Shown here: positions 1-44,274 of the stretch, one piece after another
Position numbering within the stretch: the stretch's first letter is position 1
Layout of the letters: each line of letters opens with the position of its first letter
DNA from: Bigelowiella natans CCMP2755
Lineage: Eukaryota; Protista; Cercozoa
Direction: 5' to 3'
NCBI GenBank assembly: GCA_000320545.1
Contig: ADNK01000526.1
Span: forward strand, 1 to 44,274
Length of the DNA stretch: 44,274 nucleotides
Notes under the pieces: generated by a model
The model's input: the letters and a program-made list of their open reading frames with translations, nothing else
Databases searched by the model: none
Told to the model about the DNA's origin: nothing
Position numbers and translations under genes: made by a program

Positions 1-31
1 AAAAGGTTTAAACGTTACGTCGTAGTTGTCT

Positions 32-73
<42 letters not shown>

Positions 74-499
74 CATGTGATGGTGAAGATGGTTCGCCTT
101 CGCTGTCACCTTCCAGAAACTTGGGGGGGTCAACGATTTTTTTGGAGTAGCTGTATTTATGTGTGTGTGTGTGTGTGTGCGTGTGTGTGCGTGTGCATGA
201 TAGAATCGAAAGCATTGTTATACAAATATGAATCACATCGACCCGCCACCTGTATTGCCGGCCTCCCCCCTCTCCATTCTCCTGGTGCTCCTCCTCCTCC
301 TCCTCCTCCTCCTCTTCTTCTTCAATTCTATCAGCTGTCGCTCCTACTAGCATCAGTGAAGAGGAGGACGATGCCGATGCTACGAGGAGATGCTTCTTCT
401 TGTTCTTTTCCTCATCCTTCGACATCCTGCCATAACACACATCATGCTAATCAGGAGCGAGCATAATGATGATGATGATGATGATGATGATGGAACCAT

Positions 500-1083
500 A
501 GCATGTAACCACTTTTGCCTTTTTGGTCATAGTTTATTCATTGATTTCTTGACCTCTTCTTCCGATCTCGCTCCCTCTTTATGCGTCTACACGTGTGCGG
601 ACAAATGTGAGTTGTCGCTTCAACAGCCCGAACAATATTGAATACACACACACACACACACACACACAAGAACCCCGAACACACACGTGCGTTGTGCGTT
701 TTGTTTCTTCGTATACAAGTAGGCGTCAATTCCAGACAGTAATCTCAGGCTTTATTCGATTTTATGAAAATTAGCCACTAGAGCACCCTCCAGGGAGCTT
801 CATCCCATTAGAGGCGCTCGGTGGTTATTCTATAAGGCGGCACAATTCTGTGTCTTCCTTAATCCAAGATGTGCGACGTGCAGGAATGGACGAGGAAGGT
901 GGGAGGAGAATTACACACTAAGGGGCTGACCTCAAGAATACGTTGATGTGCGGCCGCAGAGGTTCCATCGTACCGTATGCAGAACTGGCAAAAATGAACT
1001 AGGAAACGAGGCGACGGAACAACCCAACGACAGTTATCAGTAAAAACGCTGCATCAGGCACCCTCTTCATATCAATGAATGTA

Positions 1084-1128
<45 letters not shown>

Positions 1129-1533
1129 GGAATGTATTTTCTTTGAAAATAAATCATGAAGGGTGACGACAACGACGACTTTGATGACTATAGGTTATCG
1201 ATATCACACCAATAAATTGTGCCCTTGCTCTTTATAAGATGTTCTCTCTCGGATAAATCGCAAACGAACAAAGTCACCAGTGCTTATTCTTACCGTCTGT
1301 CCCAAAGATCTACCTCGTCGTATTTTTTTTCATTTCTTTCATCATCATCATCATCATCATCATCACCACCACCATCTTGGATTCTTAATTTTGAATGATG
1401 CTTTTATTACCTGGAACTCCATCAGCCGCATCACGCAGGAATCCATTTTTGTGTATCTATTCAACACCAATTATTATCTTCATCGCACAAGTTTGTTTAG
1501 TACAAATACAGTTTGCACGCACACACACACACA

Positions 1534-1573
<40 letters not shown>

Positions 1574-2457
1574 GAGTGAGAGAGAGAGGAGAGAGAAGGG
1601 GGGGGTTGATGGGAGAGCGTGAAAGAATAAGGTAGTGGTAAAGCTAAGAATCTTGTATTTTCACATGCTTCTTATCACTCCTTTCGTGCGGCTATTGCAT
1701 TATCTTTGCTCTCTCTTCGTCAGTTCTTCACTACATGCTTGGTAGTCATCATCATCATTAACATAACTTCTACTGCTGCTGCTACAACAACAACAACAAC
1801 AACTACTACTACTACTACTGCTATTCTTGGACGTGCCGTCTCTTACCTTGAGCCTAGCAGCTTAGGAAGCTCCTTTGCAATCTCCCTCTTTACCCTGTGG
1901 AAGCTCTCCCCTTCACGATGTGAACATTATTACGATGAGGAAAGGGTGATGATCAGGAAGAGTAATGTGATAGTGTTGTTGTTGTTGTTGTTGTTGCTGC
2001 TGCTGCTGCTGCTTGTGAGGCTGAAGAAGGGGGGAGGGTAGACAAACAACCTTGTTTGCCCGCGTTATAGGCCGTTCTTTCACGTTCCAATCGCTCCTCA
2101 GGAGATTCCATGACCTTCAATGTCACCATTTGATGTTAGTACGAGCTTTAGTACCACACAGGCATGCAGACATGTGGCTTCTGCTTTCTGCCAATAACTG
2201 TCCTCTAGTCGTTCTCACCCCCCAGTCCTCCTTCCTGCTCTTCCGTGCCTCCAGAGCGTTCGTTCGCGCCACATGCTTGAGGTGCTATGAGAAAAGGTGG
2301 AGGGGTATAAAACATTACGAGTTGTATTTGGAAACGAGGCCTGAATCATCATCTTCATCATCGTCATCATCTCCATCATCGTCATCATCTTCATCATCCA
2401 CACAAGAGGAACATTTACAATATAAGAGGCAACATAACAACACACACACACACACAC

Positions 2458-2497
<40 letters not shown>

Positions 2498-2982
2498 TTA
2501 TGTATATAATTTACTCAACATCATTATATCGTATCACACATTTTTCCGAATGAGACTAAGACAAATTATCACTCCACTGACCTCTTTGCGTAGATTGTAA
2601 GCAAGCGTGAGCCGCTGTTCGATCGAATCGATCTCCATGTTCCATCTAACATGTACAAGGTTTTACCTCACGGATTTAAGCCCACAGCCCTCCTTCTTCA
2701 ATTCCACTCACTTCCAACACACACCTCTATTTCTAGGACTGTCATATTTTGGGTGCATGTACACCTTCAGGCGCACAACCATCCTTCCTTCCATTATCAA
2801 TCTTCGTGTTACCTATTGAAGTTGTCGATTATCTCCGTCTTGAACCGCCCGTGGACCCCGTACAGTGAGACTTTGAGTATGAATTTCATAGGATGAATGG
2901 GAAATTAGGCGTATCATGATGACGAGGGTTCTGGTGATAAGGAGAGTTTCTCTTCTCCTTCTGTCTCCCCCACCGTTCTCCT

Positions 2983-3027
<45 letters not shown>

Positions 3028-3590
3028 CTCAATGCACCTGCTTCATGGTTGATCATGGAGGCCGACTTGTGCATATGCTTAAGGCCCTGGAATGCCCGGC
3101 CCTTCCCCTGATCGAGGTATACCATCAAATGGGTAGAAATCGGAGTGTAACACAAAGGAGGTGTTTGTGTCAATCTATCCTTCCACACAACCTTGGAGAA
3201 TTGCATCAATGGACCGCTCACACTGATAGCCGCATCACACATTTCCACGACCGACCGCGCATATCGCTCGAATCGTCGCCGCATCATCCGGATGTTCTGT
3301 CGAAATGTTAAAAAGAAAAGTTACAATTTGGAAGCTGCTGTGTTGGGCTTGACATCATGCGTCTTCAAAGCTGGCCACTCGCTTATTTCCGTAGATAATA
3401 TCCCGATCGATTATGAAGCCCGATATTCTTCTTCTTCGTCTTTTCTCTCCCCACCGTTCGAAGAATTGCTTGCTGTTTATTAACCTGTTGCATTGTCTTA
3501 ACGTGGGAGGCATATCGCTTCAGGTCCACATCCTCAGCCTCACTGGTATCTACCCACCACTTTCTCTTCAAACCCCCAACGGTCATGCTG
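500..3590 (-). CDS. Possible multi-exon hypothetical gene(s); exon structure unresolved
   Basis: Non-repetitive blocks bounded by minus-strand AG/GT sites between SSR tracts (e.g. MTVGGLKRKWWVDTSEAEDVDLKRYASHVKTMQQ; LTQTPPLCYTPISTHLMVYLDQGKGRAFQGLKHMHK). No recognisable family, and I could not join the frames cleanly. Confidence 0.25.
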
Positions 3591-4014
3591 CAATGCGTAA
3601 GTATCAAAGCTCTCTATGGCGCGGGGGGGCACAAGAAGGGGGTGGGGAACCCCTACTGCCCTCAGTACGTAGGTACGAATTCGGAGGTACAACAGGAGTA
3701 TTATTTCCTGACATTCCACTTTCGGTATGAAACCCCAAACAATTTATCCCTGCGACATCAATTAAAAGCCTCCGAACAGGATAAAACGCAGAGAGGCGTT
3801 GGGGGAACCTGGAAGTCAGACCTTCGGGATCGCAGATCGTGCAGAGTATCGCACAAATGGCCTGTGTCGTAATGCCGCGACAGGCCTTCTTTCCCCGAAC
3901 GACTTGATCAATCCGGATGCGCTGCCTGGTGCACATCGAAACAGGCACAAGGAACGCTCGGCTGCCCCCCCTTTCTGACCGAGAGGGGAAGAAAATGGAG
4001 TCCTGAGCAAGATC

Positions 4015-4406
4015 GTGGCGCGGTGGAGGTGGCGTTCCGTGATCCTCCGAGCGCTGATTGTTGTGTTTATACCGTGGTGGTTGGGTTTTGAATGGGGCGG
4101 GGGAAGAAGGCTACTACTGGCACGGAACACCGAAGATGGGGGGCATGGCGTTGCGACGAATCGAAGGGCCTCGCCGTCGTACCTCTGGCAAAGAATCGAG
4201 GGCGGGGGAATGGGAGGCAGGTCTAGTGTAAAAGGCAAGTCGAAGAAGATGAGCAGGAACAAAAAAAGGTGGAAAGTGCCCGTGAGCACAGCCGACGACA
4301 AATACCTCCCAGAGACCAGCGAAGAAGGTTCCGCAAGTAATGAAAACAAAAGAGAGTTTAAGCACATGCGCAGCATGCCGATGGTACACGTATCGCACAC
4401 CCACAC

Positions 4407-4449
<43 letters not shown>

Positions 4450-4953
4450 GGCCACAGCTTATTCTGTGCCTTATGTGCTCTATCGTGACGTGATAATAGA
4501 CATGAAGAGCCGAGGAGAATGGGGAGAAGCAATTGACGGCGGAAGAATAAGGGCTGTGGATAGAGACAATTGCAGCGATGATATCAACTTGGAAGTTCGT
4601 CGTCAATCAGCACGATACGCAATCAAGAATACCTGAACAACAGAACGACTTTGTGTTAATATCTAGTGTGTACTAACAATTTACATCATGTCCTGACACT
4701 CAGAGATCCTTCTCTGTTCCGTAATTCTAAATATCCTCATCGCCGTCGCTGCCACCATCATCACCATCATCGTCATCATCATCACCATCGTTGTGCCCTT
4801 TGCTCAACGCAATGGACTACTTACTCAGGATGCGGAGCTCGAATTCGAAAGCAGCGACAGTGAAGCGGAGTTGGCCAGCCACGAGCCACCCCGCATTAAG
4901 GATTTGGATATTAGGAAGAAATACGCACCGTACGACAACTACATGATATTTTG
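4015..4953 (+). CDS. Possible short spliced hypothetical protein with hydrophobic N-terminus
   Basis: ORF 4015 (ARWRWRSVILRALIVVFIPWWLG...RSMPM|GTACAC) and a downstream exon after CAG at ~4828 (DAELEFESSDSEAELASHEPPRIKDLDIRKKYAPYDNYMIF*). Start codon and middle exon are uncertain. Confidence 0.25.
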
Positions 4954-5105
4954 AAAATGTATCGTACCTATTCAAAGAAGAAGTAAAGGAGTGCGTGCGT
5001 GTGTAGGCGTTTTTTTATAATATTTAGATACTAATATTTTTTATGAGTATAATACAATTATTCGGTTCATCTTAAAAAGTCTTCCTAGGAATATATATAA
5101 ATATA

Positions 5106-5141
<36 letters not shown>

Positions 5142-5697
5142 GCACTGACAGAAGGGATATATGTTGGCTCGCTTTCCTGTATAATAAAATTCATGTTGTA
5201 TATTCAGCCTACTTGCACTGAGCAGCACCGAAGAAGAGGCGATTCGGGAGCTGGGCCACACTTCGAAACTAATTGATGACTTTGGCGCCGTGGTCGCTTT
5301 ATTTATATACTATTTCTTAATGGCGTGTTATTGCGCATCGTATCATTAGGAAGGGTAGTTGTGAGCCATAGGTGAGAAGACGTGTGAGCTGTGGGTGAGG
5401 GCGGCTGGTAGCGTGAATTAATAGCAGCGGCATCCACGAAATGGTTGTAGGCACGGTTAGACGATAGATGAACGTTGCATGTTGCGCAGGGATCGATGCG
5501 GACTCCTTACACCGACCCTTCTCCTCCTCCTTCCCCTGTAGAACCTGGATGCCAAGGATACGACTACGCCAGGATTGCAAGAAACGTACTACCACAGAGA
5601 CGATTGCTTGTGTGCTGCTTCAACGGGAATTGAAAAGACTGCATTTTCGCATTTTTCCTCTCTTTTTTTCTCATCATATCAGACCCTCCCTCACACC

Positions 5698-5736
<39 letters not shown>

Positions 5737-5780
5737 TCATATTTCTTCTTCTTCTTCTTCTTCTTCTACTTCCTAACAGT

Positions 5781-7130
5781 ATTGAGAGACTCCGACAGTT
5801 GCAGTTGCAGACTACCAGCGGCGGCAGTGGTACGACGAGGAAAACAAGGCTGAAACAGGAAAGCAGGTCCTCCTCCATCGATGCGGGTGTGGAAGGAGTT
5901 AGTTCTATGAGAGGCCATGGAAATCACAACGGTGATGAGACTGGAAAGGGCAGTGATAACACGATTACAACCAAGAATGAGAGTGCAACAGCGCCCTACG
6001 TCCCGCAGGGAGAAGAGGCTGACGATTCTTCTGAGATTATTCAAAGCATATATCGGTAGTGTGACGTCGTTTGTTTGTTCTTAGGTGTTCTCTCAAAATC
6101 TCTCTCTCTCTCTCTCTTCCCCCCCTCTCTACCTCCATCTCCCCCCCCCCGCCTTTCTCTGTCTTTATTTTTTTCAATTCTCTTCTCCGTCCCTCTTCCT
6201 TCGAAACGCACATATGGAAAACAATAAAATTACGGTACGGGACCAGGGAGGCGAACGAGCTCTTTGGAAACGATACTCATCCGATGAACGACACCTCTAA
6301 GGGGAAGGAGGTACTGCTTGCAGTTGCTGCTGCTGGTGGTGGTGGTGGTGGTGGTGGTGCTTCTGCTCGCTCTGCACATACTGCCATAAAAACTCTCACT
6401 AGTGCGAAAGAAAGGGACCGCTCTCCACTGCAGCTGGTGTGAGTGTGTGAGCAAGTGTGTATGTGTATTGTGTGTGCGTTTGTGTGTGTGTGTGTATGTG
6501 CGTTTGTGTGTGTGTGTGTGTGTGTGTTTCATGATACCCAGATATTGGCGAAGATGCTGAGCGAAGTCAGCATCGGTGACGACAAGGACTATGTGCAAGC
6601 GTTGAAAAACGGTGAACTGAGCGGACTCCAGTATCGCTACGGAGGAGATGATCACGAGTAAACAAGCCAATATATTATGCTGCTAGTACTGTAACTAGTG
6701 ATGCTTTTCTTCTACGCAAAAAACAACATCTAACGACTTGGCTCCTGCTATTTCGGAAGAAATGCTTATTTGGGGTTCTTCACTGCCATAGAAAATTAAG
6801 GGGAGAGGGGGCATAGCATGCACAGCATCCAAAAAATGATATGAAGAAGAAGAAAAGATAAAAATATATATAATTGTTGAATTATTCTTTTCTCGCTTCA
6901 GTTTAGGAAACGGCGAAACTGGTTCTACATCGCAAAATTTGTCCGCACACGCGAACATTACTGCTGGATACTACTCAGAACTGTTAGCGAGGCTTGGTGT
7001 TGGTGCTGAGAGAAAGCGCAATGGGAAGATATTGATTCACGATCCCACGGCTGGAAGGGCCGATGGGGAAGACGATGACATCGAGGAGGATGACGACGAT
7101 GACGAAGACGAATATGGCGACGATGCTTAG
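5781..7130 (+). CDS. Spliced hypothetical protein with acidic C-terminus (3' exons)
   Basis: Exon 6542-6658 (ILAKMLSEVSIGDDKDYVQALKNGELSGLQYRYGGDDH, donor GA|GTAAAC) joins in phase to exon 6902-7130 (LGNGETGSTSQNLSAHANITAGYYSELLARLG...DDDDEDEYGDDA*). An upstream exon lies at ~5781-6055; the 5' end is unresolved. Confidence 0.45.
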
Positions 7131-7995
7131 CATTGCGTCGTCTATATCCACCTAGCTATCTAGCTATGTGTACATTTTGATGTAGAGAAATATGCTAGAG
7201 GTACACGTGCGTCTAGATGCACGTTGCTAGCACGCGTGTAGCGCACCCACGCAAGTTATTTTAGATGATGAGATGGTTCTCTAGCAGTTTAGAGTTTTTT
7301 AGTTCTACATCAAGGTTGCGCCAGCATTGCTGCATGCTAGCATGCACCCATATCGCTTCATGCAAGAGCGCACGTGCATGCTCTAGCTGCTAGCATGCGT
7401 TCGATTCATTGCATTTGAACGTTGCATGTGCACAAGACTAGAAGACTAGAAGACCTAGCTGTGTTAGACGCAGATCGACACCTCTACACACAAACCTCTA
7501 GACCTACGTCTGACATCTAGATGGCTAGCATGTGGATGGAGCCACTACATACTAAATTGGGATGATGCATGTCACACCATATGAGCGATGTGGCTAGCTC
7601 GAAGAGCAAGATGACATCCTCGCCCACATGTCCTCAGATCTCTACGATGCACATCAGGAGCTCAATGCAAACGTGTAGCATTCACTCAATCATGCGTAGC
7701 AGGCAAATGATGCACAAGACTGGGCCAGTTGACAGCGGTGCTGAGCGCTCTCGTATGGCCGAACGATGATTCTTTCATTCTGCTTCCCCAATCAATGTTT
7801 CATGAGCAAAATGAACATGACCAATTGTGAGCTGTGTTCAAGAAAAAACATGGCAGATGGCACAGGATTTCCTATGCCGACGCATACAAACTGGTTGATG
7901 CAAATAAGCACCGTGTCGTACTCTACACATATCATTTCTTTCAAACAAATGACGATGTTGACATCATGCGCTTATCTTTGCTAGACAATATTTCT

Positions 7996-9819
7996 CTATG
8001 CAGAAGCGAACAATCTCTTACGAATGGTGTTCGTAACTGGTTCCTCCTTGTAAGGCACCGAGGAGTGGTGGAGGAAGATGCGTGGTTTGCCATCAGGGTT
8101 ACGCTTGTAGCCGAAGGTGTACTCAACGCGAGTCTCACTGTTGTCTGCAGCAGAGGTGAAAACGTAGTCTCCCATAGCAATAGCGACAGGACCGTTGAAG
8201 TCGAGCTGATGGTTGCGGAATACAACGTTTTTCCATCCCTTACCACCGTTGATAGCGAATCCAGCATCTTCTCCAACGTATCCGTTCTCGACAACATCGC
8301 CTCCTACGAAGTAAGACATAGCTTCTTCGCCAGTAGGACGGAATGGGTGGTCAGTGGCCTTTGTAGGCTTGAAGAGTACGTTGGTGTTGCCGTATCCGTA
8401 GAGGATTCCAGCTTGCTTGCCAGCCTCTCCGATGTAGTCTCCACCATCGAGGTAGGTCTTACTGATAGTCTGGATTGCGTTAGCCCAGTTTTTCTGGCAC
8501 TCAAGGACCTCAGCTTCTGTGATAGGAGCAACCTCCTCCTTGTAAGGCACTGAAGAGTGGTGAACGAAAATGCGCACATTGCCATCGTCGTTGCGCTTGT
8601 AGCCGAAGGTGTACTCAACGCGAGTCTCGCTACCATCAGCTGCGGAGGTGAAAACGTAGTCTCCCATAGCAATAGCGACAGGGCCGTTCAAGTCAACCTG
8701 GTGGTTGCGGAATACAACTTTGCTCCATCCCTTACCACCGTTGATAGCGAATCCAGCATCTTCTCCAACGTATCCATTATCAACAACATCGCCTCCCACG
8801 AAGTAAGACATAGCCTGTTCGCCAGTAGGACGGAATGGATGGTCAGTGGCCTTTGTCGGCTTGAAGAGTACGTTGGTGTTGCCGTATCCGTAGAGGATTC
8901 CAGCTTGCTTGCCAGCCTCTCCGATGTAGTCTCCACCATCGAGGTAGGTCTTACTGATAGTCTGGATTGCGTTAGCCCATTTCTCCTGGCACTCAGTCAC
9001 TTCCTTCAGAGTAACAGGAGCTGGGCTCTCACTGTATGGTACGGAAGAGTGGTGGAGGAAGATTCGCACTTTTCCATCATCGTTGCGCTTGTAGCCGAAG
9101 GTGTACTCAACCTTTGTTTCTGTTCCAGTGGTCGCACAGGTGAAAACGTATGATCCCATTGCAACAGCGGTGTTACCGTTGATGTCGATGTCGTGATTGT
9201 TAAAGACAACGTTGCTCCATCCCTTGCCGCCGTTGATAGCGAAGCCAGCATCTTCCTTGTAACCTTTTTCGACAGCATTACCTCCTACGAAGTAAGACAT
9301 TGCTTCCTCTCCGGTGGGACGGAAAGGGAACTCAGCTGCTTTAGTAGGTTTGAATAGGACCTTGGATTTGCCATAGCCATAGAGCTCGGCAGCAGCATCT
9401 CCAGCGGTCTTGATGTAGTCACCACCGTTGAGGTAAGTTCTGCTGATAGTTTTGATTGCTTCAGCCCATTTTGATTGCGCATTGAGGACCTCTGCTTCAG
9501 TGATGGTTGCAGATGCAGGTCCAGAAACTGCTACACCTGGACCAGCTGTCTGTAAAACAGAAGGCTTATCGAGAAGCTTGAATGCACCAGCTCCGATTGC
9601 TCCAGCCCCGATCAAAGTGAGCAGAGAATCAGGATCTGCAACGCGGACAGCAGTGCGCTTGGAGTTCATGGGACCAAGAAGCCTCCTTGCCGCGCTCTTT
9701 CCACAGTCCAACCTAGGTGCATGACGGAGTGTAGCTCCTTGTGTACGCTGAATCGTGCGCAGAGGCGAGATAGAGGCCGCAGCCAATGTGGTTACGGTGA
9801 AGAGGAGGGGGACCTGCAT
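7996..9819 (-). CDS. Iota-class carbonic anhydrase (COG4337-type, three tandem domains), 607 aa, intronless, with bipartite targeting presequence
   Basis: Three ~164 aa repeats, each with Q..WA.AI..IS, VLFKPTKA, EDAGFAING, AMG.YVFT, VEYTFGYKR and the iota-CA signature RIF(L/V)HHSSVPY. N-terminus is a signal peptide (MQVPLLFTVTTLAAA) followed by an Arg-rich transit-like region. Confidence 0.92.
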   Translation of the reverse strand: MQVPLLFTVTTLAAASISPLRTIQRTQGATLRHAPRLDCGKSAARRLLGPMNSKRTAVRVADPDSLLTLIGAGAIGAGAFKLLDKPSVLQTAGPGVAVSGPASATITEAEVLNAQSKWAEAIKTISRTYLNGGDYIKTAGDAAAELYGYGKSKVLFKPTKAAEFPFRPTGEEAMSYFVGGNAVEKGYKEDAGFAINGGKGWSNVVFNNHDIDINGNTAVAMGSYVFTCATTGTETKVEYTFGYKRNDDGKVRIFLHHSSVPYSESPAPVTLKEVTECQEKWANAIQTISKTYLDGGDYIGEAGKQAGILYGYGNTNVLFKPTKATDHPFRPTGEQAMSYFVGGDVVDNGYVGEDAGFAINGGKGWSKVVFRNHQVDLNGPVAIAMGDYVFTSAADGSETRVEYTFGYKRNDDGNVRIFVHHSSVPYKEEVAPITEAEVLECQKNWANAIQTISKTYLDGGDYIGEAGKQAGILYGYGNTNVLFKPTKATDHPFRPTGEEAMSYFVGGDVVENGYVGEDAGFAINGGKGWKNVVFRNHQLDFNGPVAIAMGDYVFTSAADNSETRVEYTFGYKRNPDGKPRIFLHHSSVPYKEEPVTNTIRKRLFASA

Positions 9820-10269
9820 GGCTTCGGTTTATGTAGCTTTGCAACCAAAACCACTTCTCCTGAATGTTTTTAACTCTCATCGCAGCTGTTTTCCTGCGAC
9901 TATGTTATTCGCCGTATTTTCGTCATTTTTCCCCTTCACTAGTCAACTGCGAAAGGCGGCGGTTGAAAAGGACGAATACGTTAGCAGGGGTTGAAGTGAA
10001 ATGTAAATTTAACAGCCGGCCGGGCTTCTCGCTATCTTTTGCATGCAAATTGATGGCGTTTTGATCTGGTGAAATGTTGCAAAGGAAGGCGCCAAACAAT
10101 GTGCTGCAATTTATGAACAAATTTACCTGGATTTTCAAATGGACGACAAGGAAGGATCGAAAGAACTGTCTATTGATGAAGACAGCTAAATAAAATGGGA
10201 AGCTGTTCTTTTCGCGCTTTTTTTATATTGCCGTCGGTTTTTTTTCGCATTTTTTAAGGCAATAACAAA

Positions 10270-11945
10270 CCCCTGGGTGAAACCATCAACGACAACACAT
10301 TTGGCCAATGGGACAATGGGATGAGAAACAAGCCGAGAACATCCTACACATTTTGGCTCCAACTAAGGAACCGATCAGTTGTCAAGATCGAACGAAGCAA
10401 AGGAAGTGATGAGACTTTTTGGTTGAATTGTGCTCCCTTCGTTCGGGTCCATGAGAAAACACAGGAGAAAAGTTGGCACTTCTGAGAAAAATTGGTTTCA
10501 AAAACGTCTTTCTTTCTCTTGTTCCGATCATCACTAATTGCTTTCTTTCTTTCCTTCCGATCGCACACTGTGATCGTTTCATTCGTTCTTCACTCACAGT
10601 TTCGTTCAATTTCTCCTGTGTGCCCCAAATTGAGGAGGTTGTGGAAGAGTCAGCACAACCCACGATGCCTCCAGCTGCACCGTTGGAATCACTTTGTCCG
10701 TTCACTCAGACACTCACCGTGACAGGCTTGTCGAGAAGTCTGGTGGACTTCCGCGCACACAATTGGACGCCTTCAGAGCACACACGCAACTGCTCACCCA
10801 TGTCGCTTGTTCGTTGTTCGATTCGAGGCTTGTCTGGCTTGTCACAGCAGCGCCAGTTGTGTGTACAGTCAGAACGTCGAACAACTGAACGTGGACGTTG
10901 TCACATCCAGCCAATCGACCAGCTCCCAGTTCGACTTCCCAAACCAGAAACAAATCGACAGCCACTTGTCGCACCGGCCAAGCTTGGAAGGCTTCACCTG
11001 AGAGCACAGCATGCAAGCAGCAGCGCACGTGTCAAGCAAGATTCGATGTGAACAACTGGTAAACGCGTCCACCAAAGCACCAAAGCTGGAAAGCTGCGCA
11101 TGGTGGAGAATCAATGAGCAATGAGACCGAGCTAGCGTGCGGAGTTGAGAGAACAAATGATGCAACGTGCCTCTTGACGTGTGTGCACGCGCGTGACACG
11201 TGTTGTTCACCAGTGTGTTCACACGTGCTCACTTCATTGCATTGGATTGTCTTCAGACGTTTCCGTTTGACACAAAGGTCATTGTGAATCTCTTGCTTCA
11301 CGCGCATGCAAAAACACAAGGAACTCAACATTGTGGCCTCCTTGTTGAAATCACAAGCTAGCTAGCAAGTGATGTGCACATGGCTATGTGCTAACATCAC
11401 ATCACAGACAACATGAATGGATGTGCACCTGCATCTCTCATGTGCTCTAGCCAGCTAGTGCAAGTGCTGATTTGCACTGCACACAAACCCTGTGTTGCAG
11501 TCTAGCAGTGTTGACAGCGAAATGATTGATGTGTGTGGCATGCCACACACTAGCACACGCTAGCACGGCTTTGATCACATGCACGTTGAGAGACGTGTCT
11601 CTCAATGAGAACTTGCATGTGTGCGCATGCATGGTGGCATGCACACAATTGCACAGTCTAGCAGTGCGTGCAGTGCGCGTGTGCGATTGATCTAGTGATC
11701 TAGTGATGCGCGCACTATGTGCACAATTTCACGCATTGCGCCTGATCGAGCATGCTACAACATGTGCGGTCATCATCACGTGCTGCCAAAGCGTAGCATG
11801 CAGATCACTTTTGTGCATTTGCACACTTTGTGCACATGTCATCAGCACTAGAGCTGTGTGATGGTGATGTGCGCAGGCTTGCTAGCTTGCACGATTGAGC
11901 GAGGCACCGACAGGGCACAATCCACATGAGTTCTGCACTGCATCA
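10270..11945. other. TpA-depleted, CA/TG-enriched intergenic patch (strongest example)
   Basis: By-eye count: 4 TA in 10381-11340; 17 TA in 11341-11940, of which 12 are CTAG and the other 5 are CTA or TAG. Confidence 0.9.
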
Positions 11946-12069
11946 CCATAATGGTGTTGCACATGGTGCAGTTTGGACAATAAATCGTTTCACATGATGT
12001 GCACAATGCAAAGAGTGTTATAATTGGTGTCTCAGTGACTCAGCGCTGTAAACATAGCTGTGTTAAGGT

Positions 12070-13128
12070 TTAGCATCCAAGCTCCTCAGCTACTTCTTTA
12101 GGGAGAGTTGGATTCTTGCACAAGCGTTTCAGATCCTGTTGACCGATGACCGCATCCTCAAATGATGTTCCAGAAAGATTTGCTTCTTCAAAACTAGCGC
12201 CCGTGATCACGGCGTTCGTAAATTTGGAACCCGACAAATCCGACTTATCAAATATGACTCTGTCGAGGACAGAGTTTGAGAAGTCACAATTTTTAAAACT
12301 TGCCTCGGCAGCGTATGCCTTCGACATTACGACATCTGTGAAATCGGCCTGATCGAAGGATCCTCCCTGGAAAAGTCCCCCGGAAAGGGTCTTTCCCCTC
12401 AAGTCGCGTTTCTGAAAACCACAAAGCAAAAGTGATTAGTAAATCCAACTAAAAGAAGCGATGAGAAACATTAAAGTGCAGACGAGCTGTCAGGCCTCTT
12501 TGAGAATAGTCTACGTAATATTTCACAATATACCTCTAACTTGCAGAGTCTGAGGTCAAGTTCTCTATCTGAAGCTGCGTTGGACTGGCCGATAGTGTTG
12601 CCTCCTGTTGCCAGCTCACAACGATCAGGGTTAGGATCAATAGGGGGGAACTTGCGCCCAGCGGCCTCAGCCCATTTTGTAGCGATCATTCCAATTGCGG
12701 AGACACCTCCCAGCATCATTCCACGGCGGGAAAGCTGACCCTGGGATTGCCCATTACCAGCGTGGATACGGGTTAAAGCCCCCCTTGATGAGACGGGTAG
12801 CCTCAATTCGCCACCACTTCCGTCTACAAATGCAACAATATCATAAGATAAACGTTCATATGCCTCCTAATTCTAGCTGCTTAAGGAAGGTGCCGGACAT
12901 GACTTTCGGTGAATCATCTTGCAGCAGCGACGGGGGGGTTACGTCGACACCACGGGGATCCATATTTTTTGCTCCCCTTCTTACTGCGACATGTTGTTTT
13001 AAATGCTTTCTTAGAAAATTTTGCACAATTGGGTAACCTCTCCTGGCGAGCATGATAAGGGCGGCCAGAAGGCATGCGTTTAGGAGGCATAGCGACAGCA
13101 GCGAGCGTGAGGTGGCGAGAGCCATCAT
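12070..13128 (-). CDS. Thylakoid lumen pentapeptide-repeat protein, TL17 (17.4 kDa)-like; spliced
   Basis: Exons 12823-12534 and 12411-12070 (GT-AG intron 12533-12412, phase 0) give PPIDPNPDRCE..GNTIGQSN...LDLRLC..LRGKTLSG..VVMSKAYAAEASFK..DRV.F.KS.L..LCKNPTL..LGC, matching the plant TL17 pattern. A twin-Arg Tat signal (SRRGMMLGGVSAIG..AEA) is present. A signal-peptide exon starts at 13128; its donor site is uncertain. Confidence 0.85.
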
Positions 13129-13551
13129 CGATTTTTTCAGACTTGATGACGGCCAAAGAGCGAAAGGTTAATGGAAAAGGTAGTTTAATTTTTACAGGAA
13201 TGCCATTCGACAAGCTTCAAAATAGAAAAAATCCATCGGTCCGATTTTACATTTGGATAAATTGGGTGAGGTTGCCGATAAGAATTTTGAGCTTGCGGCT
13301 TTCTGCTTGCTGCGACTCACAAATTCACGAATAATTCCAGTAGATTTGCGACCTATGTGTAAAAATTTTGGCGGATCAGTACGAGTAAGATGTTCTCAGG
13401 ATAAAAAATCACCCAGTTCTGCCATGTGCATTGGATTACGGAGATTTTCTTTACGCTGGGCTTTGGATCTTTGTCGTAGGAAATAATCATAGGTTATTCC
13501 TACTAATTTTCCCAGGTTGGAGGAAGGAGGCTCGGTAATGGTTGAGCTACA

Positions 13552-14330
13552 ATGACCTCGAAGACGAATAAAGGAGGGGGAAGGAAAAGTTCTGCTTCTG
13601 ATATCATCGCCATTTCCTCTATCAATGAGGTACATGAATTTACATCGACGGTTAAGGCTCATAGTTCGTCATACGACTGATCTCTTCATCTTTCTTTATA
13701 AGGTACCAAAATGGAAGAACATTAGAGGCTCTTACACGGGGAAGGAAGAGGAGGAGAATGAGGAAGAGGATACGGTATCAAAAATTTGCCTCGTTTGTTT
13801 TCTGATACAATTTTAAAAGTTTAAACTTTAGCCATGGACGAACTTCAGGCAACTTAGAAACCAACGGGAGGTAACCATGGCATGCAAGATTCGAATATGA
13901 TATAAATATATGAACACCTACTCATAGGAAAAAGGCTACTCAACGATAACGCCTTCCCGTTCGAATAGGGTCAGTAGGATTGGTCACGTGACTCAACTCA
14001 ACTGAACTATTCCTTCCAATATTCATCTTGTAGATAATAAAACGTCGCCGGATTTTGCCAAAAAGCGCTAATCAACCAGATGTTCGGGTAAATGTGGTCA
14101 TAAAGAGACTTCGGGTCCGACAGTCGATACGAGAACAAGGTGTTCCTTCAAAATCGCCCCATCTCACATCAAGACATCAGCCATTGCCATTGCCGTTGAA
14201 TAGCGATGATGCTGGTAGTGATGCTTGTGGGAAGGAAAAAGAATTGCATAACACGAAATCTTCGAGTGACAACGAAATCAATTTGCTGGCCCTCGACGAC
14301 GGTTCGTTTCCGACGGTAATTCCAAGCTAG
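13552..14330 (+). CDS. Small five-exon hypothetical protein
   Basis: Consistent phase-0 GT-AG exons: MTSKTNKGGGRKSSASDIIAISSINE | VPKWKNIRGSYTGKEEEENEEEDT | PWTNFRQLRNQRE | EKGYSTITPSRSNR | IIKRRRILPKSANQPD...VIPS*. Confidence 0.5.
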
Positions 14331-16348
14331 CACTATTGAGGATGCACACATTCCATGGTGGAAGAGCAAATTATGAGTACTCAACTGTTGTGATTTAGGT
14401 TTCCAGTCTCCCGCTAGCGATGTGATCAAGCAGATTTTTTAAAAATTGTTGGAGAGATTGCATGCATGCATGCATAAATATCATTTCATTGATGAAGTGC
14501 CGAATGATGACGGCTTCAATAGTATGGGAACGTGAAGTTAGGATTGCAAAACAATATTTGGTTTGCAAATTGCCGCTTCCATTAAAAGTTGTGGCATTGC
14601 AAATGGACATGCCTGAATCGTGTGTTTTTGTGACACGCGGGGTCAGCGTACTAGCATTGGAGGGTAGACGAGGCGTATCGCCGTTCATAGATCAAAAACA
14701 TCTCGACGCCTGAATTGTAACAAGATTTGTGCACTTTGTTTGCTCAACATGGCAGGCTCAAAGCACACAGCTAGACAGCACTGCACAGCACCATGCAGGC
14801 ATGAACGAAAGAACACATCGTGTTTTATTGGATGCCCTGAAAACTGTGCCGCCATCACATGGTGGGCAAACACACATCATGCATTTAAACAACGCTCATT
14901 GCCAAATGTAGATAAAATCAGTGCACATGACAATTGCTAGATTGTGCGCAATCTGCTGCTAGCAATGCCATCACAAGCCACCGGCCAGCTTGAATGAACC
15001 TCCTGTTAGCCTAGCAACGGCCCGTCCTAGCGTCCCATAGTCCTGCTAGCCTGCCCATCGTATCGCCTCACGCATCACTTGTTCCAGTGTTGACGATGCA
15101 GATGGACAAACAGCGTCATTCCGTGCGAACATCAAACATCAAAACTTGAATTGGCAAAGTCAACCGCATCAAACATCATGCACAACTCCAGAACTGCACC
15201 ATCTAGACCATTCGAGAGCTTGCCGTTCTGCGAGCATCCGCGCCGCACGCTAGCCCGGCTGTCACAGCACCTGACATGCCAATCCAAATGTGATCAGTTT
15301 CATGGATTTTGCGTGCTGTCTGTCACTGTTAGATTGATGTCACACCAACGTCAGCGCAACCAAGTGTGTCACACGCGAACACATGATGCCGCTGGCGTGT
15401 TGTCGCGCGCCCATCGCCAAGTCGTGCTGGCATGGCTGCTGCATGGCGACACACACTCACTCTGGCACTCGCTGACTCGCTCTGCACGTCTAGGCAGGTG
15501 TGATCGATCGTTCACTAGTTCACTTTGACAGCGCACAAAACGAGACACACACCAGCACACTCTCTGCACTCACTGAGACATGCAATGGTCGTGCTCTGCA
15601 TGCACGCAACAACGCACTTGCCACCGACAAATCTCAAAGGCTTGCCCACTCTTTGTGTGGACACACGCAGTCTCCATGGCGTACCGGGTTTTCGGCACAT
15701 GTGTTACTCTAACACATGTGTGCTCAAAAACACGTGTACTGAGCTACATGTGTCAGGACAACTTTCATCTCACACCGACTTGCTTCCGGCTGTGGCCCCT
15801 CATCACATCATCCGAGAATGCTCCACCGATCAAGTGTCCATTTTGAGACCACGGAGTGGTCGGAATGCGACGGATCAACGACAGAACCATCCACTTGAAA
15901 TCAATCTTCAACGAGTTGCAACCTTCGGATGCTTGACGCACTCCTTGGACGACGAGCTGGCGAGACAAGAAGCAATTTGCCTGCAAATCGATCTAGTGCC
16001 AGAGTGGGGGTGTGGGAATCAGACCTTCGAAGAAAGGAAACTGGAATTGTCGAAAGGAAAAGAGTGGATGATGTGGAGCATGAAAGGGAGAGAGTGACAG
16101 TTGGGTGAGCTTCTAGAATGATGAACAATGAACGTGATGATGGACTACATCTAGACTTGCCTGTGAAGGCTGAGAAGAGAGAAAGAAGCTCCGCCCGATC
16201 AAGTTGTCACAACAGTGTTAAAGAGGTGATAATTGTTACCTGCGACATGAAAACTTTTAAGTCGTATTTATCAATGGCTCTTGAATCACATTTTCAAACT
16301 TCAAATTCTTGCAACTAATGGGAGACGACTGACCAAGCTTTGAACTCG

Positions 16349-17262
16349 ATGGCCATCGTAGATGCAGGCAGGGCTCACATCTATGCTGGGATCTGCCTGC
16401 GATTGCTTCTGGGTATTAGCATTTGTTGCTGGAGAACAGGAGCCCAAATGCGTTTTGTTCAAGGATCGCAGGCAATGCAGACAAGCGGTGGTAATTTCGC
16501 AGATTCAGCCATCAAATGCCCTCTGGCGGGTCGAATACGCTCCTACAAGAGACTTCGGTAGTGTTATTTGTTTCCTCGTGAATATTCTTTTATTCATGGA
16601 AAAATATCATCGCCTCCTGAAACTAGGGAGCTCTTTGCTGATTTGCTCGGTTTGGAACACCTCAACACACAGATCCGTCGGTTCCGCACTCCAGGCGGAC
16701 GGAAAATATAATGAAGCTTCGGAGTGCTTTCAAGAGGTATGCATGTGACTAATGTTGATATCACATAGTGTCGGAAATAAGAACCCCTCTGGTGCACCGT
16801 CACATCCTTGTTTTTTCTTCCCATTACATCTAGAACGGTCAGAGACGGTGTATTGTTTTTATGTGTTAATATCAATGGTTACTTCACCGTACTTGCTGTT
16901 TGTTGTGGGAGATAGGCTGTCCATGCATATATTGGAGGTTTGATGCAACTCACAGAGGAAAACCTGGTATGGAATCGAAAAAGATAACAATTCAATCGGT
17001 AGAACTTTTACACTCTGCTTCTTTATAGGAAAAACAAATGCTGAAGAACTCTGAACAACTGCATTCCATTAAAAAAAGTCCTAGCAAACGTAACGCGTCA
17101 TCAGAGATATCTCAGCTACCTTCGTCGTCAAAATTTACACCTGGAGTATCAGATCAAAGTGGAAAGGCCGCAGGAAGATCTATGGATTATCATAACGCAA
17201 CCGCTATTGCGAATAATTACCGGCATCAACTGCAGATCCAAAGGCAGGAACAAAATATATGA
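16349..17262 (+). CDS. Possible TPR-like spliced gene or gene fragment
   Basis: Exon ~16673-16736 SVGSALQADGKYNEASECFQE|GTATGC resembles a TPR unit, and the next exon reads AVHAYIGGLMQLTEENL|GTATGG. The other exons do not join cleanly, so this may be a pseudogene. Confidence 0.3.
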
Positions 17263-17983
17263 ATCTCACATAATACTTTTGTGTCTCTTCTTCGAGTTGG
17301 CCTGGATGATTCCAAGAACTAGATCTATTCAGCCCAAAAACAAAAAAGTGAGCATCGACGTAGGTGGAAAGCACTATTGGACCTTCGCATATGCCACATC
17401 TGTGCCGTACCGGTTCTGGCATGCTCACCCATCACACATGTCATGCACCAGTCTGAGTCCCCCGTCAAACATGCTCAGCTACTATTGCCTGCTGCTGAAT
17501 GTCGATAATACTACACTATGTGCAAGCAACCTCACAATAGACAACATGTATCATGCTTTTAATTCTAGCCACGTGTGCACAACAACAATGTTGCATCTTG
17601 TGCATGCTAGCATGAACAGGGCCGATTGTCATTTAACTAGTTAAGTGGATCTGCGCTTGATTGACTGATGCTTTCAATCGACATGCTAGCATGTATTGTG
17701 GTTTCATTGTGGGCCTTCTAGCCTTCCTTGCTAGCTGGCGAACTGGCATCCCCAGGCGGTAGCAAGCCATCAAAGCGGCGGCCGAAGCAAAGGCCTCGTG
17801 CTCGAATTTCCGCATCTTCGCAGCAGCCTCAAAATGTCGTCTTTGAAACTAGCTCACCGAGATTAAAGTCAAGAGCCCTTGGAGGCGAAATGTCGCGGCA
17901 AAGCAAAAGAGGAAAGAAGGTAGCCAGGTCATCGACGGCTTCCAAAAAAAAGCACCGTGCCTGATGTAGCTGTCTAGCTGTTG

Positions 17984-18221
17984 TTTGCACAGCTACATCA
18001 GGATGGCTTTCAGCTTTGAAAATGTTCAATCACTTCATCACATCAGTCTCTCACACGTGTCTGTCATGGCCTGCCGTGTGCACGATGCACGATGCCCAGG
18101 TTTTTCCTGGCACATGAAACACACGTGGAGACAAAGAGACGCAGCATGAGCGCTGTGGCCGCTGCACGTGCAAGGATAACTGTTGAAAACATTCAATCGT
18201 TTCATTGCCATCCGTCTCACA
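17984..18221 (-). mobile_element. Two degenerate copies (17984-18053, 18112-18221) of the dispersed TRAGACGGATGYAATGAA repeat family
   Basis: Reverse complements match 22483-22610 and 28623-28750 (tttgcacagctacatcaggatg..., ttgaaaacattcaatcgtttcattgccatccgtctcaca, gagcgctgtggccgctgca). Confidence 0.7.
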
Positions 18222-18402
18222 TTGGAAACATTCAAAGTCAGCATGTTCATGCCGGTTGTGGGTGGCAAAAAAAAAAAAGCCTGCATGGCAGGACCGTGCC
18301 CAGATGCCTGCGCCACGCGGCGGCACAACGCTGCACACTACATCTGTTTGACAAATTTAGCACTACATCTAAACAAGTCTCTGCTGCTCGATCCTACATG
18401 AA

Positions 18403-19989
18403 TTAAACATTGGTTGTGGAGTTTTTCTTCTCGTATCCCATGCTCTGCAGAGGTAGTCCCCCCACATCTTTTGTTCCGTGTTCGGACACATCCAAACCCT
18501 TCTCCTCGTCCTCCTCAGAGACACGAAGCAATCCAGCAAATTTCAGTGGGAAAAAGATGAGGGAACTTGTGAAGCTGACCCATCCGGCAATCACAATGAC
18601 AGCAATCAATTGGTTTCGAAATTGGTTTCCTGAAATGACTGCGTCATTCTCGAAGCCGTAGGTTCTTGCAATGTTAGATCGCGTTGCAAAAATGCCGTTC
18701 GAGAGCACACCCCAGGCTCCACAAACTCCATGAATTGGAAATGCATCAAGAGGATCATCAATACCAAGTTTCTTGATTCCTGCCGAGGCGCCAATGTAAA
18801 CGAAAGCACCGAGGAGGCCAATCATCATTGAAGCCCAAGGTTCCACGGTAGCGCAAGGAGCAGTGATTGACACCAATCCAGCCAAAACACCATTCAGACA
18901 AAATGTGAGATCAAAGAATCCTTTGACAAGTCGGGAATAAACCATGCAGGTGATGGCTCCCATAGCCGCAGCAATCGTTGTAGTGACGCACACCTTCGCA
19001 GCGAGATTGATGTAAGTGCCATCACCTGAACCCGCTCCAAGAGTTGAACCTGCGTTGAAGCCATACCATCCCATCCACAGGATTATAACACCTAAAGCTG
19101 CAAGCAAATCGGAGGATCCCTTCAATTTGTGCTCGTTCTCAGGGTCATTGAAGTATTTACGAGGACCGATGGCAACAGCACCAATTAACCCTGCGAAACC
19201 ACCTGTCATGTGCACAACACCAGAGCCAGCAAAGTCGAGGACACCATTTTCCTTCAGATAACGGTTTCCATCTCCATCCACATAGAAAGCTGACATCCAA
19301 CCAGTGCTCGACCAAACCCAGTGGGCAACAACAGGATATATGAAAGTCGTAAGTGCTATCGTGTAAACGAAATAAGCTTCCAAACGGCATCTTTCAGCAA
19401 CACATCCAGAAACAATAGTTGCTGCAGCCCCTGCGAATGCCCATTGGAAAAAAAAAGAGTGGTAATCCGTATCGTTATTGTAGTTCTGTAATGCCCAGTT
19501 TCCGGCACCGATGAATCTGTTGTCCATGCCCGGAGACTGGTATATGTATCTTTCGGTACCAAAAGCAAATGAATACCCCAGCAACCAATATGTAATGGCC
19601 GCGAGAGATGCATCCATCAAGTTCTTGAAAAGAATGTTGTTTGTATTCTTTGCTCTAACAGATCCTGCTTCGAGCATAGCAAACCCTGCCTGCATCCCTG
19701 ATTTAGTCAAAATTCAAAGATTCGGTGCAAAATGAAACTTGGTAACATTGTTTTATCTGGGACAATGTTCGTAATGAAGAGATGGAAGCAACTTACAGAA
19801 AACGAGGATCCCAGCTATTAGAACCCACATGACATCGGTGACGGTGACCAGCGTGTCAATTTGAGCCGATGTTGCAAGCGGAGTTGAATCACCGATGGTG
19901 GAGCTATCGACAGTGGCACAGATTTGTTGGTTGAACCCATTTCCAGTCCCTGCAGTTGTCGATGTCCAGAAGCAAGCGTTGACGGACAT
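18403..19989 (-). CDS. AMT1: Ammonium transporter, AMT1 family, 495 aa, two exons (19989-19797, 19697-18403)
   Basis: Splicing the 99 nt intron (T|GTAAGT...CAG|GG) gives ILVFWMQAGFAMLEAGSVRAKN. Further motifs: FFQWAF, IVSGCVAER, YPVVAHWVW, DFAGSGVVH, WMGWYGFN, LNGVLAGLVSITA, IDDPLDAFPIHG, EEKGLDVSEHG. Confidence 0.96.
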
Positions 19990-21035
19990 GATTCTCTAGC
20001 CCGAGCGTTTGCAATGTGATTCTGGTGTTGGACAAACAAAGGGTGCGCACGCAAGCCTGAAAAGCCAAAGTGGCAACGCATGGTGCGAAGAGCTAAGAGT
20101 TGAGTACATTTAGGTGCGCGTGACAATCTGATTACATGTCTATAATTCTGAATTGCATCAAAATGACAAATACACAACTCAATTCTCAACAAAGATGTAC
20201 CGAAAAGCCAGCAGCACTAGTGCAAATTTGCAGAAGCATGTAGTGGCGACGCTGCAACATTTATTTTGCGCATGGGTTTGGCAACCAGCGTTCCACTCTT
20301 CCGGAAAAACCTTCCAAGACTACTTTTTGCAGGAATCTATCCCGATGATCTTGTCGTATCCACGAAAAAAACTGGGAACATGTCTTCATGTTCTGGATAT
20401 TTTCTTGCACAAATGAACTACGTCCATGGATATTTTCTCGTTTGTTTAAATTTTTCCGAAGAAACGAAGAAATGTCCGGAAAGTCCGTTGATACGCGATC
20501 AATGCCTGGTTTTCACTTCGGAGAGTCCCGGAGAGTAGGTGAAGCCTTCGAGACTCAGAAATTATGAGTAGAATTTCCTACGACAAAGCAAATATGTTGC
20601 CGCATAATAAAAATTGATAGGTTTTCTACTTGCGGCTTAGATCCTTCTACAAATGGCAACGATTTTAGCCTAGGAAACAGGAGATGTACGGTGTAAACGA
20701 TGAAAATATGAGACATTTCGCACTCTTCCCACTTCCTCGGAGAAGAGGTGGAGGGCGCAAGAAGCGATCATAAATAGGATGCAGAAAACCGCATACCTTT
20801 TCGTATGTGCGACAAGTATTTCTGGCAAGATCGTAATTGATTTGAACACTCACAGAAAGGGCCAGTTGAGAGAATCCAACTGCTGCACGTCCTAGCTGCC
20901 CCAATCCGCCGCTGCTGACTCAGAGTACTCACCCACCGAAACTTCATAGTCAAGACCACATTGAGTTGAAGTATCAACTAGTTGTCTGGATTAGTTCGTT
21001 CTCTCTTTCAATACAGCGAGGTGTATAACATAAAA

Positions 21036-22370
21036 ATGCATAACTCCGAGGACAAACTTGGTATGGATTTCTTGCTGCCGCTAGCTCAGCACCCTCTACC
21101 AGAGATCATTCCATCATCTTTGAAAGGTAGGAAAAATATAAAAATTGAGAAAAGGAATTCGCTCGGTGGATGCGTACGCTGGGCTCCCGCGTCTCCCCAG
21201 GCCACCAGTGCGTTCCTCGACGAGCATGGGTTTTTCGAAGAAAGAGCCAAAGTCTCGAAGAGAATAAGACTAAATCCCTTTTCGAAAAAGAGTAAGCCAA
21301 CCGCTAAATGTGACTTAGGAGGAATTTTTGGAAAGTCTGTCCTATCAAAGCCGCCATCTACATCGGTCTTCTGGGAACTTTCCAGCCAACCATCATCATA
21401 TTCAGCTTGTTCTGATGACGATACTGGAACCATCTTCCAAAATGAAAAGGAAAGCACAGGAATAATCGATTTCTCAGAAATATGGAGTTCCGAGCTCACT
21501 CCAAAACCCGAGACCAAAAGCATATCTCCAGTGGAAAAAGAAAAAAATACTGAATTCGAAGAGGAGCCACTCGATGCAAGAGACTTAATCTTTACGCCAA
21601 AGATGTCACTTGCTTTACCATCTACCCCAATCTTCGGATCTCGCTTGCCAACTCCTAAGTTTGAAGGAAAATTTTCTACCCCTCCATCACCAATGTCAAG
21701 AAAGCATTTCGTTATCCCAATCGAATCAGATGAGGATTTCTCACTGCATCAAGAAGAAAAAATTGAGATGATAGACTTGTCAAACTTTTGGAGTGCCGAG
21801 GGAACTCCAGGAGTAACTAAGCCTAAAATCAAATCTATCTCCGTTGTGAAGAAAGAGAAAGATACTGAGGAGAACAACAAACCACTCAAAATCTTCAAAT
21901 TGGGAGAAAGTTTTAAATTATCCACATCTTCTACTCACCAAAAAACCGAAAAAGATGAAAAACCTATGAACTCGGAAAATAAAAAATTTATCCAAGAGAG
22001 AAAGAGCACTAAACCTTTCGGATTTCCACAATCTATTAAGGAGGATCGTCAAGTGCTGAAACGAACGCAGTACAGTTCTTGTATCAGATGTAAAAATCAA
22101 AAGCGAAAATGTGATCTTCGAATCTGCGGACAAAGCCTGAAGATAAAATGCTCACGATGTTTAAAGGCCAATGTTCCATGCGTTCGTCAGTTCAAGCCAT
22201 TAACTAAAACGATGCTTAAACATTTAACTTCTCTGAGCGTAACAAATAAAAAGAGAAAACGGCTAGCTGATGATCTTAATCCAAGAAAGGGGCAACAATG
22301 TCCCCGTAATTCTTCGTGTGTACGACCTCGCAAACATCCAGGACATTGCAAATTAGTGCCTAAGCCGTGA
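21036..22370 (+). CDS. Zn(II)2Cys6 binuclear-cluster protein (putative transcription factor), intronless
   Basis: C-IR-C-KNQKRK-C-x12-C-SR-C-LKANVP-C fits Cx2Cx6Cx5-12Cx2Cx6C. It has a basic NLS-like KKRKR and an S/P/E/K-rich disordered N-terminus. First in-frame ATG is at 21036. Confidence 0.8.
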   Translation: MHNSEDKLGMDFLLPLAQHPLPEIIPSSLKGRKNIKIEKRNSLGGCVRWAPASPQATSAFLDEHGFFEERAKVSKRIRLNPFSKKSKPTAKCDLGGIFGKSVLSKPPSTSVFWELSSQPSSYSACSDDDTGTIFQNEKESTGIIDFSEIWSSELTPKPETKSISPVEKEKNTEFEEEPLDARDLIFTPKMSLALPSTPIFGSRLPTPKFEGKFSTPPSPMSRKHFVIPIESDEDFSLHQEEKIEMIDLSNFWSAEGTPGVTKPKIKSISVVKKEKDTEENNKPLKIFKLGESFKLSTSSTHQKTEKDEKPMNSENKKFIQERKSTKPFGFPQSIKEDRQVLKRTQYSSCIRCKNQKRKCDLRICGQSLKIKCSRCLKANVPCVRQFKPLTKTMLKHLTSLSVTNKKRKRLADDLNPRKGQQCPRNSSCVRPRKHPGHCKLVPKP

Positions 22371-22482
22371 ACCCCTTTCGATCTTGAAGGACTTTGGACT
22401 TTCAATGATTAGAATATGAAATTCCTTCAGCTTGATGAAAAAAAAATGTATGATGTAATCATTAATGATATGTGATTGAATG

Positions 22483-22610
22483 TGTGAGACGGATGTAATG
22501 AATTGATTGAATCTTTTCAATGGTCATCCTGATGTAGCTGTGCAAAGCAGGGGCCACAGCGCAGATGTTGTGTCTGTTTGTTTCCGCCATGATGTGTTTC
22601 ATGCATGTGA
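22483..22610 (+). mobile_element. Copy of dispersed repeat (putative non-autonomous DNA transposon end)
   Basis: tgagacggatgtaatgaa...caatggtcatcctgatgtagctgtgcaa...ttcatgca aligns with 28623-28750 over ~125 nt. Confidence 0.7.
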
Positions 22611-23907
22611 AGCAGATGATCAATGTCTTGCAAGATGCCACATGTGTCGCGTGTGTGGCATCTGCCTCTTCGCATTGTCCTCGTGACAGATGACATGAAA
22701 TTTCCGAGATTTCCCACCCCACAGATGGCGCGCATCCATGTGATGGCAACACATGGCAATTTCAACTTGATGCCAGTGATTCAGAGGATGGAAGGAAACC
22801 AAGACGTTTTGGCTGTAAAGCTCTTGTCAGATCATGCGACCATTCTGTTCTTCAAAGGCGGACAGAGCAGCAGATTCAACCATTTTGTGATGCACTTTGA
22901 GGTCTTTTTTGAGTGCTGATGTTGTCGTTCGAATGGTTGGAAGTTCGTCATCTAGCAGATCGTTGCAAGATGAGACTGAGTCGGCGAAACAGATGTGCTC
23001 TGTTGTGTGACATTGTTTGGTTTTGATCCTTAACAAGTTAGCCAAAGCTGCTCCAAACGTGCACTTCTTTGTTGACGCATCTGACACGTCTCTCATGTGC
23101 TCACGTGTCATGTGCAAGCGACATTTGTGACGTGCATGCATGGCACAAACGCCTAGCTTTCAAAACTTGTCCAAAAAAGAAAAAACGTGCAGCCCCGTGC
23201 ACCATGCTAGCATGCCACTGCATGCCATCATGGTGGTGAGCTAGTGAGGTGGACATCGATGCCGATTCTCAAGTCACATGATCGATCGCCCATGTGCCCA
23301 AACAAGGCTAGAAAGCGCTGCTGTGCAGTCAGAAAGAACGCACACCGCACTGCTGTCATGGCTGCTAGCGGACAGCTAGATGGCCAACTTGACATGCATG
23401 CACGTGGTTGCGGGCGCATCTAGTGCATGGCTAGCCATGCACACAGCGCTGCTAGCTAGCTACGTCTGCAAGCTGCACGTCAATGCTGCGTGTCTCTTGC
23501 ATGTCGCATCGCATCGCAGATTGAGGAAGCTGCGCTGCTCCTGTTGGTCGATTTCAGGTAACTACCAACGGCTGTAGCTCCGACCATTTATATATTAGCT
23601 TGAACTTCGAGATTGCAGCCGAATGCGCATGCTTATCGCGTTGATGCCATGATTGCACAAATGGCAAATTTTGCATCACATGCAGTCAACTGTCCCGCAA
23701 CTGGATGCGTGCAAACATGCACATTCATGGGCACACAGCGCTTTAGGTTGATTTGATGTCTCACAATGGAACTTTGTTCTCAACACAACATTCGATGATT
23801 TTCACTTCACAACATCGGTTGAATCTGAACTCTTCATTGATGATCTTCTTCTAACTTGACATTCGCCTCCTTGTTGGTGTGATGATACTCTTACATTTTC
23901 TTTCCTA

Positions 23908-23963
23908 CAACATCTTCATTGATGACATTCTACCAACATCTTCATTAATGGCATTCTACCAAC
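23908..23963. repeat. 26 bp tandem duplication
   Basis: caacatcttcattgatgacattctac / caacatcttcattaatggcattctac / caac. Confidence 0.85.
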
Positions 23964-24041
23964 TGGACTTTTGCCACATTGTTGGTGAAACATTAGACCC
24001 TCTAATGTTTCACTTTCTACTGATGGAAATGAGGTTCGGAT

Positions 24042-25978
24042 TTAGTTTGCGCCAACGCCAGCGAAGCTGAACCCCTTCTTTTCAGCGGGTGCGGCAGGTG
24101 CTTCCTCCTTGTAAGGCACCGAGGAGTGGTGGAGGAAGATGCGTGGTTTGCCATCAGGGTTGCGCTTGTAGCCGAAGGTGTACTCAACGCGAGTCTCACT
24201 GTTGTCTGCAGCAGAGGTGAAAACGTAGTCTCCCATAGCAATAGCGACAGGACCGTTGAAGTCGAGCTGATGGTTGCGGAATACAACGTTTTTCCATCCC
24301 TTACCACCGTTGATAGCGAATCCAGCATCTTCTCCAACGTATCCGTTCTCGACAACATCGCCTCCTACGAAGTAAGACATAGCTTCTTCGCCAGTAGAAC
24401 GGAATGGATGGTCAGTGGCCTTTGTAGGCTTGAAGAGAACGTTGGTGTTGCCGTATCCGTAGAGGATTCCAGCTTGCTTGCCAGCCTCTCCGATGTAGTC
24501 TCCACCATCGAGGTAGGTCTTACTGATAGTCTGGATTGCGTTAGCCCAGTTTTTCTGGCACTCAAGGACCTCAGCTTCCGTGATAGGAGCAACCTCCTCC
24601 TTGTAAGGCACCGAAGAGTGGTGAACGAAAATGCGCACATTGCCATCGTCGTTGCGCTTGTAGCCGAAGGTGTACTCAACGCGAGTCTCGCTACCATCAG
24701 CTGCGGAGGTGAAAACGTAGTCTCCCATAGCAATAGCGACAGGGCCGTTCAAGTCAACCTGGTGGTTGCGGAATACAACGTTTTTCCATCCCTTACCACC
24801 GTTGATAGCGAATCCAGCATCTTCTCCAACGTATCCATTATCGACAACATCGCCTCCCACGAAGTAAGACATAGCCTGTTCGCCAGTAGGACGGAATGGG
24901 TGGTCAGTGGCCTTTGTAGGCTTGAAGAGAACGTTGGTGTTGCCGTATCCGTAGAGGATTCCAGCTTGCTTGCCAGCCTCTCCGATGTAGTCTCCACCAT
25001 CGAGGTAGGTCTTACTGATAGTCTGGATTGCGTTAGCCCATTTCTCCTGGCACTCAGTTACTTCCTTCAGAGTAATAGCAGCGGGTGCCTCCTAAATCAA
25101 CACACACGCACAAAGCATACAAAATAAGTTATGAGTCGCTGCAAGCAAGGTGTATCAAATTCAGGACTCACCACGTATGGCACGGAAGAGTGGTGGAGGA
25201 AGATGCGAACTTTTCCATCTTCATTACGCTTGTAGCCGAAGGTGTACTCAACGCGAGTTTCCTTTCCAGTGGTCGCACAGGTGAAAACGTAGGATCCCAT
25301 TGCAACAGCGGTGTTGCCATTCAAATCGATTTCATGGTTATCAAAGACTACATCACTCCATCCCTTGCCGCCATTGATCGCGAAGCCAGCATCCTCTTTG
25401 TAGCCATTAGTTACGGCATCGTTTCCAACGAAGTAAGACATTGCTTCCTCTCCGGTGGGACGGAAAGGATACTCAGCTGCCTTCGTAGGTTTGAATAGGA
25501 CCTTGGATTTGCCGTAGCCATAGAGCTCGGCAGCAGCATTACTTGCAGTCTTCACGTAGTCACCACCATTCAGATAGACCCTGCTGATAGACTTGATAGC
25601 ATCAGCCCATTTTCTCTGCGCATCCAAGACTTCAGCCTTCGTGACATCAGAAGCTTTAACAGGGCCAACGGTCATCTTAGCAATTGGCTTTGGAGCAGCT
25701 GGCACTGGAGCAACAGCGTTATCGCCACCAAGGAGCTTCATAGCTCCAGCACCGATAACTCCAGCACCAACGAGGGTCAGAAGAGTATCGGGATCAGCAG
25801 CTTGCACTTCAGCACGACGGCTACGTCGCGAGGTCATAGCACCGAGGAAATCTCTCGCTGCTCCCCTCCCATATTCCATACGAGGAGCATGGCGAGAGCC
25901 CGGGGCACGGCGGACAGATCGAAGCGAGAGCTGCGCCGAAGCGAGCGTAGCTACAGCCAGTGTAAAGATCACTCGCAT
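24042..25978 (-). CDS. Second iota-class carbonic anhydrase paralog (three COG4337-type domains), ~618 aa, exons 25978-25172 and 25091-24042
   Basis: An 80 nt phase-0 intron (GTG|GTGAGT...TTTAG|GAG) joins ORFs 25097-25978 and 24042-24872 into PYV-EAPAAITLKEVTEC, collinear with paralog 1. Three HHSSVPY motifs; signal peptide plus Arg-rich transit-like N-terminus. Confidence 0.92.
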
Positions 25979-26834
25979 AGAAGGCTATTGACTTGTGAGT
26001 TGTGCGTGGAGAGATGATCAATGTGGCTATCGAGCAGCTTTGCAAACTTCGACGATTCTACGTATATAAAATGCCCTATTTTTTTTCTTTCCGGAGGAGC
26101 TTCTCTCCGTTTTTGCAACAAAAGCGAACGGCGTTCAAGTCTCTTCCTATCCAGAGTTGCGGAAAAAACACATCGCTTTTATCAGCCTTGTAAAGTTTCC
26201 GTGCTGGATCCTATTTCTCTTAACGACAAGCAAAAAGTTTTTTTTTAAATATAAATTCACATATATTTTCATGTAGGAATCAAATATCCGATGTTCCCCG
26301 GAGCATTTCTAGGAGTGTAGAACCGGCTCTTCTTAAACTAGAAAATAATAAGTCTGAGCGTGTAACCATGTCGCAGGATAAAATCTTCCGCCCTTCTCCA
26401 CCCGAGTTAGTTTGTCTCCATCGGCAATAATATCTAGGAAATAATAACCGCTCTTCTTCCGTCAGAAAGAATCGAGGAAATGATGAAGGTGAGAAAACCT
26501 ATGAAAGCTCATCGTTTTTTCTGTTACGACTTGGCGCAGCTTCGGGTTGAGTTTTGTCGATGTTGTCGGCTACACTCGACGGCGCGACTCACCCCCTTTC
26601 CTTTTCCCCACGGTTTCGCGAGTCTACGCAGCAGACGCAGGTACGGGTTTTTGTTGTACCCTCAAACTCTCGGAGGCAGTACGTCTGATGGGGGATACCA
26701 ACCTCCACCATGGAGATCCTGATATCAGAAGTCGGGAAGCATCCAACCGACAATTATTGTGTTATTCACCGTACATCCGCTCATCCTGAACAGGTTTGGG
26801 ATAGAAAAAGGAATGTGACGGAAGTGCACCTGGG

Positions 26835-28019
26835 ATGTCCCATCAACTGGAAGTCAGGATGATCCGTAGTATGGTGGCAAGTGCAATTGTAGCACTCACA
26901 GCTATACGAGTGCTATCCCTCTCCACCACTTCAAAATTGAAAAAGTCTACAGGTACGGTGTCTGTGGGACATATTGAGGAAAAAATCACCAAAAATGATA
27001 TGGCACTCGCCAAGGACGTAGCGTTTTCGCTCAAGCGTGCCCCTCTTCGGTGGAAATCCGTGCAGAGTCTCGCATTCACATCAGGAGAAATAGTAGAGGT
27101 TGGAGAGTTGCAATGTCAATCGTACACGTTGCTACTGCGACTTGAACGTAATGTAAAGGATGTTCGTGCCGTGAAAAGAGTTTTCGTATACAGTCATGGC
27201 TTCCCTGACAGTAGTGTGACACCCGAGGCCATCTCAGAAGCCAAGAGGCTTGCAGCAGGTGGGGAAAGGCAGAAAACTCCCCTTTTTTTCGCATCCCGCA
27301 TGCCAAGGAAGCTATGTGAGATGGTCATGCGCAAGGCAGGACCAAACAACGCATTTGTTTGCTTCAATAGCAGAGGTATTCCAGGTTCTGGTGGTGAGTT
27401 CCATGAGAAGACCCTGACGGATGACCTAGACGATTTACATGACACCGTCGTTGCTATCAGGCAGCATTATCCCAACGCGTCTGATGTTGTGCTCTGCGGC
27501 TTATCAACAGGGGCCTTTCTGACTCTAGCGTACCTTGATAGCACACGCAGTAGCAGCTGTTCGATCCTTCCCACCTGTGCAATCGTCTTTGCCTGTGTAG
27601 ATGACATCCCAACCTCGAAGGTTCTCGATTTCACTCCGAAGCAGATATCTGACATGAACAAGAAAGGGTTTTGCACGACAGATTTCTATCCAGTGGGTTG
27701 TAATGGTGTTCCAGAGAGGAAGAGATTGGATGTTGGCTACCTCAGATCATACGACAAGTTTTGGGGCGCTACAACGATGGCCCAGCGAATCAAGACACCC
27801 GTTCTTCTAATCCATGGCACTGCTGATAAGCATGTACCATATTCGCATGCGAAGAGGCTTCTTAAGTGCTTGCAATCTCACAGCTCGCTCGGGTCAAAAG
27901 GCTTCGATCTCATCACAGTGGAGGGAGGAAATCATTTCCTCTCAAGCAAGAAACACTTCAAGCTGGCTGAAAGGGAGATTTTGAGATGGCTGTCTGCTCT
28001 CATGAGTGGATATTCGTAG
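26835..28019 (+). CDS. Alpha/beta-fold serine hydrolase
   Basis: HGF oxyanion motif, G-L-S-T-G nucleophile elbow, PVLLIHGTAD acid residue and EGGNH histidine. Hydrophobic N-terminal segment; 394 aa ORF. Confidence 0.85.
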   Translation: MSHQLEVRMIRSMVASAIVALTAIRVLSLSTTSKLKKSTGTVSVGHIEEKITKNDMALAKDVAFSLKRAPLRWKSVQSLAFTSGEIVEVGELQCQSYTLLLRLERNVKDVRAVKRVFVYSHGFPDSSVTPEAISEAKRLAAGGERQKTPLFFASRMPRKLCEMVMRKAGPNNAFVCFNSRGIPGSGGEFHEKTLTDDLDDLHDTVVAIRQHYPNASDVVLCGLSTGAFLTLAYLDSTRSSSCSILPTCAIVFACVDDIPTSKVLDFTPKQISDMNKKGFCTTDFYPVGCNGVPERKRLDVGYLRSYDKFWGATTMAQRIKTPVLLIHGTADKHVPYSHAKRLLKCLQSHSSLGSKGFDLITVEGGNHFLSSKKHFKLAEREILRWLSALMSGYS

Positions 28020-28270
28020 CACGCACTAATGACGAGACGAAAGCAAATGTGAAGCTGGTATTACATGTATAAATTTCTGCACGTATTTCTGCCCAGCTCC
28101 GAGTGTAGCCAGTAAAGAAATACCACAGCGATATGTACATCTGTAGTTGCGTCGTATATAGCCGCTGAGAATTCCGACTAATAAGGCGATGCCAGCGTAT
28201 ATATAGTATTATTTAATTGCATTCTTGTCTGTACTCTGCTAAAATATATCCTGTTTATAATGCTGCTACG

Positions 28271-28865
28271 TGTAAGACGGATGTAATGAATCAAATTAAA
28301 TTTGTTCAATGGTCATGCATCCTCATGTAGCTGTGTATGTAGCTAGATGCATATGTGTTGTGAGCTGCTAGCAGCTATAGCTAGAGGCAACGCAGACCCC
28401 ATATAAGTAGGCACAGGGGTCAGCGCAGTCCTAGCATAGATCGCTTACGTATGCATATAAAATGATCGCTCATTTGTTCACTACATGGCATCCGTCTCAT
28501 GTAAGACGGATGCAATGAATCAAATTAAATTTGTTCAATGGTATAATGGTCATCCTGTTGCTTTGTGCTAGCTAGCATTGTATAATTGTTTGCTTGTACA
28601 GATCGCTACGTTCTAGACCATGTATGAGACGGATGCAATGAAGAATTAAATTTTTTCAATGGTCATCCTGATGTAGCTGTGCAATGCAGCGGCTACAGCG
28701 CTAATGTTACATCTGTTGGTTTCTGCCACCACGTGCTTCATGCATTTGAAAGCGTCCTCATGCGACCGATGTTGCCGCGCACTGCGCGCAGCAGTTCTGG
28801 AGTCCTTTTCAGCCTTTGTCAGCCGGTTCGTGTCGTCGTTGCGATTCATGATCGCGCTCATTTGA
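28271..28865 (+). mobile_element. Cluster of three direct copies (28271, 28501, 28623) and one inverted terminus (28488-28500) of the same repeat; 28271-28500 is MITE-like
   Basis: taagacggatgtaatgaatcaaattaaatttgttcaatggt recurs at 28273 and 28502, with tgagacggatgcaatgaa at 28625 and inverted catccgtctca at 28489. A shared internal atgatc(gc)gctcatttg occurs at ~28462 and ~28848. Confidence 0.7.
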
Positions 28866-29399
28866 TTGCGCAATCTGATTTGTTCTCGAATGTGTGTTGG
28901 ACATTGCAGGAGATGACTATATATAATGAGTATATTTGTATGCGAACTCATTATGCATAATCCAAAAAACGCCACAAGAGCAGCTAGCAGACCCAGAGAC
29001 GCGCGTTGCATTGTGCACGTAGCGAACAGGCACGTGCATGCGATGCGACATTGATTCGCTAAATGAAGCGCGGTGAGCTTGGTTTCTCCAGTTGCGGCAT
29101 TCTACGTTACCCATCAAATTTAGAGGCACGACGTATGTAATGGCACCGTATGTGGAAACACTTTGCATGAATATTATGATTATTTACAATATCATTGTAG
29201 TATTCTATTGGCCATGGTGCCACCCCTTTCAATTCCATCACACCGTCTGCCTGAGAACCTCATGCAACATTGTTGCTACTGCGCTACTCTTCAGTTTTTT
29301 TCCCTCCCTGAAGTCAGACCGATGAATATTAATAAACACGCACCGAAATTCACAGGAACGAAACAATATTAGAATTGGAAATTTTGCAATATGAGTTAT

Positions 29400-30698
29400 T
29401 CGCGGGGGGGGGGGGTATTTAACCTAGAAATACACCAGATATTATAGGGAGATGGGAGCATTTGACACTGCTGCTCTCACATTCTTACTGCTACCACAAC
29501 TAAATTGATTACCATCTCAGCAAAGTTGATCTGCGAATATGAAGCCATGTGGAAGCTAGGCCGCTTGAAGACCTTTTTCTTTGGCGCATCCCCGAACACT
29601 GTGTCCGACTGATACATCAATATGCATTCGCACTCTCAATAAATTGCTCAAATTTGAAATGTATCATCGTTGGGACAAGATTGTGCTTTCCCGGAAACAT
29701 TGACGCACCGATATCTTGTGCTCTTTAATCTCTGTTCCCGTCGGATTATAGCTGCCAATGTTCACAAATGGATGATTAGTTAGTTGCGTATCTACTTCGT
29801 CTCCGCTTCTTCACTCACAGCCACGCTTACAAAGGTAGGCGCGACAGACGTAGTTTCGAGTGGTACAAGAGTTGTTATGCTTCATGTGTCAGGTTTTATG
29901 TCTAGTGGCACTCTGCTCAGTTAACATCGTTTCCTCTTGGTGTATATGCATTCATACCCGGTTATCTTTGAGGGAAGCTCATGTGCGTGTTTAAGCTCTT
30001 TCTGGAAATGCAATCCTCATCAGTTGGGTAAACAGTGACGCATAATATAGTGCATAGCAGACACTCGCCTACGCATCAACTATTATCCCTCCTCCCCCCC
30101 CCTCCCTCTCTGTCTCCTTCTTGCTCGTTCCCCTTTTATCCTATCCTCCTCTTTCGTCTCCTTTGTGCCAGAAAACTGACCTGGGCGAGGGGCACGTAGA
30201 ATGGTGTGTGAATCTGTCCTTTTCCCTTGACGTGCTTCATCCCCATCTTATAGAATTTCTTATCAGCTTTTACCTTGGTCGGCGGTTTCGTAAGCTGGAG
30301 TGTGGCAAAGGAGAATGAAATGAAATGATTGGTGGAAGTTGGAGAGAGATTACGCATATTCTTGTTGGCGTGGCCAGACTTTGATAGAAAGAACCAAAAG
30401 CCAGTGTTTCGTGATGGAAGTGGCAGTAGCAGCGGTACTACCTGCTTTCTTGTGTCGGTTGCTACTGTTTCATAAAGTCTTGGCTTGTAGTTTAGCTTGT
30501 CGCGCCGGGCTGAGACATGGGCAGAAGAAATATCGTGAATATATTATATAAATATATATATAGATATATGTATTCATATATAATGTCTCTATGTAAGGCA
30601 AGTAAGAGAAAGAAGTAGGCGGGGAAAAGAGGGAGGGGTCAATGATGCAAGTGCAACTAAAATCATAATGTACGACGTTCACTCTCTCTCTCTCTCTA

Positions 30699-30747
<49 letters not shown>

Positions 30748-31016
30748 TTCTTTGTTGCATCATTGGGCAATGACAATAACAACAATTCCTATCCCTGTTT
30801 GTAGGCCATAGTTTTTATCACCTATAGGTTTGTTCTTCGATATATCCTTGACTTTATTCTTCGTTGGCGGCTTGGCAATACCCTTTTAAAATGTGACATA
30901 AACGGATTAGCTGTGCCTTTCTACAGATATATCACAGTACTATTTCCTCATGAGGACGGTGGAATCCCTTAACCTTAAACCCCCCACGCCACCCCCTTTA
31001 TCTCTTTCTCTCTCTT

Positions 31017-31073
<57 letters not shown>

Positions 31074-31450
31074 CTTCCTTGCCTAATACACCACCTTCAG
31101 CGATGGGTTTCCTGAGATCAAACTTACTTGGGATAGAATAGCCCCGTTGTCCCGCAAAATCTAGGATAATGGAAAATAAAGATATTATTAGATTTGAGCC
31201 CTCGAAGCTAAAGGATTTTTAGATGGTGATGACAATGATGATTGTGCTAATCAATTAACGTTGAATCTCATGAGCACCTTGGTAACAGGGGGGGGAATGC
31301 AGAGAGAGGAAAACAGAGAGTACATATTGAAAATACGCACACACACACACACACACACATTTATATATCATTTCTTCTTCTTTTTTTCCCCGCTACCTTT
31401 GCTGGTTTCTCTTTTTCACGCTTGGGTAACCTTATCGATGTGATCTATTT

Positions 31451-31534
<84 letters not shown>

Positions 31535-32439
31535 GAGTTCAAAACAATTACTGATATGTGCTTGTGCACATCCAAGTGACCGACTTTCATTCTCTTCATA
31601 TCTGTCGCCATTTGTACAAACGAAAAGACACTATCGTGATTCAGAGGTGCAGCGGTATAAGTATCCCACCTTCTTGGTGAGCTGATCGTCACTCTCAGTG
31701 CGAGCCGATTTAATTGATATGATATCACGCTTGTCGTACTTGGAAAGACCCACGGAGAAGCCCTGAAATAAACCATTGCAGAAACAAATGAAGAAAATAA
31801 AATTTATCGCATCCACTTTTCATGCATCGGCATTGATGTTTCATCATCACCGCCATGATAATATTTTCCAAGCAAACATCCCCAAGATGTCCTAGGATAC
31901 ATGAAATATCACCTGGTTTGAACGCATAAACTTCATAACTTCTTTTTTGCTGAGGCCCTTCCTTCCAAAGTCAGGAATCACGCCCTTTTTTGGGAAAATT
32001 TGCGTGTTTGGTTAAATAACATTTGGCACTACACTAAAATAATTCGGCTAAAATTATCCCTTCCCATCTCTTTTCTTTCTCGATGTCATGAGCTCTATGC
32101 CTGCCTCACAGTCCGTATGATAATATCTCTTGTATGAACCGGGTGATTGGGATCGATGAGTGGGTTGCCGTTGCTGGATGGTTTGAATATTGGAGTCTTC
32201 TTTGGTTTATATCGTTTATCCTAAATTACATGACGACACGAGGAATCAGAGCACATGTAGTATTCCTTTAGATCAAATTATCCGACGAGGGAAATATTAT
32301 CAGTGACTTCCCCTCCTCAATGCACTTCCAATTTTTAAAAATTTCTTCAACGACTATTTCTCGATGTCTACTAGTGGGGGGAATGTACATTCTTGACGAC
32401 GGTGCCGATCTTTCCCGTAACAGGTTTCTTCTTCACCAT
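29400..32439 (-). CDS. Multi-exon hypothetical Lys-rich protein
   Basis: ATG at 32439 (MVKKKPVTGKIGTVVKN). Short AG/GT-bounded exons include KKGVIPDFGRKGLSKKEVMKFMRSNQ|, GFSVGLSKYDKRDIISIKSARTESDDQLTKK| and SDTVFGDAPKKKVFKRPSFHMASYSQINFAEM|. The 3' end is approximate and no family is recognised. Confidence 0.4.
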
Positions 32440-34916
32440 TTTTAAGTTGAGTTTTCGTGCTTGCTTAAAAATTCCAGTTCTCAGGAATTCCTATTTAGAA
32501 CGAAGTCATTGTCTTTGAATTATATATCCCTCCCATCATACGAATTTATGCTAGGTAGGAGACTAAATTTGGTATGTTAAATTTCTTTCTGTAACGGATA
32601 CAGGAGCTCCCTTCGTGTTCGCGTCGGATTATTCAATTTCCACTGAACAACGCACACAGCACACTGAACACCTCTCCCATGGAGGAAATACATGCCCTTC
32701 ACTCTCTCGGTGATAATTATATTCATAATTATAACAAGGGACGAGCAGACACGAGGTGAAGGGCACCGTGAGCACAATGTGACGAGCTCACCAAGGCAGG
32801 CGCAGAAACCAACGTCTAAGTTATTCAGACTAACAGGAAGGATTTATCGATAGATTGATATAATAATTTGATGTATCATCAATAATCTTATTTCTGCGAC
32901 ATGTCAAAACTGCATATACGAAGCGTTAATCATAAGCATTCCTGATTTTTTAAAAGCCGAATAAGATTCTAAAATTGGAGCCATCGTTACCCATCGGCCA
33001 GATGATGGCGACGTCGATTACAATCCGGTTGTCGTTAGTGATAATTATGGGGTATTTCTTTCCTATTCCATCTATAAAACCAAAAAAATAATATAACGAC
33101 ATAAATCATTCCGGCGTCAAAGAAATTATCTTGTCTCAACTTCAATAGTTCTCAACGTGTACGAAGAGCATCTCTCGAAGTCAGAGTGGACTATTTGTTT
33201 ACGTCTCAATAATTTTATTGTCGCACAATTTTTCTCTTACTTTGACTTGGCATCATCATCATTTGACATTCTCAGATCGATTGTTGCTCCATTTCCCAGA
33301 TGTTGATGGCCTAATTACTCATAAATTGTAAAACTATGGATGTCGCGTTATGATATAGTACACAATTCCTTCTCTTGCGTAGACCCTTTCTCCCTAATCA
33401 ATCTGGGGAAAACAAACAGTAGTATTTTCAATTGTTGGAGTAGGCAAGGTAAAATGGGGCAAGAGTGCAGAAAATAAGGGCTCTGAGAGCACGAGATTGA
33501 GAAGTCATGAAGTTGTGAGGCAGTGTCTCACGTAAATAGCAGCAGATGATTAGATGTAGAGAAACTGTCACCATTTCACCGTCGTTTCAGCCTTGTGCTC
33601 TGTTTTGTTTGGGATAAGTGAGATGCAAATGCAACCAGTTTCTAAGAATGGGATTGTACCAATCAGCTCGATTTCCATTTGGAAGGAACCGACTTTCCGG
33701 GGTAGTCCACTGCGCCAAGCAGTATCTTCCATTCCTTGAATGAGACGAATCAGATGAGGATTCGTGACCCAGAACCCAGAATATCAGTAACGTAGCATCA
33801 GAGTGACACCATGAATACGGTTAAAAGCCAGCCGGGGCCTGTAGGACACGACCGGAAAGCCAAATCAGAGTCAAAGAGGGGCATGGAGCACATAGAGATG
33901 CTATCAATGGGAGTAGAGAGCGCCGATTGCCCGAAAACTGTCGCGGATATTACTACATTCACGAAGGTAACAAGAAAAAGCTTAGTAAAGAAGGAATCCA
34001 AGAATAAGGAGGGTATGAGCGCTAATAGAAGCTGCAGTAGCTCCTTAGCCTCCGCTAATCGGCCAAAATTTCGGCATCCGCCCCAGCCAACACCGCCCGC
34101 TTCCAAAGATAAGCTCCTTCCATTATCCGAGAAGCAATTTCGAATGCTGCCAGCGATCAACTCTTCGGACAAAGAGTATCACACAGCGAATAGGAATGAT
34201 CGTTCTAGTAGCGAACGGAAGTTGAGCTCTCGAAATCTTAAAAAAAAATGCAACAGCACGATGGAAAACCTCGATGACAGCGTTTGCCACGGGAGAGAAA
34301 GGGATCCAGGGTAGTTCTGCTTTAAAATACAGAGTACACTTTCATTCCTTACACCGACCCTTTATAATACTCAGGAATTTGCATCGGAAGCAGGACTCAA
34401 AATCTGACTTCGACAGGGAAAAGAAGAAGGTGCTGGTGGTGGTTGTGAATCTGGGACACAGTAATTATCTCATGATGTGTACGGCGTGAAGTCAAAGAAG
34501 AAAAAATGGTGATTGGTGATTAAGACTTATGAGGGGGTGTAAGCATTGAATCTAAAGTGTAAGCACAAAAATAACGAGAACGGGGGTTGAGAATACGAAG
34601 GGTACAAGCTTGCATCGAGACTAAAGATACACCAACAGATTAAACATATGCACTCCCCTTCAGATCCCTCTCACTTTTCGTTGGTATTTTAGAAAAAGAA
34701 TTACAGAAGGAGGGTGCACAGGCAGCAGGGTTACTACCACTACTACTACTACTACTACTATTCCTTTTGAAAACCAAATCTCCATTTTTGAGGAGGTTTT
34801 CAAAAAATAAAACACACCCCCGGAAAAAAAAAACACAGTTTTTTTTAAAAAAAAAAAACCCTGCCGCCCCCTTTTTGCCCCCCTGCCTCCAAAGAAAACA
34901 ACCTCCGCCCTCCTCT

Positions 34917-34947
<31 letters not shown>

Positions 34948-35821
34948 TTTCCACCCATCGCCACCACCGCCAAGATTCTCTGTACGTGGACGTTAAGCCA
35001 GAGGACGCCCATCGTTCGGAGAACATTCTAGAAACGACACGTTTCTCGGTGGCGACTCGAGCCCTGACACGACAACTAAGAGGTCGTCGAGAGTCCCGTA
35101 GCCATCGAAGCTGGGAAGCACAGAGCAGCGATAGTAAATACGCTCCTGCCTATGCATCTACTGCTGCTAGTGCTCATGGCGATGAGGCGCCTACTGACTC
35201 AGCTGGAGAGGGGGATCAGAAGCAGTCGCTTAACTCCCGCCAGTGGGAGAAGAAGAAGAGGGAAGAGGGAGCAGAATGCAAGGAGGGGGAGGGGGAGGGG
35301 GAGGAGGAGGAGGAGAAGAAGGACGAGGAAGGTGTCGTCATTGCTCTTGAAGTCCTCAACAGACATCAGATTCGAGCGCTTTCCGTACTCACATGGTAGT
35401 AGTAGTAGTAGTAGTAGTAGCTGGCAAACCGACACAGGCAAATTGTGCTGTAGTAGCGACAGTAGAAGTAGTAATAGTAGTAGTAGTAGCAGTAGTAGTA
35501 GTAGTAGAACAAGTAGTAGAAGTGCTAATAATCCGTTAGACATAGGTGGGAAAAGTAAGTTGTTGACATTTAAAAAACAAAAAAGTGTGTTGCCATCTGC
35601 GAAAAAACAATGACGAATGACAATAGTTCAGGAGGCACATGAAAGCGTGGAATCCTTATGAAGTCCTCCTCCTCCTCCTCCTTCTCCTAGTTTCATCACG
35701 TAAATATACATTGTTATGATTTTGTGTGCGGATGTGTCCATGCGCAGGGGGCTGTTCATATTCTCATCAATATTTAGCTTTTTCGAGGTACAAGTTAACC
35801 GCTTGATAAAATCCTGTTTGA

Positions 35822-35863
<42 letters not shown>

Positions 35864-36578
35864 TTCCTCTTGTGAATGCACGCGTAATCAATCGGAGCGC
35901 ATAATGATCTGAGTCGGAACCACTTTCCTCTTTGCTGCTTGCTTTCAACACAGATAAATATCATGTGCATATTATAATTATTTATGATATTTGCGAGCAT
36001 CCCCCTGATCATATTCGTTAATATCTCATTACCAGCCAATGTTTTAGCGTAGTGACTCTTTCCTCGATGTATCATTGCTCACAGATCTCCGCACTTCAAG
36101 ACTCGCAAGACTTTTCGATGCTGCACCCCGCTAGCAGCTCTGTCAAACTCTTCTCTGTAGAAGGCCCAAAAACCGAGCCCACAAAAACAGCAGTAGCAGC
36201 GGCAGTCTCACCGACCTCGTATAATGATGGCGACATGTCCTCTTCCTCCTTCTCGCTCTTCTCCTCGTCGTCATTCTCTCTCATCCCCCATTCTATGCAG
36301 CAACTGCCACCACCTACATTTCCAACAGCGGGAGCCTTTTCCTCTTCCTCTCCTCCTGATGCCACGCCGTCACAACAGCAAAGACGACGACTGGAGATCC
36401 AAAGCAGCTCATCAGCTGACTTTGCGGATACTTCTGGGTGGTGGAGCTCTGGGAGAATACATCTCCATAGGTATTACTACGTAGTACTCAACACGTGCAC
36501 ACAATAGTAATAACAACAACAACAACAACAATAAGTATATGCATGTTTATACGCTTGCTTGTATGTGTGCGTGTGCGC

Positions 36579-36646
<68 letters not shown>

Positions 36647-36876
36647 ATCAATTAGTGCTATATGTTCGTGAGCGGGTCGAGGTGGCAAATAGTAGTAGTA
36701 GGTAGAAGTAGCAGCGTGTAGTGTGATCGAGGGAAGTCGAAACGGTGTAATAATATCCTACAATACAATCAAATTGGATGATGATGATGATGATGAACAA
36801 CGCCTTATCTACAGACAACATATAGGAGCTTTACTAGTGCTAATTGTAATACCTCAAACAGCACGCCCAAGCAGCC

Positions 36877-36913
<37 letters not shown>

Positions 36914-37073
36914 CATAATTGAATCCGCGTTGTTGTTGTTGTTGTTGTTGTTGTTTTATTATTATTATTGTTATTATTTCAGGCTAAACCTCCTCATGGC
37001 AATGGAGTCGCAAGCGAATCGTATAGAAGGGAGGTCACTAAATCTCAACGGAGTGGTCAGTCATGCCCAGATC

Positions 37074-37105
<32 letters not shown>

Positions 37106-37189
37106 AATGAGATATTTAAACTTTTTCGTTATTCGCCGATAATTCCTCCTCCTAGTTTTGTCCTTCGACACGACCTTAAAAACGCGGTG

Positions 37190-37223
<34 letters not shown>

Positions 37224-37406
37224 TTCATCACCACCATGCTTATTGATCTTACTATTCCCAGGTTGATAGTCCGAGCGTGGTGACTGTGTGGGTTTCTTTG
37301 TTCCACGGCACAGACAGGATTTGGTAGTACGTACGCTATGTATCGTGATGGGGAGATGAGGGGGGGCGGGGGTGGGGGAGGAGGAGAATCGTGATGTGAT
37401 CGGTTT

Positions 37407-37444
<38 letters not shown>

Positions 37445-37497
37445 TGTGTGAGTGTGATTGTGTTGCATGAGTGCTCGCATGCATTAGAGTCAGAGAA

Positions 37498-37533
<36 letters not shown>

Positions 37534-37597
37534 TACCACATGTGATCAAACCTTACTTTACATGTTATAGATGAAACAAAGACATCATTATCATCAC

Positions 37598-37633
<36 letters not shown>

Positions 37634-38258
37634 ATGCGTGTCACTTCAACGACTACTCTACTGTGCAGGTCGCGATCGAAGAACATTACGCTGAGCGCAT
37701 ACGAAGTAACCTCTCTCTAAAACCGTGTGCTGTCGTTGATGGTGCACATATCACCGAATCCAAATATATAGGATTTGTCGTCGCTCGTCCTGACCTCCCA
37801 TCGCTGTTGTTGTTGTTGTTGTTGTTGTCGTCGTCGTTGTCCTTAGATACTGGACACTGGGAGGAGTATCTCAGTGTTCGATGCCTACAACGATGAGTTC
37901 GGGGTGCTACCAGAGGGATAGAGAGAGAGAGGAGGGGGGGGTAGGAGGAGGAGACCAAGAGAAATAGATATAACTGCTCCAGAATAGCATTACCATTAGG
38001 CTGCAACAACCAATTACCCTCCCCTCTCTTTCTCTATACGCGTCTCCTATGGTGCTGCACTTCGTAGGAGCGTTGGCAGGCAGAGCTTCTGGAGGCGATT
38101 GATAAGAAAAGCGATATCTACAACGATGTACTCGAGACTGATTGTTGCCCTTTCGAAAATACTGATGAATGATGATGGCTCTCACGAGAAGAGAAGGGAG
38201 TCTTTCGCTCACCCTTGCTTTCTTTGTGCTGTGTTTGATTCACCTCACTTTGCAGATT

Positions 38259-38294
<36 letters not shown>

Positions 38295-38297
38295 AGC

Positions 38298-38338
<41 letters not shown>

Positions 38339-38495
38339 TATCGAGTGAACATGAAATATAAAGCCCGTGTTATGATCTTACCTTAAATTAGGACGTGGAG
38401 ATGGTTGTGCTGATACGCTACGATCAAAGCGTAGGGCTACCATCAAACGGAAACTTCACGCAATATGTACGCCGTGAGAATGCATACATTCTCCT

Positions 38496-38528
<33 letters not shown>

Positions 38529-38721
38529 CTGGCGATGATAGCACGTGATAATACGAGGCTTATGTATGCGTGAGTATTTGCGCGCGCGCGCGCGCGCACA
38601 CACACACACAAATCCTACTGTAGGGCGTAAATCGGTACTACACTCTGCATTACAACAACTATGCCTATCGGATCTTCGACATCGTCCTCAGGTGTGCGTT
38701 GTGCGTGTGGTGCATGTGCGT

Positions 38722-38767
<46 letters not shown>

Positions 38768-39324
38768 CAGTCGATCGATAGAAATAGATAAATGAGTAGA
38801 CGTTATTTATACGACAATCACGCGAACTATTATCAAGCGCCTCTGTACATCATTCAGCATTATTAAAAAACTACTCGCAGTAGATTCGGGCGGTAACTGA
38901 AGACGCAGCAGCAGCAGCATCTAAGCCGATATCGTTGTGCTTATTCGTGACTCTCCTCCTCCTCCTCCTCCCTTATATTAACTTAAAATGTGTTGATGTG
39001 TTGGTAAGGAATCTATTGCTGCTGCTGTCGTGTCTGGCGACAGCTTTCTGGTTTTGGATCGTCCTGAGCTACGGTGATGACGACTCGTGAGAAAAGAAGA
39101 AGAAGAAGAAGAAGAAGAAGAAGAAGAAAGGGATGGTTATTGATGATGATGGATGGGCTTATCTCGCCGGATGATTTTTATCATTGAATTGTAGCATTCA
39201 GCATAATATATTTACTACTACTACCACTACTACTACTTTCAATTTAGCCATCGCATGTGTATGCTATTACTCTTCGTTGTGTTGTAGATTAGCAATACGA
39301 TTTTTCACCCACGCTCTCACACTA

Positions 39325-39421
<97 letters not shown>

Positions 39422-41390
39422 GTACATAATTCCCAGAGCACAAGTGGATATCGGAGCAGTACTGGATCTCCATTCTCCTCGCCCTCCTTATTCTCTTGCA
39501 AGACCCATTCCTCACAGGTATAAGGGGGGGGTGTATGTGCACGGTTTGGCGCTGGAGGAGGGGAGCGGGGCCGCATAATCGCGAAAGCAGCATAGGAATG
39601 ACCGGAATGAATGAATACCAAATGTTTACATCCATCCTATGCTCCATCCTATGCTTCACTTTTCGCGTCTCCCTTCCTCCTCCCCCTCCTCCTCCTTCAG
39701 CTCTATATCTCGCGCCAAACAGCCTCTGGCTTCAATACGCCTCTGCGCTGGCGTTTATCATCCCCGACGTGTACACGAGGCTCTTCTGGCTGCTCATGGC
39801 TGACGCCGTTCGGATTCAGAATCATGGGCAGTACTTCAGGTCGGAAACTCCGCACAAACGACAAACACACAGCAAGCAGCAACACCACAGTCTGCTGATA
39901 AATGATAGTCCGGCGAGTAAAGGGGTGGGGAGAGCAGGGAGGATAAAAAGGAAAAGTCACAGCCCCCCCCCCCCCCCCACAAAGAGTGATAATAACCGTT
40001 GATCGGACGAGCCGTCTTCACCAATACTACGGACGGAAAATAACCTGATTCAAACGTCTCCTTCTTCGCTCTCCGCAGATCGAAGAAGACAGACGAGGAG
40101 ATGATCAAAGATGGCGGGAATGAAGATGCGCAAGCGACGGCAACTGTAGGGATCTTCGAGCGCTTTCCCAACCTGAAGGTGAGCACCATAACAACAACAA
40201 CAACAACAACAACAACAATACCAATACCAATACAATACCAACAATAATAATGATAATAATAATAATGTGCCAGTCTTCAGCTAATGAGGATGATGCGCAC
40301 AATAGCAGCCATCTAATGTCGTCGTCGTTGTTGTCTGTCTGTCTTTCTGTGCTGCATGCTGTATTTTGGCGGTTGCTGCAGCTTGTTTGCGTGCCCTGCT
40401 GCTTCCTCTTTCTGCTAATCTTATCTCTGCTTCACATATGCATACTTACATCGAAAACGTATGGCTGGCAGCGCATATATCGGCGAATACCTGAGGGGAT
40501 TCGGAATCGTCTTGAACAGGTCCAACAGTAGTAGCCATCGCCATCATCATTATAGTTATGATCAATATCATCATCGTCGTCATCATCGTCGTCGTTATCA
40601 ACGCAGATCCACGACTACGCGAATCGCAAGCCAGACACGACTCACACTGCGGATTTTTATGTATGGAAGCTGGCGCTGGCAGGTAGTAGTAGTAGTAGCG
40701 GTAGTTGTAGTAGTTGTAGTGGTAGTAATTTGCAGTTATACTTATTGATGAGCGTGTGTGCACGTGTTAGCGTGGTAGGGGCCTGATTTGTGGGTGTGTC
40801 GCTTATTATTAGCAAGTGCGTGTTTGTCGGTCATTATTGTTTTAGTTGTCGTTATCGTTATTGTTGCTTCTTCCCGGCAATCTATGTGCCGTCCCTCTTT
40901 TACCCTAACCCCTCCTTCCGATGATTTCAACCGTTGCTCTGCTATCATTACGATTATTACTGATTATTTGCGTCGAATGCCATTTCCCTGCTGATGCGTG
41001 CATATAGTGGTGGCATTAATCTGCGAGATAGCGGTCGTTTTCATCCTTCTCAACCAGGACAGACGGTAGCAGTAGTAGTAGTAGTAGTAGTAGTAGTAGC
41101 GGTTATGGGAGGAGGAGGAGGAGGAGGAGGAGGAGGAAGGTATACGTGTGTGCGTGTGTGCGTGTGCAAAATAATTGTGCCGTCTGTTGTCCACTGTTTT
41201 TAGTGAGTAATTGTTTCCTCTTCCTCCGCGCTTTTTTTTCTTGATCTCATCACTACCACGCTAACACGTGCACCTCCTCCTCCTTGTTCTACTCCTCCTC
41301 CTTAGGCAAAGCAGCCACGACCTGGCGCAATACATCTTGCTGGCCAACAGAGGAAGCACTCTTTCCGTGTTCGGAGCGATAGGTGTGTAT

Positions 41391-41472
<82 letters not shown>

Positions 41473-41806
41473 CATTCAGATTTCGAGGCAGGGAGCAAGG
41501 GCATCATCAGGAACCTTCCCCCCCCTCCCCTGTCTGCAAGATGTTCTCGATATTAGTGCAGATGATAATGACAATAATACACACAAACTGCATATGCAGG
41601 CGTGGCTACCTTCATCGTATGGGTCGTATGGCTCTGCACGTGCTTATACATGTAAAAAGAGAGAAAGAAAGAAATTAGAAGAAAAAGAAGAAGAAGATGA
41701 TGATGATGAAGAAGGGGGTGAGGGGGAAAGAAGAGGATGGGACGATGACCGCCATAACAATCACTAATCGATACAATCATGTAGCAACGAAAGGTCTCAT
41801 GAACAA

Positions 41807-41847
<41 letters not shown>

Positions 41848-42222
41848 CACCTACAGGTCGGTGAAGCACCTCGCTCGGCTGCCTTACCTCCAGACGCGAT
41901 TCAGACAGCTTTCATTCCGTGATTTCACCAATAAGACGTACCTAGTCGTGGCGTACTTCGTCGTCGTGGGCATCGCCACGGTGACGGTCTCTGACAACTC
42001 TGCGATCGTTGACTACCGCACTCGCATTGGGGTCTCCACGCTAGTTCTTGTGTCAGGTGTGCTTGCTGTGCTGTGTTTGCCCGCCCTGATGCATTTGATC
42101 CCCGATGTTGTTGTCGGTTGTTGTCGCCATGGTAGCAGTAGTAGTCGCGGTAGTGGCTTTTCGTTTTTAGTGGCAGGGGGGGGTAATGCTGAGTAGTGGT
42201 AGTAGGTAGCGTTGATATATGA

Positions 42223-42302
<80 letters not shown>

Positions 42303-42628
42303 TGAATTCTAACAAATGCGCAAATTATTAACGACGCCATGGATTATTGATTCGACCAAAAGGCTACATCTACATCCTCGCGTACACCTACCTCCCAGTA
42401 TCGAAGGTGCTGCTGCTAATGTCTTGTCACCAACCTTTCTACCTACTGCTTCTTCCGCATTACTACTACAGTGAGGAGACCATCCACCTCACCGCTAATT
42501 AACATCCACCACCTTCTCCTCCTTCTCCTCCTCCTCCTCGTCGATAAATTAATTAGCGGCTGCTCCAGAATCGCTTTCTCAAGAGGGAATCCAGGTGGTC
42601 GTCGATGATAAAAACGATGATGGGCAAG

Positions 42629-42663
<35 letters not shown>

Positions 42664-43600
42664 ATGATGATGATGATGATGGCGGACAGCCCTCACAATT
42701 AGTAGCAGTAGCCTCAAAATATGTTCCTACTATCACCAACCCCTCTCATACACAATATGAGTTGTGTGCGTGCGTGTACGTGCGTGTGGAAGCTCGCACC
42801 AAAGTCGTCTTTTGCTTGCTCCCTATCACGCTCCTTCATCCCCCCTCCCCGCCCTTCTCAGCTTCTACAACAAGAAGCAATTCCTAAAAGGCCTGAACTT
42901 CAAAGAGGACACCCCAATCGGGTTCCGGCTGGACTGGGCGCGGTATGTTTATATTCATCATTTTCTCTTGGGAGAGCCTTCCTCCTCACCCGATGAGATG
43001 ATATAATCAAGAAGAGGGAGAGATAGAGGGGTGGGAAGACCTGGAAAGAGATGATCATTTATTGAAGGCGGTATACTGCACTACACCTCCTTCGTTCTCC
43101 TCGCTAGCTTCTAGAAGGAGTCATCATTGAGCAAGTTTTTTTTGGATCTGCTGTGTCTGTAAGATGATTGTCGTTGTATTGCTGCTGCACTACTAATCGC
43201 TGCGTTGTTGTTGTGTGGGACTTCCTGTTGCCTCGCTTGTGCGTGCGTGCGTGCGTGCGTGCGTGCGTGTATAGTTGGATCGCGGATTTGGCGTGGATGG
43301 CATATATGGACCCCCCAGTCACGTTTTCATATAATGATGATGATGATGATGCGAAGAGGAGATGATATAATGATGACAATTTGCACTTGTATGGTTTCAA
43401 CGTGCCCTCCTCCTCCTCCTCCTCCTCCTCCTCCTCCTCCCCCTCCTCACTTATGCATCTAACACGAATACACACAGGGAACGGAAAATTCGGAGTGGGG
43501 AGTGATCGATGTGAAGCAGTTCGGCTTTAAGCTCGTCCACTACCAAGTAGCAAGAAAGAACAACAAAACAAGGAGTAGGGGGGGGGGGGGGGGGAATTAC
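30540..43600. repeat. Microsatellite-dense region, mostly intronic, including poly-C at ~34918-34947 and compound (CG)n(TG)n(AG)n tracts
   Basis: Directly visible di- and trinucleotide tracts between the exons. Confidence 0.95.
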
Positions 43601-43688
43601 GATGAACAGCTCACCGTTCTCTATGTAGCAATGGTATCTAGACACCTTGGACACTCGCACTATAATATCATTTTTGCTGCGAGGAAGG
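33811..43688 (+). CDS. Many-exon TMEM181/Wntless-like multipass membrane protein, possibly continuing into a class 3 lipase beyond the window
   Basis: In-phase exons 38624-38691 (HYNNYAYRIFDIVLR), 39009-39073 (NLLLLLSCLATAFWFWIVLSY), 39437-39517 (KWISEQYWISILLALLILLQDPF, cf. TMEM181 W..EQKW.S.LL.LLLLYNDPF), 39701-39839 (RLFWLLMADAVR), 40079-40178, from 41857 (LARLPYLQTRFRQLSFR), 42862-42942 (GFRLDWAR) and from 43275 (WIADLAWMAYMDPP). The 5' exons (33811, ~34975) are tentative. Confidence 0.6.
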
Positions 43689-44274
43689 TACAAGGTTTTA
43701 AGTTTAAAGAAAGCACGGTTAAATTATGATGAACGCGACGTCATCTTGTTCAAGCTGACCTTTTCTTCCCTATTGTCATCTTCGAGATATGATTGTAGAG
43801 GGGTACCTCGCCGTGATCCCATTTTAGCATTAAATCGGCTGTTGCTCCTACTGCTGTTGTAGACGCATTTTTGGTTGAATCTAGTGAAAGGTATTGGGAG
43901 CAAATAGCATCATATGCGTCAAGTGAGTGGCAAAACTGGGTACGTTCAAACAGATGGTTTTTGTTTGATTCTTCAGATCTGGGAGTAGCGTGTCAGTTAT
44001 GTTAAACAGAAAAAAAAAAAGTGATTTGAACTAAATTAATGAATCAAATGACTGCACGTTATCTATGTTCCTATTAGCAAATATTGCATGTCAAACTACC
44101 TGCTGCCGAACAAGGGTCATTCATGCCCCCCTCCACACTGTTTTTGGCGATTTCACTTGAATGTTGACTGCAACCATGCGAACTGCTTGGTTCTATGAGA
44201 TCTATTGGATCTGTAAAGGCACCTTCTGGGGGTAAAGAGGGTGATAGAACAAAAACGGGGGGGGAGAGAAAATA

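What the first reader, a model, noticed from the sequence alone, without database searches (positions are those of the whole stretch)
22483..28750. Repeat copies record the direction of mutation: independent TG and CA outcomes at the same ancestral TA
Seen when aligning copies: ttGtGtc (22568) vs ttaCatc (28707), implying ancestral ttatatc. ggcCac (22552) vs ggcTac (28691). tAagacgg (28273, 28502) vs tGagacgg (22485, 28625, rc 18220). gatgTaatg (22492, 28280) vs gatgCaatg (28509, 28632) vs rc catCacatc (~18036). attGaat (22505) vs attAaat (28295). The minus-strand translations read NRH vs NRC, consistent with an ancestral Tyr codon. Inference: TG in one copy and CA in another at the same site is most simply explained by TA ancestry with A->G on either strand. 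An ancestral CG would also give TG/CA, but TA, not CG, is the third state observed.
Basis: partly seen in the sequence, partly recalled or inferred. Interest (0 to 1): 0.85.

Follow-up and report, generated by a model that had tools for sequence, protein, structure and literature searches.

The report
TpA-hypermutation scars in algal LINE tails
The repeats are broken tail ends of a very abundant retrotransposon of the alga Bigelowiella natans, and their TG/CA/TA differences do record a real process that turns TA into TG or CA in mobile DNA, but a 2026 preprint has already measured that process in this alga.

Summary
The repeats are the 3' ends of 5'-truncated copies of an endonuclease + reverse-transcriptase LINE. 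It lies on the minus strand at 22485, 28273, 28502 and 28623, and on the plus strand at 18222. The genome holds roughly 1,500-1,900 tails.

I aligned 57 copies. Sixteen long copies are 99.0-99.7% alike and carry TA at 102 sites. Every other long copy has TG or CA at 93-99% of those sites upstream of the last 650 nt. The outcome is independent in each copy and is almost never CG. Ordinary CpG sites stay CG.

Outgroup LINE proteins have Tyr or Phe where converted copies have Cys or His.

The genome is B. natans: a JGI Bigna1 gene model maps onto it exon by exon. Mettrop et al. (bioRxiv 2026) already showed TpA->TpG/CpA hypermutation there by mutation accumulation. This scan also reported it on three other pieces of the genome. 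The verdict is real but already known.

New details: element-precise boundaries, a spared 3' end, CTAG resistance, no strand runs, and loss of Tyr without new stop codons.

The parts
28623..28916 (-). Young 5'-truncated LINE copy of 294 nt (last 91 codons of the ORF, TAA stop, 21-nt 3' UTR ending ...CCGTCTCA). It is essentially unconverted.
   Evidence: 98.3% identical to ref 3355-3651 of the full-length copy L031. It has a sharp common 3' end. TAs resume exactly at the 5' junction at 28918.
22485..23141 (-). Older LINE copy of a diverged sub-lineage, with a ~155-nt internal deletion. It is heavily TpA-converted. Its stop codon TAA has become CAA, so the frame reads through. It sits in a TA-poor island at 22497-23558.
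   Evidence: DNA match 22485-22605 (84%) and 22604-22804 (78%). tblastn to the LINE ORF reaches 22964, and ORF 22827-23141 continues the similarity. The island 22497-23558 holds 15 TA, 11 of them CTAG.
28273..28345 (-). 73-nt mini-copy of the LINE tail, of the '...CCGTCTTA' sub-lineage.
   Evidence: 88% identical to ref 3570-3646. The same variant tail occurs in L018 and L027.
28502..28545 (-). About 44-nt mini-copy of the LINE tail, same sub-lineage.
   Evidence: 98% identical to the 28271 copy over 43 nt. 88% identical to the consensus.
28488..28499 (+). 12-nt piece of a LINE 3' end in the opposite orientation, abutting the 28502 tail (tail-to-tail, 2 nt between).
   Evidence: Read directly. 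The same tail-to-tail arrangement across a short YR microsatellite occurs in L027.
18100..18222 (+). Diverged LINE tail with its sense on the plus strand, inside a TA-poor stretch at 17995-18338 that holds a single TA.
   Evidence: 82% identical to the consensus over 111 nt. Inverted repeat I1, alignment A1, TA list.

Best explanation
The repeats are 3' ends of dead, 5'-truncated copies of a single-ORF non-LTR retrotransposon (APE endonuclease + reverse transcriptase, about 3.65 kb, tail ...CCGTCTCA followed by a TA/YR microsatellite) in Bigelowiella natans.

Their TA/TG/CA differences are scars of this alga's TpA-specific hypermutation. At a TpA, the A on one strand or the other is read as G, giving TG or CA and then protecting the partner. 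This explains why CG almost never appears.

Shown here:
- The process saturates long LINE copies, converting 93-99% of TpA sites upstream of the last ~650 nt.
- It acts independently in each copy and on both strands, without strand runs.
- It stops within about 100 nt of the 5' junction.
- It largely spares the last ~650 nt.
- It disfavours T-A-G, with CTAG nearly immune.
- It cannot create stop codons. Dead copies keep long open frames while losing nearly all Tyr to Cys or His.

Inferred, not shown: it acts on integrated DNA after insertion, and its chemistry is adenine deamination. The preprint's candidate for the enzyme is an ADAT2-like protein.
For: LINE identity:
- L031 carries a 1183-aa ORF with RVT_1 (7e-15) and Exo_endo_phos_2 (9e-7).
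- 72 hits share the 3' end, with 5' start points spread from 1 to 3605.
- Tails are microsatellites.
- 1452 first-look candidates; Logan depth of the last 140 nt is about 1800-1900 times the flank.

Conversion:
- Matrix of 102 TpA sites by 57 copies.
- Copy C1853_796 has 58/66 TpA converted but only 7 other transitions and 0 transversions in 1769 sites. Copy C1193 is half converted, with a patch boundary.
- Pooled transitions per site: TpA 0.40, CpG 0.027, other 0.026-0.033.
- TA per 100 nt is 0.1-0.3 inside converted copies and 6-9 in flanks.

Direction:
- Three-state sites.
- Outgroup Tyr.
- B copies keep intact 1179-aa frames.

Independent reads: of the 40 variable places listed out of 70 in Illumina libraries laid on an unconverted copy, 16 of 23 A>G/T>C places are TpA, although TpA is 13% of A/T bases. 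Seven more are CA/TG places where other copies have TA.

Organism: Bigna1 model 76607 maps colinearly on contigs C1947-C1946.

Direct measurement of the process: Mettrop et al. 2026.
Against: No de novo conversion was seen in a LINE here. All 20 runs (16 studies) hold 0.99-1.00 of the words of window 10200-16199, so nothing shows the window's islands are changing now.

The sample of copies is biased.

The short tails in the window carry few TpA sites. Their states at ref 3623 and 3634 may have been inherited from source elements.

TG exceeds CA 371:283, which may be a context effect or a slight strand effect.

Why the last ~650 nt are spared is unexplained. The enzyme is unknown.
Confidence: 0.88

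Rival explanations
1. The process is real, but the particular differences among the window's short tails were inherited from differently converted source (master) elements and did not arise in place after insertion.
For: All 16 B copies share TG at ref 3623 and CA at 3634, so converted states can be inherited. The 28273 and 28502 mini-copies share a distinct tail variant also seen in L018 and L027. The 22485 copy belongs to a sub-lineage whose best relatives are only 90% identical. Seven transversions in 120 nt show old divergence.
Against: The 22485 copy lies in a TA-poor island about 1 kb long whose residual TAs are mostly CTAG. This is the mark of in-place saturation. Conversion patterns in long copies are independent per copy.
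Confidence: 0.3
2. The A->G changes are made on the LINE RNA or first-strand cDNA during retrotransposition (ADAR-like or cDNA deaminase editing), not on integrated DNA.
For: ADARs prefer a 5' U, as the preprint itself notes. Each copy has its own pattern. There is a slight excess of sense-strand A->G (371 vs 283).
Against: A->G and T->C are interleaved at random, with runs-test z between -1.6 and +1.3 in 13 copies. RNA editing would give one type only. Copy C1193 is converted in only part of its length, and B copies carry small local clusters. TA density is already lowered in the 100 nt of host DNA outside the 5' junction (3.6 vs 6-9 per 100 nt). In the preprint the same signature arises de novo in single-copy viral inserts in cultured lines.
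Confidence: 0.06
3. Ancestral CpG sites decayed by methyl-cytosine deamination to TG or CA, and TA arose as a double mutant.
Against: CG is present in only 10 of about 890 cells at these sites. The 127 true CpGs of the consensus are retained, for example CG 36-44 of 38-46 copies. CpG transitions run at 0.027 per site. Outgroups encode Tyr (TAY).
Confidence: 0.01
4. A fungal-RIP-like C->T process (CA/TG -> TA) made the TA-bearing copies, so they are the mutated ones.
For: RIP in Neurospora connects the same dinucleotides in the opposite direction. The TA-bearing copies are the majority in my sample.
Against: Converted copies split between TG and CA at the same site, which a CA->TA process cannot produce. 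The TA-bearing copies have intact 1179-aa frames and conserved Tyr. The TA-bearing consensus still has 238 CA and 179 TG. The mutation-accumulation data give the direction directly.
Confidence: 0.01
5. A base-calling or assembly artefact of a DNA modification at TpA: top-strand reads call TG and bottom-strand reads call CA.
For: It would mimic the mutual exclusivity of TG and CA. I held it at about 30% before the read data and the paper.
Against: Illumina reads from two 2026 libraries and Logan contigs of 2021 and 2025 runs show the same class of variants. The preprint's calls come from Illumina NovaSeq. Converted states are inherited identically by 16 copies.
Confidence: 0.01

Closest known systems
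TpA->TpG/CpA hypermutation of integrated viral DNA in Bigelowiella natans (Mettrop et al., bioRxiv 2026, 10.64898/2026.01.13.699255)
   Same: Same organism and same signature: only A->G/T->C, only on TpA, on both strands, with TpA loss and CpA+TpG gain. The preprint already found RT, endonuclease-RT and DDE Pfams enriched among TpA-poor CDS.
   Different: The preprint measured two viral inserts and used window and CDS statistics. It has no copy-by-copy analysis of a LINE family and no outgroup polarisation. It does not mention boundaries, the spared 3' end, Tyr loss or stop codons.
Repeat-induced point mutation (RIP) of Neurospora and other fungi
   Same: A dinucleotide-specific, saturating, patchy transition mutagenesis that inactivates mobile elements in the genome.
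   Different: The direction is opposite: RIP is C->T, mainly CpA->TpA, and creates stops. The process here also hits single-copy DNA (the preprint's NCLDV insert; window islands), so duplication is not shown to be the trigger.
ADAR A-to-I hyperediting and APOBEC3 editing of retroelements in animals
   Same: Deamination-type defence that leaves clustered transitions in retroelements. ADAR prefers a 5' U.
   Different: ADAR acts on RNA and marks one strand. APOBEC gives C->T/G->A. Here both strands of integrated DNA carry interleaved A->G changes.
APE-type non-LTR retrotransposons (LINEs) with microsatellite tails
   Same: Single ORF with APE and RT, massive 5' truncation, shared 3' end, simple-repeat tail.
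   Different: The clade is not assigned. The nearest relative is a second B. natans/Tara Oceans LINE at 61% identity, then a LINE of unidentified source at 44%, and all other hits are 29% or less.

Membership tests
Non-LTR retrotransposon (LINE), APE type | Reverse transcriptase domain | tested here: met
   RVT_1 E=7e-15 at residues 551-770 of the L031 ORF.
Non-LTR retrotransposon (LINE), APE type | Apurinic-like endonuclease domain N-terminal to the RT | tested here: met
   Exo_endo_phos_2 E=9e-7 at residues 124-241.
Non-LTR retrotransposon (LINE), APE type | Copies share the 3' end and are truncated at variable 5' points | tested here: met
   72 hits reach the 3' end, with starts from ref 1 to 3605. 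The 3' flanks are unrelated to one another.
Non-LTR retrotransposon (LINE), APE type | Target-site duplications | not tested
   The 5' junctions were not examined base by base.
B. natans TpA hypermutation (Mettrop et al. 2026) | The organism is Bigelowiella natans | tested here: met
   EukProt/JGI model Bigna1/76607 maps exon by exon, colinearly, on G000 contigs C1947 and C1946 at 82-98% (six of the ten segments at 96-98%), and ends in a LINE copy.
B. natans TpA hypermutation (Mettrop et al. 2026) | Changes are almost only A->G/T->C, and only on TpA | tested here: met
   688 TG/CA outcomes at about 890 TpA cells. Clean copies show 58 TpA conversions against 7 other changes. In the tail, 68 transitions and 0 transversions at TpA.
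B. natans TpA hypermutation (Mettrop et al. 2026) | Both strands are hit (TG and CA outcomes) | tested here: met
   371 TG against 283 CA, interleaved with no strand runs.
B. natans TpA hypermutation (Mettrop et al. 2026) | Arises de novo in culture at the locus | tested here: inconclusive
   20 runs hold 0.99-1.00 of the words of window 10200-16199. Short multi-mapping reads on a LINE copy cannot show new events.
Fungal RIP | C->T at CpA, producing TpA and stop codons | tested here: not met
   The direction is TA->TG/CA by outgroup and by three-state sites. No stop codons are created; L031 keeps an 1183-aa frame.
CpG methylation decay | Ancestral CG at the variable sites | tested here: not met
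   CG occurs in 10 of about 890 cells, and true CpGs are retained.
ADAR-type RNA hyperediting | A->G on one (the transcribed) strand only | tested here: not met
   A->G and T->C alternate at random within each copy.

The most novel reading that the evidence does not exclude
The mutator is guided by the element's own sequence rather than by regional chromatin. In 10 long LINE copies the TA-free domain starts within about 100 nt of the 5' junction, whatever the truncation point. It saturates the body and then stops about 650 nt before the 3' end, even though the same T-A-G-type contexts are 93% converted upstream. Its motif is T-A-H, with CTAG nearly immune. That would point to a transcript- or small-RNA-guided DNA adenine editor, a kind of genome defence not yet described mechanistically.
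Probability: 0.3. Interest if true: 0.65.

Novelty: already known. Interest (0 to 1): 0.35.

Why it matters
A TA-specific, GC-increasing hypermutation aimed at foreign DNA is a rare kind of eukaryotic genome defence, a mirror image of fungal RIP. The LINE family is a natural experiment on it, offering dozens of independent insertions of one sequence, intact and converted. From these one can read the motif, the domain limits, the strand behaviour and the kinetics.

Conversion appears to come in bursts: some copies are about 90% converted yet otherwise 99.6% identical to intact ones.

There is also an annotation hazard. The process removes TAA and TAG and never makes stops. Dead elements therefore look like long intact genes, with His and Cys in place of Tyr.

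The core discovery, however, belongs to the 2026 preprint.

Tried and rejected
- Rfam at gathering thresholds on the whole window found no RNA family.
- My first idea, a conserved 3'-UTR element or small RNA downstream of genes, was dropped once the ORF was found.
- The first singleton spectrum was misleading. Most TpA sites were excluded as multi-allelic, and the 'singletons' came from single representatives of sub-lineages. I replaced it with the B-consensus analysis and outgroup polarisation.
- A length threshold for conversion (short copies unconverted) was dropped. Short copies contain only the 3' sites that are spared in long copies too.
- A context explanation for the spared 3' end was rejected. 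The same TAG/CTA contexts are 93% converted upstream against 18% downstream.
- Pfam on ORFs of the window's other TA-poor islands found nothing.
- A paper search for the DRR accession of a transcript contig found nothing.
- Read laying gave only 38-nt ChIP reads and fragmented contigs over the repeat. It could not show de novo events or confirm a whole converted copy.
Full report
**What is in the window.** The quoted strings are all present; one is a base off. The repeat finder recovers the copies at 22483-22611, 28271-28313, 28500-28542 and 28621-28750, plus an inverted one near 18127-18165. The window is eukaryotic and rich in microsatellites. It carries an ammonium transporter ORF, an alpha/beta-hydrolase ORF and two genes made of 164-residue tandem repeats. 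Rfam finds nothing.

**What the repeat is.** A search of the window's own genome with 28621-28750 gave 1452 first-look candidates, and the 40 that were scored are 93-100% identical.
- The copies share a sharp end at TGAGACGG on the plus strand and run to variable lengths on the other side.
- The longest copy, L031, carries on the opposite strand a 1183-residue ORF with Exo_endo_phos_2 and RVT_1 domains.
- The repeat is therefore the 3' end of an APE-type LINE: the end of the ORF, the stop codon, and a 21-nt UTR ending CCGTCTCA, followed by a TA or other YR microsatellite.
- In 262 kb of fetched loci, 72 hits reach the 3' end, with 5' ends anywhere from ref 1 to 3605. This is the classic dead-on-arrival pattern.
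- Logan word depth over the last 140 nt is about 1800-1900 times that of the single-copy flank. The body runs at about 10-60 times (rough, since depth is not a copy number).

**The conversion.** I projected 57 copies on the L031 sense strand.
- Sixteen long copies, which I call B, are 99.0-99.7% like their consensus and have intact 1179-residue frames. The B consensus has 102 TpA sites between ref 958 and 3646.
- Every other long copy has TG or CA at almost every one of these sites, with a different pattern in each copy.
- Per copy: L031 has 48 TG, 43 CA, 2 CG and 5 TA. C1853_796 has 58 of 66 converted, with only 7 other transitions and no transversion in 1769 other sites. C1193 has its first 21 sites intact and then 53 of 100 converted, with 7 other changes.
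- Pooled transitions per site are 0.40 at TpA, 0.027 at CpG and 0.026-0.033 elsewhere.
- Sixty-three dinucleotide sites show TA+TG+CA without CG. True CpG sites remain CG in about 95% of copies.
- TA density is 0.1-0.3 per 100 nt inside converted copies and 6-9 in the flanks.

**Direction.** I added an outgroup.
- The B consensus has 25 Tyr in the part covered. The L031 copy has Cys at 14 of these positions and His at 9.
- A related LINE at 61% identity (P0001) has Tyr or Phe at 22 of the 25.
- The whole L031 protein keeps 2 Tyr in 1183 residues.
- TA->TG/CA cannot make a stop codon: TAA can only become TGA or CAA, and TAG only TGG or CAG. The open frame of L031 is therefore no sign of function. 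In the 22485 copy the stop became CAA and the frame reads through.

I ran it on the 128 nt corresponding to 28623-28750 in 51 copies.

| Site class | Transitions / cells | Share |
|---|---|---|
| TpA | 68/510 (no transversion) | 13.3% |
| CpG | 24/408 | 5.9% |
| C or G of CpA/TpG | 26/1377 | 1.9% |
| Other | 39/4233 | 0.9% |

The cells are not independent. One has TG+CA in the consensus but Tyr in the outgroup. One, the terminal CA, cannot be polarised. Within the window alone the signal is weak, because the 22485 tail has 17 differences of which 7 are transversions.

**Properties of the process seen here.**
- Strand choice at neighbouring sites is random: runs-test z lies between -1.6 and +1.3 in 13 copies.
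- Pooled agreement between copies at a site is 0.60. About 0.51 would be expected by chance, so there is some site preference.
- The 3' neighbour of the converted A is favoured in the order C (0.48) > T (0.44) > A (0.39) > G (0.32).
- Upstream of ref 3000, TAG/CTA-type sites are 93% converted and other sites 99%. Downstream of 3000 the same type is only 18% converted. The last ~650 nt are therefore spared by position, not by context.
- At the 5' junction the TA density changes within about 100 nt.
- In the window's TA-poor islands the residual TAs are mostly CTAG: 11/17, 13/27 and 11/24, against 5.5% window-wide.

**Independent reads.** Twenty runs from 16 studies hold 0.99-1.00 of the sampled words of window 10200-16199, so there is no sign of ongoing change there. 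I laid two 2026 Illumina ChIP libraries (38-nt reads) and two sets of Logan contigs on an unconverted B copy, L045.
- 40 of 70 variable places were listed. Of the 23 listed A>G/T>C places, 16 are TpA, although TpA makes up 13% of A/T bases.
- Seven more are CA/TG places where other copies have TA.
- A 2407-nt contig confirms the 3' junction and flank without a difference.
- This excludes a base-calling artefact. It cannot show de novo events.

**Organism and prior knowledge.** This scan's earlier notes named Bigelowiella natans and a 2026 preprint. I checked both.
- A protein search with the RT region returned JGI model Bigna1/76607, which is EukProt Bigelowiella_natans_P007249.
- Its kinesin exons and LINE-derived end map colinearly on G000 contigs C1947 and C1946, six of the ten segments at 96-98% and the rest at 82-89%.
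- The preprint is Mettrop et al., bioRxiv 10.64898/2026.01.13.699255. It reports that 231 of 302 de novo single-nucleotide mutations in 15 mutation-accumulation lines fall in two viral inserts. All but one are A->G or T->C, and all the GC-biased ones are on TpA, at about 6e-7 per site per generation. It finds RT, endonuclease-RT and DDE domains enriched among TpA-poor CDS, and it proposes an ADAT2-like deaminase.
- It does not analyse a LINE family copy by copy. It does not mention boundaries, Tyr loss or stop codons.
- The phenomenon is therefore already known, and this scan had already reported it on three other pieces of this genome.

**Verdict.** The thing itself is a set of LINE tails carrying scars of a known, still mechanistically unexplained mutator. 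The added value lies in the family-wide polarisation and in the positional and context rules.

Noticed in passing
window 10251-12000 and 14751-16000: Two more TA-poor, TG+CA-rich islands (down to 1 TA per 250 nt). About half of their residual TAs are CTAG. Both are single copy in the genome and have no Pfam match, so the mutator's mark is not restricted to recognisable repeats.
   Followed up: partly
window 28488-28512; also L027, and 11 of loci L001-L030: LINE tails cluster. Mini-copies of 45-110 nt lie within a few hundred nt of a main copy, in tandem or tail-to-tail across a short YR microsatellite. This suggests insertion into the microsatellite tails of earlier copies.
   Followed up: partly
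window 7996-9819 (-) and 24042-25978 (-): Two paralogous genes built of 492-bp (164-residue) tandem repeats, each repeat ending in an HHSS motif, with a weak DUF4440 match. From memory they resemble iota-class carbonic anhydrases; I did not test this.
   Followed up: no
G000 C1946:7279-8049 (JGI model Bigna1/76607): A JGI gene model fuses a kinesin with the last 257 residues of a LINE copy. This is an annotation artefact of the kind favoured by stop-free converted elements.
   Followed up: partly
window 22462-22752 (-): In the 22485 LINE copy the stop codon TAA has become CAA, so the frame runs through the 3' UTR into flanking DNA.
   Followed up: yes
ref 2930-3560 of the LINE (L031:1090-1720): Even the intact B lineage has almost no TA here (2 sites in 660 nt). 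It has His where outgroups have Tyr, and 28 sites in the family show only CA+TG. The source lineage was itself partly converted in the past and went on transposing.
   Followed up: partly
P0001 cluster: A second LINE at 61% identity, with 41 Tyr, occurs in B. natans and on Tara Oceans surface-water contigs about 5 kb long.
   Followed up: no
L045 3641-4191: In both ChIP libraries, read depth in the flank 1 kb downstream of a B copy rises to about 10 times the single-copy level. Another repeat probably lies there.
   Followed up: no
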